Below the pieces are notes generated by a model. That model did no database searches, was not told where the DNA came from, and saw only the letters and a list, made by a program, of their open reading frames with translations. Below are positions 1 to 64,000 of a stretch of 64,000 nucleotides of DNA, one piece after another (within the stretch, counting starts at the first letter, position 1; every line of letters begins with the position of its first letter). Made by a program: the position numbers and the translations under genes. The stretch is from an uncultured Bacilli bacterium (GTDB taxonomy: Bacteria; Bacillota_I; Bacilli_A; RF39; UBA660): contig CANQQP010000001.1 in the NCBI GenBank assembly GCA_947626055.1, forward strand, positions 10,672 through 74,671, in the 5' to 3' direction.

Positions 1-1
1 T

Positions 2-553
2 AATCTAAAAGCATATAATAATTACATAACTTATGGAACATATTGTAATGATACGTCCTTTGGAAGTGGAAGTGAAACAGGAACATTATATTACGGAGCA
101 TACGAAAGACTACAAAATGGTAGCCAAGTTGCTCCCCAACTAACGTGCCCGGATCCAACAACAAACTATAGTATATCGACACCAAGTGAAAGCAGTGAGC
201 ATACAGGGACAGGATATAGAACGTATGGAGGAGTATATAAATTAAAGATAGGATTACTAAGTGCCGATGAAATAGTGCTAGCGGGATTTAAGCCAACTAC
301 ACGTAGTCCATATGTAACGAAATCCAATTATCTATATTATACAGGTTCATCTGATGGTTACTTCTGGAGCTCGTCGCCTTTCTTTTCGGATACTAGTCTT
401 GCTTACGGCTTTTACGGCGGCCTGGGTTCTCGTAGTTTGTACAGCGACAGTGTCGATGATTTGAACGGCGCGCGGCCAGTTATCAATCTAAAGACTGAAG
501 GATTAAATGCTACTGGAGAAGGGACTAAAGAAAGTCCGTTTATTATAAAATAA
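2..553 (+). CDS. C-terminal fragment of a larger hypothetical (likely secreted or cell-surface) protein; its start lies upstream of the window
   Basis: Frame 2 has no stop codon from nt 2 to the TAA at 551-553. The product is rich in S/T/Y/G. It contains an unusually GC-rich patch at 350-500. The ORF track shows only its last 92 aa. Confidence 0.5.
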   Translation, partial: NLKAYNNYITYGTYCNDTSFGSGSETGTLYYGAYERLQNGSQVAPQLTCPDPTTNYSISTPSESSEHTGTGYRTYGGVYKLKIGLLSADEIVLAGFKPTTRSPYVTKSNYLYYTGSSDGYFWSSSPFFSDTSLAYGFYGGLGSRSLYSDSVDDLNGARPVINLKTEGLNATGEGTKESPFIIK

Positions 554-621
554 AACAATTAATTAGCTAGTAATTATACTAGTTTTTTTATACCATTTAT
601 TGGTTAAATGAGAAATAATAG

Positions 622-1635
622 ATGGGGTATACTAATTTTGGAAGTGATAGTATGCAAAAAAAGTTATCTAAATTGATATTTTTATGTATTTCTCTTTTAA
701 TCTTTCCTTTAGGAGTTTTAGGATATTCTGATTATATAATTCCTGGGGGAGAAAATGTAGGAATAGAGATAAATAGTAAAGGCATAATGGTTATTGGCTT
801 TTACAAAGTAAATGGTAAATTAAATAAGGGTACGCCTAATATTAAAGTTGGTGATGAAATTGTCAAAGTAGGTAATAAAATTGTTAGTACAACTGAAGAT
901 TTAATTGCCGCTATTGAAACAGAACGCAATGACCAAAAAGTCAAATTAACCGTTTTACGTGATGATAAAGAAAAAGAAATAAACTTAGATTTAATAGAAT
1001 CAGATGGAATTTTTAAAACAGGTTTATATGTTAAAGATAATATTACAGGAATTGGAACTTTAACATATATTGATCCTCAAACAAATATTTATGGAGCTTT
1101 GGGTCATCAAGTGGCTGAAAGTAATTCTAATACAACTATTGAGGTAAAAAGTGGGTTAATATTCCGTAGTTTAGTAACTAGTATCGATAAAAGTGCTAGT
1201 GGTAATCCTGGTGGTAAAAATGCTAAATTAGATTATAGTACGAAATATGGTAATATTTTACAAAATACCCAATATGGGATATTTGGAAATTATACGGCTG
1301 GGTTGCCTAAAAAGACTTTACTTAAAGTAGCCACACCCGAGGAAATTGAAATTGGTAAAGCCTATATTTATACGGTTTTAAATAATGAAGAAATAGAAAA
1401 ATTTGAAATAAAAATTAATAAAATTGATAAAGAAAATGAAATAAAAAATATTTATTTTGAGGTGACAGATGCAAACTTACTAGAAAAAACTGGTGGGGTA
1501 GTCCAAGGAATGAGCGGGTCGCCAATTGTCCAAAATAATAAAATAATCGGGGGAGTAACTCATGTTATAGTTTCTAATCCTACGACGGGAATGGGTATTT
1601 TCATTACGACTATGCTTAAAGAAGGAGAAAAATAA
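622..1635 (+). CDS. spoIVB: Stage IV sporulation protein B (SpoIVB, peptidase S55 with PDZ domain)
   Basis: N-terminal signal/TM segment, PDZ-like region and a C-terminal GMSGSPI catalytic serine motif typical of SpoIVB. An alternative start at 652 (MQKK) is possible. Confidence 0.8.
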   Translation: MGYTNFGSDSMQKKLSKLIFLCISLLIFPLGVLGYSDYIIPGGENVGIEINSKGIMVIGFYKVNGKLNKGTPNIKVGDEIVKVGNKIVSTTEDLIAAIETERNDQKVKLTVLRDDKEKEINLDLIESDGIFKTGLYVKDNITGIGTLTYIDPQTNIYGALGHQVAESNSNTTIEVKSGLIFRSLVTSIDKSASGNPGGKNAKLDYSTKYGNILQNTQYGIFGNYTAGLPKKTLLKVATPEEIEIGKAYIYTVLNNEEIEKFEIKINKIDKENEIKNIYFEVTDANLLEKTGGVVQGMSGSPIVQNNKIIGGVTHVIVSNPTTGMGIFITTMLKEGEK

Positions 1636-1660
1636 AAAAGCCAAGTAATCTGGCTTTTTA
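1634..1660. terminator. Bidirectional intrinsic terminator between the convergent spoIVB and phosphohexomutase genes
   Basis: Stem agcca/tggct with a 7-nt loop, flanked by an A-run upstream and a T-run downstream. Confidence 0.5.
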
Positions 1661-3037
1661 AATTTGCTGATTTTTATTGATTAAATATTTTTGTAAAATA
1701 CTCATAAAGTGATTATTAATTGCATTTTGATCTTCTTTCGTATCCGCTTCGATTCGATAAGTTAGGCAAGGGGTAGTGTTACTAGCCCGAAGTAGGACCC
1801 AACCATGCTCATAGAAAGCTTTGATTCCATCTATTTCTAATAATTTATAATTTAATTTTTCATACTCAATTTTTACTTCATTAACAATTGAAAATTTTTC
1901 TTTTTCATCTACTTTAATTTTAATTTCAGGAGTAATTAAATACTTGGGAACATCTTCAAACATATCGCTTAAATTAAGAGTAGCTTTACTTAATATTTCT
2001 ATGATTCTTAAACCGTTATAGATTCCGGAATCAAATCCGGGCCATCTGTCTTTAAAAAATAAATGCCCAGAATATTCACCCCCAAACGGTAAATTATCAC
2101 TATTTACTTTAGACCTGGTGTAAGAAGCACCGGTTCGGCAAACAACGGGGTTGCCGTTTAATTTAACAATTTCTTCTTCTAATGCTTTTGAACATTTAAC
2201 ATCATATAAAAATGTTTTATTGGTGACATTGTTAATAATATCGCGAATTATTAAAATCATTAGATATTCAGTAGAGACAATTTCCCCTAAATTGTTGACT
2301 ATTCCTAAACGATCCCCATCGCCATCAAAGGCTACACCAAGATCAGCTTTAACTTCTTTGACTTTTTCTTGTAACATAACTAAATTTTCTGCCACGTTAG
2401 GGTCGGGATGATGGTTAGGAAAATTAGGATCACTAACATCATTAATCATGATAATATCTAAATTTGGAAATAAAGAATAAATATCTTTGGCAAATAAAGA
2501 TGTGGTGCCATTACCTGGGTCAATTACTACTTTTAAAGGGCGGTTGCCCATTTTAATATTATCTTTAATTAACGAAATATAATAGGGTAGAATATTAAAA
2601 TCTCTTACTGTTCCTTGACCTTGTAAAAAATTTCCTTTTAAAGTAAAATCGCGAAAGTCATAAATTTGTTTACCGCGAGCCATTCCCAAATTATCAAAAG
2701 TAAATTTGAAGCCATTATATTCTTTAGGATTGTGACTGGCTGTAACCATTAGGCCAAAAATAATATTAGTTTTAAGACATGCATAAGCAAACATTGGTGT
2801 CGTACAAAGGCCTAAATTAACTACGTCAACACCGCTATCAACTAAACCTTTAATTAAATTTTTACTAAGAGAAGGACTAGACAAACGATTATCTCGACCT
2901 ACTACACAGACATTTTGATTAAAATTTTGTTTGATATAACTCCCATAACTTTGACCAATAATATAAGCATCGTTATCCGTTAAATCTTCGTTATAAATTC
3001 CTCTTATGTCATATTCTCTAAATATTTCTTTATTCAT
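1658..3037 (-). CDS. Alpha-D-phosphohexomutase (phosphoglucomutase/phosphomannomutase family)
   Basis: 459 aa. Contains the TASHNP phosphoserine active-site motif and GDGDRL metal-binding loop characteristic of the PGM/PMM family. Confidence 0.8.
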   Translation of the reverse strand: MNKEIFREYDIRGIYNEDLTDNDAYIIGQSYGSYIKQNFNQNVCVVGRDNRLSSPSLSKNLIKGLVDSGVDVVNLGLCTTPMFAYACLKTNIIFGLMVTASHNPKEYNGFKFTFDNLGMARGKQIYDFRDFTLKGNFLQGQGTVRDFNILPYYISLIKDNIKMGNRPLKVVIDPGNGTTSLFAKDIYSLFPNLDIIMINDVSDPNFPNHHPDPNVAENLVMLQEKVKEVKADLGVAFDGDGDRLGIVNNLGEIVSTEYLMILIIRDIINNVTNKTFLYDVKCSKALEEEIVKLNGNPVVCRTGASYTRSKVNSDNLPFGGEYSGHLFFKDRWPGFDSGIYNGLRIIEILSKATLNLSDMFEDVPKYLITPEIKIKVDEKEKFSIVNEVKIEYEKLNYKLLEIDGIKAFYEHGWVLLRASNTTPCLTYRIEADTKEDQNAINNHFMSILQKYLINKNQQI

Positions 3038-3192
3038 GTATTTTCACCATTTTAAATATACCATTTTTTTAGAATCTAATCTATTGTTTTAACTATGTTT
3101 ACGATGATATGGCAAAATTAGACACTTTTCCCAAGCAGGTATTTTTGCAAATTTTAAAAAAAGGTCGTATAATTATCTTGAGCGTGATACTT

Positions 3193-4353
3193 ATGATTAA
3201 AAAAATTCTTATTCCTTATGCCACTTATGGCAATGGACATAAAGTAGTAGCTAACTATATAAAAGAGAGATTTGAAAAGAAAAATCCGGATATTGAAATC
3301 GAGACTTTAGATATCCTAGATTATGCGACGCCTTTTATGAGAAAAGTAAGCAAAGGTTTATTTGAAAAAACCATGTTTGCTAAAAATCCTATTATATGGG
3401 AGTTAATTTATCGTTTTTATAATCATAAATTTCGTTCTTTAGGCATGCGTAAGCTATGTTATCATTTATTTGATAATGCCAAAATGCGAGCTAAAATGGA
3501 AGAATACAATCCGGATATTATTATATCCACGCATTTTTTTGCTAGTATTTTAGCCTCTAAATATCTCAAAAATAATCTTATTCAAAGTAAAATTTATACG
3601 GTCATAACTGATTATGAGGTTCATGCAGTTTGGACTAAGTCTTTTAAATATGAGGAAGCAATTATTGTTAGCAATAAAGAAATGAGTAAAGAACTAATTG
3701 ATAAAGGCGTTCCTAAAAATAAAATTAAAGTTTTTGGTATTCCTTTATCTGATGCTTTTTGTGCGGAATTAGATGTTAAAACTTGTAAAAAGAAATTGAA
3801 ATTAGATAATGGAAGATTAACAATTTTATTTTTTGGGGGTGGCAATAATTCGAGTGTATCTTTTCCTTTCTTAGAGCATTTAATTCGCGAGAAATATGAT
3901 TTCAATATAATTTTTATTGCCGGTAAAAATAATGATCTTAAAAAGCAAGTTAATGACCTTGTAAAAAAAGAAGGTACTAAAAATATTCAGGTATTGGGTT
4001 TTGTTGATGGCGTTAAAGAATATATGACAGCTAGTGACTTAGTAATAACAAAACCTGGTGGTCTTACTGTTACCGAATGTTTATTTTTAAAAAAACCAAT
4101 GCTTTTAATTAATAAAAGTGCGGGACAAGAAAAAGCTAATTATAAGTATTTAGTAAAAAATAAATTTGCTTTAAAAGCTAGTAATCTTAAGGAATTCGGG
4201 ACTTATTTAACCAAAATTGCTAAAAATCCGCAAATTTTAAAAAAGATGAGCGATAATATGGATCAGGATAAAAAGAAGACGGCTATTGATGAGTTATATA
4301 GTTTGGTAATGAAAGAGCATAAATTTAAAGTTATAAATAAGAGGAAAGTTTGA
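3193..4353 (+). CDS. Monogalactosyl/diglucosyl-diacylglycerol synthase (UgtP-like GT28 glycosyltransferase)
   Basis: An N-terminus of the form MIKKILI..ATYGNGH aligns with the UgtP/MGDG synthase start. A C-terminal GT28 region (ITKPGGLT.TE) is present. The ORF is open from 3109 but the likely start is 3193. Confidence 0.75.
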   Translation: MIKKILIPYATYGNGHKVVANYIKERFEKKNPDIEIETLDILDYATPFMRKVSKGLFEKTMFAKNPIIWELIYRFYNHKFRSLGMRKLCYHLFDNAKMRAKMEEYNPDIIISTHFFASILASKYLKNNLIQSKIYTVITDYEVHAVWTKSFKYEEAIIVSNKEMSKELIDKGVPKNKIKVFGIPLSDAFCAELDVKTCKKKLKLDNGRLTILFFGGGNNSSVSFPFLEHLIREKYDFNIIFIAGKNNDLKKQVNDLVKKEGTKNIQVLGFVDGVKEYMTASDLVITKPGGLTVTECLFLKKPMLLINKSAGQEKANYKYLVKNKFALKASNLKEFGTYLTKIAKNPQILKKMSDNMDQDKKKTAIDELYSLVMKEHKFKVINKRKV

Positions 4354-4378
4354 CAATTTGGTCTTAAAATAATATAAT
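4350..4378 (+). promoter_or_regulatory. Consensus sigma-A promoter (TTGACA-17-TATAAT) driving the T-box leader and fic-ileS
   Basis: TTGACA at 4350-4355, a 17-nt spacer, TATAAT at 4373-4378. It overlaps the stop codon of the upstream glycosyltransferase gene. Confidence 0.5.
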
Positions 4379-4384
4379 AAAAAT

Positions 4385-4609
4385 CGTTAAAAGCAATTGA
4401 CAAAGACGTTAATATATTTAGTTTAAAGAGAACTGATGGGTGGTGCAAATCAGTAAACAAAATATATTAAAGATCACTTTGGATGCGTTATATTGAAAAA
4501 AGTAAATATAAACGGGTTACTTACGTTACAAGTATTAAGTGTATGATTAAAATCATAAATTAAGGTGGTACCACGGGTATAACTCGTCCTTTAGTTTATG
4601 ATTTTTTTT
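4385..4609 (+). promoter_or_regulatory. T-box riboswitch leader, putative Ile specifier (AUC at 4473-4475)
   Basis: Stem-I distal-loop-like AGAGA..CTGATGGGTGGTGCAAATCAG. T-box motif aattaAGGTGGTACCacgg at 4558-4577. This forms an antiterminator of helix A1 aagg/cctt, a UGGUACC bulge and helix A2 acggg/ctcgt. An extended lower helix atcataaattaagg/cctttagtttatgat followed by T9 (4548-4612) acts as the terminator. Confidence 0.6.
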
Positions 4610-4623
4610 TAAGGAGGTAGATA

Positions 4624-5256
4624 ATGAATAATTTAGTTGATGAAAATATGTCAATTTCCGAAATTAGGAATATTGTTAGTCATAGAATATATGAATTGAT
4701 TAACAATAATGCAGCCGTTTCTTTTAATATTGATCAGTTAAGAAAAATTCATTACTATCTATTTCATGGTTTATATCAAAACGCTGGTGAATTACGGAAA
4801 GATAACTTATTTAAGAAAGAAAAAATTATTGATGATGAAACAGTTTTATATGTTAACTATCAAGATATCGAAAATTATTTAAAGTATGATTTAGAAACGG
4901 AAAAAAAATATAATTACCAGGGTAAGACTACAGAAGAAATTTTAAAACACTTCGCTAAATTTACTGCTAATATTTGGCAGGCTCATCCTTTTTTGGATGG
5001 CAATACGCGAACAGTTGCTGTATTTATGATGATTTATTTTAAACAACTCGGTTTTCAACCGGATAATGAAGTTTTAAAAAATAATTTTAGCTATTTTCGA
5101 AATGCTTTAGTTTTAAGTAATTGCTTAGGAGAAAATATGCTCCCGCCTTATCAATATTTAATTAAATTTTATGAAAATGTCTTATTTTCCCAAAATAATG
5201 AATTAGATATAAAAGAAATGTTTGAATTTAATGAAAATGAAAGAAGGAAAAGATAA
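4624..5256 (+). CDS. Fic/Doc family protein (variant Fic motif HPFLDGNTRT)
   Basis: 210 aa with the Fic core motif HPFxDGN(T)R. Strong RBS AAGGAGG upstream. The stop overlaps the ileS start (TAATG). Confidence 0.75.
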   Translation: MNNLVDENMSISEIRNIVSHRIYELINNNAAVSFNIDQLRKIHYYLFHGLYQNAGELRKDNLFKKEKIIDDETVLYVNYQDIENYLKYDLETEKKYNYQGKTTEEILKHFAKFTANIWQAHPFLDGNTRTVAVFMMIYFKQLGFQPDNEVLKNNFSYFRNALVLSNCLGENMLPPYQYLIKFYENVLFSQNNELDIKEMFEFNENERRKR

Positions 5257-8200
5257 TGAAAAATTTTAAAGAATTAGATAAAAGACCTGTTAGTGAGGTA
5301 GAAGAAAGTATTTTAGCTTCTTGGCAAAGCGTAAATGCTATGCACGATGAACAAGTGAAAATCCATGAAAATGATAAAACGTTTGTCTTTTATGATGGAC
5401 CAGCTTTTGCTAATGGTTTTCCGGGATTACATCACATGGTATCTAAAAATTTAAAAGATACAATTACGAAATACCATGTTATGAATGGTCATAAAGTAAT
5501 CCGTAAAATAGGTTGGGATACCCATGGTTTGCCTATTGAAAATCATGTCGAGAAAAAATTAGGTATTTCTTCTAAAAAGGAAATTGAAGCTTTGGGAGTC
5601 GATAAATTTAATGAGGAATGTCGTAAATCAGTTCGCGAAAACGAAAGTGCTTTTTCCGATTTAACGAGTAAAATGGGTCAATTTTTTGATATAGAGCATC
5701 CTTACTTAACCTATAAAAATGAATATATTGAAACCGAGTGGTGGATTTTAAAAGAAATGTTTCAAAAAGGAATGTTTTATGAAGGAACACGTGTTGTCCC
5801 TTATTGTCCGCATTGTGGAACGGGTCTGGCCACCCATGAAGTAGCCCAAAATTATCAAACAGATACTGCTATAACAGTTTATGTACCATTTAAGAAAAAA
5901 AATGAAGATGTTTATTTCTTAGTCTGGACTACAACACCATGGACTTTGATTGCTAATGTGGCTTTATGTGTTAATCCTGGTGAAGAATACGCTTTGGTGG
6001 AATCAAAAGATACTAAATTTATTTTAGCTGCCAAGCTTGTTAATAAAGTATTAGGTGATGAAGCTAAAATAATCGAAACTTTTAAAGGAAAAGATTTAGA
6101 ATATCAAGAATATGAGCAATTAATTCCTTCTTTTGAAGTTGATAAAAAAGCCTTTTATGTAACTTGTGATAATTATGTTACGATGGAAGATGGAACCGGT
6201 ATAGTTCATATTGCTCCGGCTTTTGGTGAAGATGATGCTAATGTAGGAACAGCTTATGATTTACCATACTTAAATCCGGTTGGTAAAGATGGTTGTTATG
6301 TAGGTGGTTTATGGGACAAGAAATTTGTTCATGATGTCAATGAAGAAATAGTTACTTATTTGAAAGAAAATGGCAAATTATTTAAACGCCAAAAAGTAGC
6401 TCATGAATATCCTCATTGCTGGCGTTGTGACACTCCATTAATTTATTATTCCATGCCTAGTTACTATATTAAAGTCTCAGAAATGCGTGATGATTTAGTC
6501 AAAGCAAATTCCCAAGTAAATTGGTATCCGGCTTATGTTGGAGAAAAACGCTTTGCTAATTGGCTTGCTAACGCGCGAGATTGGAATGTTTCTCGTAGTC
6601 GTTATTGGGGTAGTCCTATCCCTTATTGGAAGTGTGAATGTGGCCATGCTGAAATGATTGGATCAATGGCCGAATTAAAAGAAAAAGCAATAGAACCAAT
6701 TGGTGATGATTTTGATTTACATAAACCATATATTGATAATGTTCATCTTAAATGTGCCAAATGTGGAAAGGAAATGACTCGTATACCGGATGTATTAGAT
6801 TGTTGGTTTGATTCTGGTTCTATGCCTTTTGCTCAATATCATTATCCTTTTGAAAATAAAGAATTATGGGAAAGCCAATTTCCAGCTGACTTTATCTGTG
6901 AAGGTATTGATCAAACAAGAGGTTGGTTTTACACTTTAATGGTTATTTCCACCTTTTTAAAAGGCTGTTCACCATTTAAAAACGTCTTAGTAAATGATTT
7001 ACTTTTAGATAGTGAAGGCAAGAAAATGAGTAAATCTCGCGGCAATATCGTCGAACCATTTACAACTATCAAAGAATATGGTGCTGATACCGTAAGATTT
7101 TATCTTCCTTATGTTTCACCTGTATGGACGCCTTTAAAATTTGATATTTCCGGCTTAAAAGAAGTTTATTCGAAATTCTTTAACCCTTTAAAAAATTCTT
7201 ATAGTTTCTTTGCAACATATGCTAATATTGATAAAATAGATACCGACAAATGCCAAGTGGCTTATGAAAAAAGAGAAGAAATAGATAAATGGCTTTTATC
7301 AAAATATAATCAACTTGTAAAAGATGTTCGTACTTCTTTTGCTGAATATGATCTAAATAAAATGGTGCACTATTTAGCGGACTTTGTTTCCGAAGATTTA
7401 TCTAACTGGTATATTAGACGTAATCGTAATCGTTTTTGGGGTAATGAACTTAATGAAAATAAAAAGAGTGTATATATTACGACTTATGAAGTATTAGTTG
7501 GTTTAGCCAAATTAATTGCCCCAATAACACCTTTCATATCAGAAGAATTGTATCGTAATTTAACGAATGAAAAATCAGTGCATTTAAGTGATTATCCAAC
7601 CGTTAATGAAAAATTAATCAATAAAGAAATTGAAGAAAAAATGGATTTAGTTCGTAATTTAATTAGTATAGGTCGTATGGCTAGAGAAGAAGCTAAGATA
7701 AAAGTACGTCAACCAATTAGTGAAGTTATTATTGATGGTAAAAATGAAACAATTTTACAAGATTTAGTTAATTTAATCGAAGAAGAGTTAAATGTTAAAA
7801 AGGTTGTTTTTGAAAAAGATCTTTCTAAATATATGAATTTTTCAATCAAACCGAATTTTAAAGTTGCGGGGCCTATATTTGGTGGCAATATTAAAGAGTT
7901 TGCAACTATTTTAAATAATTATAGTGAAGATGATATTAAGGATTTACAAAATGGTAAGACACCTACAATAGAAATTAATGGGGAAAAGTTTACTATTTCT
8001 TTGGATATGGTAGATGTTCGAATTAACTCCAAAGAGGGATTTGATGTTGGTATGGAAAATAATAACTTTATTATTTTAAATACTAATTTAACTAAAGATT
8101 TAATTGAAGAGGGAATTGCGCGTGAATTTATTTCCAAAGTTCAAAATTTACGTAAATTAAATGGCTTAGAAATTGAAAATCGTATCGAGTTAGAATTTAA

Positions 8201-8357
8201 TGCTCAAGATAATATCAAAGAAGCGCTTTTAAACAATGAAGAATATATAAAAGGAGAGACTTTAGCGACGATTTTTAGATATATTCCTAATGATTGCTCA
8301 GAAAAAATTGATATTAATGGCAATGCTGCTAGTATAAATCTAAAAAAGGTTGCTTAA
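5256..8357 (+). CDS. ileS: Isoleucyl-tRNA synthetase
   Basis: 1033 aa. Contains a HMG-type HIGH motif region, KMSKS, an editing domain and a C-terminal zinc-binding CxxC pair. It is the type with a short C-terminus. Confidence 0.95.
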   Translation: MKNFKELDKRPVSEVEESILASWQSVNAMHDEQVKIHENDKTFVFYDGPAFANGFPGLHHMVSKNLKDTITKYHVMNGHKVIRKIGWDTHGLPIENHVEKKLGISSKKEIEALGVDKFNEECRKSVRENESAFSDLTSKMGQFFDIEHPYLTYKNEYIETEWWILKEMFQKGMFYEGTRVVPYCPHCGTGLATHEVAQNYQTDTAITVYVPFKKKNEDVYFLVWTTTPWTLIANVALCVNPGEEYALVESKDTKFILAAKLVNKVLGDEAKIIETFKGKDLEYQEYEQLIPSFEVDKKAFYVTCDNYVTMEDGTGIVHIAPAFGEDDANVGTAYDLPYLNPVGKDGCYVGGLWDKKFVHDVNEEIVTYLKENGKLFKRQKVAHEYPHCWRCDTPLIYYSMPSYYIKVSEMRDDLVKANSQVNWYPAYVGEKRFANWLANARDWNVSRSRYWGSPIPYWKCECGHAEMIGSMAELKEKAIEPIGDDFDLHKPYIDNVHLKCAKCGKEMTRIPDVLDCWFDSGSMPFAQYHYPFENKELWESQFPADFICEGIDQTRGWFYTLMVISTFLKGCSPFKNVLVNDLLLDSEGKKMSKSRGNIVEPFTTIKEYGADTVRFYLPYVSPVWTPLKFDISGLKEVYSKFFNPLKNSYSFFATYANIDKIDTDKCQVAYEKREEIDKWLLSKYNQLVKDVRTSFAEYDLNKMVHYLADFVSEDLSNWYIRRNRNRFWGNELNENKKSVYITTYEVLVGLAKLIAPITPFISEELYRNLTNEKSVHLSDYPTVNEKLINKEIEEKMDLVRNLISIGRMAREEAKIKVRQPISEVIIDGKNETILQDLVNLIEEELNVKKVVFEKDLSKYMNFSIKPNFKVAGPIFGGNIKEFATILNNYSEDDIKDLQNGKTPTIEINGEKFTISLDMVDVRINSKEGFDVGMENNNFIILNTNLTKDLIEEGIAREFISKVQNLRKLNGLEIENRIELEFNAQDNIKEALLNNEEYIKGETLATIFRYIPNDCSEKIDINGNAASINLKKVA

Positions 8358-8365
8358 AATAAAAC

Positions 8366-8842
8366 ATGACTAAAGTAATTCACCCTTTAAAACCTATTTA
8401 TGATGAGAACTCAAAAATATTAATTTTGGGTTCTTTTCCTTCTGTTTATTCACGTGAAAAATGCTTTTACTATGCCCATCCGCAAAATCGCTTTTGGCTG
8501 GTTTTAGAAAATATTTTTAATGAAAAAATAACGGATAAAGAAAGTTTTTTACTTAAACATCATTTAGCCTTATGGGATGTTATCGCTTCATGTGAAATTA
8601 AGGGTTCTGCTGATGCTAGTATTAAAAATGTCAAAGTTAACGATATAGGGAGTTTAATAGAAAAGACAAACATTCAAAAAATTTTAATAAATGGGCAAAA
8701 AGCTTATAATTTATACTGTAAATATTTTCAAAATACAATTCCCATTAAAGTTGTAAGTTTACCTTCAACCTCGCCAGCCAATGCCACTTATAAATTAGAT
8801 GATTTAATTAAGATATATAACGATAATATTATTGACAATTAG
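8366..8842 (+). CDS. Uracil-DNA glycosylase superfamily protein (Mug/TDG-like mismatch-specific glycosylase)
   Basis: 158 aa. YAHPQNRFW resembles the Mug FAHPANRFW motif. The N-terminal ILILGSFPS lies in place of the GINPG motif. Confidence 0.65.
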   Translation: MTKVIHPLKPIYDENSKILILGSFPSVYSREKCFYYAHPQNRFWLVLENIFNEKITDKESFLLKHHLALWDVIASCEIKGSADASIKNVKVNDIGSLIEKTNIQKILINGQKAYNLYCKYFQNTIPIKVVSLPSTSPANATYKLDDLIKIYNDNIIDN

Positions 8843-8893
8843 TAAAAATGATGCTAGGATAAAGATGTATTAAATGAAACAACTTTCATATAA
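8832..8893 (+). promoter_or_regulatory. Putative promoter region for the toxI-like repeat RNA
   Basis: TTGACA at 8832-8837, a 17-nt spacer and an extended -10 TGcTAGGAT. A second TATAAT hexamer lies at 8888-8893, immediately before the first repeat. Confidence 0.35.
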
Positions 8894-8897
8894 TACT

Positions 8898-9004
8898 AAA
8901 AAAGTCGGAATACCCTTGCCAAAGTAGGGAATAAAAAAAGTGGAATACCCTTGCCAAAGTAGGGAGCTAAAAAAGTGGAATACCCTTGCCAAAGTAGGGA
9001 AATT
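8898..9004 (+). ncRNA. ToxI/antiQ-like type III antitoxin RNA: about 3.3 tandem 35-nt direct repeats
   Basis: Three contiguous 35-nt repeats (aaaaaagtNggaatacccttgccaaagtagggaNNN). The period is 35, measured from ggaa at 8907, 8942 and 8977. A partial fourth unit follows. The arrangement is promoter, repeats, terminator, toxN, as in AbiQ/antiQ. Confidence 0.75.
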
Positions 9005-9013
9005 AAAAAAGAT

Positions 9014-9047
9014 ACTAGAGTTTAGGCTTTACTCTAGTTTTAATTTC
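9014..9047 (+). terminator. Intrinsic terminator between the repeat RNA and the toxin gene (attenuator typical of type III TA loci)
   Basis: 7-bp stem actagag/ctctagt with an 11-nt loop, followed by TTTTAATTT. Confidence 0.6.
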
Positions 9048-9091
9048 AAAACATTAGCGAACAATATTTCGCAAAGAAAGAAGGCAACAAA

Positions 9092-9589
9092 ATGAAATCT
9101 TTAAAGTTATATTTAATTGATGATGATTATATTAAGTTTTTAAGAAAGTTTGACAAAAAAGTACCATATAATAAAGTCCAAAAAAGGCCATACGTAGGTG
9201 TAGTTTTCTATTATAATAAGATTAAATATTTTGCTCCTTTAACTTCGCCAAAACCCAAACACTTAAAAATAAACAGCAATGCAGTAGATATATTTAAGAT
9301 TAATCAAGGCCAGCTAGGTGTAGTTAATATAAATAATATGATACCTGTTACCTCGGATGTTTTAACCGAATTATTACCCATAATTGAAGATGATAAATAT
9401 AGAGAATTAGTTATTAATCAATTAACTTATTTAAATGATAATAAAAGAAAATTAATTAAAAAAGTTCACGTATTTTACAATTTATATTTAAAAAATCATT
9501 TAAGCCCAAATCAAAAAACTAGATGTTGCGATTTTAAAATATTGGAGAAATACTATAAAAATTTTGAAAAAGAAGAGGTAAAACAATAA
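9092..9589 (+). CDS. ToxN/AbiQ family type III toxin endoribonuclease
   Basis: 165 aa. Conserved ToxN/AbiQ signatures are present: DKKVP, YVGVV, YFAPLTSPKPKH, LGVVNINNMIPV and a C-terminal CDFKILE. An RBS-like AAGAAGG lies 10 nt upstream. Confidence 0.85.
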   Translation: MKSLKLYLIDDDYIKFLRKFDKKVPYNKVQKRPYVGVVFYYNKIKYFAPLTSPKPKHLKINSNAVDIFKINQGQLGVVNINNMIPVTSDVLTELLPIIEDDKYRELVINQLTYLNDNKRKLIKKVHVFYNLYLKNHLSPNQKTRCCDFKILEKYYKNFEKEEVKQ

Positions 9590-9658
9590 AATATTTTTCC
9601 CTTATTTGCAATTTAGTAATTTTTTTAATATAATGTATTACACATAGGTGATTTTTAT

Positions 9659-10249
9659 ATGAAAATAGATACGGTTGAATTAAGCAATACAGCGGTTAGA
9701 GTTAGTCAATATCCTACTGATAACAAGCCGGAATTTTTGCTAGTTGGCCGAAGTAATGTTGGAAAGAGTAGTTTTATAAACGCATTAATAAATCGTAAAA
9801 ACTATGCAAGAACTAGTAGTAAGCCTGGTAAAACGCAAACCTTAAACTTCTATTCAATTAATAATAGTTTTTACTTAGTTGATGTGCCCGGATATGGTTT
9901 TGCCACCGTAAGTAAAGAAAAACAAAAAAAATTTGGTTTAATGATTGAAGAATATTTAAAAACTCGCAAATCTTTAAAACAAGTTTTTATGCTTATTGAT
10001 TATCGACATAAACCTAGCGAAGATGATTATTTGATGTATAATTACTTAAAATATTATAATCTTCCGGTAACAATTGTGGCTACTAAATATGATAAAGTAA
10101 ATAAAACAGCGAGAGTTAAACAAGATAAAATGATTATGGAAGCAATGGATATTAAAGAGGGAGATAATTTGATTTTCTTTTCGTCTATAAGTAAAAAAGG
10201 ACGAGATGAAGTATATAAGATTATAGAAAGTTATTTAGAAATCGTCTAA
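9659..10249 (+). CDS. engB: Ribosome biogenesis GTPase EngB/YsxC (YihA)
   Basis: 196 aa. G1 motif GRSNVGKSS, G3 DVPGYG and NK.D-type G4 (TKYDK). Confidence 0.9.
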   Translation: MKIDTVELSNTAVRVSQYPTDNKPEFLLVGRSNVGKSSFINALINRKNYARTSSKPGKTQTLNFYSINNSFYLVDVPGYGFATVSKEKQKKFGLMIEEYLKTRKSLKQVFMLIDYRHKPSEDDYLMYNYLKYYNLPVTIVATKYDKVNKTARVKQDKMIMEAMDIKEGDNLIFFSSISKKGRDEVYKIIESYLEIV

Positions 10250-10310
10250 ACTTTCTTTTTTTCTTTGTAAAAAGGACAATTCTGTTTTATAATAATACTA
10301 GGTGATAACG

Positions 10311-11186
10311 ATGAAAAATAAAAAGGGTTTTACACTGGTAGAATTACTAGCTGTTATTGTTTTATTAGGAGTTTTAATTGCTATAGCTGTTCCTAGCGTA
10401 TTAGGTATATCAAAAAAAATAAAAGAAAATATGTATGAAGCTAAAGTCAAAACTGTTGAGGTTGCAGCAGAAGCTTGGATAGATGATAATAAAAATAGTT
10501 GCAAAACATTAAAAGATAAGAATATTGAATTTTTAATTTCTGCCGGTTATTTAAAAGCTGATGACAAAGATGGTAAAATTAGAAACCCAGTAGATAATTC
10601 AGAAATGAATAAAAACACATTAACAACTTATATAGATATAGATAAATTGTGTCAAGGAATTACGACAGTTGTAAACGGATATAATGTTGATCGAAATGTA
10701 GTTGAAAGGGTTAACAAAGATATAAAAACTTATTTCCAAAATAAAACATTTAATAAATCTTGCTTAAGCAATAAAGGTAGCAATCCTTATTTACTAACAA
10801 AAGTTAAAGAATGTATTAACAATTTTAATGAAAGTAATTTTAAAAATCTTTTAGATGATGGTAGTACAATAGATGATTATAAAGTATATTTTCAAAGTAC
10901 TCCTGGTGAAAACCCATATACTGTTAATCGTTATAGATATGAATATAAAATAGATTTATATAAAGATGGCAAAAAATATAGTACTAAAAAACAATATATA
11001 AATGATGATGGCGCTTCTGAAAGGGTAGATATTGATATCCCAAGTGGTTATAAATTTGATAGAACAACATGCAATCGTTTATATTATGATAAGGGAGAGT
11101 TTATTGTTACAACTTCTAGTACTCATTATACTAGCGTAGCATGTGATATTTATTTTGTCCCAGGCATAGCAACGAAAAATTATTAG
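10311..11186 (+). CDS. Type IV prepilin-like protein (class III signal, N-terminal KGFTLVELL..)
   Basis: Short basic leader MKNKK, then the prepilin cleavage/methylation motif G-FTLVE and a hydrophobic helix, followed by a roughly 260-aa soluble domain. RBS AGGTGA with 5-nt spacing to the ATG at 10311. The ORF is open from 10302. Confidence 0.6.
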   Translation: MKNKKGFTLVELLAVIVLLGVLIAIAVPSVLGISKKIKENMYEAKVKTVEVAAEAWIDDNKNSCKTLKDKNIEFLISAGYLKADDKDGKIRNPVDNSEMNKNTLTTYIDIDKLCQGITTVVNGYNVDRNVVERVNKDIKTYFQNKTFNKSCLSNKGSNPYLLTKVKECINNFNESNFKNLLDDGSTIDDYKVYFQSTPGENPYTVNRYRYEYKIDLYKDGKKYSTKKQYINDDGASERVDIDIPSGYKFDRTTCNRLYYDKGEFIVTTSSTHYTSVACDIYFVPGIATKNY

Positions 11187-11240
11187 TTTGCTATATCTAT
11201 ATTTTTCTGCTAAAATACAATCTTAGTTTGGAGGTGCCTT

Positions 11241-12551
11241 ATGAAGAAAACTGTATGTTTAATTGGAAGACCTAATGTAGGAAAAAGCACCATTTTTAAT
11301 CGTTTAATAGGTGAAAAAAAATCTATAATTGCTGATAATCCTGGAATTACTAGAGATCGTATTTATGGGAATGCAACGTATAAAGATAAAACTTTTCTTT
11401 TAATTGATACAGGTGGAATTGATATGGGTCGAGATAACTTTAATGAAGATATTAAAGCCCAAGCTATGATTGCGATTGATGAATCAGATGTCATTGTTTT
11501 TATTGTTGATGGTAAAGAAGAATTGACAAGTAATGATTATCTTGTTCGCGATATGTTAATTAAAACAAATAAAAAAGTAATTGTTGTAGTAAATAAATTA
11601 GATAATCCTCAAAAAGAAGAACTAATTTATAATTATTATGAGTTAGGTTTTGAAACTGTTATACCATTAAGTGCTATTCATAATAATGGCTTTGATAAAC
11701 TTTTAGACGAAATAACTAGAGATTTTAATGAAAATGAACAAATAGAAGAAGATATTTTAAAATTTTGTATTATTGGGCGTCCCAATGTTGGTAAAAGTAG
11801 TTTAATAAATGCTTTATTAAATGAAGATCGTTCCATTGTCTCCAATGTAGCAGGGACTACTAGAGATGCCATTGATACACGTTTTCGCTATGATAATGAA
11901 GATTATATAGTAATTGATACCGCTGGTATGCGCAAGAGGGGCAAAATATATGAGAATATTGAAAAATATAGTTTAATTCGCTCTTTAAAAGCCATCGAGC
12001 GCAGTGATGTATGTGTCGTTGTTTTAAGTGCCGAAGAGGGGATAATTGAACATGATAAGCATATTGTCTCTTATGCTATTTCTTCAGGGAAAGCTTTAGT
12101 TTTAGTAGTAAATAAGTGGGATACGATTGTTAATCCTAATGAACAAATTAAAAAATGGAAGCAAAAAATTGCCAATGAATTTCAATTTATTCCTTATGTT
12201 AATGTCGTATTTTTATCCGCTAAGACTAAAAAAAGAATGCATATGCTGATGCCCGAGGTTATCAAAGCTTATGAAAATTCTTGTAAGCAAATAAAAACTT
12301 CAATATTAAACAATGTAATTATAGATGCCATGAATTTACATAATCCGCCATCTTATAAAGGCAAAAGATTAAAAGTTTACTTTGTCTCTCAAACCGAAAC
12401 AAAGCCCCCTAAATTTACTTTTCAGGTTAATAGTAAAAACTTAATTCATTTTAGTTATGAAAGATATCTTGAAAATAAAATACGAGAAAATTTTGATTTA
12501 ACTGGCACCCCTATAATTTTACAATTTAAAAATAAAGGAGAAGCAAAATAA
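11241..12551 (+). CDS. der: GTPase Der (EngA), tandem GTP-binding domains plus KH-like domain
   Basis: 436 aa. Two Walker A motifs GRPNVGKST and GRPNVGKSS, two DTAG/DTGG G3 motifs and two NK.D motifs. Confidence 0.95.
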   Translation: MKKTVCLIGRPNVGKSTIFNRLIGEKKSIIADNPGITRDRIYGNATYKDKTFLLIDTGGIDMGRDNFNEDIKAQAMIAIDESDVIVFIVDGKEELTSNDYLVRDMLIKTNKKVIVVVNKLDNPQKEELIYNYYELGFETVIPLSAIHNNGFDKLLDEITRDFNENEQIEEDILKFCIIGRPNVGKSSLINALLNEDRSIVSNVAGTTRDAIDTRFRYDNEDYIVIDTAGMRKRGKIYENIEKYSLIRSLKAIERSDVCVVVLSAEEGIIEHDKHIVSYAISSGKALVLVVNKWDTIVNPNEQIKKWKQKIANEFQFIPYVNVVFLSAKTKKRMHMLMPEVIKAYENSCKQIKTSILNNVIIDAMNLHNPPSYKGKRLKVYFVSQTETKPPKFTFQVNSKNLIHFSYERYLENKIRENFDLTGTPIILQFKNKGEAK

Positions 12552-12575
12552 TTGGTGCTTCTCTTAATTTTGGAT
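12541..12575. terminator. Possible bidirectional terminator between der and the convergent XRE gene
   Basis: Stem gaagca/tgcttc with a 10-nt loop, followed by a T-rich tract. Confidence 0.35.
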
Positions 12576-12827
12576 TGTTTTTTGATCAACTCGTTTTTTA
12601 TTAATAATTTTTTGCTCATCAAAAGTCAGTAAATCATTGGGGCTTTTATCTATAGCTCGACTAATTTTCTCAACAAAATCTAAGGAAACATTTTCTTTTC
12701 CTCGTTCAATGTTGGCTAAGTGTTTAATACTTAATTTATATTTTGAATAATATTTTTCTTGTGATAAATTTTCGGAAAATCGATAGTAACGTAAATTAAT
12801 CCCTAATATTTTATTTAATGATGGCAC
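12564..12827 (-). CDS. XRE-family helix-turn-helix transcriptional regulator
   Basis: 87 aa with an HTH_3-like segment (LSQEKYYSKYKLSIKHLANIERGKENVSLDFVEKISRAI). Confidence 0.7.
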   Translation of the reverse strand: MPSLNKILGINLRYYRFSENLSQEKYYSKYKLSIKHLANIERGKENVSLDFVEKISRAIDKSPNDLLTFDEQKIINKKRVDQKTIQN

Positions 12828-12900
12828 TGCTAATCACGTCCTTAATGTTATTATTAGCATTTTGCTAAAATAAGTCTACCTAGTTATAGCTTGATAAAAG

Positions 12901-12929
12901 TTGACTTCTAAAGCTTTGTCATTTATTAT
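12901..12929 (+). promoter_or_regulatory. Sigma-A promoter (TTGACT-17-TATTAT) for the plus-strand XRE gene, within the divergent regulatory region
   Basis: TTGACT at 12901-12906, a 17-nt spacer, TATTAT at 12924-12929. tgac/gtca inverted repeats flank the spacer. Confidence 0.5.
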
Positions 12930-12949
12930 AAAACAGTAGGTAATGAAGT

Positions 12950-13153
12950 ATGAAAGAAAATTATTGTTATGAAAAATTAAAAAAATTACGAGAAGCTCAT
13001 AATTTGTCATATGCACAAATGGCTAAAGAATTGGGTCTTAGTACGAGTTATTATTGGCAAATTGAAAATAAAACTAAAAATTTATATTATAGTTTAGCAG
13101 TTAAAATTGCCCGATATTTTAGTTTGAAACCTGATGACATTTTTTATGAATAA
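12950..13153 (+). CDS. XRE-family helix-turn-helix transcriptional regulator (Cro/CI-like)
   Basis: 67 aa. HTH segment LSYAQMAKELGLSTSYYWQIENKTKN. Confidence 0.7.
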   Translation: MKENYCYEKLKKLREAHNLSYAQMAKELGLSTSYYWQIENKTKNLYYSLAVKIARYFSLKPDDIFYE

Positions 13154-13198
13154 CTAATAAAGTCCTTTTGCATATATTAGATGTAGGAGGATTTTTTA

Positions 13199-13441
13199 AT
13201 GAAATTTGGTGATGATTTTTTTAAAAAAGTCGAGAAAAAAACTAAGGTTGATAAAGATACAATTATTAGCTTGGCTCAAAAATTACAAAATGGGAATATG
13301 AAAGATGAAAAAACATTAAGGGAAGTTATTAGAACTCTAAGTACTATGACTAATAAAAATGTTAGTAAAGAAAAAGAAGATAAAATTATTGATACGATAT
13401 TAAAAGATAATGTCCCTAAAGATGTCGATAAATTATTTTAA
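13199..13441 (+). CDS. Small sporulation protein, SpoVIF/YjcC-like
   Basis: 80 aa. The pattern FFKKVEKKT.V....I..LA......N..DE.T.R.VI..LS.M.N..VSKE.ED.II..I matches the SpoVIF family as I recall it. Confidence 0.5.
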   Translation: MKFGDDFFKKVEKKTKVDKDTIISLAQKLQNGNMKDEKTLREVIRTLSTMTNKNVSKEKEDKIIDTILKDNVPKDVDKLF

Positions 13442-13465
13442 AATACTAAATTTAGTATTTTTTTT
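13442..13465 (+). terminator. Intrinsic terminator after the spoVIF-like gene
   Basis: Stem aatactaaa/tttagtatt followed by T8. Confidence 0.6.
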
Positions 13466-13495
13466 CATATCTTTTTAGATTTGGCATAGATATTT
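13466..13495 (+). promoter_or_regulatory. Possible sigma-E-type promoter upstream of spoIVA
   Basis: CATATC (-35-like), a 13-nt gap, then CATAGATA (resembling CATACAnT). B. subtilis spoIVA is sigma-E dependent. The match is weak. Confidence 0.25.
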
Positions 13496-13522
13496 ACTAA
13501 GAAAGAAAAATGAGGTGGAGAT

Positions 13523-15001
13523 ATGAACAAAGACGAAATAATTTCGTCCATAGCTAAAAGAGGAAATGGCGAAATATATATAGGTATTGTTGGCGCAGTT
13601 AGAACTGGTAAATCGACGTTTATTAAAAGATTTATTGAAAATTTAGTAGTTCCTAATATTGAAGATGAATACGAAAAGAAAAGATGTTTAGATGAAATTC
13701 CGCAAAGTGCTCAAGGGAAAACTATTATGACAACTGAGCCCAAGTTTGTTCCTAGTAATGGGGCTAATATTAAAATCAATGAATTTTCCGCTAATATTCG
13801 TTTAATTGATTGTGTTGGTTATGTAATTCCTAATGCCACAGGATATTTAGATGATGATGGTACACCAAGAATGGTTAAAACTCCTTGGTTTTCTGATCCT
13901 GTCCCTTTTATAGAAGCAGCGGAAATTGGCACGCAAAAAGTAATTCAAGATCATTCAACGATTGGCATTGTTGTTACAAGTGATGGTTCTTATGGAGAAC
14001 TTGATCGTAATGATTATTTAGAAGCCGAAGAAAAAGTTATTTCTGAATTAAAAAGCTTAGGCAAACCATTTATTGTTATTTTAAATACAATTCATCCTAC
14101 GAATACGGAAACTGTTAGTTTAGCTAGAGAAATTAGTGAAACTTATGATGTAGAAGTAATGCCAATTAGTGTAGAAACTATGAACGAGCAAGAAATATAT
14201 GAAATCTTGAAAAAGGCTTTATATGAATTCCCAGTGTTAGATATCAAAGTAAATATTCCAGAATGGGTTCATGTTTTAAGTAATACTCATGAATTAAAAA
14301 AACATTATTTAGAAAAAATTACCGAGAGTGTCATAAGTGTTGATAAAATTAAAGATATTGATAATATAATTAAGAACTTTGAAGATAGCACATATATTAA
14401 TAAAGCATATATTAGTGAAGTAGATGCTTCAACCGGAATAGTAACCCTTAATTTAGAAAGCCCTGATAGTTTATATAATGATATCTTAAATGAAATGATG
14501 GGGGAATCAGTCACAACTAAAGCCGGACTTCTTAAAATGTTTGCTGACTATAAAGAAGGTAAAAACGAATACGATCAAATTAAAAGTGCTTTAAAAATGG
14601 CTCGTAGCACAGGTTATGGTATTGTTTATCCAACTTTAAAAGATATGAAATTAGAAACACCCGAAATTATTAAACAAGGTTCTCGTTATGGAGTTAAATT
14701 AAAAGCTGTTGCTTCTTCCATTCATTTAATGCGTGTAGATGTGGAAAGCACCTTTGAACCAATAATTGGTAGTGAACTTCAAAGTAAAGAATTAATTGAC
14801 TATATTATGAAAGATTTTGAAACAGATCCGGCGAGCATTTGGAAAAGTGAAATATTTGGTCGCAGTTTAGATGACATTGTTAAAGAAGGCATTCAAGCTA
14901 AATTATCAATAATGCCGGAAAATACTCGTTATAAATTATCCCAAACTGTTACTAAAATTGTTAATAAAGGCGCCAATAATTTAATAGCTATTGTTATTTA
15001 A
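13523..15001 (+). CDS. spoIVA: Stage IV sporulation protein A (spore coat morphogenetic ATPase)
   Basis: 492 aa. N-terminal Walker A GAVRTGKSTFIKRF. Length and overall pattern are typical of SpoIVA. Confidence 0.9.
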   Translation: MNKDEIISSIAKRGNGEIYIGIVGAVRTGKSTFIKRFIENLVVPNIEDEYEKKRCLDEIPQSAQGKTIMTTEPKFVPSNGANIKINEFSANIRLIDCVGYVIPNATGYLDDDGTPRMVKTPWFSDPVPFIEAAEIGTQKVIQDHSTIGIVVTSDGSYGELDRNDYLEAEEKVISELKSLGKPFIVILNTIHPTNTETVSLAREISETYDVEVMPISVETMNEQEIYEILKKALYEFPVLDIKVNIPEWVHVLSNTHELKKHYLEKITESVISVDKIKDIDNIIKNFEDSTYINKAYISEVDASTGIVTLNLESPDSLYNDILNEMMGESVTTKAGLLKMFADYKEGKNEYDQIKSALKMARSTGYGIVYPTLKDMKLETPEIIKQGSRYGVKLKAVASSIHLMRVDVESTFEPIIGSELQSKELIDYIMKDFETDPASIWKSEIFGRSLDDIVKEGIQAKLSIMPENTRYKLSQTVTKIVNKGANNLIAIVI

Positions 15002-15025
15002 TCTATCAACTGATAGATTTTTTTT
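15001..15025 (+). terminator. Intrinsic terminator after spoIVA
   Basis: Stem atctatca/tgatagat followed by T7. Confidence 0.6.
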
Positions 15026-15071
15026 AATATTTCCATAATTTATAGTATAATGATGGCAATAGGTGGTAGTA

Positions 15072-16217
15072 ATGAATAAGTATTTGCGTAGGTTTTTATA
15101 TGTTATTATTTTAGTTATGGCTTTAGCTTGCTTTGCTTTGGCGGGACTAAAATTATATAATTTGCAAACAACAACTACCAAAGAGCCAAAAAAAACCGAG
15201 AAAGTACCTGAACAAAAAGCAACTACTAAAAAGCTATCTTTGATTATGGTCGGGGATGCTTTAATTCATGAAGCTGTTTATAATGCTGCGAAAACTAGCG
15301 ATGGCAGTTATGACTTTAAACCTAAAATTGCCAAAATAAAACCCATTATTCAAAATTATGATTTAGCATTTTATAATCAAGAAAGTATTATTGGTGGAAA
15401 AAGCTTAGGATTATCTACTTATCCACGTTTTAATTCCCCTGAAGAAGTAGGCGATGCCTTTTTAGATGCGGGCTTTAATTTAGTGAGCTTGGCTAATAAT
15501 CACACGTTAGATAGAGGAGAGCAAGCTATTTTAAACTCGTTAAATTATTGGCAAGATAAACCTATCTATACCGCCGGCAGTTATGAATCATGGGAACAAA
15601 GAGATAATATAAAAATTGAAACTAAAAATGGTATTAAATATGCTTTACTGGCTTATACCACAGTGACGAATGGACTTTCTCGTCCACAAGGAAAAGAATA
15701 TTACTTAAATGTGTACGATGAAGAGCAAGTCAAAAAAGATGTAGAATCTCTCAAAGATAAAGTTGATTTATTAATGGTGAGTATGCATTTTGGGACCGAA
15801 TATTCATTAAAACAAAACGCCGAACAAGAACAAATTGCTAATTATTTAGCTTCTTTAGGAGTTAATATTGTGATTGGCCATCATCCTCATGTTATTGAAC
15901 CGATTACTTTTATTAATGATACTCTCGTTATTTATTCTTTAGGTAATTTTATTTCTGGGCAAAGAACGGTTGATCAATTAACGGGATTAATGGTCGGCAT
16001 TGATGTAATTAAAGAAGAGGATAATCCTATTAAATTAGAAAATTTAAGCGCGGAATTTACTTATACAAAAACACGTAATTTAACAACGGGAGCTTTTGAT
16101 TTTGAAGTAATCCCTTATAATGAACTAGATGAAAATATTCTCCCTAATTTTTCCGAGCATAAATTAAAATACGCGGAAATTGTTAATCAATTAGGAGCAA
16201 ATGCGCAAATAAAGTGA
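15072..16217 (+). CDS. CapA/PgsA-family metallophosphatase-like protein (poly-gamma-glutamate synthesis family)
   Basis: N-terminal TM segment. SLANNHTLDRGE and GHHPHVIEP motifs of the CapA family. RBS AGGTGG precedes the ATG at 15072. The ORF is open from a GTG at 15063. Confidence 0.7.
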   Translation: MNKYLRRFLYVIILVMALACFALAGLKLYNLQTTTTKEPKKTEKVPEQKATTKKLSLIMVGDALIHEAVYNAAKTSDGSYDFKPKIAKIKPIIQNYDLAFYNQESIIGGKSLGLSTYPRFNSPEEVGDAFLDAGFNLVSLANNHTLDRGEQAILNSLNYWQDKPIYTAGSYESWEQRDNIKIETKNGIKYALLAYTTVTNGLSRPQGKEYYLNVYDEEQVKKDVESLKDKVDLLMVSMHFGTEYSLKQNAEQEQIANYLASLGVNIVIGHHPHVIEPITFINDTLVIYSLGNFISGQRTVDQLTGLMVGIDVIKEEDNPIKLENLSAEFTYTKTRNLTTGAFDFEVIPYNELDENILPNFSEHKLKYAEIVNQLGANAQIK

Positions 16218-16337
16218 AAATTATGCGAAATTTCGCAGAAAATGGCACTTTTATCTTGATTTTAAAAAGTTTTTTTGATAGATTTAGTATGTAAGGTATG
16301 GACCTTATAATAAATATTTATGTGGGAGGTAGACAAT

Positions 16338-16610
16338 ATGTCAAAAAATGAATTAGTAATGTATGTTGCTGAAGCTGCTAATATGTCAAAAGCTGAAGCT
16401 GGCCGTGCTGTTGATGCTGTAATGGCTGGAATTACTGAAGGATTAAAAAAAGATGGAAAGGTAACTTTAGTTGGATTCGGAACTTTCAGTTCTAAAAAAA
16501 GAGCTGCTAGAGATGGTATCAATCCACTTACTAAAGAACCACTTCATATTCCTGCTAAAAATGTTGTTTCATTCAAAGCTGGAAGCAAATTAAAAGACTC
16601 AGTTAACTAA
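16338..16610 (+). CDS. hup: DNA-binding protein HU
   Basis: 90 aa. Classic HU sequence MSKNELV...GFGTF....AR.GINP.T.E...IPA. RBS GGGAGG upstream of the ATG at 16338. Confidence 0.9.
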   Translation: MSKNELVMYVAEAANMSKAEAGRAVDAVMAGITEGLKKDGKVTLVGFGTFSSKKRAARDGINPLTKEPLHIPAKNVVSFKAGSKLKDSVN

Positions 16611-16641
16611 TAATAAAATAAATGGTTAAAATGTTTTTTAA

Positions 16642-16665
16642 AAGAATCAATTTGATTCTTTTTTT
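16642..16665 (+). terminator. Intrinsic terminator after hup
   Basis: Stem aagaatcaa/ttgattctt followed by T5. Confidence 0.6.
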
Positions 16666-16750
16666 GTTAACTTACAAGACAAATTAAGGCTTTTTCCTTT
16701 GAAAGATATTTATTGTTTGGTATAATCAATATAGATAGGGAGTTGAAATA

Positions 16751-17875
16751 ATGAGTAAAAATAAGAAATCTTTAATTGTGGTATTAATAGGATTGCTATT
16801 AATAGGCATTGGTTTTTTTATTCATCTTACCAATAGATATCGTTTAATATTTATTGTTATTGGATTTGTAGTGCAGATTACCGGTATGGTCATGTATCGC
16901 AAGAAAAAGATTATCTTAATTCCTATTCTAACGATAATTTTTGCAAGCAGTTTAATTATTATCGATTATTTATTAGTAGCTAACTTTGAGAGATTGCCAT
17001 TACTTGCAATTAGAAACACTATTTCGAGTAATACCAAAATATATAATGCCACCTTTTATCGCGTTTGGAAATGTAATATAAGTGATAAAAAAATGTATAT
17101 AGATAAATATTATAAATCCAACTTTTACTGTGATAGTAAAGAATTAGAAACAATTGATATCAATGACTTCTTACTCCATTTTGAAAAAAAATATCGTAAA
17201 TATCGTAATGATTTTGTCAAAATTGAAGGGAAAATTAGTGAAATCCAAGGAATAAAATCATTAGAGATGAAAGCTTATGAATTTGAAGTAGATAAATTAA
17301 ATGGCTATGTAACATTTGATGATAATGTAAAATTAAGATTTATATTTAATGGAAATTATGAAAAGCTTTCTAACTATAGTGTTTATGATAACGTTAAAGT
17401 TATTGGTCGAGTTGTCAAAATGGAAAAAGATGACAATGACACTTATACAATCAGTTTAGTTGATTCAAAAATAGTTTCCTCTGGCTTATATAATGATTTT
17501 GAAGTTTTAGTTGATAAAGATAAAAAGTGTACGACGGGAACCCAAATTTATTATCAAACTAAAGATCAAAAATATTACTTTAATTGTTTAAATGCAATAG
17601 ATATTAAATATAGTGAAGAAGATATTTATGAGTTAAGCTATTTACTTCAAGATAATAAAATAAAATTAGAAGATTTATATAAAAAGGCCTCAAGTCAAGA
17701 AGTTTATGATGATGGAGGTAGCACATTATATCATTATGATGAATTTAGTATTTTAAAATGTAATACAACCGAAGGAAATAAAGATATCATATTTGGTAAT
17801 ACGAATTTAACGAAGACAGCTGATATGTGTTATACAAATGTAGAGATTCCGGATGCTAAAGAAATAGAAGACTAA
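16751..17875 (+). CDS. Hypothetical membrane protein (3 N-terminal TM helices plus soluble domain)
   Basis: 374-aa ORF. Hydrophobic N-terminus and no recognised motif. Confidence 0.5.
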   Translation: MSKNKKSLIVVLIGLLLIGIGFFIHLTNRYRLIFIVIGFVVQITGMVMYRKKKIILIPILTIIFASSLIIIDYLLVANFERLPLLAIRNTISSNTKIYNATFYRVWKCNISDKKMYIDKYYKSNFYCDSKELETIDINDFLLHFEKKYRKYRNDFVKIEGKISEIQGIKSLEMKAYEFEVDKLNGYVTFDDNVKLRFIFNGNYEKLSNYSVYDNVKVIGRVVKMEKDDNDTYTISLVDSKIVSSGLYNDFEVLVDKDKKCTTGTQIYYQTKDQKYYFNCLNAIDIKYSEEDIYELSYLLQDNKIKLEDLYKKASSQEVYDDGGSTLYHYDEFSILKCNTTEGNKDIIFGNTNLTKTADMCYTNVEIPDAKEIED

Positions 17876-17904
17876 AATTATATTGGGCATAGACAACAAA
17901 ACTC

Positions 17905-17933
17905 TTTACAAATTCTTAAATAATTGTTATAAT
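17905..17933 (+). promoter_or_regulatory. Sigma-A promoter for the rplS leader (TTTACA-17-TGtTATAAT)
   Basis: -35 at 17905-17910 and an extended -10 TATAAT at 17928-17933. Confidence 0.5.
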
Positions 17934-18016
17934 CGTAATTGCTTTTGAGCATATTTAATCCGCTGTAATAATTTATATGATTGAATATTAATATATTATA
18001 GAAAGGACATGAAAAT

Positions 18017-18361
18017 ATGAGTACGTTAATTGAAAAAATTAATAAAAAGCATATTAAACCTGATGTTCCTGAGTTTAGAGTTGGAGATACTGTAAAAGTT
18101 GATGTTTGGGTAAAAGAAGGTAAAAAAGAAAGAATCCAAGCTTTCCAAGGTCTAGTTGTTAATATAACTGGTGGTGGGGTTTCCAAAACCTTTACGGTTC
18201 GTAAGAAAAGTGGAAATGTTGGCGTTGTCAGAATTTTCCCTGTAAATAGTCCGACTATTGATAAGATTACAGTTATTAAAAAAGGCGTTGTAAGACGTGC
18301 TAAACTTAACAATATTCTAAAAGGAATGAAAAAGGAATTTAAAGTTAAAGAAAGAAATTAG
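18017..18361 (+). CDS. rplS: 50S ribosomal protein L19
   Basis: 114 aa. Conserved PEFRVGDTVKV and RIQAFEG-like motifs. Confidence 0.95.
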   Translation: MSTLIEKINKKHIKPDVPEFRVGDTVKVDVWVKEGKKERIQAFQGLVVNITGGGVSKTFTVRKKSGNVGVVRIFPVNSPTIDKITVIKKGVVRRAKLNNILKGMKKEFKVKERN

Positions 18362-18401
18362 AGAATATTGCTCTAATTTTTTTATGAAAAAGGGTGAAGA
18401 A

Positions 18402-18878
18402 ATGAAAATATTAAAAGAAGTATATCCATATATTATCATATTAGTTGTTGTTATTTTAATCAGAACTTTTATTGCGACCCCAGTTAAAGTTGATGGCTCT
18501 TCTATGTTTCCGACTTTAAAAGGCAACGAAATAATGATTTTAAATAAATTAGGAAAACCAAAACGTTTTAGTATTGTTGTTGTGGCTCAAGAACCAGATG
18601 ATTTAATCAAAAGAGTCATTGGTCTTCCTAATGAAACAATTGAAATAAGTAATAATAATATTTATATTAATGGTAAAAAAATCCAAGATAAATATGGAGA
18701 TGGGACAACTAGTAATTACCAAAAAATAAAACTGAAAAAAGATGAATATTTTGTTTTAGGTGACAATCGCGAAAATTCTCGTGATAGTCGTTCGATTGGT
18801 CCGATAAAAAAAGAAAAAATTAAAGGAACAACAAGTATTGTTATTTTTCCCTTTAATAAAATTGGCAAAGTAAATTAA
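18402..18878 (+). CDS. lepB: Signal peptidase I
   Basis: TM helix, catalytic GSSMFPTL (Ser) and RVIGLP box, and GDNRENSRDSR box E. RBS AGGGTGAAG precedes the ATG at 18402. The ORF is open from 18384. Confidence 0.85.
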   Translation: MKILKEVYPYIIILVVVILIRTFIATPVKVDGSSMFPTLKGNEIMILNKLGKPKRFSIVVVAQEPDDLIKRVIGLPNETIEISNNNIYINGKKIQDKYGDGTTSNYQKIKLKKDEYFVLGDNRENSRDSRSIGPIKKEKIKGTTSIVIFPFNKIGKVN

Positions 18879-19035
18879 AATATGTATAAAATCACTTGTT
18901 TATGCATATTTTTTTTGATAGAATAGATTTGGCTTGTTAGTCAAATAGACATGTTTAGGGATTTATATTGCGAGTGCCGAAGAGGTGTGATATAAAGTTG
19001 AACTAAGCAGATGAATTAACGAAGGAGGAATGATT

Positions 19036-20025
19036 ATGGAAGCCGTAGTTTCTATGAGTTATTTATTAGAAGCTGGAGTTCATTTTGGTCATCAAACAAA
19101 AAGATGGAATCCCAAAATGAAAGAGTATATTTTTACAACAAGAGATGACATTTATATTATCGATTTACAAAAAACAGTAGAGTGTATTGAAAAAGCTTAT
19201 GCTGCTATTAAAGAGATTGCTGCAAATGGAGGAACTTTCTTATTTGTAGGTACTAAAAAGCAAGCAAGTGAAGCAAGTAAAGAAGAAGCCTTACGTTCTA
19301 AATCTTTCTATGTTACGGAAAGATGGTTAGGTGGAACTCTTACTAACTTTAGAACAATTAGAAGAAGAGTAAAAAGATTAGAAGAAATCGAAAAAATGGA
19401 AGAAGATGGAACATTTGATGTTCTTCCTAAAAAAGAAGTAGTAGGACTTAAGAAAGAATATGAAAAATTAAATAGAGTTCTTTGTGGTATTAGAGATATG
19501 AATAAATTACCACAAGCTATGATAATAGTTGATCCTAAAAAGGAAATAAATGCTATTAGAGAAGCTAGAAAATTAAATATTCCGGTATTTGGAATTGTTG
19601 ATACAAATTGTGATCCAGATGATGTTGATTACGTTATTCCTGGTAATGATGATGCTGTTCGTTCTGTTAAAGTAGTATTAGGAGTATTAAATAATGCTAT
19701 TTGTGAAGCTAATGGTTTAGAAATGGTTGATTATGTAACCGAAGAAGATAAAAAAGGTAAAAAAGAAACGAAAATGCCAGATATGAACGAAGTAGCTAAA
19801 CCAAAAGAAGAAACTAAAAAAGAAGTTAAAGAAGAAGTAAAAGTTAAAGAAGAAAAGAAAGAACCTGCAAAAAAAGAAACTGCCAAAGAAACTAAAAAAG
19901 AAGAACCAAAAGAAGATTTAGCTAGTAAAACTTTAACTGAGCTTAAAGCTATTGCTAAAGAAAGAGGTATTAAAGGTTATTCAACAATGAAAAAAGATGA
20001 ATTAGTTCAAACTTTAAATAAATAG
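19036..20025 (+). CDS. rpsB: 30S ribosomal protein S2 with a roughly 90-aa Lys/Glu-rich C-terminal extension ending in a Rho_N-like motif
   Basis: N-terminal [17 protein letters not shown] is the S2 signature. GGAGG sits 7 nt upstream of the ATG at 19036. The C-terminal tail ..[37 protein letters not shown] resembles the Rho N-terminal domain motif. Confidence 0.9.
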
Positions 20026-20039
20026 AAAGAAGGGAAAAA

Positions 20040-20915
20040 ATGATTAGTGCAAAAGATGTAAAAGAATTACGTGAAGCTACTGGAGCTGGAATGATGGACT
20101 GTAAAAAAGCCTTAAGCGAATGTAATGGCGATATGGCTGCAGCAACTGATTGGTTAAGAGAAAAAGGTTTTGCTAAAGCTAGTAAAAAAAGTTCACGTAT
20201 TGCTGCAGAAGGTCTTGCTAATATTTTTGTTGATGGCAACAAAGCAGTTATCGTAGAAGTTAATTCCGAAACGGACTTTGTATCCAAAAATGCTGAATTT
20301 GTAGAAATGATTGATATCATTGGTAATGCTATTTTAAAAAGTGAAGCAACTACTGTAGAAGAAGCTTTAGAATTAAAGCTGGAAGAGGGAACTATTAATG
20401 ATTTAATAGTTGCCAAGACTGCTAAAATTGGTGAGAAATTATCTCTAAGAAGAATTGCTGTAATTACTAAAGAAGATACAGATAATTTTGGGGCATATTT
20501 ACATATGGGTGGTAAAATTGCTGCTTTAACAGTGATTAAAGACGGTAGTGAAGAAATTGCTAAAGATGTCGCAATGCAAGCTGCTGCTATGAAACCTCAA
20601 TATGTTTTTAAAGAAGATGTTCCGGAAGAAGTTGTGGAAAAAGAAAGAGAAGTATTAAAAGCCCAAGCAATGGAAGAAGGAAAACCAGCAGATATAGCAG
20701 AAAAAATGGTAGCTGGTAGAATCAATAAATTTTATAAAGAAATTTGTCTTGCTAATCAAGCGTTCATTAAAGATGGCGATATAGATGTTACTACTTATTT
20801 AAAAAATAATAATAGTGAACTTAAAACTATGGTTCGTTATGAAGTAGGCGAAGGAATGGAAAAAAGAGAAGAAAACTTTGCTGAAGAAGTAATGAATCAA
20901 ATTAAAGGTAATTAA
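20040..20915 (+). CDS. tsf: Elongation factor Ts
   Basis: 291 aa. N-terminal UBA-like VKELREATGAGMMDCKKAL and the LHMGGKI region. Confidence 0.95.
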   Translation: MISAKDVKELREATGAGMMDCKKALSECNGDMAAATDWLREKGFAKASKKSSRIAAEGLANIFVDGNKAVIVEVNSETDFVSKNAEFVEMIDIIGNAILKSEATTVEEALELKLEEGTINDLIVAKTAKIGEKLSLRRIAVITKEDTDNFGAYLHMGGKIAALTVIKDGSEEIAKDVAMQAAAMKPQYVFKEDVPEEVVEKEREVLKAQAMEEGKPADIAEKMVAGRINKFYKEICLANQAFIKDGDIDVTTYLKNNNSELKTMVRYEVGEGMEKREENFAEEVMNQIKGN

Positions 20916-20945
20916 AAATATAGCTAAGATTTAGCTATATTTTTT
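20914..20945. terminator. Bidirectional terminator shared by tsf (+) and the gerAB-like gene (-)
   Basis: 10-bp stem atatagctaa/ttagctatat with a 3-nt loop. T-run downstream and A-run upstream. Confidence 0.6.
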
Positions 20946-21979
20946 GTATGTTTTAATATAAATAAACAAGATAATATCACGATTATAAAACCGCCTAAAA
21001 TAAAACATTCGAGATTATATAAATCTAAGGCTAAATAATAATGTTTATTAAAGACATATACGGCAATCAACATAATTAACACTGTCCAACCTAAATACAT
21101 TATTTTAGATATAGATGGTTTATTTATGCTCATTTTAAATATCTTCTTGATATTGTAAGCGCTCATAAAACCTAAGACTATTAAATCAAATAACCAAGTG
21201 AACGTTAATATATTTTCAATATTCTCAATAAAATTGTAAATTCTCAGTTTCTTTAAAGTCATATATTCGGGGAATCTTAGGATATTTGCTAAAGTTGGTC
21301 CTAAAACGCCATTAACAGATATTAAGGTTAAAATAATAGTGCCACTGCCTATTAAATATCCGAAAATAAAGTCTTTATAATTTAGTTTAACTTTATCTAC
21401 ATTAACTAAAAGTAAAGATGGCACCGTACTTAATAAAGCGTAGACAATGCTGGCTTTTATAATGCCTAATTTATGACCATAAAGAAAAGGCAGAAAATTA
21501 TTATAATCCGTAATTATTAAACTAGAGCCGACTTTAAAGGCAAAGATAACAAGACTTATAGGAAGTAATATTTCGGCCACTTTGGCAAAAGAAGCAACAC
21601 CTTTGTAATTACCATATATTATTGTCAGTAAAACCGCAATGGCAATGATAATTGATGGTGTTTGAGGTAATAAAAATGATGATGTCATAGTAGTTAAAGA
21701 TAAAAAAACATCATGGATACAAAAAGAAGCAAGCAGAAGAACTAGTATTTTGGTTATAGAACCCCAAAAACCATGTTTTAAAAATTGGCTAAAATTTAAA
21801 TTACCTTTTTTTAAATAGTAAATTAAACTAATTATTCCTAATCCGATTAAAGTCCCAATAATCCCGCTTATCCAGGCATCATTTTTGCTTAAATGAAATA
21901 TTTTGGTAATACCTAGACCAAAAAATAATGATCTAGTTAAAAAGAAACTTAATATTTTATATTGTCTTTTAGTTATCAA
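20924..21979 (-). CDS. Spore germination protein, GerAB/GerKB-type permease subunit
   Basis: 351 aa with about 10 TM segments, consistent with the APC-like GerxB family. It is part of a three-gene cluster with GerxA and GerxC. Confidence 0.75.
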   Translation of the reverse strand: MITKRQYKILSFFLTRSLFFGLGITKIFHLSKNDAWISGIIGTLIGLGIISLIYYLKKGNLNFSQFLKHGFWGSITKILVLLLASFCIHDVFLSLTTMTSSFLLPQTPSIIIAIAVLLTIIYGNYKGVASFAKVAEILLPISLVIFAFKVGSSLIITDYNNFLPFLYGHKLGIIKASIVYALLSTVPSLLLVNVDKVKLNYKDFIFGYLIGSGTIILTLISVNGVLGPTLANILRFPEYMTLKKLRIYNFIENIENILTFTWLFDLIVLGFMSAYNIKKIFKMSINKPSISKIMYLGWTVLIMLIAVYVFNKHYYLALDLYNLECFILGGFIIVILSCLFILKHTKNIAKS

Positions 21980-23046
21980 TTTATCACCTCAAATGCTTGG
22001 CCATTTCTATTTACTTCTAAATTTACCTCAATTTTGTAATTTAATTTTTTCCAAATGTTTTTTTCATATTTAACGGGATAGGTTCGATAATATAAATTCC
22101 TTATGCCCAGAAAATCACTATTAGTATCGATAGATTTTTCAATTAATTTTTTGATATCTTTTTTAATTAGTTTGCTAAAATCTTGAGAGAGCTTTTTGTT
22201 AATCTTGCCGGTTCTTAAGACGTAATCTTTATTTAAACAACGAATTAATCCTTCAGCATTAACTTTTATATGCACTGTATTATTTTTAAGTTTTATTTTC
22301 GTATTATTTTTATATACTGTTATGGCAATATTTTGTTTACTATATAAGGCATTTTCGACTTTATCGTTTAAAAGATTAACAGTTTGCGATTCATTTTTAG
22401 TTAAATATTCTTTTAACTTATCCTTAATGAAAACTCCGGAACTTGCTAAAGATATTTTGGAATTATTTAATGTAACGGAAGGAATAAGAATATCTTTTTT
22501 ACCTTCTTTTAATTGGGCATATAAATAATCAAATTCACTATGTAAATCAAATATTTCGGCATCATTTTGATTTTTAAATAAACCAATTAAAGCATTGGAT
22601 ACAACTGGTTCATTTTTAATTTTAGTTGCTAAGATTTTTTTGGCACTAGTATCTTTAGCAATAATATAATAAAAGTTGTTAGAAATATGAATATCTCTAA
22701 ATAAATAATTGGATAGATGTTTAATGCCTTCCTTTTGAGCCAATGATTCATCTAATAAAACTACTTGTAAATGATCAAAGATAACTTTTTTATCAACTTT
22801 GCCAATCGTATTATTAAAGGCTTTGGCAGGATTTTCCCCTTGACCTGTGACGAGCATTGTTTTGGATTGGCTTTGACTACCGGAATCATCTTTCTGTAAA
22901 ATAATTATTTCAAAAGTTATTTCGTATTTATTATTTTTATAAGCAGCGGCGATACCGGAAATTATTGCGGTATCATTTAATTCGGTGTAATCATAGCAAC
23001 CTGTAAAAAAAAGCAGAGTAATAATTAAGATAATAATTTTTTTCAT
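21976..23046 (-). CDS. Spore germination protein, GerAC-type lipoprotein subunit
   Basis: Lipoprotein signal ..LLFFTGC. The length and position between the A and B subunits are typical of GerxC. Confidence 0.75.
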   Translation of the reverse strand: MKKIIILIITLLFFTGCYDYTELNDTAIISGIAAAYKNNKYEITFEIIILQKDDSGSQSQSKTMLVTGQGENPAKAFNNTIGKVDKKVIFDHLQVVLLDESLAQKEGIKHLSNYLFRDIHISNNFYYIIAKDTSAKKILATKIKNEPVVSNALIGLFKNQNDAEIFDLHSEFDYLYAQLKEGKKDILIPSVTLNNSKISLASSGVFIKDKLKEYLTKNESQTVNLLNDKVENALYSKQNIAITVYKNNTKIKLKNNTVHIKVNAEGLIRCLNKDYVLRTGKINKKLSQDFSKLIKKDIKKLIEKSIDTNSDFLGIRNLYYRTYPVKYEKNIWKKLNYKIEVNLEVNRNGQAFEVIN

Positions 23047-24452
23047 ATTTTATTTTCTCCCTGAGAAACATAATTTTTATTGGTCAGCATTTTGCTGCGG
23101 AGACGATCTTTAATTTTCGGTTTTTGAAATAATTCTTTTCGAAAATAATTTAGATCAAAAGGTGCCAGTGGGTAAGAAAAAGGTTTATCATAAGAAGAAG
23201 TATTACATAAATGTGTCAGAAAAATAACCCCGGCTATTACTAGGCCAAATAAGCCAAAAAAGGCAGCGGCCAGTAAGAATAAGAAGCGAAAATGTCTTAT
23301 CGAATTAATAAATTCTAATTCGGTAAATATTAAGCTAGTAATGAAAGTTAAAGCAACCACAATAATCATAATAGGGGAAACTATGCCCGCTGTTACGGCT
23401 GATTCTCCTAAAATTAAAGCTCCTAAGATGGAAATAGAACTACCATAAGAAGAGGGAAAACGAATATCGCTTTCTCTTAGAACTTCACAAATTAAAAGCA
23501 TTATAATTGCTTCTACCGCAGCGGGAAAGGGGACCCCATCTCTTTGGGTGGCAAAATTAACTAAGAGATTTAAAGGAATAACTTCAGGATTATAATTTAT
23601 AATTGCAATATAAAGAGCGGGAACTAAAATAGTTAAAATCAGACAAGCTAAACGAATAACTTTTAAAAAATTAATATTTAAACTTTTACTATATTGATCG
23701 ACTTGCGGATTAATATAATCTACAAAAAATACGGGTAAAACTAGTGCAAAAGGCGAAGTATCCACTAAAATAACAATTCGTCCTTCTAACAAATTAGCTG
23801 AAGCATAATCCGGGCGTTCTGTTGATCTAATTGTCGGAAACGGTGATTTATTATTTTTTTCTAAAAGTTGATGAATATTACCAGAATCAATAATACCGTC
23901 AATATCAATACTTTTGAGCTGTTGTTTTACTTTTTTTACTGTTGCTTCCTCGGCAATATCATTTAGATATAATATTGATACTTTAGTTTTGGTCTTACGT
24001 CCTATAATAAAATCCTCATTAATTAAAGTATTAGATTTAATACGTCTTTTAATTAAACCTAAATTATTTTGAATATTTTCATTAAAGGCATCTTTAGGTC
24101 CATAAATAGCCGGTTGGGTTTCAGGTGTGGTAATACTCCGATTAATATCGGCTTTGACTTCGACAGCATAAGCGTCATTTTCATAAATAATTAAAACAAA
24201 GCCATTTCCTAAATAAAATTCTAATTGGTCATATTTTTGAATTTTGGTTGTATTTGGTCCTGCTATTAATGATTCTAAATTATGCCCATTTTTTTTATTG
24301 GTTAAAGAGAGTTCTTTTAAAACATAATCATTAATGCGATCGCTACTAGAAACACTTTCTAAATATATGATATAAATATTATTAACGGTTTTTATTATTA
24401 AATCGGAGCTGTCAAAAAATTCCTTTTGTAAACGTTCCACAATTTTGTTCAT
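23043..24452 (-). CDS. Spore germination protein, GerAA-type subunit
   Basis: About 470 aa. N-terminal soluble domain plus C-terminal 4-5 TM helices, as in GerAA/GerKA. The likely start is MNKIV (24452), which has a GGTGA RBS. The ORF is open to 24479. Confidence 0.8.
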   Translation of the reverse strand: MNKIVERLQKEFFDSSDLIIKTVNNIYIIYLESVSSSDRINDYVLKELSLTNKKNGHNLESLIAGPNTTKIQKYDQLEFYLGNGFVLIIYENDAYAVEVKADINRSITTPETQPAIYGPKDAFNENIQNNLGLIKRRIKSNTLINEDFIIGRKTKTKVSILYLNDIAEEATVKKVKQQLKSIDIDGIIDSGNIHQLLEKNNKSPFPTIRSTERPDYASANLLEGRIVILVDTSPFALVLPVFFVDYINPQVDQYSKSLNINFLKVIRLACLILTILVPALYIAIINYNPEVIPLNLLVNFATQRDGVPFPAAVEAIIMLLICEVLRESDIRFPSSYGSSISILGALILGESAVTAGIVSPIMIIVVALTFITSLIFTELEFINSIRHFRFLFLLAAAFFGLFGLVIAGVIFLTHLCNTSSYDKPFSYPLAPFDLNYFRKELFQKPKIKDRLRSKMLTNKNYVSQGENKI

Positions 24453-24553
24453 ATTCTTCACCATTTTTATTCTTGGCAAAATATGGTAGTTATATGCATT
24501 TTATCTTGGTGATTTTCAGAAAATATATTATAATAATACCTGCAGGTGAGAGT

Positions 24554-25738
24554 ATGGAAAAATTATTTCAAGTAATGAATTTAAATAATCAAAAAAAGGT
24601 AGGGAATTTAACTAGTGAAGCTAAAGGCAAAGTTAAAAGTACCAAACATTTTCCAATTTTTAATATAGATAATGAAGAATATATATTTAAACCGCTTTCT
24701 AAAACGAAACCTTATACAACGCCGTTATTTGCTTATAGTGAAGTATATTGGTCTTATATTGTCAAAACATATTTTGATAATCAGGCGCCGTTATATCGTT
24801 TAGCAATTTATGAAAATATGTCTAAAGAACAAGAAAAATATTATAATAAAGGAACGATAGTTAAAAATCTAGTTAATCACAAACAAAAATTAGTTAATAT
24901 ATATGAATATTTTCTAGATCATCCAGAAAATAATTTAGATATAGAAAATTATATTAATTATTGTGAAAAATTTTATGATTATAAAAATATTTTAGAAACT
25001 AAATTTTTAAAAAACAATCCCCAATTGGGGCGCAAGATTGCAGAGCAAATATTATTATCTATTTTAAGAGGTGATCAAAATTATCATTATGAAAATGTTA
25101 ATTTAATTGCTGAGGAAGAGCAAATCATTGATGTCGCTCCACCAATAGATTACGAATTCTCAACTATGTTTTTTTGCCCTGAATTTCTTGATAAACACAT
25201 TATGGCGGTAGATGCTTTTTATAATTCTTTAATTCCTATTAGTCAAGATTGGTTACAAACTATAATGTCGGAATCAGGAATGTCTAAAGAAGAAGTAATG
25301 GAAAAATTTCAATCAGCCAATTATAGAAATTTAATAACGATTATAAAACTATACCCTGATTTAATAACGGAATTTTTAGCTAAATTAAACAAGCTAATGC
25401 AAGATATTAACACTTTAAAAATTACTGATGAAAACAATTTTATTACACCTTTTAATAGTTATTATTTTCAGGTCGGTCAATTTCGTTACAAACAAAAGGA
25501 TGAAGAAGCAGCCAAAAAAGCCGAAGATTTATTAAAGCTAGTTGCTATCGATAAAGAAAAATGTTTTAATGAAATAATTAAAGAAACCTATTTTAGTGCC
25601 TATTATTTAACTAATATTATTCAAAAGTATCAAGCTTTAATTTCTCTTGATATTCCTAATTTGGAAAATTTAACATTTGAAGAAATCGAAAAATTATTAA
25701 ATGAAAAAACAAACTTTAAAAGAGTATTATTTAAATAA
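24554..25738 (+). CDS. Hypothetical protein (possible atypical kinase-like fold)
   Basis: ORF open from 24473. The ATG at 24554 has RBS AGGTGAGAGT. No confident family assignment. Confidence 0.5.
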   Translation: MEKLFQVMNLNNQKKVGNLTSEAKGKVKSTKHFPIFNIDNEEYIFKPLSKTKPYTTPLFAYSEVYWSYIVKTYFDNQAPLYRLAIYENMSKEQEKYYNKGTIVKNLVNHKQKLVNIYEYFLDHPENNLDIENYINYCEKFYDYKNILETKFLKNNPQLGRKIAEQILLSILRGDQNYHYENVNLIAEEEQIIDVAPPIDYEFSTMFFCPEFLDKHIMAVDAFYNSLIPISQDWLQTIMSESGMSKEEVMEKFQSANYRNLITIIKLYPDLITEFLAKLNKLMQDINTLKITDENNFITPFNSYYFQVGQFRYKQKDEEAAKKAEDLLKLVAIDKEKCFNEIIKETYFSAYYLTNIIQKYQALISLDIPNLENLTFEEIEKLLNEKTNFKRVLFK

Positions 25739-26173
25739 TTATCTAAAGTTTGTTTCTTTTTTTAATTTTAGTAAATTATTTTGTTCTAATGACTTAAAAT
25801 CATAAGAAGGTGTGTTATCGATTTTAGTGTAATTTGCGAATATAGCTAAACGATATTCTTGATTTAAAATAAAAATATTATAGACAATAGTATTTTTTAT
25901 ATTTAAAGAATTTTTATATCCGTTTATTTCATAAATAATTTGATAATTATTAGTTATTTGATCCACTAAACCTGGAATAAAAGATTGATGGCTGCAACTA
26001 GGTTTAATAGCGACTTTCAAATGATTATCTTGAATTAGTTCCATATAAGTAACATCATCTTCCTGCCAAATAGAGCCGAGAAGGTTATCGCTATTATCAG
26101 TTATTAAGTAATCATAACTAATTTTTCCTACAATATTAAAAATTTTTAGTAGATAATTTAGAATATCATTCAT
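25739..26173 (-). CDS. Hypothetical protein
   Basis: ORF with RBS GGGGTG before MNDIL. Function unknown. Confidence 0.45.
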   Translation of the reverse strand: MNDILNYLLKIFNIVGKISYDYLITDNSDNLLGSIWQEDDVTYMELIQDNHLKVAIKPSCSHQSFIPGLVDQITNNYQIIYEINGYKNSLNIKNTIVYNIFILNQEYRLAIFANYTKIDNTPSYDFKSLEQNNLLKLKKETNFR

Positions 26174-26278
26174 CCCAGACACCCCTTTCAAATATAGGTA
26201 TAATACCATATTTTTATATTTTTGCAATAATAAGTTGCATAAAAGAGTTTTCTAAGATAAGATAACTTTGGTGATATT

Positions 26279-27472
26279 ATGGCAATAATTAATAAACTTG
26301 ATCACTTTGGTAGAGGAATAATTTTTGATGAAAAAATTACCTTCGTTAATTATGCTTTACCTTCCGAAGAGATAGATTATCAAATTATTAAAAAAAGCAA
26401 AAAGTATAATCTTGCCCAAATAACTAATTTAAAAACCAAAAGTGCCGATCGCGTAGATGTGCCTTGTCCTTATTTTTTTAAGTGTGGAGGTTGTGCTTTA
26501 GAACATTTAAAATACTCTAGAACTCTCGAGTTTAAAAAAGAAAAAGTGGAAGAAATTCTTAATAAATATGCGAAAATTAAAAGTAATATAAATGTTATTG
26601 AAAATCCTCATCCTTATAATTATCGAAATAAATTATCTTTAAAGATTAAAAATGGTAAACTAGGTTTTTATGAAACAAAAAGTCATAAATTGGTAGAAAT
26701 TACGCAATGTTTATTAGCTCAAGAAAGTATTAATCAAATAATTAAGGACATTTCTTACTTTCATTTAAAAAATGCCGATATAACTTTTAGAACGAATTAC
26801 AATAATGAATTATTAATTATTATTCAAACTGCTGATAAAATAAATATTGATTTACCTTATTTAACTCAAAAACATAAAATAGTAGGAATCATAATAAATG
26901 ATGCTATATTTTATGGTGAAGATAAATTTATAGAAAAAGTTGCTAATAGATTATTTCAGGTTAGTTATAATTCTTTTTTTCAAATTAATCCCTATGTAAC
27001 TTCAAAAATTTTTGAGATAGTAACTGAAAATGTACAAAAGGAAAGTATTGTGGCGGACTTATATTGTGGTGTGGGAACTCTAGGAATTGTTGCTGCTCAA
27101 AAAGCTTGTCAAGTTTATGGTATTGAAATCGTACCGAATGCAATCAAAAATGCCTTGATAAATAAAAAAATGAATAAATGCTCTAATATTGAATTTTGTT
27201 TAGGGGATGCTAAAGAGGTTATTGATAAAATAAAAGCCAAGATTGATACAATTATTATCGATCCGCCTCGTAATGGGCTTAGTCAAGAGGCTTTAAGTAA
27301 TATTTTAAAAATCACTCCTAAGGATTTAATATATATTTCGTGTGATCCTATGACTTTAGCTAGGGATTTAAAAGTTTTAAAAGAGAAATATATAATAAAA
27401 AAAATATATATTGCCGATATGTTTAGTTATACTTATCATGTAGAAACTGTATGTATTTTAAGTCTAATATAA
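26279..27472 (+). CDS. 23S rRNA (uracil-C5)-methyltransferase, RlmCD/RumA family (TRAM domain plus 4Fe-4S cysteines)
   Basis: 397 aa. CPYFFKCGGC iron-sulfur cysteine cluster, SAM-binding motif DLYCGVGT, and a C-terminal ..DPPR.G motif. Confidence 0.8.
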   Translation: MAIINKLDHFGRGIIFDEKITFVNYALPSEEIDYQIIKKSKKYNLAQITNLKTKSADRVDVPCPYFFKCGGCALEHLKYSRTLEFKKEKVEEILNKYAKIKSNINVIENPHPYNYRNKLSLKIKNGKLGFYETKSHKLVEITQCLLAQESINQIIKDISYFHLKNADITFRTNYNNELLIIIQTADKINIDLPYLTQKHKIVGIIINDAIFYGEDKFIEKVANRLFQVSYNSFFQINPYVTSKIFEIVTENVQKESIVADLYCGVGTLGIVAAQKACQVYGIEIVPNAIKNALINKKMNKCSNIEFCLGDAKEVIDKIKAKIDTIIIDPPRNGLSQEALSNILKITPKDLIYISCDPMTLARDLKVLKEKYIIKKIYIADMFSYTYHVETVCILSLI

Positions 27473-27500
27473 ACTTTTATAATGGGATTAAAGTAGAGTA

Positions 27501-27527
27501 GAGAATTTTAAAAATAATTCTTTTTTT
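27501..27527 (+). terminator. Intrinsic terminator after the methyltransferase gene
   Basis: Stem gaatt/aattc with an AT loop, followed by T7. Confidence 0.55.
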
Positions 27528-27594
27528 AATAATAAATGATTTATATTTAGTTAAAAAAATATATGAAAACAAAGTAAAGGAGGAAATTATTTTA

Positions 27595-28613
27595 ATGCAT
27601 AATTTAATTAATAAAGATGTTTATATCGATGATTTTTCTAAAATTGTCGAAATGATTGAAACTAGAAGAGATAATGCTTATAGAAAAGTAAATGAAGAGC
27701 TTATCGCCTTATATTGGGATGTAGGATGTTTTGTCAGTGAAAAAGTTCAAAGTAATAAATGGGGTAGCAAAGTGGTTGATAATTTAGCAATGTTTATAAA
27801 AGATAAATATCCTACTTTAAAAGGATTTAATAGACGTGGGATTTATAGAATGAAACAATTTTACGAAACATATAAAGATGATGAAATTGTGTCACCACTA
27901 GTGACACAATTAAGTGGACTAATAACTTATTAATTTTATCAGGAACCAAAACAAGAGAAGAAAGACAATTTTATATTAAAATGGCTATAAAAAACAATTA
28001 TTCAAAAATTGAATTGGATAGACAACTTTCAAGTGGTTATTATGAAAGGTATATGCTATCTGATAGAACAATAAAACCATCAGTAAATAAAACAATTGAT
28101 GAAGGTGATTATCCAAATACTAAATTGTTAGATGTATATTCATTAGAATTTTTAAATTTACCGAATGAATATTCGGAAGTTGATTTAAGAAAAGCTATTA
28201 TAAATAATTTAAAAAATTTTATTTTAGAAATTGGCAAGTCTTTTACATTTGTTGGGGAAGAATATAGAATCCAAGTTGGTAATGAAGATTTTTTTATTGA
28301 TCTTTTATTTTATAATCGCGAATTAACTTGTTTAGTAGCTTTTGAATTAAAAGTTGGCAAATTTAAACCTGAATATGTTTCCAAAATGGATTTTTATTTA
28401 GAAGCTTTAGATAAACAAGAAAAAAAATATAATGAAAATCCAAGTGTTGGAATAATATTATGCGCGGATAAAGATGAAAAAGTGGTAGAATATGCCATGA
28501 GCAGAACAATGTCTCCCACAATGGTTGCGGAATATAAATTAAAATTAATAGACAAAAAAATATTAGAAAATAAATTAAAAGAAATTTCCGTTTTTATAGA
28601 AAAAGACAAATAA
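27595..28613 (+). pseudogene. DUF1016/YhcG-family PD-(D/E)XK nuclease gene disrupted by a -1 frameshift near 27912-27916
   Basis: The N-terminal part (27595-27913) and the C-terminal part (frame 0, open from 27885) together reconstruct ..QLS[W]TNNLLILSGTKTREERQFYIKMAIKNNYS.. typical of DUF1016. The sequence reads agtggact where agtTggact would keep the frame. The C-terminal part has a PD-(D/E)XK-like region, FIDLLFYNRELTCLVAFELK. Confidence 0.65.
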
Positions 28614-28648
28614 TATTTTAAATTAGAATAATGGAATAGGAGGTAAGT

Positions 28649-29353
28649 ATGACTATAGAAGAGGAAATATTTAAAAGAGCCAAGATTGATTTTGCTAAAT
28701 TATGTAAATATGGTTTTAAAAAGAATAATTTATTATATAAATATTCTCAAAATATCATGCATAATACTTTTCGAATTGATATTGAAATAAATAACGCAGG
28801 AATAGTCAAAGGGAAAATTTTTGATTTATCTTTTGAAGATGAATATACTAATTTTCGAATAGAAGATAATAGAGGATCATTCCAAAATAAAGTTAGGGAC
28901 GAATTTATAAATTTATTGCAAGATATTAAAGATAAATGTTCTACAAGGGAAGTATTTATATATGAGCAGACTAATAGAATTGCTAAAGCAATTACGCAAA
29001 AATATGGTGATGAGCCTGAATTTGAATGGGAAAAGTTTCCAGGATATGCAACTTTTAAAAATAATAATAAATGGTATAGTATTATAATGAATCTTAATTT
29101 TAATAAACTAGGGGAGAATTCTTCTAAAAAAGTAGAAATAATTAATTTAAAGCTAGATCCAACTACTATAGAAAATTTCTTAAAGCAAAAAGGATTTTAC
29201 CCTGCTTATCATATGAATAAAAAACATTGGCTTACGATTATCTTAAATGATACCATCTCGGATGCAAAAATAATGCAGTTAATTGCCCAAAGCTATAGCT
29301 ATACTATATCTAAAAAAATAAAGCAAAATAGTAAAAAATGTGATAGACTATAG
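28649..29353 (+). CDS. MmcQ/YjbR-family protein with an N-terminal extension
   Basis: The C-terminal half contains PGYATFKNNNKWYSII...GFYPAYHMNKKHWLTIIL, matching the YjbR/MmcQ signature (HMNKKHW). Confidence 0.6.
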   Translation: MTIEEEIFKRAKIDFAKLCKYGFKKNNLLYKYSQNIMHNTFRIDIEINNAGIVKGKIFDLSFEDEYTNFRIEDNRGSFQNKVRDEFINLLQDIKDKCSTREVFIYEQTNRIAKAITQKYGDEPEFEWEKFPGYATFKNNNKWYSIIMNLNFNKLGENSSKKVEIINLKLDPTTIENFLKQKGFYPAYHMNKKHWLTIILNDTISDAKIMQLIAQSYSYTISKKIKQNSKKCDRL

Positions 29354-29371
29354 GGAAAAGGAGAGATTTAC

Positions 29372-30187
29372 ATGAAAAAAGTTATTAGTATATTTTTAAC
29401 AATTATAATGTTTTTTACAGCCTTAGACATTATCGCAACTTATTCTATTCGAAATATTTTATCAAGTGATGCGATGCAAGAGTTAATTAAAGAAACGAAT
29501 GTTACGGAAATAATTGAAGAAGTTAAAGAAGATGGAAAGTTAGATTTTGTTTATCAAGAAGCCGAAAAATACGGAGTTAGTGAAGATAAAGTTGATGAAG
29601 TTGTAGCGTCCGAAGAGGCCAAAGAATATTATGGTACTATCTTACAAAAATATTTGGATGGAACTGACATTACCTTAGATGAAGACACGCAAAAATTACT
29701 AGATATTGCTACTGAAAAATATAATATAGATTTAACAGAAGATCAAAAAGAAGAATTAAAAGAAAATATTAATGAGGTAGTTATTGTTAATAAAAAAGAA
29801 AATGTTAATAATGAGTTAGCTAATAATATAAACAAATATACAAATTTTGTAAAAAACAATGCTTTATATATTATTGCTATTGTTAGTTTAATTGTGCAAA
29901 TATTATTAATTGGTATTCTAAATATTAAAAAAAGAAATTTTATGAGTTATTTTGCAGTTTGCCTATTATTACTTGCTATATTCATGGGTTTAGGTACATT
30001 TGGTTTGCAAATAGTTTTAGCCATTTTAAATCAAAGTGTAAATATTAATTTAGTCAAATTATTTGGCAGCATTCTTCAAAAAGGATATATATTTAGTCTA
30101 GTACTATTTGTGTTAATGATTATTTTCTTCGTCATAAATAAAAAAATTAAAATAAATGGGTCAATGGAGAAGGAAAATGAACATTAA
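29372..30187 (+). CDS. Hypothetical membrane protein (1 N-terminal plus 3 C-terminal TM helices, acidic central region)
   Basis: ORF with RBS AAAGGAGAG. No known motif. Confidence 0.5.
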   Translation: MKKVISIFLTIIMFFTALDIIATYSIRNILSSDAMQELIKETNVTEIIEEVKEDGKLDFVYQEAEKYGVSEDKVDEVVASEEAKEYYGTILQKYLDGTDITLDEDTQKLLDIATEKYNIDLTEDQKEELKENINEVVIVNKKENVNNELANNINKYTNFVKNNALYIIAIVSLIVQILLIGILNIKKRNFMSYFAVCLLLLAIFMGLGTFGLQIVLAILNQSVNINLVKLFGSILQKGYIFSLVLFVLMIIFFVINKKIKINGSMEKENEH

Positions 30188-30527
30188 AAATTACTATGTA
30201 AGTGATATAGAGGCTTTTAAAGATAAATTGCTAAAAGAGTTAATTGCCCATAATATTTCTTTTGTTGTAGTAGATAATGAAATTCATTATGCAAACAATA
30301 TAATAAGATTTAATAACAAGACTATTAAAGTAAATAATCAAAAAGAGCAAAGAAAACAATATCGGAATGCTCTAATTAAATTATTTTTAAAAGAAGAAAC
30401 TGCTGATAAAAAAGATTATGATATTCTTAAAAATAATACAAAATTTTCAAAGGCAGATAATTATCATAAATTTAAAAATTATTATAAAATCCAACCGCAA
30501 ATGCGTAGTTTAAAAAAATATCATTAA
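30177..30527 (+). CDS. Hypothetical small basic protein
   Basis: ORF overlapping the upstream gene by 11 nt (start MNIKNYY). Lys-rich. Confidence 0.4.
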   Translation: MNIKNYYVSDIEAFKDKLLKELIAHNISFVVVDNEIHYANNIIRFNNKTIKVNNQKEQRKQYRNALIKLFLKEETADKKDYDILKNNTKFSKADNYHKFKNYYKIQPQMRSLKKYH

Positions 30528-30574
30528 GGTAATTAGGCCATAATGGTTATATAAAAATATGAAATGCATATATA

Positions 30575-30603
30575 TTGACATTATATATTAATTTATCTAT
30601 AAT
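30575..30603 (+). promoter_or_regulatory. Perfect consensus sigma-A promoter (TTGACA-17-TATAAT) for the paralog array
   Basis: TTGACA at 30575-30580, a 17-nt spacer, TATAAT at 30598-30603. Confidence 0.55.
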
Positions 30604-30629
30604 AAAAGCCTTTAGAAAGAGGGATAAAT

Positions 30630-31250
30630 ATGCTAAGTGATGGTGATAGAAAATTATTAATTTCTAAAATAACAAAATATATAGACTTAGGCGGGTATAG
30701 AGAAAAATTGTCAGAACTTGAAGATAAGATTATAAGTTTTCAAGATGCTGATTTATCATTATATTGGATAAGAAATATTTCTCCTGATAGGGCGAAGGAT
30801 CATGTAGATATCATATCCAATACTCAAAACCCTGAAAAGATGTGGTTATTATTATTTAATGGTAAAATGGGAAAGAATCATATGTATATTCTGGCTAAAA
30901 ATATAATGAAAGCCAATAATGAAACTTATATTGCTAAATTATTGGATAAGAGGATAGCGAGAAAATTAAAAATGAATGGGTCAGTAATTGAGTGGTTATC
31001 TACTTATGGTAGCAAAGAGGTAATTTATCAAACTCTTATGGAACCTATAGAACTTGAATATATTTACCAAAAAAAATTAATATTGGCAATATATTCAAAA
31101 TTAACGAAAGAAGAAATATTTAGGTTAAAAGCAAAAATAGGTGAAACATCTTCCGTTTTAGATGATATAGAGCATGAGCTACAAAAGCAACAAGCTTATG
31201 AGGAAGTAATAACTTTTGTTAACACTCTCGTCCCAATAAAAGTTAATTAG
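30630..31250 (+). CDS. Hypothetical protein, paralog A of a three-member tandem family
   Basis: 206 aa. Shares the N-terminal MLS..RK.L motif and the core DA.LSLYW..N..P....DH..V with the two downstream paralogs. Confidence 0.6.
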   Translation: MLSDGDRKLLISKITKYIDLGGYREKLSELEDKIISFQDADLSLYWIRNISPDRAKDHVDIISNTQNPEKMWLLLFNGKMGKNHMYILAKNIMKANNETYIAKLLDKRIARKLKMNGSVIEWLSTYGSKEVIYQTLMEPIELEYIYQKKLILAIYSKLTKEEIFRLKAKIGETSSVLDDIEHELQKQQAYEEVITFVNTLVPIKVN

Positions 31251-31455
31251 CGTTTTAAAACAGGGGTTATTCCCTTTTTTTCGTTGTTTAATAATTCAAG
31301 ATATTGATTGGCTTTATTTCCCCAAATAATTTGCACTTTACCGCAATTTTGACATATTCTTTTATAATAAGTTTGCGGACCAATGATTTTTTCACCCCAT
31401 AAAATAATTTCATCATAGTAGCCATCACTAGGAAGAGTATTAGCATAAACATATA
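31247..31455 (-). pseudogene. Start-less gene remnant (69 codons, CxxC-containing C-terminal fragment)
   Basis: The minus-strand frame is open from a TAG to a TAA (LYVYANTLPSDGYYDEIILWGEKIIGPQTYYKRICQNCGKVQIIWGNK..). There is no ATG and only an internal GTG. It overlaps the stop of paralog A. Confidence 0.3.
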
Positions 31456-31551
31456 ACTAGAAAAAATATATAATTGAAAACAAATTTTTAGTTTTTGTTG
31501 CTTTTACTAATTATTTCTTTTATAATAAAGACTCATAGAAATGAGGAAAAT

Positions 31552-32175
31552 ATGTTAAGCTCTGAAAATAGAAAAGTTTTAGTTGAATCTTTAGATAAGT
31601 TTTTAAATAATAAAAATAATCATGGGGAAAAGTTATTAAGCATTGAAAAAAATATAGTAGCTCTTAATGATGCTGGATTATCTATCTATTTTGCTGAAAA
31701 TGTTCCTAATGCTAATATTAAATCTCATTTGGAAGTAGTTATAAAAAGCAATGACTCCCAAAGTATGTCGTATTTTCGTAGTATGCTTACTATAATGGGA
31801 TATGACGAATTGAAATCTGATTTAGAAAGAGCTATTTTGACTACCGGCAATGAAGATGCTATTAGAGAATTGTGCTATTCGTTTAATTGTGATATAAACG
31901 ATTCATTAAGACAGGAAGCACGTGAGTGGTTATTTTAAAATGGCAGTAAGGAGTGCTTAATATATTATGTACTGATCGAAATTAATAAGGAGGGAAATAT
32001 CATTTTTATAAAGAGAATTTTAGAAAAATTATATCCTCAATTAACTGATGCAGAGCGCAATATATTAAGACAAAAATATCCTAATTATATAAAAAGCATA
32101 GAACGTAATTATCAGGAGACTGTTGAGTTAGAAAAATTAACTCAATTGGTAAGAGAGTTAAATTCTCATAATTAA
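31552..32175 (+). pseudogene. Paralog B of the tandem family, interrupted by an in-frame TAA at 31936-31938
   Basis: The upstream ORF (128 aa, MLSSENRKVL..) ends ..AREWLF*. The same frame then continues stop-free for 78 codons, NGSKECLIYYVL... This aligns with paralog A ..EWLSTYGSKEVIYQTL... The combined length of 207 aa is close to paralog A's 206 aa. Confidence 0.55.
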
Positions 32176-32200
32176 TAATAAAAAAAGGAGATAAATTGTA

Positions 32201-32758
32201 ATGAAAAAAGAAACTGAAAAAAACCCTACAATTACCAATATTATTGAACGTATTGAAGAATATTTAAAACAAGAATTTTCTAGAAACCTTTTATTAAAAT
32301 TAGAACCCCAAATTTTGAAAATACAAAATGCAGAATTATCTTTATGGTTTGTTGAAAATGTTCCGAACTCTAAAATTTCAGATCATCAAGCCATCGTTAT
32401 GCAATATGGAAGCTTTGCTGATCAAAAAGATTTTGCTTCTTATGTTCCTGGCGCTGATATATCGCTAATTGGTAAGAACATTGCAGAAAAATATAAAGAT
32501 AGCGATACAGATTATATTTATGATTTTTTAAATGATGTTGATGTTGACGTAAAGGAAGCAATTCACTATATGGTAGAAGTATGGAATAAATTAAACGAAG
32601 AACAACGCCAAACACTTTATATAAAGTATGTTGGTGGTGTGTATGATACAATTTTTAAACAGAACTTAGCTGTCATAAAAGAAAACAAGGCTTTACAACA
32701 AGTAGATGAAATATCAGCACTTATTAGAACTTATCAAAATCAAAGTAAAAAAGCTTAA
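32201..32758 (+). CDS. Hypothetical protein, paralog C of the tandem family
   Basis: 185 aa. Core motif NAELSLWFVENVPNSKISDH shared with paralogs A and B. RBS AAAGGAG. Confidence 0.6.
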   Translation: MKKETEKNPTITNIIERIEEYLKQEFSRNLLLKLEPQILKIQNAELSLWFVENVPNSKISDHQAIVMQYGSFADQKDFASYVPGADISLIGKNIAEKYKDSDTDYIYDFLNDVDVDVKEAIHYMVEVWNKLNEEQRQTLYIKYVGGVYDTIFKQNLAVIKENKALQQVDEISALIRTYQNQSKKA

Positions 32759-32812
32759 ATACTAGTTAAATCTAGTATTTTTTGTTATAATTTTATAGAA
32801 GGATATGATAAG

Positions 32813-33745
32813 ATGAAAGATTTAAAAGTCGTATTTATGGGAACTCCTGATTTTTCTGTCCCAGTTTTAAATACTCTAATTGAAAATACTAATGTATCTT
32901 TAGTAGTTTGTCAGCCTGATAAATTAGTTGGAAGAAAACAAACTCTAATGGCACCGCCTATTAAAAAGGTTGCTTTAGAACATAATATTAAAGTATTTCA
33001 ACCTGTTAAAATCAAAGAAGATTATGAAGAGATAATTAATGAGCAACCTGATATAATAATTACTTGTGCTTACGGACAAATAATTCCTAAAAAACTTTTA
33101 GATCTACCAGGATACGGTTGTATTAATGTTCACGCTTCTTTACTGCCAAAATTAAGAGGGGGAGCACCAATTCATCATGCTTTAATAGATGGATATGAAA
33201 AAACAGGTATTACGATTATGTATATGGCTGAAGGTATGGACGATGGTGATATCATTGCCCAAGAAGAATATGTTATAAAAAAAGAGGACAATGTCGGTAT
33301 TTTACATGATACTTTAGCAAAAATGGGAGCTAAACTTTTAATAGAAACTTTGCCAATGATTATCCAAGGGACTAATAAAAGAGTAAAACAAAATCCGAAA
33401 GAGGTAACTTTTGCTTATAACATTAAAAGAGATGAGGAACATTTAGATTTTCATGATTCCTGTCAAAATATATATAATAAAGTACGCGGATTAAATCCTT
33501 GGCCGTTAGCTAATATAATTTTAGATGGAAAAGAAGTTAAAGTTTTGGAATGTGAATATAAACTCCAACAAACGCATAATATTGCGCAGGTTTGCGAACT
33601 GACAAAAGATGCTATCGGAATATCTGCTCAAGATGGTATTATTTATTTAAAAACTATAAAACCTTTTTCCAAAAAAATAATGACTGTTAAAGATTATTTA
33701 AATGGAATAAAAAAGGATGAATTATTAAATAAAGAAGTAAAGTAG
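32813..33745 (+). CDS. fmt: Methionyl-tRNA formyltransferase
   Basis: 310 aa. N-terminal VVFMGTPDFSVP, then HASLLP..RG.API and the C-terminal domain. Confidence 0.9.
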   Translation: MKDLKVVFMGTPDFSVPVLNTLIENTNVSLVVCQPDKLVGRKQTLMAPPIKKVALEHNIKVFQPVKIKEDYEEIINEQPDIIITCAYGQIIPKKLLDLPGYGCINVHASLLPKLRGGAPIHHALIDGYEKTGITIMYMAEGMDDGDIIAQEEYVIKKEDNVGILHDTLAKMGAKLLIETLPMIIQGTNKRVKQNPKEVTFAYNIKRDEEHLDFHDSCQNIYNKVRGLNPWPLANIILDGKEVKVLECEYKLQQTHNIAQVCELTKDAIGISAQDGIIYLKTIKPFSKKIMTVKDYLNGIKKDELLNKEVK

Positions 33746-33754
33746 GTGAGATAA

Positions 33755-34411
33755 ATGTTTCGTAAAAAGGAGCCTAAATATAAACAAACTAATCCTGATG
33801 ATCCTTGGATTATTAAAACTTGGCAAACACCGAGAGGACGAGCTGCTTTAAAATTAGGTATATATGGAGTTTTTATACTATTAGTTTTACTACTTATTTT
33901 CTTTAGATCTGATTTATCTCCCAAAGTATATAAAACTGTATATACTCCTTATAAGAAAGATAATAGTACGAAAATAGAAGATTTAAAAAAGAACAATTTT
34001 GCTTATAAATACACGATAACTATTAATGAAACCAAAATTTTATATTATGGTAATAAGCTTTTAAATATCGAAAGTGGCTATAAAGAAGATATTAATGGGA
34101 TAATAAAATATATTAAAGAAAATGATAAAGTTTATAAAGTTGGTCTTACGGAAAAAGAAGAAATGACTAATTTATATGAAAATCTAAATCCTAATTATTT
34201 TAGTGTAAATTATATTATGGAATTAATAGAACCTCAATTTTTAGAAAATAAAGATAATGAGCAAAATTATATTTTGGATAATGGAGTAGAGATTAGTATT
34301 AAGTCGGATAATTCTGATATTAAAAATATTATCATAAAAGATGGTGCGGCTTTATATGAATTAGAATATTCAAATATTGGTAAAGTTACCCAGAATGATA
34401 TTGAAAAGTAG
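33755..34411 (+). CDS. Hypothetical membrane-anchored protein
   Basis: 218 aa with a single N-terminal TM helix. It occupies the slot between fmt and rlmN. Confidence 0.5.
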   Translation: MFRKKEPKYKQTNPDDPWIIKTWQTPRGRAALKLGIYGVFILLVLLLIFFRSDLSPKVYKTVYTPYKKDNSTKIEDLKKNNFAYKYTITINETKILYYGNKLLNIESGYKEDINGIIKYIKENDKVYKVGLTEKEEMTNLYENLNPNYFSVNYIMELIEPQFLENKDNEQNYILDNGVEISIKSDNSDIKNIIIKDGAALYELEYSNIGKVTQNDIEK

Positions 34412-34418
34412 GAGTTTT

Positions 34419-35441
34419 ATGGAAAATATATTTGATTATCGTTTAGATCAATTAGAAGATTACTTTTTAAGCATTAATGAAAAAAAATTTAAAGCTACGC
34501 AAATCTATGATTGGTTATATAAAAAGCAAGTTTTTGATTTTACGCAGATGACTAATTTAAAAAAAGATTTAATTATTAAATTACAAGAAACATTTACCAT
34601 TAATTCCTTAGAAATTATCAAAAAACAAACGGACAAAGACACGAAGAAATATCTTTTTAAATTAGCTGATGAAAATTTTGTGGAAAGTGTCTTAATGTAT
34701 CATGATTATGGAGTTAGTATATGTGTGTCTAGTCAAGTTGGCTGTAATATGGGCTGTGCTTTTTGTGAAAGCGGACGCTTAAAGAAAGTCCGAAATTTAA
34801 AAACGCATGAAATGGTTGAACAAATCTTATTAGTAACCCAAGATATAAAAGAGCGCATATCATCCGTTGTCATAATGGGGATTGGAGAACCCTTTGACAA
34901 TTATGATAATGTAATGAATTTTATTAAAATAATTAATAATGATAAAGGTTTAGCTATTGGTGCTCGTCATATTACTGTATCTACTTGTGGTATTATTCCC
35001 AAAATTAAAATGCTTATGGCCGAACCGCTTCAAATAAATTTAGCAATTTCCTTACATGCTCCAAATAATGCCTTGCGTAGTAAATTAATGAAAATAAATA
35101 AAATTTATGATATTGATAATTTAATTGCTACTTTAAAAGAATATATTAAAAAAACTAATAGACGAGTTACCATAGAATATGTTACACTTAATGGTGTTAA
35201 TGATAGTAGAGAGTGTGCACTAGAATTAGCTCATTTATTAAAAGGAATGAATGCCTATGTTAATTTAATTCCTTATAATGAAACAAATAACTTAGGATTT
35301 AAAAAATCGTCAAAACAAACAATTTTAGAATTTTATGACACTTTAAAGAAGCAGAAAATTAATGTCACTATTAGGCGTGAATTTGGTTCTAAAATAGATG
35401 CAGCGTGTGGACAATTAAGAAGCAAAGAGGTGGATGCATGA
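34419..35441 (+). CDS. rlmN: 23S rRNA/tRNA (adenine-C2)-methyltransferase RlmN (radical SAM)
   Basis: Radical-SAM CxxxCxxC (GCNMGCAFCESG). Conserved C-terminal ..DAACGQL. RBS AGGAG before the ATG at 34419. Confidence 0.9.
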   Translation: MENIFDYRLDQLEDYFLSINEKKFKATQIYDWLYKKQVFDFTQMTNLKKDLIIKLQETFTINSLEIIKKQTDKDTKKYLFKLADENFVESVLMYHDYGVSICVSSQVGCNMGCAFCESGRLKKVRNLKTHEMVEQILLVTQDIKERISSVVIMGIGEPFDNYDNVMNFIKIINNDKGLAIGARHITVSTCGIIPKIKMLMAEPLQINLAISLHAPNNALRSKLMKINKIYDIDNLIATLKEYIKKTNRRVTIEYVTLNGVNDSRECALELAHLLKGMNAYVNLIPYNETNNLGFKKSSKQTILEFYDTLKKQKINVTIRREFGSKIDAACGQLRSKEVDA

Positions 35442-36187
35442 AAACATTTTATTTAACAGATGCGGGAAGAGTTCGAGATCATAATGAGGATAGCGTAACA
35501 ATTTTAAAAAATATTAATAATGAATATTTAATGATTGTGGCTGATGGAATGGGCGGTCATAGAGCGGGAGAAGTTGCTTCTTCTTTAGCTGTTACCCATT
35601 TAGGAAAAAGATTTACAGAAATTGCTTCTTTAGGAAGTAAATTAGATGCCGTAAATTGGTTAAATGATAATATTAATGAAATTAATAAAGGTATAATTGA
35701 TTACACTAAGCAATATCCAGATACAACTGGAATGGGTACGACGTTAGTTGTAGCTTTATTAACTCAAGATTATTTAATATTTGGTAATATTGGAGATTCT
35801 CGTGGGTATGTTTTAAAAAATAATAAACTTCATAAAGTCACGAAAGAACATACTTTAGTTAATCTTTTAGTCAGTACGGGTGAGTTAAGTGAGGAAGAAG
35901 CTATCAATCATCCTAAAAAGAATGTCTTAATGAAGGCTTTAGGAGCTGCCGAATCATGCGAACTAGATATTTTTGATGTTGATAAAGATATTGATGGTAT
36001 TATGTTGTGCAGTGACGGATTAACTAATATGCTAACTAAAGAACAAATTGAAAAAGTCTTAAATGATGAAGAATTAACTATGGAAGATAAAGTAAGAAAG
36101 CTAATTAGAAAGAGTAATGCTAGGGGTGGCACCGATAATATAACAGTAGCGTTTTTATTGAAGGAAAGTGAGGATGCTGGTCTATGA
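35438..36187 (+). CDS. PP2C-family Ser/Thr protein phosphatase (Stp/PrpC)
   Basis: DAGRVRDHNEDS, ADGMGGH and the C-terminal GG.DNIT motifs. RBS GAGGTGG upstream. Confidence 0.85.
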   Translation: MKTFYLTDAGRVRDHNEDSVTILKNINNEYLMIVADGMGGHRAGEVASSLAVTHLGKRFTEIASLGSKLDAVNWLNDNINEINKGIIDYTKQYPDTTGMGTTLVVALLTQDYLIFGNIGDSRGYVLKNNKLHKVTKEHTLVNLLVSTGELSEEEAINHPKKNVLMKALGAAESCELDIFDVDKDIDGIMLCSDGLTNMLTKEQIEKVLNDEELTMEDKVRKLIRKSNARGGTDNITVAFLLKESEDAGL

Positions 36188-37941
36188 TAATGAAAGGTCA
36201 GAAGATTAATGATCGTTATCAAATTATAAAAACTATTGGCGAAGGGGGCATGGCCAATGTTTATCTAGCATATGATACTATTTTAGATCGCAACGTAGCT
36301 GTTAAAGTATTACGCGGGGATTTAGCTAATGATGAGAAATTTGTTCGTCGTTTTCAAAGAGAAGCCCTTTCAGCAAGTAGTTTATCTCATCCTAATATAG
36401 TGGAAGTTTATGATGTTGGTGAAGATAATGGCCAATATTATATAGTTATGGAATATATTGAAGGTAAACATTTAAAACAACTTTTAAAAAAACGTGGAAA
36501 CTTAACAATTACCGAAGTAATTGATATTATGTTACAAATTACCGATGGTATAGCAGTAGCTCATGATTCGTATATTATTCATCGAGATATCAAGCCGCAA
36601 AATATTATGATTTTAGAAAATGGGTTAGTCAAAATCACTGATTTTGGGATTGCTATGGCAATGAATGCCGCACAACTTACTCAAACTAACTCGGTAATGG
36701 GATCAGTCCATTACTTGCCTCCTGAGCAGGCGAGTGGTTCGGGTTCTACTTTACAAAGTGATATCTACTCAATGGGAATTTTAATGTATGAGCTTTTGTG
36801 TGGTCATTTACCTTATAGAGGCGATAATGCGGTTGAAATTGCTTTAAAACATTTAAAAGAGCCATTACCATCAATTAGAGAATATTTGCCAAATCTTCCG
36901 CAAAGTGTGGAAAATGTCATTTTAAAAGCTACTGCTAAGAATCCTAAAAATCGTTATGCTGATGCTAGAGAAATGCATGAAGATTTAAAAACAGTTATGG
37001 ACGATTCCCGCGTAGATGAGCCAAGATATGTTTATCCTTATCCCGAGGATGGCTTAGAAGACGCGGAAGTTACAAAAGATTTACAAGTCAAAGAAGAGCC
37101 AGAAGAAGAGGAAGAAGTTGTGGCTAAACAAATTACTAAAGATGATTTGAAAAAACAAAATAAACTTTTAATTATTTTAGGTTCTATTTTTGCCGGATTA
37201 GTTATTATTACTACAACTATTGTTTTAATATTGCCAATATTAACGGGTGGTAAAGAAGTAACCGTTCCAGATGTGGCGGGAATGAGTGTCAAAAAAGCTA
37301 TTAAAACTTTACAAGATAAAGGTTTTAAAATAGCTGATGATCAAAAAGAAACTGCTTCGGATGATATAGAAGAAGGCAAAGTTGTTAAAACTAATCCAGC
37401 TAGTGGATCAAAAAAAATTAAAGGTAAAGAAGTAACTTTATATGTTTCCACTGGTAGCAATCAAATTACAGTTGAAGATTATACCGGCCAAAATTATATT
37501 GAAGTTAAAGCAAAATTGGAAGTTCAAAATATTTATGTTGTCGTTGAAAAGAAAGATGTGGAAAGTTCTAATGAAATAACCGATACGCAAATTATTGGTC
37601 AATCTGTTGAAGCTGGTAAGAAATTGAAACCAAAAGAGACAATTACTTTATATATTCCTAATATAACAACTAAATATCCCGATTTTTCTCGAGGATATAG
37701 TGTAGAAGCTGTCCAAAATTGGTGTAATACTTATGGCATAACTTTAAATATTGAATATATTGAAACATCTGATTATGCACCAGGGACAATTTATTACCAA
37801 AGTAAAACAGTAGGTTATACTGTATCAGCAGGCTCTACGCTAAATATTAAAGTGGCAACAGCTAAAGAAAATGAAACGGCCGGTAATGATGTTAGTGTTC
37901 CAGATGAAGAAGATGTTTGTGAAACTACAGGATTATGCTAA
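36184..37941 (+). CDS. prkC: PASTA-domain Ser/Thr protein kinase (PrkC/StkP type)
   Basis: Kinase subdomains GEGGMA..VYLA, HRDIKPQNI, DFGIA. A TM helix followed by PASTA-like repeats. The start overlaps the phosphatase stop. Confidence 0.9.
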   Translation: MIMKGQKINDRYQIIKTIGEGGMANVYLAYDTILDRNVAVKVLRGDLANDEKFVRRFQREALSASSLSHPNIVEVYDVGEDNGQYYIVMEYIEGKHLKQLLKKRGNLTITEVIDIMLQITDGIAVAHDSYIIHRDIKPQNIMILENGLVKITDFGIAMAMNAAQLTQTNSVMGSVHYLPPEQASGSGSTLQSDIYSMGILMYELLCGHLPYRGDNAVEIALKHLKEPLPSIREYLPNLPQSVENVILKATAKNPKNRYADAREMHEDLKTVMDDSRVDEPRYVYPYPEDGLEDAEVTKDLQVKEEPEEEEEVVAKQITKDDLKKQNKLLIILGSIFAGLVIITTTIVLILPILTGGKEVTVPDVAGMSVKKAIKTLQDKGFKIADDQKETASDDIEEGKVVKTNPASGSKKIKGKEVTLYVSTGSNQITVEDYTGQNYIEVKAKLEVQNIYVVVEKKDVESSNEITDTQIIGQSVEAGKKLKPKETITLYIPNITTKYPDFSRGYSVEAVQNWCNTYGITLNIEYIETSDYAPGTIYYQSKTVGYTVSAGSTLNIKVATAKENETAGNDVSVPDEEDVCETTGLC

Positions 37942-38768
37942 TGAAGGGAAAAATTATTAAAATAATTAGTAATCTTTATACAGTTCAAGCTAATGGTAAA
38001 GAATATGAATGTCGAGCCAGGGGAAAATTTCGCAATGACAAAATTACCCCTTTAGTTGGGGATAATTGTCATATTGATCCAGAAAATAATTATATTTTAG
38101 AAATTGAAAAAAGAACGAATAGCTTAGAACGTCCGGCGGTAGCTAATGTAGATTATGCAGTAATTTTAACAAGTGTTGTAAAACCAAATTTATCATTAAA
38201 TTTATTAGATAAAATGTTAAGTATTATTATACTTAATAAAATTAAACCAATTATATGTTTTTCCAAGTTAGACTTAGCAACTAGCCAGGAAAAAAAGACA
38301 ATAAAAAAATTAAGTAAATATTATCGTAAGTTGGGTATTTTGGTGATTAGTAATAGACAAGTTGGCAAATTAAAAAAAATATTAAAGGGAAGTGTCGCGG
38401 TTTTTACTGGCCAAACAGGAGCTGGTAAATCGACATTACTCAATAAAATTGATAAATCATTAGAACTTAAAACTGGGGAAATATCTGAAGCTCTAGGGAG
38501 AGGTAAACATACAACGCGTCATGTAGAATTATTTACTGTAGCTGGTTGCTATTTAGTAGATACTCCTGGTTTTTCGGCTCTTGATCTTAATAACTTTTCT
38601 AAAGAAGAAATAAAATCTTCTTTCCCAGAGTTTTCTTTATATCAATGCCAATTTCCTAATTGTATGCACGTTAATGAAAAAAAGTGCGCTGTAAAAGAGG
38701 CAGTTGCCCAAGATAAAATTTTAAAATCACGTTACGATAATTATAAAAGTTTTATTAGTGAGAAGTGA
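37941..38768 (+). CDS. rsgA: Ribosome small-subunit-dependent GTPase A (RsgA/CpgA)
   Basis: OB-fold N-terminus, GQTGAGKST Walker A, and the C-terminal zinc-finger cysteines C..C..H..C. Confidence 0.85.
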   Translation: MKGKIIKIISNLYTVQANGKEYECRARGKFRNDKITPLVGDNCHIDPENNYILEIEKRTNSLERPAVANVDYAVILTSVVKPNLSLNLLDKMLSIIILNKIKPIICFSKLDLATSQEKKTIKKLSKYYRKLGILVISNRQVGKLKKILKGSVAVFTGQTGAGKSTLLNKIDKSLELKTGEISEALGRGKHTTRHVELFTVAGCYLVDTPGFSALDLNNFSKEEIKSSFPEFSLYQCQFPNCMHVNEKKCAVKEAVAQDKILKSRYDNYKSFISEK

Positions 38769-38772
38769 GAAT

Positions 38773-39399
38773 ATGCAAGTATCAGTATCATTTTTAAAAA
38801 GAAAAGATAATTTAAAGGAAACTTTAAAAAAAATAGAGCAAACAAATTGTGATTATATTCATGTAGATGTCATGGATGGTCTTTTCGTTATGGAAAAAAC
38901 TGAAAATCTTTGTCCTTATTTGCAAAACATATCAAAAAAATTGGATGTGCATCTTATGTGTGCCCATCCTTTAGATTATATTAATGAGTATAAAAATTTA
39001 CCTACCGAATACATCACAATTCAAGCCGAAATAACCGATAATCTTAATAATTTAATTAATATTATTAAAAAAGAAAATATAAAAGTTGGCCTTGCTATTA
39101 ATCCAGATACGCCAGTATCTAAAATAGAACCATATTTAGCAAATATTGATCAAGTTTTAGTTATGAGTGTTATTCCTGGTAAAGGCGGGCAGGAGTTTAA
39201 AGAAACAGCAATATTAAAAGTCAAAGAGCTTGATAAATTAAGAAAAGAGAATAATTATCATTTTATCATTAATGTTGATGGAGGGATAAATGATCATACT
39301 ATCACTCTTTTAAAAGATACAGGTTTAGATATGTGCGTTTCGGGTTCTTTTATTTGTTTAAGTGAAAATTTTCAAGAACAGATTAACAAATTACGTTAA
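38773..39399 (+). CDS. rpe: Ribulose-phosphate 3-epimerase
   Basis: HVDVMDG..V, VH.M and DGGIN motifs of RPE. RBS GAGAAGTGAGA before the ATG at 38773. Confidence 0.85.
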   Translation: MQVSVSFLKRKDNLKETLKKIEQTNCDYIHVDVMDGLFVMEKTENLCPYLQNISKKLDVHLMCAHPLDYINEYKNLPTEYITIQAEITDNLNNLINIIKKENIKVGLAINPDTPVSKIEPYLANIDQVLVMSVIPGKGGQEFKETAILKVKELDKLRKENNYHFIINVDGGINDHTITLLKDTGLDMCVSGSFICLSENFQEQINKLR

Positions 39400-39402
39400 A
39401 AT

Positions 39403-39431
39403 AAAAACTGCTTCATTAGGCAGCTTTTTTT
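39403..39431. terminator. Bidirectional terminator between rpe (+) and rpmB (-)
   Basis: Stem ctgct/ggcag with loop tcatta, between an A-run and a T7 run. It overlaps the rpmB stop. Confidence 0.45.
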
Positions 39432-39574
39432 GTTTCTCTTGCAGTGATTCTAACACTTTTACCATTAATTTTTTTCTTTTGAAGATTAGGTTTTTGTTGT
39501 GTTTTAGTAGCATTTAAAGCATGAGAACGTTTGTTTCCAGTTAAAGGTTTTTTAGTTGTTACTTTTTTTGCCAT
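39416..39574 (-). CDS. rpmB: 50S ribosomal protein L28 (52 aa; below the ORF-track size cut-off)
   Basis: Reverse-strand translation is MAKKVTTKKPLTGNKRSHALNATKTQQKPNLQKKKINGKSVRITARETKKAA. RBS AGGAGGAAAGAG upstream. Confidence 0.85.
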   Translation of the reverse strand: MAKKVTTKKPLTGNKRSHALNATKTQQKPNLQKKKINGKSVRITARETKKAA

Positions 39575-39668
39575 AACTCTTTCCTCCTTTTTAACTAATT
39601 CTTTTAAGACTTTATCATAAATAAATCAAGAAGTCAATTTTTATGTTACAATATTTTATGTGATAAAT

Positions 39669-40412
39669 ATGAATTTAATTAAGGAAAATTGGTCAAAGAA
39701 AGCCTATACTGAATTTCTGCAATATCTAAAAACTTTCAAAGACCCGCAATATTTAGAATTTAATCAAAAAATAGTATCTAGCCAATATAAATTTATTGGA
39801 ATAAGAATTCCAATCTTAAGAAATATTGCTAAAAAAATATTACAGGGTAACTATGAAAGTTTTTTAAAAGTAATGACCCTAAATTATTATGAAGAAATAT
39901 TATTAAGAGGCTTTATTATTGCAGGGATTAAGGATACTCTCAAATTAAAAGAATATATCACTTCTTACGTGTTATTAATTGATAATTGGGCGATATGTGA
40001 TTCATTTTGTAGTAGTCTTAAAATTATTAAAAATAATAAAAAAGAATTTTGGCCATTTTTTAACGATTATTTGAATAGTAAGCATGAATTTTCCGTGCGT
40101 GTGGCAATTGTAGTTTTTCTAAATTATTATGTTGAAAAAGAATATTTAAACAGTATATATGAAATATGCCAAAGAAATTTAATCGATAAATATTATGTTG
40201 ATATGGCAATATCATGGCTTATTTGTGAATGTTTTATTAAATATCCTTCTGCTACCTTTAAATTTTTACAAGAAAGTCACCTTAAACCCTTTATTTTTAA
40301 TAAAGCTTTAAGTAAGATTAAGGATTCTTATAAAGTAAGTAAAGAAGCTAAAGCTAATTTGGAGAAGTTAAAAAAAGCAAAAATATGTTGTAAAACGCCA
40401 AAAATTGTCTGA
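39669..40412 (+). CDS. DNA alkylation repair protein (AlkD/AlkC-like HEAT-repeat glycosylase family)
   Basis: About 247 aa, all-helical. The pattern W...AY.EF..YL......Y..FN..I..S....IG.R.P.LR.IAK matches the AlkD-like family. Confidence 0.65.
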   Translation: MNLIKENWSKKAYTEFLQYLKTFKDPQYLEFNQKIVSSQYKFIGIRIPILRNIAKKILQGNYESFLKVMTLNYYEEILLRGFIIAGIKDTLKLKEYITSYVLLIDNWAICDSFCSSLKIIKNNKKEFWPFFNDYLNSKHEFSVRVAIVVFLNYYVEKEYLNSIYEICQRNLIDKYYVDMAISWLICECFIKYPSATFKFLQESHLKPFIFNKALSKIKDSYKVSKEAKANLEKLKKAKICCKTPKIV

Positions 40413-40472
40413 GTTTATTTGCTTATTTGGTTGGACTTTGGTAAAATTAAATTGTACTAGAGGTGATTTTTA

Positions 40473-40682
40473 ATGGAAGAAAAAACCACTAAAGCAATCT
40501 TACAAGAAGTTTTTGAATTATTGGTCGCTGGCAATTATGATGCGACAAGTCAGATTGTAGGATATTTAAACAGTGGAGATCCGGGATATGTTTCTAGTTA
40601 CAAAGGCGCTCGGGAAAAGATAATTGCACTTGATAGATATGCACTTATTGAAATCATGTTAAAGGAATTTCTTAGTAAATAA
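40473..40682 (+). CDS. UPF0297 family protein (IreB-like)
   Basis: 69 aa with QIVGYLNSGDPGYVSSYKGAR..I..DRY.L.E..L, the UPF0297 signature. Its stop overlaps the ruvX start. Confidence 0.7.
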   Translation: MEEKTTKAILQEVFELLVAGNYDATSQIVGYLNSGDPGYVSSYKGAREKIIALDRYALIEIMLKEFLSK

Positions 40683-41101
40683 TGCGTTATTTAGGGCTTG
40701 ATTTAGGTACTAAAACAGTAGGTGTGGCTATTAGTGATAAAACTAATACCATTGCGAGTAACTTAAAAGTAATCAAATATACTAGTCAAACCAAAGAAGC
40801 AATGTTGCAAGAAATTTGTGATTTGATTAATACTTATCATATTACTCATGTAGTTTTAGGATTACCTAAAAATATGGATAATTCTTTGGGCTTTGCCAGT
40901 CAAAGAAGCCTAGACTTTCAAAAAGAATTAGCCCAAAAGTGTGATGTGCAAATTGAACTTTTAGATGAGCGTTTGACGACAGTGCAAGCAGAAAATATTT
41001 TATTGGATGCTGATTTAAGTCGAAAAAAAAGAAAAAAAGTCATTGATGGGGTGGCGGCGACGATTATACTTGATACTTATTTAAGAATGAAGGGAAAGTA
41101 A
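40682..41101 (+). CDS. ruvX: Holliday junction resolvase-like protein RuvX/YqgF
   Basis: 139 aa. N-terminal LGLDLGTKTVGVA and the DER.TT acidic motif. Confidence 0.85.
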   Translation: MRYLGLDLGTKTVGVAISDKTNTIASNLKVIKYTSQTKEAMLQEICDLINTYHITHVVLGLPKNMDNSLGFASQRSLDFQKELAQKCDVQIELLDERLTTVQAENILLDADLSRKKRKKVIDGVAATIILDTYLRMKGK

Positions 41102-41103
41102 AA

Positions 41104-41403
41104 ATGAAAGAAGAAAATGATAATCAAAATGTTTTAACACTAGTAAATGACAAAGGAGAACAAATAACTTGTGAAGTTTTATTTACATTTGATAATGATA
41201 AAAATAAACAAAGTTATATTGTTTATACCGATAACACTACTGATGAAACTGGCAGTACGAAAGTGTATGCTAGTATTTATGATCCAAGTGGCAAAGATAA
41301 GACTTTAAAACCTATTGAAACCGAGGAAGAATGGGCTTTAATTGAAAATATCTTATCTTCTATCCAAGAAAAAGTGGACGCAGAAAGCGAAAAAGATCAA
41401 TGA
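41104..41403 (+). CDS. DUF1292 (UPF0473) family protein
   Basis: 99-aa acidic protein with the pattern ..DE.G.E...EVLFTFD......YIV typical of DUF1292. Conserved position after ruvX. Confidence 0.65.
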   Translation: MKEENDNQNVLTLVNDKGEQITCEVLFTFDNDKNKQSYIVYTDNTTDETGSTKVYASIYDPSGKDKTLKPIETEEEWALIENILSSIQEKVDAESEKDQ

Positions 41404-42464
41404 AAAAATTAGTAGTGGGATTAATTATTGCTTTAGTTGCCATTATTATTTTAATAATTAGTTTGTATTTTTATTTCTTAGCGCCCGTGGCGAAAAATGA
41501 TTCCAAAAACATCTCTTTTGTAGTAAAACAAGGCGAAGGAGAAAAACAAATCATTGATAATTTAAAAACGGCCGATTTAATTCGTTGTAAGGAAGCCGCT
41601 TATATTTATAACCTTTTTCACAGGGATTATACTTTTAAAGTGGGGACTTTTACTTTAAAGAGAAATATGAGTGTCAAACAAATATTTAAGATCTTAGATA
41701 GTGGCAAAACGAAAGAACAAAAAGGAATTAATATTACTTTTAAAGAAGGAAAAAGATATCCTGATTATCTGGAAGAGATATCTAGTTCTTTAAAGATTTC
41801 TGAAGATGATTTTAAAAATCTGATGCAAGATAATAACTATTTGAAAAGTTTAATTGCCGATTACTGGTTTTTAACTGATGATATTTTAAATCCGGATATT
41901 TATTATCCTCTAGAAGGTTATTTATTTCCAGATACCTATAATTTTTTTGAAAACACCTCTGCTCAAGATGTTCTAAAAACGATATTGGATAATACAGAAA
42001 GTAAATTAGCTCCTTATAAAAAGGACATGCAGAAAAATGCTTATAGTATTCACGAAATTATGACCCTAGCTTCTATTGTTGAATTAGAAGGCAAAGACGG
42101 TAGCGATAGAGCTGGTATTGTTGGCGTATTTACAAACAGAATTAATATCGGAATGTCTTTAGGCAGTGATGTAACTACTTATTATGCTGCGCAAAAAGAA
42201 TTTAAAGATAATTTGACAGCTGATGAATTAAATGAATGTAATGCTTATAATACGCGCGGAACATGTTTTAAGGGTCTACCAGTAGGACCAATATCCAATC
42301 CTGGTATCGAAGCGATTAAGGCAGCAATATATCCGGAAGATAACGATTATCTATTCTTTGTTTCTGATAAAAGTGGTAAAATATACTTTAGTAAGACCAA
42401 TGCTGAACATGAACAGCAAGTAGCAAAATTAAAAGATAACGATAATTGGTATGTTTATGAATAA
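41400..42464 (+). CDS. mltG: Endolytic murein transglycosylase MltG (YceG-like)
   Basis: N-terminal TM helix and YceG-domain motifs (..LASIVE.E, ...YNTY...GLPPGPI.NPG). Confidence 0.85.
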   Translation: MKKLVVGLIIALVAIIILIISLYFYFLAPVAKNDSKNISFVVKQGEGEKQIIDNLKTADLIRCKEAAYIYNLFHRDYTFKVGTFTLKRNMSVKQIFKILDSGKTKEQKGINITFKEGKRYPDYLEEISSSLKISEDDFKNLMQDNNYLKSLIADYWFLTDDILNPDIYYPLEGYLFPDTYNFFENTSAQDVLKTILDNTESKLAPYKKDMQKNAYSIHEIMTLASIVELEGKDGSDRAGIVGVFTNRINIGMSLGSDVTTYYAAQKEFKDNLTADELNECNAYNTRGTCFKGLPVGPISNPGIEAIKAAIYPEDNDYLFFVSDKSGKIYFSKTNAEHEQQVAKLKDNDNWYVYE

Positions 42465-42497
42465 AGAATATAATATATAGTAGAAAGAGTGAAAATA

Positions 42498-43094
42498 ATG
42501 AAACAATTCATAGAAGAGATGGAAGAATATGCCAAAAATAAAAATGTGCCTATCATTGAAAAAGAATCCATAACTTTTATAATGAAATATATTAAATTAA
42601 ATAATGTTAAAAATATATTGGAAATTGGTTCGGCCATTGGTTATTCGGCTATTTTGATGGCAAGTGTCGCTGAAGATGTCAAAGTTACTACTATTGAACG
42701 TGATGAAACTCGTTATATGGAATGTTTAAAAAATGTCAAAAAGTGTGGCATGGATAAAAAAATTACAGTAGTTTATCAGGATGCTTTAGAAGTTAATTTA
42801 ACAGATAAAATTGAGTATGATTTAATATTTATCGATGCTGCTAAAGGACAATATACTAAGTTTTTTGAAAAGTTTAAATATTTCTTGGCTCCTGGCGGTA
42901 TAATTATTACTGATAATTTAAAATTTCATGGTTATGTCGGCAGTAAAAAGAAAATTGAAAGCAAAAACTTAGAAGGAATAGTTAAAAAAATTGAAAAATA
43001 CATCTTATTTTTAAAAGAAAACGAAGAATTTGAAACAAAATTTTATGATGTTGGAGATGGACTTTCGGTCAGTGTCAAAAAAGATTCTCGCTAA
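42498..43094 (+). CDS. Class I SAM-dependent O-methyltransferase (YrrM-like)
   Basis: Methyltransferase motif I (LEIGSAIGYSAI) and the D.LFIDA region. It follows mltG, as yrrM does in Bacillus. Confidence 0.7.
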   Translation: MKQFIEEMEEYAKNKNVPIIEKESITFIMKYIKLNNVKNILEIGSAIGYSAILMASVAEDVKVTTIERDETRYMECLKNVKKCGMDKKITVVYQDALEVNLTDKIEYDLIFIDAAKGQYTKFFEKFKYFLAPGGIIITDNLKFHGYVGSKKKIESKNLEGIVKKIEKYILFLKENEEFETKFYDVGDGLSVSVKKDSR

Positions 43095-43106
43095 GGCGAG
43101 TTTTTT
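43087..43106 (+). terminator. Intrinsic terminator overlapping the methyltransferase stop codon
   Basis: Stem ctcgc/gcgag with loop taag (the stop codon is in the loop), followed by T6. Confidence 0.5.
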
Positions 43107-43174
43107 ATATACTTCTAGACGCGATTTACTTTACATATATTTTTATGTTAAGATACATTTGTTGGGAGGCTAAG

Positions 43175-44569
43175 ATGAAAAAAGGTTTAACAGTAGCTCA
43201 AATTGTGGAGATTTGTAAAGGAAAATTATATTGTGGCTCAAATAAAGTGATTTGCGAAAACTTTGTTAAGGATACAAGACAAATCGCTAAAAATGATACA
43301 TATATTGGAATTAAAGGGGCTAAATTTGATGGTAATGCTTTTTACCAAGACGCTTTTGCCAAAGGAGCAAATTGTTGTATTTTAGAAAGCGAGTTTGCTC
43401 AAAATAATGCGATAGAGGCAACTACTCAGCCCATTATTATTGTCGAAAATACAATTGCAGCTCTAAGATTACTAGCTTTATATAAAAGAGACCATTCTGG
43501 TGCCAAAGTAATTGGCGTTACGGGTAGTGTTGGAAAAACTTCTACTAGAGATATGATATATAGTGTAGTGAAAACTCATTTTAAATCTTTAAAAACCGAA
43601 GGAAATTACAATAATAATATTGGTCTTCCTCTTACTTTATTACGTCTTTCTGATGAAGAGGCAGCCGTTATTGAAATGGGAATGAATCATTTAGGCGAAA
43701 TTGATTATTTAACTAAAATTGCTAAACCTCATATTAGTGTAATTACCAATGTTGGCACTGCTCATATTGGGGAACTAGGGGGAAGAGAAAACATTTTAAA
43801 AGCTAAGTTGGAAATCATAAATGGTATGGATAAAGATGGTATATTAATAGTTAATAATGATAATGATTTATTGCACACTTATGTCCAAAATGCTCAAAAT
43901 ATCAATATTGTTACGATTGGCATTGATGAAAAAAGTGACTTTATGGCCACTGATATTGACTTAAAAGAAACATCATCAACTTTTAAAATTAAATATCAAT
44001 CTATGATTTATGATGTTTATGTTCCCGTTCCTGGGCGAGTTTTTATCTATAATAGTCTAGTAGCCTTTGCCGTAGGAATGCTTTTAAATATCAATCCCAA
44101 GCAAATAATTGCGGGGATTAAAAATTTTGAACTTACAAAAAATAGGCTAGAATATTTGAATTTATCAAATAATATCACAATAATTAATGATGCTTATAAT
44201 GCTTCTGTGGATTCAATGAAATCGTCACTCGAAATTTTAGGAAAATATACTTCTCGAAAGATTGCCGTTTTAGGCGATATGTTAGAACTAGGAGAGTATG
44301 CCAAACAACTTCATGAAGAAGTAGGAGAGTATGTTCAAGAAAATAATATTGATATTTTAATTACCGTTGGTCAAGAAGCGCAAAATATTGCAGCAATGGC
44401 GGTAGAAAAAGGAATGCTTAAAGATAATGTCTATACCTTTTTAACAAATGACGAAGCTCTTTTAAAAATAAAAGAACTTATAAAAGCTCATGACGTTATT
44501 TTATTTAAAGCATCTAATGGTATGCACTTTAATGAAATAATTACCAAGTTAAAAGAAACTATGATGTAA
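43175..44569 (+). CDS. murF: UDP-N-acetylmuramoyl-tripeptide--D-alanyl-D-alanine ligase
   Basis: Mur ligase motifs GVTGSVGKTST and the DAYNAS region, with the domain order of MurF. Confidence 0.85.
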   Translation: MKKGLTVAQIVEICKGKLYCGSNKVICENFVKDTRQIAKNDTYIGIKGAKFDGNAFYQDAFAKGANCCILESEFAQNNAIEATTQPIIIVENTIAALRLLALYKRDHSGAKVIGVTGSVGKTSTRDMIYSVVKTHFKSLKTEGNYNNNIGLPLTLLRLSDEEAAVIEMGMNHLGEIDYLTKIAKPHISVITNVGTAHIGELGGRENILKAKLEIINGMDKDGILIVNNDNDLLHTYVQNAQNINIVTIGIDEKSDFMATDIDLKETSSTFKIKYQSMIYDVYVPVPGRVFIYNSLVAFAVGMLLNINPKQIIAGIKNFELTKNRLEYLNLSNNITIINDAYNASVDSMKSSLEILGKYTSRKIAVLGDMLELGEYAKQLHEEVGEYVQENNIDILITVGQEAQNIAAMAVEKGMLKDNVYTFLTNDEALLKIKELIKAHDVILFKASNGMHFNEIITKLKETMM

Positions 44570-44579
44570 CGAGGAAGAA

Positions 44580-45383
44580 ATGAAAGAAAAAATTATTGTA
44601 AATATCAAAAATTTATCCGAAATAACAGAATATGAAAAGCAGGGAATAACGAATTTTTTAGTACCTTTAGCTAATTTTTGCGTTGGATATGATGAATTAG
44701 ATTTAGAAGATATAAATAGGGTAACAAATGATTTTTATCTTTTGATTAATCGCTTGCTTCCTTATGAAGATTTGGTTAAATTAAAAGAAATCTTTAAACA
44801 AATAGATAACCGCTTTTTAAAAGGCATCTTTTTTGAAGATTTAGGGGTCTTATCTATAATAAATGAGCTTAATCTTAACTTGGAAAAAATTTATTTTGCT
44901 AATCATTTTGGGACTAATTATGCCTCAATTAATGCTTTTTTAGAAAGAAATATTGACAGTATGGTAATTTCCAACGAAATAACTAAAGAGGAAATTAAAG
45001 AAATTTTAAATAAAACTCATAAAGATTTGGTTATTCCCGTGTATGGGTATAATCAAATTATGTATTCTCGTCGAAATTTAATCAGTAATTTTAATCAGGA
45101 ATTTGCCTTAAATTTACCATTAGAAAACAAAATAACCGAAAAAGTTACCAAAAAAACTTTAAGGATTAAAGAAAATAAGTATGGGACCGTTATTTATGAT
45201 GAAAAAATTTATAATAATTTAGAATTATTAGAATTTAAGAATAATATTAAATTTTACTATATCAATACAAGTTTTTTAACGACTCAAGATATTTTTGAAG
45301 CTCTAAATAAAACAGAAAAATCTGATTTTAATGGATTTTTAGATAAAAAGACTATTTATAAAATTGGTGATATTAATGAATAA
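44580..45383 (+). CDS. Divergent peptidase-U32-family-like protein (YrrN-like); assignment tentative
   Basis: 267 aa immediately upstream of, and overlapping, a clear U32 peptidase gene, as yrrN-yrrO do in Bacillus. Sequence similarity is weak. Confidence 0.45.
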   Translation: MKEKIIVNIKNLSEITEYEKQGITNFLVPLANFCVGYDELDLEDINRVTNDFYLLINRLLPYEDLVKLKEIFKQIDNRFLKGIFFEDLGVLSIINELNLNLEKIYFANHFGTNYASINAFLERNIDSMVISNEITKEEIKEILNKTHKDLVIPVYGYNQIMYSRRNLISNFNQEFALNLPLENKITEKVTKKTLRIKENKYGTVIYDEKIYNNLELLEFKNNIKFYYINTSFLTTQDIFEALNKTEKSDFNGFLDKKTIYKIGDINE

Positions 45384-46575
45384 AGTAGAATTACTAGCCC
45401 CAGCCGGAGATTTAGAAAGATTAAAATTTGCTTTTCTTTATGGCGCGGATGCTGTTTATATTGGTGGTAAAGATTTTAGCTTACGAGCAAATGCTAAAAA
45501 TTTTACGATAGAAGAAATAAAAGAAGCGGTAAAGTACGCCCATAATTTGCATAAAAAAGTTTATGTTACGGTTAATATTGTTTTTCATAATGAAGAATTA
45601 AAAAATTTAAAAAATTATTTAAAATCTTTAGCTCAAGCTCATGTTGATGCTATTATTGCTAGTGATATTATCGTTTTAGACATTATCAAAAAGGAAAACC
45701 TAAATTTGGAAGTTCATCTTTCTACCCAAGCAAGTATTTTAAATGCCGAAAGTGCCAAATTTTATTTAAAAGAAAATGTAAGTCGTCTTGTTTTGGCAAG
45801 AGAAGCTTCAAGAAAAGATATAATTGATATTAAAACTAAGACCAAGGCGGATTTAGAAGTTTTTATTCACGGGGCAATGTGTACTAGTTTTTCGGGAAAA
45901 TGTGTCTTATCAAATTGCTTTACCAATCGCGATTCCAACCGGGGTGGATGTGCGCAGATATGTCGTTGGGTATTTGATATCGAAAATAGTGGGGAACCAT
46001 TTTCCATTACGCCGAAAGATCTAAATATGGTAAGTTATATCAAAGATATGATTGATATGGGTATTAATTCTTTTAAAATTGAGGGAAGAATGCGCTCTAT
46101 TTACTATGTTTCTACAGTTTTAAATGTCTATCGTAATATTATCGATAAAACGATGAATAAGACTATTAATGATGCATATATTAAATATTATCAAGATATT
46201 TTAAATAGATGTGCCAATCGCGAATCGACTCCCCAGTTTTATGATAAATTACCAACTAATAAAGAACAATATTTTTTAGGACGCCAAGAAGAGTCTAATC
46301 AAGATTTTATTGGGTTAGTTTTAGAATATGATGATGATGCAAAAATGGTAACTATTGAAGAACGTAATTATTTTAAAATTGGTGATGTTTTAGAAGCATT
46401 TGGTCCAAATACGGAACCTTATGAACTAAAAATAAATAAAATATATAATGAAAATATGGAGGAAATAGATGTTGCACGTCATCCCAAAATGATCGTAAAA
46501 ATCCCTTGTGATAAGGCTTTAAATAAATATGATATGCTGCGTTTAAAAATATTTGACATTTCTTCATATTTGTAG
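45376..46575 (+). CDS. Peptidase U32 family protein (YrrO/RlhA-like)
   Basis: N-terminal ELLAPAG.......A...GADAVYIGG, an E..H...QA motif, and the C-terminal CxxxC cysteine pairs typical of U32. Confidence 0.75.
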   Translation: MNKVELLAPAGDLERLKFAFLYGADAVYIGGKDFSLRANAKNFTIEEIKEAVKYAHNLHKKVYVTVNIVFHNEELKNLKNYLKSLAQAHVDAIIASDIIVLDIIKKENLNLEVHLSTQASILNAESAKFYLKENVSRLVLAREASRKDIIDIKTKTKADLEVFIHGAMCTSFSGKCVLSNCFTNRDSNRGGCAQICRWVFDIENSGEPFSITPKDLNMVSYIKDMIDMGINSFKIEGRMRSIYYVSTVLNVYRNIIDKTMNKTINDAYIKYYQDILNRCANRESTPQFYDKLPTNKEQYFLGRQEESNQDFIGLVLEYDDDAKMVTIEERNYFKIGDVLEAFGPNTEPYELKINKIYNENMEEIDVARHPKMIVKIPCDKALNKYDMLRLKIFDISSYL

Positions 46576-46612
46576 TAGACTTATCCATGAAAATTTAAGA
46601 GGTGAAGACAAA

Positions 46613-47083
46613 ATGTCACAAAAACAAGAAATATTAGTAACGGCAGAAGGTTACTTGGAATTAGAAAATGAATTAAATGATTTAAAGATAAATAAAAGAC
46701 CGGAAGTTATTAAAGCTTTAAAAGAAGCACGAGCTTTAGGAGATTTATCCGAAAATGCTGATTATGATGCGGCGCGTGATGAACAGGCGAAATTAGAAGG
46801 ACGCATAAAAGAATTGGAATATAAGTTAGAAAATGCCCAAATTATTTCGAATAATAATAAAGATGTCATCAGTGTTGGTTCTACTGTAACTATTAGTTAT
46901 GTTGATGATAATGAAAAAGAGGAATACAAAATAGTTGGGTCTCTAGAAGCTGATCCTTTCAACAATAAAATTTCGAATGAATCGCCAATTGGTGCTGCCG
47001 TAATTGGCAAAAAAGTAAATGATATTGTTACGGTTGAAACACCAAATGGCTCATTTGATGTCAAAATAGAATCTATCGCTTAA
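46613..47083 (+). CDS. greA: Transcription elongation factor GreA
   Basis: N-terminal coiled coil with RPEVIKALKEARALGDLSENADYDAA (acidic tip DxxE). C-terminal FKBP-like domain. RBS AAGAGGTGAAG upstream. Confidence 0.9.
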   Translation: MSQKQEILVTAEGYLELENELNDLKINKRPEVIKALKEARALGDLSENADYDAARDEQAKLEGRIKELEYKLENAQIISNNNKDVISVGSTVTISYVDDNEKEEYKIVGSLEADPFNNKISNESPIGAAVIGKKVNDIVTVETPNGSFDVKIESIA

Positions 47084-47096
47084 ATCGCGATTTTTT
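47075..47096 (+). terminator. Weak intrinsic terminator after greA
   Basis: 5-bp stem atcgc/gcgat followed by T6. Confidence 0.35.
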
Positions 47097-47160
47097 ACTT
47101 TTTAAGCCTTGTATAAAAAAGGGCTTTAAGTTATAATACATAAGTAATTGGAGGAAAAAT

Positions 47161-48405
47161 ATGGAAAAGAATGTACATGAAATTGAAGTTACCCTTGAAG
47201 GAAAAAAATGGTCAGATTGTTTAGATGCAGCTTTTAATAAAAAACGTAAAAATATTAAATTAGATGGATTTCGAAAAGGAGCTGTACCTAAAGATATCTA
47301 TTTAAAAAAGGTAGGTATAGAATCTTTATATATGGATGCTGTCGATGCAGCTGTTGGTATAGCCTATAAGGAAGCTTTAGATAAAGAAAAAGTCATACCA
47401 GTTATCGAACCAAAAATGGATGTTACTAATATATCTAAAGATGCTGTTACTTTTAAATTTGTTATTGTATCTAAACCCGAAATAAAATTAGGCGAATATA
47501 AAAATTTAGGAGTAAAAAAAGAAGAAAATAAAGTAAGCAAAAAAGAATTAGATGAAGAAATTAAAGCGTTACAAACTCGTTGTGCCGAAATAGTTCCTAA
47601 AGAAGACGGTGCGGCAGAAAGTGGAGATACTGCAGTAATTGATTTTACGGGTTATGTTGATGGTAAAGAATTAGAAGGCGGTAGAGGGGAAAATTATCCT
47701 TTAGAATTAGGTTCCAATACATTTATTCCTGGCTTTGAAGATGCTGTTATTGGAATGAAAATAGGTGAAGAAAAATCAATTGATCTTCGTTTCCCTGAAA
47801 ATTATACAGAAGATTTAAAAAACAAAGATGTCAATTTCAAAGTTAAACTACAAGGTTTAAAACATCGCATATTACCAGAAATTAATGAAGAATTATTTAA
47901 AGATTTAGGTTATGATGATATTAAAACCAAAGAAGAATTTACTAAAAAGATTGAAGAAGAAATTAAACAACGTAAAGCCAAAAATATTGAAGATAAATAT
48001 ATGAATGATTGTTTAGAAAAAGCTGCTAATAATATGACAGTCAAAATTAATGAAGAGATAATTGATGATGAAGTTCATCATATGATTCATCAATTTGAAG
48101 ATCAACTTCGTATGCAAGGTTTAAACATGGAACAATATATGCAATTTACGGGAGCAACTCATGAAGATTTACACAAACAAATGGAAGGGGAAGCAACTAA
48201 AAGAGTTAAATATCGTTATTTATTAGAAGAAGTAATTGAAAAAGAAAAAATTGAAGTTACCGATAAAGAAGCTAAAGAAGAACTCCAAAAAATGGCTAAA
48301 GAATACGATATGAAACCCGAAGAATTTGAACGTCAAATTGGTGGCATAGAAATGGTTAAATACGATTTAAAAATGCGTAGAGCAATGGATATTATTAAGG
48401 GATAA
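47161..48405 (+). CDS. tig: Trigger factor
   Basis: 414 aa. N-terminal ribosome-binding GFRKGAVP motif and a central FKBP PPIase region. Confidence 0.9.
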   Translation: MEKNVHEIEVTLEGKKWSDCLDAAFNKKRKNIKLDGFRKGAVPKDIYLKKVGIESLYMDAVDAAVGIAYKEALDKEKVIPVIEPKMDVTNISKDAVTFKFVIVSKPEIKLGEYKNLGVKKEENKVSKKELDEEIKALQTRCAEIVPKEDGAAESGDTAVIDFTGYVDGKELEGGRGENYPLELGSNTFIPGFEDAVIGMKIGEEKSIDLRFPENYTEDLKNKDVNFKVKLQGLKHRILPEINEELFKDLGYDDIKTKEEFTKKIEEEIKQRKAKNIEDKYMNDCLEKAANNMTVKINEEIIDDEVHHMIHQFEDQLRMQGLNMEQYMQFTGATHEDLHKQMEGEATKRVKYRYLLEEVIEKEKIEVTDKEAKEELQKMAKEYDMKPEEFERQIGGIEMVKYDLKMRRAMDIIKG

Positions 48406-48422
48406 AGTTTTATCCTTTTTTT
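48400..48422 (+). terminator. Intrinsic terminator after tig
   Basis: Stem ggataa/ttatcc with a 4-nt loop, then T7. It overlaps the stop codon. Confidence 0.55.
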
Positions 48423-48483
48423 ATGATAATTTCTTGTCTATTTTAAAAACCCATGGTAATATATATAACATAAGGAGGATGTC

Positions 48484-49047
48484 ATGAGTACAGGAATAAT
48501 AATTTTAATTGTCGTTATAGCCATTGTTGTAATCTTAGCTTTATATGTAGTATCAGTTCATAATAAACTAGTGGAATTAAGAAATAGAGTTAAAGACCAA
48601 TGGGCGCAAATTGATGTACAATTAAAAAGAAGATTTGATTTAATCCCTAATTTAGTGGAAACGGTCAAAGGATATGCTAAGCATGAAAGTGAAACTTTAG
48701 AAAATGTTATTAAAGCTCGTAATACCTATTTATCAGCAACAACTAGTGAAGATCAAATAAAAGCTAATAATGCACTTACAGGAGCAATTAGTAAATTATT
48801 TGCTTTATCTGAAAGTTATCCAGATTTAAAAGCGAATACTAATTTTGTGCAAATGCAAGCTGATTTAAAAGAAGTTGAAGATAAGATTGCCTCAGCTAGA
48901 CAATTTTATAATGATACAGTATTACAATATAATAATAAGATTCAAATGTTTCCATCTAACATCATTGCAGGAATGTTTGGATTTAAAAGTGAAGCATTCT
49001 TTGAAGCTGCTGAAGCTGAAAGAGAAAACGTTCAAGTTAAATTCTAA
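48484..49047 (+). CDS. lemA: LemA family protein
   Basis: N-terminal TM helix and the conserved LemA pattern ([22 protein letters not shown]). Confidence 0.8.
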
Positions 49048-49074
49048 GAAAACAAAAATTTGTTTTCTTTTTTC
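49047..49074 (+). terminator. Intrinsic terminator after lemA
   Basis: Stem of about 9 bp, agaaaacaa/ttgttttct, then T6. Confidence 0.55.
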
Positions 49075-49128
49075 TATCTTTAAAGAAAATCTCATGATAT
49101 AATATTTACAATGAAGCGGGGTGATGAT

Positions 49129-52038
49129 ATGTATATACCTCTTGGTGTAAAAACTGACCATAGTTTACTAAAAAGTATGATTAAAATTGATAACTTAATC
49201 ACGTTTTTAAAACAAAATAATTTGCCTGCTTGTGGAATTTGTGATGACAATATGTTTGGGGTTATTGAATTTTATCATAAATGTAAACTTAATAATATCA
49301 AGCCTCTTATTGGTTTAAATATTACAATTGAAAATCATCCCGTTTATCTTTATGCTCAAAATTATTTAGGATATCAAAATTTATTAAAATTAAATACATT
49401 AAAGCAACAGCAAGATTTAGCAATCATAGATTTAGAAAAGTATAGTCGTAATATCATCTGTATTATTTCCTACCTAGATAAACAAATTTATTCTAATTTA
49501 GCTAAGGTGTATAAGAAAGTGTATTTGGGTTATGCAAGTGAATATGAAAAAAATAATGCTTTAATTATCACTAAAGATATTGTTTTTTTAAATATTATTA
49601 AGGCTTTAAAAAATACGGATACTAATTACTTAAAATATTTAGATATGATTAGTAAAAATACTACTATTCATACCGAAGAGGTAACAGATTATTCCAAAAA
49701 TTATTACTTAAGTGCGTATAACGAAGAAGATGAACAAAGCATTTTAGATATAGTGGATTTAATTAATGTCGAAATTCCTTATAATGGTAAATATATTCCC
49801 AAATATAAAAACTTAAATGATTCATATAAATATTTAGATACGTTAACTCATAAAGGTTTATTAAAAAGGCTTAACGGCGAGTTTAAAGAGCATTATTTTA
49901 AACGTTTAGAATATGAACTTTCAGTTATTAAACAGATGGGTTTTGTCGATTATTTTTTAATTGTTTACGATTACATATTATTTGCTAAAAAAAATGATAT
50001 ATTAGTAGGTCCTGGTCGAGGTAGCGCTGCTGGTTCAATTGTGGCATATTCTTTAGGTATTACTGATATTGATCCTTTAAAATACGATTTATTATTCGAA
50101 CGATTTTTAAATAAAGATCGTATAACGATGCCAGATATTGATATTGATTTTGAAGATATTAAAAGAGGGCAAATAATTAGTTATTTAAAAGATAAATATG
50201 GTTCTAATAATGTAGCTAATATTATGACATATTCGTCTTTAACTTCCAAACAAGTTTTAAGAGATGTAGGGAAAATTTTAGAAATAGATGAAGTTAAATT
50301 AAATAATATTTTAAAACTCATTGAGGCCAAAAATACACTAATGGAAAATTATAAATCTAATCCATTATTACAAAACACTTTAAAAAAAGATAAGATATAC
50401 CAAAATTTATATAAAATTGCCTTAAAATTAGAAGGTTTAAAAAGACAGATAAGTACGCACGCGGCGGGGGTTGTAATATCAAGTGTTACTCTGGATCATT
50501 TAATTCCCATTGTTATCAGTAATGAAAATATTTTAACAGGCTGTACTATGGAGTATTTAGAAGATTTAGGCCTAATTAAAATGGATATTTTATCTATTCG
50601 TAATTTGCGAACTATTCATGATGTTTTAGACCTAATTGCGCAAAATACTGGTCAGAAAATTAAATTAAATGATATTCCTTTAGATGATGAAAAAACTTTA
50701 GAAATGTTTAAAACAGGAAATACAATAGGGGTATTTCAATTTGAAAGTGAAGGAATGAAAAGTTTTTTACAAAAATTAAAACCTTCATCTTTTGAGGAAA
50801 TCATTGCTGCTATTGCGTTATTTCGCCCCGGACCAATGGATAATATAGATGAATTTATAAAACGTAAAGAAGGCAAAAAAGCCATTGATTATATTCACGA
50901 AGATTTAAAAGAAATATTAAAGAGTACTTATGGAATAATTATTTATCAAGAGCAGATTATGCAAATATTAGTAAAAATGGGTGGTTATACATTTTCGGAA
51001 GCCGATAATATTCGCCGCGCTATGAGCAAGAAAAAAGTGGAAATAATGCAAAAAGAAAAAGAACACTTTATCAAAGAAGCCTCTAAAAGAGGTTATCAAA
51101 ATTGTGCTTCACAAGTTTATGATTTAATCTTAAAATTTGCTAACTATGGTTTTAATAAATCCCATTCTGTAGCTTATGCTTTAGTAGGGTATCAAATGGC
51201 TTACTTAAAAGCGCATTATAGTTCCATCTTTTATGCTAATTTACTTAATATGAGTATCGCTAGTGAAATGAAAACTAACGAATATTTACAAGTAATAAAA
51301 AGGGCGGGGATGAAAATCTATGGGCCAAATATTAATGAAAGTGAAGAAATTTATAAAGTTAAAGGTAATAATCTCCTTTTACCCTTAGGAGTGATAAAAA
51401 ATGTTGGCACTGCGGCTGTTAGTGAAATCTTGGTTGAAAGAACAAAAGGAATTTATACCGACTTTTTTGATTTTGTAAAGCGTTGTTATGGCCAAAGTGT
51501 AACGACAAAAGTGTTGGAATCTCTAGTATATGCCGGCGCATTTAAAGATTTTAATATCAATAAAAAAACGCTTATTAATAATATCGAAAGTGCTATTACT
51601 TATGCCGAGTTAACAGCCGAAATAGACTCTCCTTTAGTTTTAAAACCTTCAATGGAGGAATATCCGGAGTTTTCGGAAAAAGAGTTAATTGATAAAGAAA
51701 AAGAAATATTAGGTTTTTATATAACTAATCATCCTGCCAGTCGCTATCATGATAAGAATATTATTAAGTTAGAAAATATTTCTACTTATTTTGATAAATT
51801 TATTAAGTGCGTTGTTTTAGTGACGCGTATTTATAATGTTACAACTAAGAAGGGAGAACGGATGTATTTTGTAACTGGTGAAGATGAAACAGCCAGTGCC
51901 GATTTTATAATTTTTCCCAAGCAAAATAGTTTAATGACTAAGTTTAAAAAAGATAACTTAATTTTAGTAACTGGTAAAGTTGAAAAAAGACTGGATAAAT
52001 ATCAAATTGTTGTGTCTAATATTGAAAAAATAAATTAA
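49129..52038 (+). CDS. dnaE: DNA polymerase III alpha subunit, DnaE type
   Basis: PHP domain at the N-terminus, polymerase core (PDIDIDF, GLIKMDILS.RNL) and a C-terminal OB fold. RBS GGGGTGATGAT before the ATG at 49129. Confidence 0.85.
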   Translation: MYIPLGVKTDHSLLKSMIKIDNLITFLKQNNLPACGICDDNMFGVIEFYHKCKLNNIKPLIGLNITIENHPVYLYAQNYLGYQNLLKLNTLKQQQDLAIIDLEKYSRNIICIISYLDKQIYSNLAKVYKKVYLGYASEYEKNNALIITKDIVFLNIIKALKNTDTNYLKYLDMISKNTTIHTEEVTDYSKNYYLSAYNEEDEQSILDIVDLINVEIPYNGKYIPKYKNLNDSYKYLDTLTHKGLLKRLNGEFKEHYFKRLEYELSVIKQMGFVDYFLIVYDYILFAKKNDILVGPGRGSAAGSIVAYSLGITDIDPLKYDLLFERFLNKDRITMPDIDIDFEDIKRGQIISYLKDKYGSNNVANIMTYSSLTSKQVLRDVGKILEIDEVKLNNILKLIEAKNTLMENYKSNPLLQNTLKKDKIYQNLYKIALKLEGLKRQISTHAAGVVISSVTLDHLIPIVISNENILTGCTMEYLEDLGLIKMDILSIRNLRTIHDVLDLIAQNTGQKIKLNDIPLDDEKTLEMFKTGNTIGVFQFESEGMKSFLQKLKPSSFEEIIAAIALFRPGPMDNIDEFIKRKEGKKAIDYIHEDLKEILKSTYGIIIYQEQIMQILVKMGGYTFSEADNIRRAMSKKKVEIMQKEKEHFIKEASKRGYQNCASQVYDLILKFANYGFNKSHSVAYALVGYQMAYLKAHYSSIFYANLLNMSIASEMKTNEYLQVIKRAGMKIYGPNINESEEIYKVKGNNLLLPLGVIKNVGTAAVSEILVERTKGIYTDFFDFVKRCYGQSVTTKVLESLVYAGAFKDFNINKKTLINNIESAITYAELTAEIDSPLVLKPSMEEYPEFSEKELIDKEKEILGFYITNHPASRYHDKNIIKLENISTYFDKFIKCVVLVTRIYNVTTKKGERMYFVTGEDETASADFIIFPKQNSLMTKFKKDNLILVTGKVEKRLDKYQIVVSNIEKIN

Positions 52039-52080
52039 GAATTGTAAAATAAGAAATGGAAAAAATAGTGAGGTAGTAGT

Positions 52081-55000
52081 ATGACTGAATTAAAAAGATT
52101 TTTTGACAGTATTAAATTTGTTCCTCAAAATGATGTATTTAATGCTGCTACTATTAATAAAGTAGTAATAAATAAAAAAACAGAAACTTTTTTAGTTTAT
52201 ATTGAAAGTAAAAATGTTTTACCCAAAGAAGACGTTGATGCTTTAATCAAAGCTACAGATAATAAAATAAATGGTTTAAAAGAAGTAAACGTAAATTTTA
52301 TTTATCATAATATTACAGATGATGATATTTTTACTTATTTTAATGATTATCTTAGTAATTTAATTAAAAAACGTCCTTCTTTAATTTCTTTGGCGGATGC
52401 GCAAATTAAAGTGGAAAATCAAGTAATTACGGTGGAAGTGGCCAATAAAATTGAAGAATTAGAAGTAATAAAAGAAACAGAAAATATTATTAGCTCTCTA
52501 TCTAAATATGGTTTTTCCAACTTGACTATAAAAACTTTTTTAAATAAAAAATTAGAAGAAGATATAAAAAAAAGTATGGAAAATAGCGCTCCTGCCCCAA
52601 TTGCCATTCCCGAAGAGAAAACTAATATTATAATCGGCAAACACATTGATGGAGAAGTAGAAAATATTGATAACATTTTAGGTGATACTAAAAATATTAT
52701 TGTAGAAGCTTATGTTTTTGGCATCGATTCAATGGAAAGAGAGAATATTAATATTGCTACTTTAAAAATTAGTGATAAAACTAATAGTATTATCGCAAAA
52801 ATCTTTAAAAGAGATATTGACGAATATCACGACATTTTAAAAAAGATTAAAGTTGGTTCTTGGTATCGTTTTCATGGCAATGCGGAATTTGATAATTTTT
52901 CTAAAGATATAGTTATTGCTATTCGGAATATGGAAGCTATTAATTCTAAAGACCAAAAGGCAGTAGATGATGCCTCAGAAAAAAGAGTTGAACTTCATGC
53001 TCATACTTTTATGAGTATGATGGATAGTGTTGTTCCTCAAAAAGGTTTAATTAATTATGCACTATCTTTAGGACATAAAGCGGTCGCAGTCACTGACCAT
53101 AATTGCTTGCAAGCCTATCCCGATTTGTATCACGCTGTTTGTGATTATAATAAAGGCAAAGATGAAAAAGATCATTTTAAAGTATTATATGGCGCCGAAT
53201 TAAGTGTTGTTAATGATGATGTTGATGTAATCTTCAATCAAAAAGAATATGATTTAATGAATCAAACTTATGTGGTATTTGATACCGAAACTACCGGATT
53301 TCACCCTGGTAGTGATCAAATGATTGAAATTGGTGCCGTAAAAATTAAAGATGGCGAAATTATCGATCGCTTTGATGAGCTCATTGATCCGGAATATCAT
53401 ATTCCTGATAAGATAACAGCTTTAACTAATATTACTGATGAAATGGTAAAATGCAAGCCAAAAGAAGAAGAAGTCACTAAGCGCTTTTTAGAGTGGACAG
53501 GAGATTTACCAATGGTAGCTCATAATGCCAAATTTGATATATCATTTCTGCAAATGGCCATGCAAAAATATAATTTAGGTGAATTTACAAATACTGTTTT
53601 AGATACTATGAGTTTAGCACGCATTTTAAATCCCGAATGGCCAAATCATAAATTACAAACTTTGGTCAGAAGATATAAAATTGAGTGGAATGAAGATGAA
53701 CATCACCGTGCCGATTACGATAGTGAAGGAACGGCGAAAGCTTTTTATAAAATGGCAAAAATTTTATATGATCGCAATATTGAAACAACGATGGATATTT
53801 ATAATTCTATCGATCAAGATGAACTTATTAAGTTCTCAGTTCCATTTCATATCACGGTTTTGGCGCAAAATAAAGTAGGTTTAAAAAATTTATTTAAGAT
53901 TATATCTATGGCTAATACCAAATATTTATTTAAAAATGGCCAACCAAAAATTCCTCGTAAAGAAATTAGCAAATATAAAGAAGGTCTATTAATAGGTAGT
54001 GGTTGCATAAATGGTGAGATTTTTGAATCGGCTCTTACTAAAGAAGACGATGAACTATCGCACATGATGCAATTTTATGATTATATAGAAGTGCAACCTA
54101 TCTCGCATATGAGCCATTTACTGCAAATGGAATCTAGTGGGTTTAAAACTAAAACAGATTTGGAAAATCATTTGAAAAAAATTATCCGTGTTGCTCAAGA
54201 AGCGGGTAAGCCAGTTTGTGTGACTGGGGACGTCCATAATCTGACTAGTGAAGATAAAATATATCGTGATATTATAGTCGCTCAAAAAACAAATGGTAAA
54301 TTGCATCCTCTTAATCGTGCGGGCATAGATGTTCCGGATATGTCTTTTAAAACAACAAATGAATTAAAAGCAGAGTTTGCTTTTTTAGAAGACGAAGAAA
54401 AAATTCACGAAATAGTTGTAACTAATACCAATAAAATTGCTGATCAAATTGAAGAAATAGAAGTTATAATTGAAACGGGTGGGGTTCCTTTTTCTCCCAA
54501 AATTGAAAATTCTAAAGAAACAGTGGAAAATATGGTTTATGATAAAGCCCGTTCCATCTATGGTAAAGATTTACCTCCTATAATTAGTGACCGAATTGAG
54601 CAAGAATTAAAAGGTATCATTGGGGGCGGATTTGATGTTATCTATTTAATTGCTCAAAAATTAGTAAAGAAAAGTAATGATGATGGATATTTGGTTGGTT
54701 CCCGTGGATCTGTCGGTTCATCATTTGTTGCGACGATGATGGGAATCACTGAAGTAAATCCGCTTCCGGCCCATTATGTATGTCCTAATTGTCAACACAG
54801 CATTTTTGAAATAGACGGTGAGTCTTTAGGGGCGACATATTCAAGTGGTTATGATTTACCGGATCTAAATTGTCCAAAATGTGGTCAGAAAATGAACAAA
54901 GAAGGTCAAGACATGCCTTTTGCTACCTTTTTGGGCTTTAATGCCGATAAGGTTCCTGATATTGATTTGAATTTTTCCGGTGAATATCAGTGGAAAGCGC

Positions 55001-56397
55001 ATGAATACACTAAAGAGTTATTTGGTATAGACAATGTTTATCGAGCTGGAACTATTGGTACAGTCGCTGAAAAAACAGCATTTGGTTTTGTTAAAGGATA
55101 TTGCGAAGCCAAAAATATTGTGATGCGGAATATCGAAGTGGAAAGATTAGCTAAAGGCTGCACGGGAGCCAAAAGAACAACGGGTCAGCATCCAGGTGGA
55201 ATTGTTGTTATACCAGGATATATGGATGTTTATGACTTTACTCCTTTTCAATATCCGGCTGAAGATAATACTTCATTATGGCGTACTACTCATTTTGATT
55301 ATCATGCTATTGATCAAGACGTTTTAAAATTAGACATTCTTGGTCACGATGATCCTACCATGTTAAGAATGCTCCAAGATTTCTCAGGGTTAGATGTAAC
55401 TAAAATTGATTTGGGCGATAAAGATACTATGAAAATTTTTACTTCTCCTCAAGTTTTAGGTGTAACTAAAGATCAGATCAATTGTGATACGGGAACTTTA
55501 GGGGTACCAGAATTTGGAACAAAATTTGTCATTGGGATGTTAGTTGATACTAAACCCAAAACATTTGCCGAATTAATTAAGATTTCTGGTTTATCCCATG
55601 GTACAGATGTTTGGTTAGGTAACGCCCAAGAACTTATTCGAAATAAAATTTGTGAATTTAAAGATGTTATTGGTTGTCGTGATGATATCATGGTTTATCT
55701 TATGTATAATGGGGTAGAGCCAATTAAAGCCTTTAAAATCATGGAATTTGTCCGAAAAGGAAAAGCTTCTAAAGATCCGGAAGGTTGGAAAGAATATGTA
55801 AGTATTATGCAAGAGGCTAATATACCCGAATGGTATATTGAATCTTGTCATAAAATAAAGTATATGTTCCCTAAAGCCCATGCTGCTGCTTACGTTATGA
55901 GTGCCTTTCGTATCGCTTGGTTTAAAGTTCATATGCCAATTTATTACTATGCTGCTTTTCTAAGTATTCGTTGTAATGATTTTGATGTAGATTCGATGCT
56001 TAAAGGTTATGATGCCGTCAAAACTAAAATCATGGAAATTCAAACTAAAGGTTACGAAGCTACAAATAAAGATAAGGCTGTATTAGAAACATTGCAGATT
56101 GCCTTAGAAATGCTTTCAAGGGGATATAGTTTTAAAAATATTGATATTACGAAAAGTGAAGCTAATAATTTCTTAATAGATGAAGATGGTAAATCCTTAA
56201 TATTACCTTTTAAAACAATAGATGGCTTAGGTGAACAAGTTTCTAAAAGTATAATCGAAGAGCGTAATAAAAAAGCTTATTATAGTATTGAAGATTTTCA
56301 AAATAGAGGTAAGGTCAACACTACAACTATGTCAAAATTAAGATTATTAGGTGTTTTAGATAATTTACCAGAAACTTCGCAATTAAGCTTATTTTAA
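52081..56397 (+). CDS. polC: DNA polymerase III PolC-type (PHP, 3'-5' exonuclease and polymerase domains)
   Basis: 1438 aa. DEDDh exonuclease motifs (FDTETTG, HNAKFD, H..ADYD), a zinc finger (CPNC..C), and the polymerase palm. Confidence 0.95.
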   Translation: MTELKRFFDSIKFVPQNDVFNAATINKVVINKKTETFLVYIESKNVLPKEDVDALIKATDNKINGLKEVNVNFIYHNITDDDIFTYFNDYLSNLIKKRPSLISLADAQIKVENQVITVEVANKIEELEVIKETENIISSLSKYGFSNLTIKTFLNKKLEEDIKKSMENSAPAPIAIPEEKTNIIIGKHIDGEVENIDNILGDTKNIIVEAYVFGIDSMERENINIATLKISDKTNSIIAKIFKRDIDEYHDILKKIKVGSWYRFHGNAEFDNFSKDIVIAIRNMEAINSKDQKAVDDASEKRVELHAHTFMSMMDSVVPQKGLINYALSLGHKAVAVTDHNCLQAYPDLYHAVCDYNKGKDEKDHFKVLYGAELSVVNDDVDVIFNQKEYDLMNQTYVVFDTETTGFHPGSDQMIEIGAVKIKDGEIIDRFDELIDPEYHIPDKITALTNITDEMVKCKPKEEEVTKRFLEWTGDLPMVAHNAKFDISFLQMAMQKYNLGEFTNTVLDTMSLARILNPEWPNHKLQTLVRRYKIEWNEDEHHRADYDSEGTAKAFYKMAKILYDRNIETTMDIYNSIDQDELIKFSVPFHITVLAQNKVGLKNLFKIISMANTKYLFKNGQPKIPRKEISKYKEGLLIGSGCINGEIFESALTKEDDELSHMMQFYDYIEVQPISHMSHLLQMESSGFKTKTDLENHLKKIIRVAQEAGKPVCVTGDVHNLTSEDKIYRDIIVAQKTNGKLHPLNRAGIDVPDMSFKTTNELKAEFAFLEDEEKIHEIVVTNTNKIADQIEEIEVIIETGGVPFSPKIENSKETVENMVYDKARSIYGKDLPPIISDRIEQELKGIIGGGFDVIYLIAQKLVKKSNDDGYLVGSRGSVGSSFVATMMGITEVNPLPAHYVCPNCQHSIFEIDGESLGATYSSGYDLPDLNCPKCGQKMNKEGQDMPFATFLGFNADKVPDIDLNFSGEYQWKAHEYTKELFGIDNVYRAGTIGTVAEKTAFGFVKGYCEAKNIVMRNIEVERLAKGCTGAKRTTGQHPGGIVVIPGYMDVYDFTPFQYPAEDNTSLWRTTHFDYHAIDQDVLKLDILGHDDPTMLRMLQDFSGLDVTKIDLGDKDTMKIFTSPQVLGVTKDQINCDTGTLGVPEFGTKFVIGMLVDTKPKTFAELIKISGLSHGTDVWLGNAQELIRNKICEFKDVIGCRDDIMVYLMYNGVEPIKAFKIMEFVRKGKASKDPEGWKEYVSIMQEANIPEWYIESCHKIKYMFPKAHAAAYVMSAFRIAWFKVHMPIYYYAAFLSIRCNDFDVDSMLKGYDAVKTKIMEIQTKGYEATNKDKAVLETLQIALEMLSRGYSFKNIDITKSEANNFLIDEDGKSLILPFKTIDGLGEQVSKSIIEERNKKAYYSIEDFQNRGKVNTTTMSKLRLLGVLDNLPETSQLSLF

Positions 56398-56411
56398 TGA
56401 GGGGGATGTCT

Positions 56412-57236
56412 ATGAGAATTAAAGTTAATTATATAAATCTTACTCAAAACAAGAAAAAGGATAATTTATGTATAATTACTGATATTCATCATATTAAAAG
56501 TTGCAAAGATAATTATTATAAACAAATAATCAATGAAGTTAAAAGTCTTCATCCACAATTTATTTTAATTCCCGGGGATATTGTCGATTCTCCTAAAATT
56601 GCCTATCAAGAACAAATTAGTTATTTATTAAAATTTTTTTCTGAGCTATCTTGTATAGCTCCCGTAATAATATCTAAAGGAAATCATGAACTTAAAACAC
56701 CGCAATTTCCGATTACAAAATTATATTTGTCCTTAAAAAAGATTCCTAATATATCCGTTTTAGATAATCAAAGTATAGTATTAGGAAAATATCAATTTAT
56801 TGGTTTCTGTCCCACTGTTCAAAATTATTTACCAAAATATAAAAAAATGTGGAATCAGAATTTTATTAAAGAATTTAATGCTTGTAATTTTACCATTGCC
56901 CCAAATAAAATAATAATTTTGTTGTGCCACAGTCCAGAAATAATTATCGAAAATGATGTACAAAAGCAAATTCCGATATTTAATAAAATAAATTACATAA
57001 TCTGTGGCCACATGCATAATGGTTTAACACCAACTTTTTTAGAAACAAGATTGGCTTCCCGGGGCATATTTGGTCCAAGGTATACCTTATTTCCCAAGTA
57101 TTGTCGGGGAGTACATGACGTCGGCTCTGGCCAATTAGTAATTTGTAAATCATTAAGAGTTCTTACTAAAGACAATATTATTTTCAGGTCTTTAGATAAA
57201 TTCTATGAGCGCAATATCACTATAATTCAGATATAA
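56412..57236 (+). CDS. Calcineurin-like metallophosphoesterase
   Basis: Motifs DIHH, GDIVD, GNHE and GHMH of the metallophosphoesterase fold. RBS GAGGGGG before the ATG at 56412. Confidence 0.7.
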   Translation: MRIKVNYINLTQNKKKDNLCIITDIHHIKSCKDNYYKQIINEVKSLHPQFILIPGDIVDSPKIAYQEQISYLLKFFSELSCIAPVIISKGNHELKTPQFPITKLYLSLKKIPNISVLDNQSIVLGKYQFIGFCPTVQNYLPKYKKMWNQNFIKEFNACNFTIAPNKIIILLCHSPEIIIENDVQKQIPIFNKINYIICGHMHNGLTPTFLETRLASRGIFGPRYTLFPKYCRGVHDVGSGQLVICKSLRVLTKDNIIFRSLDKFYERNITIIQI

Positions 57237-57248
57237 CGCTCTTTTTAT

Positions 57249-57277
57249 TTGACGACCGGTGAAACTTGCGTTATAAT
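57249..57277 (+). promoter_or_regulatory. Sigma-A promoter (TTGACG-17-TATAAT) for the downstream unknown gene pair
   Basis: TTGACG at 57249-57254 and TATAAT at 57272-57277. Confidence 0.5.
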
Positions 57278-57306
57278 AATCTACTATTTTGTAAGGAGGA
57301 GTATTT

Positions 57307-57909
57307 ATGCAATATATGTTAGTAATGGAGCGCAGACCAAAAGACTATATGCCTTTTGATTACGATAAATTATCTCAATACGAAAATGAGAATTTAAACT
57401 CATTAGAAGGAATAGATCATTTTACTAGTAAATTTAATGATGAAGAAGATTTAAAAGAAAAATTATTACAAGCTAATTTTATAGAAGAAAATGAGTTTAA
57501 TAGTAAAATGAAAATTGTTTTTAAAGAAAATAACGGAATAAGAGAAAATAAATATGGAATTTGTTATAAAAATGAACAAGAATTTTTAAATTACCAATTT
57601 GTTATAGCCTTTTTAGAGTATTGTTCAACTAATCCGCAAGCAGCCAATCGAATTTATAATGAGTTTAACCATCAAAAAGACTTATCACCATATTTTAGAT
57701 CAGTATTAGAAGTGATGAAAAATGTCAGAAGTGCCGCAAATCCGAAAAACATCTATTATGCTAAATACTTACCTTATCATGAATTAAGAGCCCTTACCTT
57801 ATTTATTATTAATAATTTTAGTGATATAATAAATTATGAGGATAATATAAAAGCGGGTGAAGAGCATGAAAGAAAACGTATCCCTATTCAGTACAACTTT
57901 AAAAAATAA
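57307..57909 (+). CDS. Hypothetical protein
   Basis: 200-aa ORF with RBS AAGGAGG. No recognised motif. Confidence 0.45.
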   Translation: MQYMLVMERRPKDYMPFDYDKLSQYENENLNSLEGIDHFTSKFNDEEDLKEKLLQANFIEENEFNSKMKIVFKENNGIRENKYGICYKNEQEFLNYQFVIAFLEYCSTNPQAANRIYNEFNHQKDLSPYFRSVLEVMKNVRSAANPKNIYYAKYLPYHELRALTLFIINNFSDIINYEDNIKAGEEHERKRIPIQYNFKK

Positions 57910-58285
57910 ATATATTAGCATAATTCAAATTTGTTATGAGCAAAGAGGAAAAAATATTGACTATAATTGGCTAGTTAACCAAAGTGACGCGACTATCTAT
58001 GCAATGTATAAAAGAGAAACTGCGCCAAAAAAAGTCGTTCCTTTAAATCAAATGTCATTTGAAGATATTCAAGACGAAATGGAATTATGGGAAATAATGC
58101 AAGAGTATTTTAACAAAGAACTTGATCTAACGATGTATGATTATTACAATTCTCATAATTTATATAATGAATACCACCAAGTAGATTATAATGGCGCCTA
58201 TGATATTAATGGACATTATTTATCAGATAGGCAAAGAATGGAAAATCAAGAGACCATGCGCTTGCTATATAGGGATAAAAGATGA
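57866..58285 (+). CDS. Hypothetical protein (translationally overlapping the upstream ORF)
   Basis: The ATG at 57866 is preceded by GGGTGAAG. It overlaps the upstream gene by 44 nt and the xerD-like gene by 4 nt. Confidence 0.45.
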   Translation: MKENVSLFSTTLKNKYISIIQICYEQRGKNIDYNWLVNQSDATIYAMYKRETAPKKVVPLNQMSFEDIQDEMELWEIMQEYFNKELDLTMYDYYNSHNLYNEYHQVDYNGAYDINGHYLSDRQRMENQETMRLLYRDKR

Positions 58286-59181
58286 ATAAAAATATTAATG
58301 ATTTTTTAAATTATCTTGCTCTAGAGCGTAACTATCAAGAAAATACTACTATCAAAAATTATGAACTCGATTTATTACAGTTTGCAGAGTTTATTCAAAA
58401 TAATAATCTTAATTATTTAAAATTACAAAAAGATGATATTCGTAGCTATTTAAAATATTTAGATACTTTACACTATAAAAATGCTTCCGTGTCTCGCCAT
58501 CTAAGTGCTTTAAGATCTTTTTATGCTTATTTAGTAAATCAAAATATTATTCCTGATAATATATTCAAAACAATCTCTTCACCTAAAAAAGAAAAAAAAT
58601 TACCTAATTTTTTACAATATAGTGAAATTGAAAAAATGTTAGATGTCTGCCAAAAAGATGATGCATTAAGCATTAGAAATCTCCTAATTATTGAAACTTT
58701 ATATGATACGGGTTTGCGTGTGAGTGAACTAGTTAATATAAAACTAGCAGATATAGATAAAAAACGTAAAGAGATCCGAGTTGTTGGTAAAGGAAATAAA
58801 CAAAGAGTAGTTTATTTTGGCGATTATGAAATTGAAAGTTTAGAAAAATATTTGACGTTAAGTAGACCGATTTTATTAAAGGATAAACATAATGATTATT
58901 TATTTTTAAATCATTTAGGAAATAAACTAACTGATCGTGGCGTAAGATTAATAATAGATAATATCATAACAGCCGCGGCCATCAAACATAAAATTTCGCC
59001 TCATACTTTAAGGCATACGTTTGCCACCCATCTTTTAAATGAAGGGGCAGATTTAAAAAGTGTTCAAGAACTTTTAGGACATGCCAGTTTAAGTACAACA
59101 CAGATTTATACTCATGTTTCTAATGAACGTTTAAGAAGTGTCTATTTAAATGCCCATCCGCGTAGTAAAGAAGAAAAATAA
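58282..59181 (+). CDS. Tyrosine site-specific recombinase XerC/XerD family
   Basis: 299 aa. Catalytic residues in the R..HTLRH...T.LL..G.DL..VQ.LLGH.S..TTQIYTH context (R, H-x-x-R, Y). Confidence 0.8.
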   Translation: MNKNINDFLNYLALERNYQENTTIKNYELDLLQFAEFIQNNNLNYLKLQKDDIRSYLKYLDTLHYKNASVSRHLSALRSFYAYLVNQNIIPDNIFKTISSPKKEKKLPNFLQYSEIEKMLDVCQKDDALSIRNLLIIETLYDTGLRVSELVNIKLADIDKKRKEIRVVGKGNKQRVVYFGDYEIESLEKYLTLSRPILLKDKHNDYLFLNHLGNKLTDRGVRLIIDNIITAAAIKHKISPHTLRHTFATHLLNEGADLKSVQELLGHASLSTTQIYTHVSNERLRSVYLNAHPRSKEEK

Positions 59182-59236
59182 TTGACCTCTAAGATGATAA
59201 TTGTTATGATTATATAAAATAAAAGGGAGATATAAA

Positions 59237-60922
59237 ATGGAAAAAATCAAAAAAAATTGGATATTAATTTTAGCTGTTTTAGTTTTAATTATTTCGGGTG
59301 TAGTTTATATTTATTTAGCCAATAGAGAACAAGTCGAAATTGAAACAGGTTTCGTACAAGGTAAAGTATCCTATACGTCTATAGATAAATATATTGATGG
59401 TATAATGTTAGCCAAAAAAGATGATCAATATTTAATAATTGATATTAATGATAAAATTATTGAAAAAATTGATAAAGAAGCGACCAATATTGAAATATTA
59501 TATGGCGGTTATTATACTTACACTTTAGGAGAACAAGTCTACTTAAATCGTAATGGCAAAAATATTAAGACATTTGCCACTTTATTTCAAGAAGAATATA
59601 ATTTATATAAAGATGAAAATGATGAAAATGCCTTATACATTACTTTAAATGCGAAAAAATTATTAAAAGATATGTATTATGTTACTATTTCCAATGATAA
59701 TAATATCAAAACCGTAATTTATAATGCGAAAACTGGTAAAAAATTGTATGAAACAGATAGCTATATTTCCTTACTTGAAACTCCCGAAATGAAAAATTAT
59801 GAATATTTTGTAGTTGGTGGTAAAGAATTAGTTCGAATTAGTGATTTTAAAACTATTTTTAAAGAGACCGATGTTAGTATCATTGGCGATAATAACCGTA
59901 CAGATGCCGAAGAAAATATTATAACATCTAGTAATAAGTTCATTGTTATAAGTAGTGTAAATAGTGCTGATGACACAATACGTTATGGTCTAATTGATTA
60001 TGAAGGTAATGTTGTTATTCCTATTTCTTATGAAGATCTTTTCTTTAAAGTAGATAATAATCGTTATATTGCAGCGAAAAAAGATGGTAAATATGGTTTA
60101 ATTAATAGTTTAAATGAGGAAGTATTAGATTTTTCTTATGATGCTATAGAAGTTTATGATAACAATATTGTTCTTGTTAAAAATCGTGAGTTAGGAGTAA
60201 TGAATAACGATTTAGGAATAATTTATAATTATAAGACTTCCGTATCGGATATTGAATACAATTCTCGTGTTTGTTGCGGAAATAATAATGCTTTTGAAGT
60301 TTTTAAACCTGATGATGGTTTAATAATCAGCACTTATCCTAAAAATAATGATGAAAATGATGGGCAAACTTTTAAAAATACCATTGTTGTTAATAAGAAA
60401 AATGAAGTAAAAGAATTAAAAGGAAAATTCTTAAAATATTTAGTGGATGAAGATGCGGTTATTAAAAATCGCTACTTATTAGAAGAAAAAATTGATGATA
60501 AAGCATTATCTTTAAGTATATATGATGATAAAGGCAATACTCTAGCTACATATGAAACAATCGTTTCGGATACTATTAATTCTATTTCTTATGAGCTTAC
60601 TAATGAAAATAATATTTTAATTGAAATATTTAATTCAGAATATAATTCTTTATATAAATCTTTAATAGAAGCTGATACGGGTAAAGTCATTGCGGAAAAC
60701 AATGAAATTTCCAATTACGTTAAGAAACAAGCTTTAGTTGATGGGTATTATTTTTATGGAAAAGATAATAATCTTACTATTAAAGATTCTAATGATAATA
60801 CGGTAATGTCGATTGAGGGTCAAGATATAATTTATTTAAATGGTAATTATTTTGCAGTGAAAAATAAAAATGGAAAATATTATATTTGTAAAGTGTTACT
60901 AAAAGAAGAGCAAGTTAAATAA
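59237..60922 (+). CDS. WG/KWG-repeat-containing membrane-anchored protein
   Basis: N-terminal TM helix, then repeated ..DGKYGLI(D/N)..G..V(I/L)..Y(D/E)..-type units (e.g. KDGKYGLINSLNEEVLDFSYDAIE). Confidence 0.55.
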   Translation: MEKIKKNWILILAVLVLIISGVVYIYLANREQVEIETGFVQGKVSYTSIDKYIDGIMLAKKDDQYLIIDINDKIIEKIDKEATNIEILYGGYYTYTLGEQVYLNRNGKNIKTFATLFQEEYNLYKDENDENALYITLNAKKLLKDMYYVTISNDNNIKTVIYNAKTGKKLYETDSYISLLETPEMKNYEYFVVGGKELVRISDFKTIFKETDVSIIGDNNRTDAEENIITSSNKFIVISSVNSADDTIRYGLIDYEGNVVIPISYEDLFFKVDNNRYIAAKKDGKYGLINSLNEEVLDFSYDAIEVYDNNIVLVKNRELGVMNNDLGIIYNYKTSVSDIEYNSRVCCGNNNAFEVFKPDDGLIISTYPKNNDENDGQTFKNTIVVNKKNEVKELKGKFLKYLVDEDAVIKNRYLLEEKIDDKALSLSIYDDKGNTLATYETIVSDTINSISYELTNENNILIEIFNSEYNSLYKSLIEADTGKVIAENNEISNYVKKQALVDGYYFYGKDNNLTIKDSNDNTVMSIEGQDIIYLNGNYFAVKNKNGKYYICKVLLKEEQVK

Positions 60923-60936
60923 TAACTTGTTTTTTT
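60911..60936 (+). terminator. Intrinsic terminator after the WG-repeat gene
   Basis: Stem caagtta/taacttg with loop aataa, then T7. Confidence 0.55.
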
Positions 60937-61018
60937 CTGGAAATTTTATGTAAAAAAGGCACAAAAAGGTAGTTTAAATAAAGTTAGTTTGTTATAATAG
61001 AACAGTTAGGAGGAAAAT

Positions 61019-63658
61019 ATGAAAAAATATGTTTATTTATTTAGTGAAGGAAACGCGCAAATGCGTGATTTACTTGGTGGTAAGGGAGCTAATCTTGCCG
61101 AAATGACAAATTTAGGTTTACCTATTCCCCAAGGCTTTACTGTTAGTACAGAAGCTTGTACAGAATATTATAATGATGGAAAGCAAATTTCCAAAGATAT
61201 TGAAGGGCAAATTTTTGATGCTTTAAAACAATTAGAAAAAATTCAAGGTAAAAAGTTTGGTGATAATGAAGATCCTCTATTAGTATCAGTTCGTTCAGGA
61301 GCTCGTGCTTCTATGCCTGGTATGATGGACACTATTTTAAATTTAGGTTTAAATGATGAAGCCGTAGAAGGATTTGCTAAAAAAACTAATAATCCTCGTT
61401 TTGCTTACGATTCTTATCGTCGTTTTATTCAAATGTATTCTGATGTAGTTATGGAAGTGCCAAAATCATACTTCGAAAAAATTATTGATGAGGTAAAAGA
61501 AGAAAAAGGAATTAAATATGATACAGAACTTACAGTTGATGATTTAAAAGAGTTAGTTGTAAGATTTAAAAAAGTTTATAAAGAAGCCATGAATGGGGAA
61601 GATTTCCCACAAGATGCTACTGAGCAATTAATGGGTGCTGTTAAAGCAGTATTTAGATCATGGGATAATCCAAGAGCTATTGTTTATCGTCGTATGAACG
61701 ATATTCCTGGCGACTGGGGAACTGCTGTTAATGTTCAAGCAATGGTATTTGGAAACATGGGTGATACATCTGGTACAGGTGTTGCCTTTACTCGTAATCC
61801 ATCTACTGGTGAAAAAGGTATTTATGGTGAATACTTAATTAACGCTCAAGGGGAAGATGTTGTTGCTGGTGTTCGTACACCATCACCAATAACTAAACTT
61901 GAACAAGATCTTCCAGAATGTTATCAAGAATTTATGAGTTTAGCGCAAAAACTTGAAGACCATTATCGTGATATGCAAGATATGGAATTTACTATTCAAG
62001 AAGGAAAATTATATTTTTTACAAACTAGAAATGGTAAAAGAACTGCCCAAGCTGCTATTCAAATTGCTTGTGATCTAGTAGATGAAGGAAAAATTACTGA
62101 AGAAGAAGCAGTAATGCGTATTGATGCTAAATCTTTAGATCAATTATTACACCCAACATTTAATAAAGAGGCTTTAGCTAAAGGGGAAGTAATAGGTGCT
62201 GGTCTTCCTGCCTCACCAGGAGCTGCGGCTGGTAAAATCGTTTTTACTGCTGAGGAAGCCAAAAAAGAAGGTATTGGTGGCAAAGGGGATAAAGTTGTTT
62301 TAGTTCGTCTAGAAACTACTCCTGAAGATATTGAAGGAATGGTTGCTTCTCAAGGTATTTTAACTGTTCGTGGCGGAATGACTTCTCATGCTGCTGTTGT
62401 CGCTCGTGGTATGGGTACTTGTTGTGTATCTGGTTGTGGTGACATTAAAATTGACGAAGAAAAAGAAGAATTTAGCTTAGGAGGCCAAACATTTAAGAAA
62501 GGCGATTATATTTCTTTAGATGGTACAACTGGTAATATTTATAAAGGGGAAATTGCCACTGAAGAAGCATCTGTATCTGGTAACTTCGGTCGTATTATGG
62601 AATGGGCTGATAAAGCACGTAAGCTAATTGTTCGTACAAATGCTGATAATCCACGAGATACCAAAAATGCCATTAATTTAGGTGCTGAAGGTATTGGTTT
62701 ATGCCGTACTGAGCATATGTTCTTTGATGAAGAGCGTATCCCGAAAATTCGTAAAATGATTTTATCTGAAACTGTTGAAGATAGAGAAAAAGCTTTAAGT
62801 GAGTTAATTCCTTTCCAAAAAGGTGATTTTAAAGCAATGTATAAAGAGTTAAAAGGATTACCTATGACAGTTCGTTATTTAGATCCACCTCTACATGAAT
62901 TTTTACCAACTGAAGAAGAGGATATCAAAGCTTTAGCCAAAGATATGGGTGTAAGTGTAGAGCATTTAAAACAAAAATGTGATGAATTACATGAATTTAA
63001 CCCAATGATGGGCCATCGTGGATGTCGTCTTGCGGTAACATATCCTGAAATTGCTAAAATGCAAACTCGTGCTTTAATGGAAGCTGCTATTGAAGTAAAA
63101 GAAGAAGATGGTTATGATATTGTTCCTGAAATCATGATACCTTTAGTAGGTGAGAAAAAAGAATTAAAATTTGTTAAGGACGTTGTTATTGAAACTGCTG
63201 AAGCTGTTAAGAAAGAAAAGAATTCGAATATTGAATATCATATTGGTACAATGATTGAAATTCCACGTGCGGCCTTACTTGCCGATGAGATAGCCGAAGA
63301 AGCGGAATTCTTCTCATTTGGTACAAATGATTTAACTCAAATGACATTTGGCTTCTCTAGAGATGATGCTGGTAAATTCTTAGATGCTTATTATGCTAAT
63401 AAGATTTACGAATCAGATCCATTTGCTAAATTAGATCAAAATGGCGTTGGTAAATTAGTTAAAATGGCAGTTGAAGGTGGACGTCAAACAAGACCTGATA
63501 TTAAATTAGGTATTTGTGGCGAACACGGAGGAGACCCTGCTTCTGTAGAATTCTGTCATAATATTGGTTTAACATATGTATCATGTTCACCATTTAGAGT
63601 GCCAATTGCTCGTTTAGCTGCTGCTCAAGCCGCTATTAAAGAAAAGAGTAGTAAATAA
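61019..63658 (+). CDS. ppdK: Pyruvate, phosphate dikinase
   Basis: 879 aa. N-terminal ATP-grasp, central phosphohistidine region (GGMTSHAAVVARG) and a C-terminal PEP-utilising TIM barrel (..NDLTQ...R). Confidence 0.95.
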   Translation: MKKYVYLFSEGNAQMRDLLGGKGANLAEMTNLGLPIPQGFTVSTEACTEYYNDGKQISKDIEGQIFDALKQLEKIQGKKFGDNEDPLLVSVRSGARASMPGMMDTILNLGLNDEAVEGFAKKTNNPRFAYDSYRRFIQMYSDVVMEVPKSYFEKIIDEVKEEKGIKYDTELTVDDLKELVVRFKKVYKEAMNGEDFPQDATEQLMGAVKAVFRSWDNPRAIVYRRMNDIPGDWGTAVNVQAMVFGNMGDTSGTGVAFTRNPSTGEKGIYGEYLINAQGEDVVAGVRTPSPITKLEQDLPECYQEFMSLAQKLEDHYRDMQDMEFTIQEGKLYFLQTRNGKRTAQAAIQIACDLVDEGKITEEEAVMRIDAKSLDQLLHPTFNKEALAKGEVIGAGLPASPGAAAGKIVFTAEEAKKEGIGGKGDKVVLVRLETTPEDIEGMVASQGILTVRGGMTSHAAVVARGMGTCCVSGCGDIKIDEEKEEFSLGGQTFKKGDYISLDGTTGNIYKGEIATEEASVSGNFGRIMEWADKARKLIVRTNADNPRDTKNAINLGAEGIGLCRTEHMFFDEERIPKIRKMILSETVEDREKALSELIPFQKGDFKAMYKELKGLPMTVRYLDPPLHEFLPTEEEDIKALAKDMGVSVEHLKQKCDELHEFNPMMGHRGCRLAVTYPEIAKMQTRALMEAAIEVKEEDGYDIVPEIMIPLVGEKKELKFVKDVVIETAEAVKKEKNSNIEYHIGTMIEIPRAALLADEIAEEAEFFSFGTNDLTQMTFGFSRDDAGKFLDAYYANKIYESDPFAKLDQNGVGKLVKMAVEGGRQTRPDIKLGICGEHGGDPASVEFCHNIGLTYVSCSPFRVPIARLAAAQAAIKEKSSK

Positions 63659-63748
63659 TAGTTAAAAAAGGGAAGATAATATTAACGTATACTATTTGAC
63701 ATTTTCATAAAAATATAGTATATTTATATTGCACTTGGGAAAGTGTGA

Positions 63749-63841
63749 AAATGTTTCTCGCTTCCGGGTGGCTAGCGAGTAATAAATAATCCTAGTCGAC
63801 AATGTTTCTCGCTTCCGGGTGGCTAGGCGAGTAATAAATAA
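63749..63841 (+). repeat. Tandem pair of 41/42-nt direct repeats, each containing a GC-rich hairpin followed by UAAUAAAUAAU
   Basis: Unit aatgtttctcgcttccgggtggctag(g)cgagtaataaataat occurs at 63749-63789 and 63800-63841, 51 nt apart. Each forms a stem ctcgct/agcgag with an 11-nt loop uccggguggcu. A third ttccgg motif follows at 63841-63846. Confidence 0.6.
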
Positions 63842-64000
63842 TTCCGGTTGAAAATGTAGAATAACTTCATCATTTAGATGGAGTTTTCTTTTGACAATAG
63901 GGAAGTTATGCTACACAAAATTTGTATAAAAACGTATTGACTTTATATAAAAATATATGCTATATTTTATATCAATTAGTATTTAAGAAACTTACGAAGC

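Follow-up and report, generated by a model that had tools for sequence, protein, structure and literature searches.

Locus layout and the interrupted gene B

We analysed a 64,000-nucleotide stretch of a contig from an uncultured Bacilli bacterium, hereafter the window, in which three same-strand open reading frames, A, B and C, lie at 30630-31250, 31552-31938 and 32201-32758 (+ strand) and encode 206, 128 and 185 aa. A first-pass annotation made from the sequence alone had described them as tandem paralogs with a shared core at residues of about 35-65, and this holds: the paralogy is well beyond chance (BLASTP E = 9e-11 for A/B, 3e-9 for B/C and 3e-7 for A/C), alignment places the common core at residues of about 35-67, and neither of the results that the annotation had named as contrary to it, chance-level alignment by BLASTP or assignment to a housekeeping family in curated libraries, was obtained. 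The opening MLS..RK.L, also attributed to all three proteins, is present in A and B only, as C begins MKKETEKN. The site of the array is fixed in this lineage, between core genes and upstream of fmt in all related genomes, with C, in those that have it, immediately next to fmt.

Gene A (30630..31250, + strand) encodes N-terminal cap helices, one degenerate canonical unit of the repeat described below (residues 39-66, DADLSLYWIRNISPDRAKDHVDIISNTQ, 30744..30827, + strand, aligned with the units of B and C), further degenerate hairpins and a long C-terminal helix; the protein is 100% identical in the related genome L007. The sigma-70-type promoter noted in the annotation, TTGACA-17-TATAAT at 30575..30603 (+ strand), does match the consensus at 12/12 positions. 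It lies 5' of gene A only, within a cassette (30529-31243) that is missing together with A from L011, L013 and L021. Contrary to the suggestion that it drives all three genes, it can serve A only, because A is followed by a hairpin with a U-run and by the remnant of a convergent gene, and B has its own upstream region. This hairpin (31262..31276, + strand, with its T-run; folding energy -9.3 kcal/mol, z = -2.7) was found by a terminator scan and is a candidate terminator common to A and the convergent gene, which encodes an 81-aa Cys-rich protein and is intact at L007:8618-8863 and L011:2887-3132. The window is short by approximately 89 bp in comparison and retains a 67-codon 3' remnant (31247..31450, - strand), the start codon and upstream region being deleted. 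An AT-rich hairpin with a U-run between C and fmt (32757..32783, + strand; -8.7 kcal/mol, z = -1.9) is likewise a candidate terminator; the scan needs three G-C pairs and hence missed it. No non-coding RNA match was found with Rfam in 29000-34000.

The short length of B is due to an in-frame stop codon. Its 5' part of 128 codons (31552..31938, + strand), which contains a canonical 28-residue unit (residues 40-67, DAGLSIYFAENVPNANIKSHLEVVIKSN, 31669..31752, + strand; unit HMM i-E = 2.5e-12), stops at a TAA at 31936-31938, beyond which the frame continues through a 3' part of 78 codons plus stop (31939..32175, + strand) that has no start codon of its own. When read through, B becomes a 207-codon gene that matches P0006, an intact ortholog of 207 aa, residue for residue, with GAA (Glu) in P0006 at the position of the stop; the L021 copy also has Glu there. 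The post-stop piece alone matches the family profile (E = 4e-11) and aligns with residues 130-207 of P0006, and at DNA level the region surrounding the stop shows homology to the matching segment of A (repeat D2). Judging from this comparison, B is pseudogenised in the window strain by a nonsense codon. It is worth noting that the sequences are metagenome assemblies, and some disruptions could therefore be assembly errors. The diverging C-terminal halves reported by the annotation are consequently real for C alone: homology between A and read-through B spans both proteins entirely (hhalign E = 9e-23) and includes their C-terminal halves taken separately (E = 3e-9), and the C-terminal half of C is the only one with no significant similarity to those of the other members (E = 0.03-0.04 against A and B, hhalign).

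A 28-residue helical repeat and its family

The shared motif, which had been described as N-terminal and novel, is the first and best preserved in a tandem series of 28-residue helix-turn-helix units with the consensus DPEYIYKFAKDVKGADIKA[LH]EDAIIxSG (built from 296 units). The proposed architecture of a conserved N-terminus with variable C-terminal modules must be abandoned, since the motif is a repeat unit and B owes its shortness to a stop codon. In an exhaustive search, at least 581 cluster representatives (E <= 1e-3) carry the repeat, with 1-16 copies per protein and most with 2-12 matched stretches. The gap between successive motif matches in multi-unit members is mostly 28 residues, and ortholog lengths of 127, 155 and 183 aa are separated by whole numbers of units. 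A, B and C contain only one or two canonical units each. Gene C (32201..32758, + strand) combines cap helices, two canonical units at residues 43-70 and 71-98 (32327..32494, + strand; unit HMM i-E = 1.6e-7 and 4e-7), whose starts are thus spaced as in the longer members, degenerate units and a 36-residue C-terminal helix. By the unit HMM, both B and C possess at least one unit matching the consensus; the unit of A is too degenerate to score with this HMM alone, and A is tied to the family via its full-length hhalign match to B and via the family profile (E = 2e-72).

By its repeat this is a family without any curated model, in keeping with the annotation's remark that the motif belongs to no known family. 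Nothing above cut-off was returned when A, B, C and adjacent genes were compared with Pfam, NCBIfam, PHROGs and PADLOC; PADLOC-DB 2.0 gave no match at E <= 1 for A, B, C or two upstream ORFs, and profile searches of PDB sequences found no significant relative of solved structure. No Pfam repeat model is significant on canonical multi-unit members either, the best being HEAT_PBS (E = 0.089, P0108) and Ank_2 (E = 0.0063, P0011), both under their gathering scores. Named relatives found by cluster look-up and searches are always "hypothetical protein", the others lacking a source name, and a literature search found nothing on this 28-residue repeat. We also considered a TrpR-like relationship and rejected it, as the matches are sub-threshold: against the 42-bit cut-off of TIGR02531 (YerC/YecD, TrpR-related), P0022 and P0105 score 24-26 bits, P0014 totals 49 bits yet has no single stretch that passes, and A, B and C have no match.

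Modelling with AlphaFold followed by Foldseek, as the annotation had recommended, predicts A and C to be alpha-solenoids of stacked helical hairpins with a long terminal helix (A, pLDDT 91.5, pTM 0.80, 13 helices; C, pLDDT 92.2, pTM 0.80, 10 helices). Foldseek found no specific structural relative of these models, the neighbours being designed helical repeats and TPR, Sel1 and ARM proteins, all at E > 0.06. All three proteins are small, soluble, all-alpha and mostly acidic (pI 5.1-5.3 for B and C; family median 5.7), and neither a signal peptide, a transmembrane segment nor a match to a catalytic family was detected; a signal or secretion role was rejected on account of their hydrophilic N-termini. 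The predicted models place A and C in the same class as HEAT-like (PBS-lyase or E-Z type, PF03130), TPR, Sel1, ARM and ankyrin proteins, which share tandem helix-turn-helix units of about 27-34 residues stacked as a solenoid, a conserved hydrophobic core, a variable surface and the lack of a catalytic motif. The family differs from these in its consensus and strict 28-residue period, in having no solved-structure relative by sequence, and in the failure of the HEAT_PBS, TPR, Sel1 and ankyrin Pfam models to match A, B, C or canonical multi-unit members significantly.

The family is found in gut bacteria of low GC content and on some phage contigs. Tandem gene arrays are frequent: 20/78 metagenome loci hold at least two members, with up to 11 within 10 kb, and at least 24 members reside on one 72-kb contig. 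On phage-like contigs of 36-266 kb the family appears in arrays of 3-4 and as single members beside a primase or portal gene. The phage link is nevertheless thin, as members are present on only 9 of 2.9 million viral contigs and a tblastn search with one query (P0051) found no match among 50,697 records of phages or 72,556 of plasmids. In other lineages, relatives are found as single genes, either between dnaE/HD and rnc-smc or with gatB, aspS or an ABC1 kinase gene as neighbour. When 247 neighbour ORFs from the 78 metagenome loci were clustered, the only synteny recovered was with housekeeping genes and specific to individual lineages, and no adjacent gene is shared between lineages. Fusion partners of canonical multi-unit members are rare (PcfJ in 3/146, SH3b once, AAA_5 once). 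A few long members are fused to, or lie beside, a domain like that of the PcfJ-like proteins (PF14284) of conjugative elements and phages, but A, B and C lack it, and it occurs in only those three of the 146 members surveyed. Repeat-protein multigene families, such as ankyrin-repeat families, are expanded in large viruses and host-associated bacteria. The present family resembles them in its large tandem expansions and its presence on phage-like contigs, and differs in repeat type and in that its window members are chromosomal and very short, with one or two canonical units.

Variation between related strains

Across related strains the array contains ABC, BC, AC, C or A, between flanks that are 95-97% identical. 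At least one copy is kept at all seven distinct syntenic loci examined, the window included, with an intact frame in all but L013, where B is frameshifted and C has no start codon; every copy is absent from some strain, and in L014 C is deleted down to a 3' remnant. Between strains the B and C proteins are 59-72% identical, against 94-100% for their flanking proteins, and nucleotide identity across B and C is 60-87%, against mostly 95-100% from fmt onward, with the exception of one later 100-nt bin in C that reaches 92-93% in L021 and L013. C alleles are 55-73% identical between strains (save one 94% pair) and mosaic, with an allele tree in conflict with the flanks, marking C as the hypervariable member of the array. 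Comparison of the assembled loci shows gain and loss of entire copies from strain to strain, and recombination of alleles into mosaics.

Estimates of dN/dS are about 0.35-1.0 in the array (0.54-0.96 for C) and mostly 0.02-0.16 in flanking genes (0.33 for fmt against L007), and dS of C is 2-5 times that of the flanks. As dN/dS is never clearly above 1 across a whole gene, and as nonsense, frameshift and deletion events are present, a relaxation of constraint could account for much of what is seen. Variation among C alleles nonetheless avoids repeat-core positions (Fisher p = 0.002), indicating that the fold is under constraint, and the C-terminal tail DEISxLIRTYQN is invariant among them. Taken at the level of sequence, these data support the view that the array evolves in the way conflict-related genes do. 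This mode of evolution, the paralog array and the uncurated motif are what we retain of the annotation's interpretation.

A putative binding scaffold and competing explanations

The explanation we favour, with a probability of roughly 0.55, is that A, B and C serve as scaffolds for protein binding, dispensable and quick to diversify, with a possible part in phage-host conflict. By analogy with other alpha-solenoids, each protein would be a non-enzymatic scaffold that recognises and binds a protein partner through its variable surface. The paralogs would be partly redundant variants with different specificities. Selection of a fluctuating or diversifying kind, imposed most plausibly by proteins of phages or mobile elements, would maintain their diversity, and the long conserved C-terminal helix may serve oligomerisation or docking. 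Only tentatively would we extend this to the whole family as an unrecognised, fast-diversifying recognition module of phage-bacterium conflict, in which chromosomal arrays such as A-B-C would provide strain-specific binders that neutralise or sense phage proteins and the large arrays on phage contigs would form a counter-repertoire.

An array of functionless, lineage-specific ORFs drifting to loss under relaxed selection, with neutral diversity, would account for the nonsense codon of B in the window, the frameshifted B and lost C start of L013, the C remnant of L014, the absence of each copy from some strain and dN/dS values of 0.35-0.96. We consider such decay unlikely, given that seven of seven syntenic loci retain a copy (in intact frame in all but L013), that substitutions spare the repeat core (p = 0.002) and the tail of C alleles is invariant, that the AlphaFold models are highly confident, and that the family persists in hundreds of clusters; moreover, relaxed selection alone yields neither the 2-5 fold rise in dS nor the conflict between allele tree and flanks. 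The annotation had instead pointed to immunity-protein or polymorphic-effector arrays, and immunity proteins (orphan immunities included) that neutralise competitors' polymorphic toxins would indeed be expected to look similar in several respects: such arrays share with this one the tandem divergent paralogs, small cytoplasmic proteins, strain-variable presence of copies and recombining, fast-evolving mosaic alleles, and helical-repeat immunity families exist. What is missing is the defining partner. The search for cognate toxin or secretion genes that the annotation had proposed found, by Pfam, no toxin, LXG/WXG100, Rhs, secretion or known defence gene among the window neighbours or within about 8 kb on either side at six syntenic loci, where the only neighbours matched were GerA genes, a methyltransferase, YjbR, fmt, rlmN, PP2C, PASTA kinase, rsgA and rpe, with a GH25 lysozyme in addition at L005. 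None of A, B and C has a match to a Pfam Imm family (Imm26, at E = 0.03 and below cut-off, hits only an upstream 123-aa ORF), the array occupies a core-chromosome site, relatives in other lineages are single genes in the housekeeping settings given above, and some members lie near replication or head genes of phages, all of which makes an immunity role quite improbable.

In all related genomes the array lies immediately 5' of fmt, with C adjoining it if present, a constancy that could instead reflect accessory factors of the fmt-rlmN-PP2C phosphatase-PASTA kinase-rsgA operon that act, for instance, as adaptors in translation start or in Ser/Thr signalling. The hairpin and U-run between C and fmt, the between-strain identity of array proteins (59-72%) against that of operon proteins (94-100%), the dispensability of each copy and the unrelated genes beside family members of other lineages render this very improbable. 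Modular nucleic-acid binding in the manner of PPR, PUF, TALE or mTERF proteins has in its favour the tandem helical repeats of fixed length, non-significant Foldseek matches to PUF and PPR-type proteins and sub-threshold multiple hits of repeat units to a TrpR-related model. The acidity of the proteins (pI about 5.1-5.3 for B and C) led us to set it aside as scarcely credible; A, B and C also have only one or two canonical units, and no match is significant.

On present evidence, A, B and C belong to a family that stays uncharacterised, with a putative binding role. If our reading is correct, it is a new alpha-helical repeat family of at least 581 clusters with no counterpart in Pfam, NCBIfam or the PDB, very regular in its 28-residue unit and prone to gene-array expansion and change of unit number. 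The regular short unit and confidently predicted fold could interest repeat-protein engineers. Within this lineage the array behaves as a hypervariable island, set in a core operon region whose conservation is otherwise 95-100%, and with one to three genes of approximately 200 codons it offers a small, concrete system for asking what diversifies cytoplasmic repeat proteins in uncultured gut Bacilli.

Gene layout and homology of the array

Genes A, B and C lie on the forward strand at 30630-31250 (206 aa), 31552-31938 (128 aa from its ATG) and 32201-32758 (185 aa), each an ORF with a Shine-Dalgarno-like sequence, in a window of 28.8% G+C. Pairwise BLASTP E-values of 9e-11 (A/B), 3e-9 (B/C) and 3e-7 (A/C) identify them as paralogs that align beyond chance, as the first-pass annotation had claimed for this tandem set; the alignment places their common core at about residues 35-67, and a family profile search of the window found no further members. 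A perfect promoter, TTGACA-17-TATAAT at 30575-30603, had been proposed to drive all three genes; it does match the consensus at 12/12 positions, but serves A only, A being followed by a hairpin and T-run (31262-31276, -9.3 kcal/mol, z -2.7) and by the reverse-strand remnant of a convergent gene for an 81-aa Cys-rich protein (31247-31450), which separates A from B. A second hairpin, AT-rich and with a U-run, lies between C and fmt.

B is interrupted by an in-frame TAA at 31936-31938. The frame from 31552 continues to 32175, giving 207 sense codons in total, and C starts 25 nt past this true stop. P0006, an intact 207-aa ortholog of B, has Glu at the TAA codon and aligns throughout, the stretch after the stop is by itself recognised by the family profile (E 4e-11), and the nucleotides flanking the TAA share homology with the matching part of A. 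Once B is read through, profile alignment shows A and B to be homologous along the whole of both proteins (hhalign E 9e-23 overall, 3e-9 for the C-terminal halves alone). Significant similarity of C to A and B is limited to the N-terminal 55-70 residues, with none detected by hhalign between its C-terminal half and either protein (E 0.03-0.04), so the reported divergence of C-terminal halves applies to C and not to A and B. The earlier observation was thus real and partly mis-described: it missed the interruption of B, the A/B homology, the reach of the promoter and the repeat described below, and gave all three products an MLS..RK.L or similar start where C begins MKKETEKN.

A 28-residue helical repeat outside curated families

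The motif shared by A, B and C is one unit of a repeat. Among 5.8 billion proteins, a word-indexed search picked up just 10 close relatives, the three products of the window included. The yield was far larger when an HMM was run exhaustively against 1.84 billion cluster representatives: 581 proteins passed E<=1e-3 and 142 passed E<=1e-10, and most of them were matched in 2-12 separate stretches. Successive motif matches are predominantly 28 residues apart, 195 of 199 family proteins contain 1-16 units, and the consensus of 296 in-register units is D-P-E-Y-I-Y-K-F-A-K-D-V-K-G-A-D-I-K-A-(L/H)-E-D-A-I-I-x-S-G. With the unit HMM, B yields a single unit (2.5e-12) and C a pair (1.6e-7 and 4e-7), the unit of A being degenerate. 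Confident AlphaFold2 models built with family alignments give thirteen helices for A (pLDDT 91.5, pTM 0.80; last helix, residues 174-200) and ten for C (pLDDT 92.2, pTM 0.80; last helix, residues 149-184). All three proteins are hydrophilic, and no signal peptide or membrane segment was seen in them by eye. We regard it as secure that A, B and C are small alpha-solenoids belonging to a 28-residue repeat family that has no curated model.

That the motif could not be placed is borne out: A, B and C have no match in Pfam, NCBIfam, PHROGs, PADLOC or PDB sequences. Canonical multi-unit members match no repeat model either (Pfam partners in the 146 surveyed are PcfJ-like, 3; OHA, 2; UPF0738, 2; SH3b, AAA_5 and SpvD, 1 each); PHROGs yields weak matches to small families of unknown function, and NCBIfam only sub-threshold summed matches to the TrpR-related YerC/YecD model. 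Units of P0014, P0022 and P0105, family members outside the window, match the N-terminal 30 residues of that model (TIGR02531; summed up to 49 bits, each individually sub-threshold), and the L-type repeat profile weakly matches PDB 3kor ('possible Trp repressor', E 0.76); both are probably helix-turn-helix look-alikes. Related proteins, wherever their source names them, are always 'hypothetical protein', and we found no account of the repeat in the literature searched.

Small proteins of several lineages share a layout of N-terminal cap helices, first unit and acidic or helical tail, and in other chromosomal lineages small members occur singly between dnaE/HD and rnc-smc. P0184, P0171 and P0158 (127, 155 and 183 aa; loci L015-L019, another gut lineage), also at that position, are near-identical and differ by exact 28-residue units, a pattern indicating that in-frame recombination adds and removes units. 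A metagenome scan yielded 78 loci, mostly low-GC (0.22-0.29) and many on contigs labelled human gut metagenome, with two or more family ORFs in 20; recurrent neighbours are housekeeping genes (ABC1 kinase, GatB, AspRS, GNAT acetyltransferase, NADAR protein), conserved only within lineages. Tandem expansion can be massive: the 72.6-kb contig Ga0256845_1000111 (L093, L094, L104) carries at least 24 ORFs of the family, of which 11 fall inside 10 kb, and arrays of 3-5 occur elsewhere (also L079, L100, L026, L027), some on IMG/VR viral contigs. IMG/VR holds nine loci with family members, including arrays of 3-4; one member adjoins a primase-helicase and one a portal gene, and PcfJ fusions or neighbours occur. 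With P0051 as the single tblastn query, neither annotated phage records nor annotated plasmid records gave a match.

Strain variation in array content and sequence

We compared the window with syntenic loci taken from related ENA and Logan assemblies as well as from MAGs that bear the title 'uncultured Bacilli bacterium' and sample labels 'Lapin'. Upstream lie gerA genes, a tRNA methyltransferase, YjbR, a 271-aa membrane protein and a 116-aa basic protein, and downstream fmt, a 218-aa protein, rlmN, a PP2C phosphatase, a PASTA kinase, rsgA and rpe. Flanks of the close loci are 95-97% identical to the window, yet array content varies: A, B (nonsense) and C in the window; A, B and C in L007; B and C in L021; a frameshifted B and a C without start codon in L013; C in L011; and, in the more distant L005 and L014, A and C, and A with a 3' remnant of C, respectively. 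The A cassette (30529-31243, promoter included) shows clean insertion-deletion behaviour between loci. That the site is hypervariable and copy-number-polymorphic within the core chromosome is secure.

Several neighbours also vary. The Cys-rich gene (CKH...CQNC), intact at L007:8618-8863 (-) and L011:2887-3132 (-), is 97-98% identical in nucleotides among close strains, with a gene call of 81 aa at its position in L005 as well; in the window it is a pseudogene, a ~89-bp deletion having taken away the first 14 codons with the start codon and the region upstream. In all close strains the lysine-rich basic protein (116-123 aa; 30156/30177-30527) immediately precedes the array, with homologs upstream of A in both distant loci; in L005 a GH25 lysozyme gene (L005:6790-7962) intervenes directly upstream of A, in place of the YjbR and membrane-protein genes. 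The basic protein also evolves fast (35-42% identical where Fmt is 84-85%), matched no family (Imm26, E 0.03, below cut-off), and is a possible partner for the acidic repeat proteins. The window and L021, but not L007, L011 or L013, have an insertion (27460-28634) with a gene for a YhcG-type PDDEXK nuclease (27981-28613; Pfam E 2e-53) and a 112-aa ORF (27595-27933). The 218-aa protein (33755-34411), with no Pfam family on record, is conserved in all syntenic loci but only 64% identical in L005; rsmB occupies this position between fmt and rlmN in many Firmicutes.

Across B and C, the first 100-nt bins are 60-87% identical in nucleotides to the close strains, one later bin of C reaches 92-93% in L021 and L013, and from fmt onward identity is mostly 95-100%. 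Nei-Gojobori estimates for flanking genes are dS ~0.01-0.23 (mostly 0.05-0.13), dN at most ~0.03 and dN/dS mostly 0.02-0.16 (fmt 0.33 against L007); for B they are ~0.43, ~0.15 and ~0.35, and for C 0.24-0.41, 0.19-0.29 and 0.54-0.96, with sliding pN/pS of 0.3 to 1.25. A is identical to its L007 copy, but its identity to the two distant copies is only 54-58%. Identity among the six C alleles is 55-73%, one pair at 94% excepted, and these alleles are mosaics, sharing blocks in different combinations. The allele tree disagrees with the flanks, as the C allele of the more distant L005 is 71% identical to those of L021 and L013 and the window's only 59-62%. Within the two canonical units of C, 11/26 core columns vary against 25/30 non-core (Fisher p 0.002), and the tail DEISxLIRTYQN is invariant; variation thus avoids the core and tail, the fold being kept while the surface changes.

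Selection and candidate roles

Mosaic and discordant alleles, raised dS and dN, frequent loss and family-wide arrays point to fluctuating or diversifying selection, as in conflict systems. The main rival, an array under relaxed constraint and decay, accounts for its pseudogenes but leaves unexplained the core-versus-surface contrast, the raised dS and the fact that every locus keeps one copy or more. The earlier suggestion of an immunity-gene or polymorphic-effector array is only partly supported: tandem, fast-varying paralogs agree with it, but neither the expected toxin nor any secretion or defence gene was found in the array neighbourhood of the window or the syntenic loci. Position is the sole support for a role tied to fmt, and nucleic-acid binding fits poorly with proteins that are acidic (pI ~5.1-5.3 for B and C, family median 5.7; A, 8.5).

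By analogy with all characterised alpha-solenoids, and given no catalytic signature, A, B and C most likely use their variable surfaces to bind other proteins. The few phage-borne family members make phage-host interaction the leading candidate role. The array thus represents a new family of helical repeats that evolves unusually fast at this site.

Follow-up and report, generated by a model that had tools for sequence, protein, structure and literature searches.

The CptIN family of toxin–antitoxin systems (type III) was defined by Blower et al (2012; PMC3401426), who described 33 cptIN loci with 1.9–3.4 copies of a repeat of 40–48 nt. The structure of the CptI antitoxin RNA of E. rectale (PDB 4RMO; Rao et al, 2015; PMC4627078) is a 45-nt H-type pseudoknot, with a one-base L1 and a 9-nt A-rich L2 that makes A-minor contacts, and its single-stranded ends are fed into the toxin. 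Cleavage by CptN leaves a 2',3' cyclic phosphate on the A of ...GGUUGA, immediately before AAGUUU (PMC4627078). The biochemistry of processing and neutralisation has been described for CptIN_Er only, and CptI RNAs are reportedly highly specific for their cognate toxin (PMC4627078). In the ToxIN and AbiQ systems, likewise, an endoribonuclease toxin processes its own repetitive RNA into inhibitory pseudoknots, with a terminator setting the ratio of antitoxin to toxin (PMC4627078). ToxIN of Pectobacterium atrosepticum and AbiQ/antiQ follow the same logic as the mechanism proposed below. They differ in having a toxin of another family, repeats of 34–36 nt in up to 5.5 copies, and a pseudoknot with a triplex core that assembles into a 3:3 triangular complex.

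The tandem repeats considered here lie 3' of ppdK, close to the end of a 64-kb stretch of DNA from an uncultured Bacilli bacterium; the whole of this stretch is referred to as the window, and the features of the array described below are all on its forward (+) strand. We consider it probable that the repeats are a cptI gene, encoding a CptIN-family RNA antitoxin, and that this is an orphan copy without the toxin gene cptN, probably left by recombination. The system is a known one; what is new is the host lineage, the slightly longer repeats and the orphan status.

The ppdK open reading frame (61019–63658, +) has the Pfam domains PPDK_N, PEP-utilizers and PEP-utilizers_C, in agreement with its earlier naming from the sequence, and is followed by an AT-rich region that occupies the remainder of the window (63659–64000). 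A promoter-like TTGACA had previously been noted at 63696. It is the −35 element of a sigma-70 promoter for the cptI transcript (63696–63724), in which a 17-nt spacer separates it from a −10 element, TATATT, giving a match at 11 of the 12 consensus positions. Between promoter and array, at 63731–63748, the minimum free energy fold shows a leader hairpin, GCACUU-GGGA-AAGUGU (63731–63746), followed by GA, which abuts the first predicted processing site. Leader hairpins equivalent in position and different in sequence were seen by eye at other loci, and this element may have a role in processing.

Two repeat units follow, which are 51 nt (unit 1, 63749–63799) and 52 nt (unit 2, 63800–63851) in length. 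Their borders were inferred from the cleavage site of CptI_Er, GA↓AAG (PMC4627078). The preliminary description, made from the sequence alone, had proposed two near-identical units of 41/42 nt placed 51 nt apart. The near-identical repeats are real, but the units run head to tail over 51/52 nt with no separate spacer. This is seen in the direct repeats, 63747–63775 with 63798–63826 (29 nt, 97%) and 63775–63805 with 63827–63857 (31 nt, 84%), which combine into approximately 2.15 copies. Each unit contains the 6-bp stem CTCGCT/AGCGAG that had been described, enclosing a loop of 11–12 nt, and the AU-rich tail 3' of each hairpin, TAATAAATAAT, was likewise read correctly, as was the single-nucleotide difference of the second copy, which is a single G inserted into the loop beside the stem (CTAGGCGAG). 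The chance expectation for the 23-nt hairpin sequence, from shuffles of the window, was 0. A GC content of about 60% had been given for the repeats against AT-rich flanks. That figure applies to the hairpin part (70%) only; the whole units have 43–46%, compared with 23% for the flanks and 28.8% for the window.

Unit 2 is followed by 8 nt that repeat the start of a third unit, AAAUGUAG (63852–63859), and these make up the 3' side of the final processing site that is predicted; nearly all arrays in the alignment described below have AAAATG after the last unit. Two elements beyond this point did not figure in the preliminary description. One is an intrinsic terminator (63863–63892) with a 9-bp stem (63863–63885), a 5-nt loop and TTCTTTT; in complete loci the terminator is positioned between cptI and cptN. 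A 43-nt spacer without an open reading frame (63894–63936) occupies the place where cptN starts in complete loci, and we infer that it is a deletion scar. The other is a second promoter (63937–63966), TTGACT and TATATT separated by 18 nt with an extended −10 TG, whose leader runs off the window at 64000. This leader resembles that of cptI as far as ...ACGAA, where it diverges, and direct repeats tie the second promoter to the first. The stretch from 63937 to 64000 looks like the remnant of a second, truncated module. In two relatives (L062, 575–700; L126) the leader after the second promoter continues past ...ACGAA into unrelated sequence with a terminator-like hairpin, ACCUAAUUUC...GAGAUUAGGU, and a U-run, approximately 100 nt 5' of sepF. 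This could be a second cptI module that has been truncated; alternatively, it could be a small RNA, or a leader belonging to the sepF operon.

A minimum free energy fold of the single transcript as a whole was not significantly stable (z=−1.78). As a fold of this kind cannot show a pseudoknot, the structure was judged by covariation in a MAFFT alignment of 150 distinct units. In this alignment the pseudoknot that was tested pairs columns 12–17 with 31–36 (S1, CUCGCU/AGCGAG) and columns 19–23 with 49–53 (S2, CCGGG/CCCGG). Over the 150 units 95.5% of the pseudoknot cells are paired, and nine of the 11 pairs show changes on both sides. The number of compensatory cells was 144, against 44 ± 5 in shuffles, a number that none of 500 shuffles reached; when the 3' partners were shifted by one to three columns, pairing fell to 27–48%. 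All five pairs of S2 covary, with CCGGG/CCCGG, CUGGG/CCCAG, CCAGG/CCUGG and CUGGA/UCCAG among the combinations found, and S1 occurs as CUCGC/GCGAG, CCCGC/GCGGG and CUCAC/GUGAG. These data support each repeat forming an H-type pseudoknot with S1 CUCGC(U)/(A)GCGAG and S2 CCGGG/YCCGG. The AU-rich tail becomes the long A-rich L2 of this fold (UAAUAAAUAAU). They also provide independent covariation support for the CptI pseudoknot, for which the support had until now come mainly from one crystal structure.

In unit 1 of the window S1 is formed by 63757–63762 with 63774–63779 and S2 by 63764–63768 with 63791–63795, with L2 at 63780–63790. One C/A mismatch and one G-U pair are present in this S2, the mismatch being a state found in 5 of the 150 units. 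Unit 2 (S1, 63808–63813 with 63826–63831; S2, 63815–63819 with 63843–63847; L2, 63832–63842) is fully paired. The third TTCCGG that had been pointed out after the second copy is at 63842–63847 and, given the covariation of S2, corresponds to the 3' strand of S2 in unit 2. Among the other arrays there is a 49-nt subtype (L005, L007, L009, L014 and L018, among others), in which S2 is CUGGA/UCCAG in unit 1 and CCAGG/CCUGG in unit 2. Each unit of these arrays keeps its own pairing, giving two distinct pseudoknots rather than identical repeats.

The identity of the element came from its relatives, all of which are metagenome-assembled contigs. PpdK of the window has close relatives in assemblies labelled uncultured Bacilli. 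In one of these (L002), with a PpdK that is 96% identical, the same module of promoter, repeats and terminator follows ppdK and is itself followed, approximately 35 nt past the terminator, by an open reading frame of 155 amino acids. This protein matches the NCBIfam equivalog NF047359, 'CptIN family toxin', with an E-value of 2.8e-46 (157 bits, cutoff 90), and aligns over its full length with CptN of PDB 4RMO (E=2.7e-17). No match to it was found in Pfam or PADLOC, so that it was identified only by the sequence search of the PDB and by NCBIfam. The order of promoter, tandem RNA repeats, terminator and toxin is that of a type III toxin–antitoxin locus (PMC3401426, PMC4627078). Since the window array is homologous to arrays directly 5' of CptN genes, the repeats are predicted to be a toxin-binding RNA antitoxin. 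The suggestion of a structured RNA made in the preliminary description is borne out by the covariation, and that of a protein-binding RNA by this homology, as far as sequence comparison can tell.

To see how widespread the array is, one genome per species was scanned with a 22-nt core, AATGTTTYTCGCTTCYGGRTGG, a pattern in which the 5' half of the unit is fixed. The core is present in at least 119 stretches of contig, almost all of them from assemblies of uncultured gut Bacilli/'Tenericutes'. Re-extraction of units at up to six mismatches gave 137 arrays among the matches listed, of which 110 have exactly two units, with the units spaced by 49 or 51 nt. A sigma-70-like promoter is present 5' of 107 of 131 related arrays, mostly ending 23–26 nt before the first unit, and a hairpin with a T-run 3' of 121 of 125. 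What lies downstream was classified with tblastn for the 125 arrays found by the exact pattern among the matches listed. A full-length cptN on the same strand follows 63 of these and a partial or disrupted cptN a further 15, 27 have no cptN, and 20, in which the contig or locus ends at most 800 nt away, were left out of the assessment. Roughly a quarter of the assessable arrays (27/105, among the matches listed) are therefore without a toxin gene. In the toxin-linked arrays cptN starts 104–401 nt 3' of the point where the last unit begins, and in complete loci approximately 35–150 nt from the terminator. Three toxin-linked modules (L049, L060 and L105) are 93–94% identical to 63672–63893 of the window. 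Some genomes have several cptIN modules (L037, L051). Among the fetched contigs approximately 45 have the array after ppdK, and the genes other than cptN that follow arrays differ from locus to locus (mutL, dnaG, thiI, a NUDIX gene, htrA, sepF and others). These findings extend the CptIN family, with slightly longer repeats, into a large uncultured low-GC gut lineage.

Compared with the described CptIN loci, the sister loci have the same layout of promoter, about two tandem repeats, terminator and toxin, and their toxin is CptN by both NF047359 and 4RMO. The RNA is the same H-type pseudoknot, in which L1 is very short whereas L2 is long and A-rich, and both loci are chromosomal. A copy number of approximately 2.15 is typical, whereas the repeats, at 49–52 nt, are slightly longer than the published 40–48 nt, and the loop between S2 and S1 (5–6 nt) is longer too. 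Differences also lie in the host, which here belongs to an uncultured low-GC gut Bacilli/'Tenericutes' lineage, and in the toxin gene, which is absent from the window. CptI_Er itself has low sequence identity to the array; the array is assigned to the family by the homology of the sister-locus toxin together with the shared RNA architecture.

The processing sites can be predicted by the same comparison. The junctions in the window are GUGUGA↓AAAUGU, GUCGA↓CAAUGU and GGUUGA↓AAAUGU, the last resembling the ...GGUUGA↓AAGUUU of CptI_Er. Across the alignment the junction GA↓(A/C)AAUG is conserved, with A5 and A6 invariant and G2 present in at least 90% of the units. With GA and the following AAUG nearly invariant, and given the CptI_Er site, processing is predicted at 63748/63749, 63799/63800 and 63851/63852. 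It would seem likely that transcription starts from the promoter at 63696–63724, passes through the leader hairpin and the two repeats and stops at the terminator (63863–63892). In each folded repeat L2, being rich in A (UAAUAAAUAAU), would run alongside S1. At complete loci some transcripts, a minority, would pass the terminator and extend into cptN, and the precursor would be cleaved by the CptN endoribonuclease just past the GA that is 5' of each (A/C)AAUG, releasing unit-length pseudoknots that would bind CptN and hold it inactive. At an orphan copy there would be nothing to neutralise at the locus itself.

In a complete locus cptN is found 3' of the repeats. No cptN was found in the 64-kb window, either by tblastn or by an unfiltered search with an HMM of 59 CptN proteins (best E=0.015). 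Past the terminator 107 nt of the window remain, and the sequence beyond is known from relatives only. One of these (L126) has 99.4% identity to the final 169 nt of the window (63832–64000) and another (L062) is 95% identical over 63626–64000. Both have the same junction, followed by a short terminator-like hairpin and then by sepF, a divIVA-like gene, frr and a gene for a tRNA-binding domain; the divIVA-like and tRNA-binding-domain genes are very probably also on the contig of the window itself. A 28-mer of the junction after the terminator had no match in the metagenome scan. The absence of cptN from the window and the continuation of L062 and L126 into sepF are the basis for calling the array an orphan.

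The relatives also suggest how the toxin gene was lost. Three loci in which PpdK is 99% identical (L001, L003 and L004) match the window to approximately 63636 only and then diverge, and the module is absent at this position. In L125 and L126 the order is cptN, a spacer of approximately 80 nt, a detached remnant of the 3' end of ppdK (approximately 33 nt) and a second copy of the module; L062 also carries a detached ppdK 3' end directly before a downstream module copy. The divergence within the 3' end of ppdK and the order in L125 and L126 suggest that a segment comprising the ppdK 3' end, promoter, cptI and terminator was duplicated on both sides of cptN within this group of species, with the last 33 nt of ppdK (63626–63658) as the left edge of the recombining segment. 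Recombination between the two flanking copies would delete cptN and leave the arrangement seen in the window. On these comparisons the window copy is most likely an orphan antitoxin whose cptN was lost in this way. In L125 the second copy consists of one degenerate unit with a degraded promoter, and in L126 the whole array has been deleted, the junction falling precisely on AATAAATAAT. The ppdK end (GAGTAGTAAATAAT, 63646–63659) also resembles the 3' strand of S1 and L2 of the repeats (GAGTAATAAATAAT, 63777–63790 and 63829–63842), and this short homology seems to mediate deletions (L126, 520–540). Orphan arrays are not mentioned in the family surveys PMC3401426 and PMC12283969, where the term 'orphan' has no occurrence. 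Such arrays provide a modest but concrete means of studying the loss or exchange of type III toxins, and whether antitoxin-only RNAs persist.

The repeats had at first been likened to tandem riboswitches, mini-aptamers or another cis-regulatory element. A tandem riboswitch or regulatory leader acting on the downstream gene would account for the terminator 3' of the array, and preQ1-I and SAM-II aptamers are also small H-type pseudoknots with an A-rich 3' strand packed into the minor groove, the A-minor network of CptI being found in SAM-II as well (Rao et al, PMC4627078). Those aptamers differ from the array in that no sequence or covariance-model match was obtained, no link exists to genes for queuosine or SAM, and its partner would be a protein instead of a metabolite. 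The Rfam search that had been proposed gave no match to the element over the whole window at the gathering threshold, and over 63600–64000 at E≤10 only noise far below threshold (MCS4, ctRNA and the like), with no family matched in the array region, ToxI included. The loops are UCCGGGUGGCU and not ACGR, which upholds the earlier exclusion of guanidine-II. The array has its own promoter as well as its own terminator, with a separate promoter following the latter. No antiterminator or alternative pairing overlapping the terminator was seen, the third partial repeat ending at 63859 and the stem starting at 63863, and apart from cptN a different gene lies downstream at each locus. The regulatory reading is thus extremely unlikely, and with this false lead removed the correct annotation of what appeared to be a new tandem riboswitch is a type III antitoxin RNA. 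Dispersal of a REP-like or MITE-like repeat, or a miniature CRISPR array, is given equally little weight. Units that are short, palindromic and GC-rich within an AT-rich genome, with many copies across genomes, would be expected of such elements, but there is one locus in the 64 kb, and the comparison across relatives that had been suggested as a check found one or two arrays per locus, always as modules of promoter, array and terminator in a few fixed gene contexts, of which the position after ppdK is an example. Terminal inverted repeats around the units are confined to AT-rich matches in the promoter region, and the unit spacing of 49–52 nt equals the unit length, which leaves no spacers. 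CRISPR arrays, REP/MITE elements and a DNA operator site were dropped on the absence of spacers, the single locus and a covariation that preserves RNA pairing, G-U pairs included.

More weight attaches to explanations that accept the array as cptI and differ over its history. The orphan could be kept by selection as an antitoxin acting in trans, with a role in anti-addiction or immunity, against a CptN whose gene is at another site of the genome or is carried by a phage or mobile element. Phage PhiTE is reported to carry pseudo-ToxI arrays through which it escapes ToxIN. These are likewise antitoxin-only arrays without an adjacent toxin, acting in trans, but they are phage-borne and evade abortive infection, whereas the array here is chromosomal, beside housekeeping genes and with signs of decay. 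The near-consensus promoter, the intact terminator and the fully paired pseudoknot of unit 2 would fit selection, as would the presence of several cptIN modules in some genomes. The 27 of 105 arrays without cptN also have an average of 9.45 of 10 pairs formed compared with 9.68 for toxin-linked arrays, though the exact-match pattern biases this sample of orphans towards intact copies. Against it, the units of the window and L062 have approximately eight differences in 103 nt when compared by eye, at least as much divergence as in the flanks within an overall identity of 95%, and pairs are broken in both, by the C/A mismatch in S2 of unit 1 of the window and at the outer S1 pair of unit 1 in L062. 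The array is deleted or degenerate in L126 and L125, as described above, and the specificity of CptI for its cognate toxin does not favour action on another CptN. Given the unit 1 mismatch, the divergence of units relative to flanks, the decay in relatives and the specificity of CptI, a recent relic is favoured over a selected trans-acting antitoxin, which we regard as rather unlikely.

It is also conceivable that the locus is really complete, with cptN beyond the end of the window or skipped by the assembler between near-identical module copies. Contigs often break at arrays, as seen in the 20 arrays that have such an end at most 800 nt away, which shows that modules are repeated within genomes and that an assembler could pass over a cptN lying between similar copies. 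In L125 and L126 cptN is just 5' of a module copy, and the window stops very soon after the terminator. At the position of cptN, however, approximately 35–150 nt past the terminator, the window has the second promoter and its leader, and the same junction runs into sepF in L062 and L126, so that a complete locus is very unlikely. A further proposal, to which we give a low probability, is that duplicated modules of promoter, cptI and terminator, placed on both sides of cptN and of other defence genes (AbiD, NERD-HRDC, an AbiEii-like ATPase) 3' of ppdK, act as arms for homologous recombination in the swapping of toxin or defence cassettes, the leftover copy still expressing antitoxin and protecting the cell. 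If this were true, a leftover cptI would be an RNA anti-addiction module, active while a toxin is being lost and whenever that toxin enters again. The reading we prefer for the window copy is still that of a recent relic of toxin loss.

Several other genes were observed at or near arrays of this kind. Genes of defence type are present in some genomes at this site after ppdK, or after cptI arrays, encoding AbiD/Abi_2, a NERD and HRDC protein and an AAA_21 (AbiEii-like) ATPase (L002, 13409–14425; L083, 6491–7456; L100, 2247–3035; L015). In L015 an open reading frame of 300 amino acids starts 189 nt after the start of the first unit of the array. The position of cptI beside ppdK thus has the look of a defence islet that is small and variable. 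In three species (L007, 3109–3708 in the orientation of ppdK; L066; L108) a family of approximately 200 amino acids with no Pfam or NCBIfam match is found after or between cptI arrays, in place of cptN, and may represent a partner of the modules, or cargo, that has gone unrecognised.

On the other side of ppdK, the window encodes a XerC/D-like tyrosine recombinase with Phage_integrase and SAM_1 domains (58282–59181) and, just 5' of ppdK, a 561-amino-acid WG-repeat protein (59237–60922). The synteny of these two genes is conserved in L001–L004, which suggests that they are probably housekeeping genes rather than part of a mobile element. A T-box leader at 4388–4594 (+; Rfam RF00230, 125 bits, E=2e-27) is unrelated to the array.
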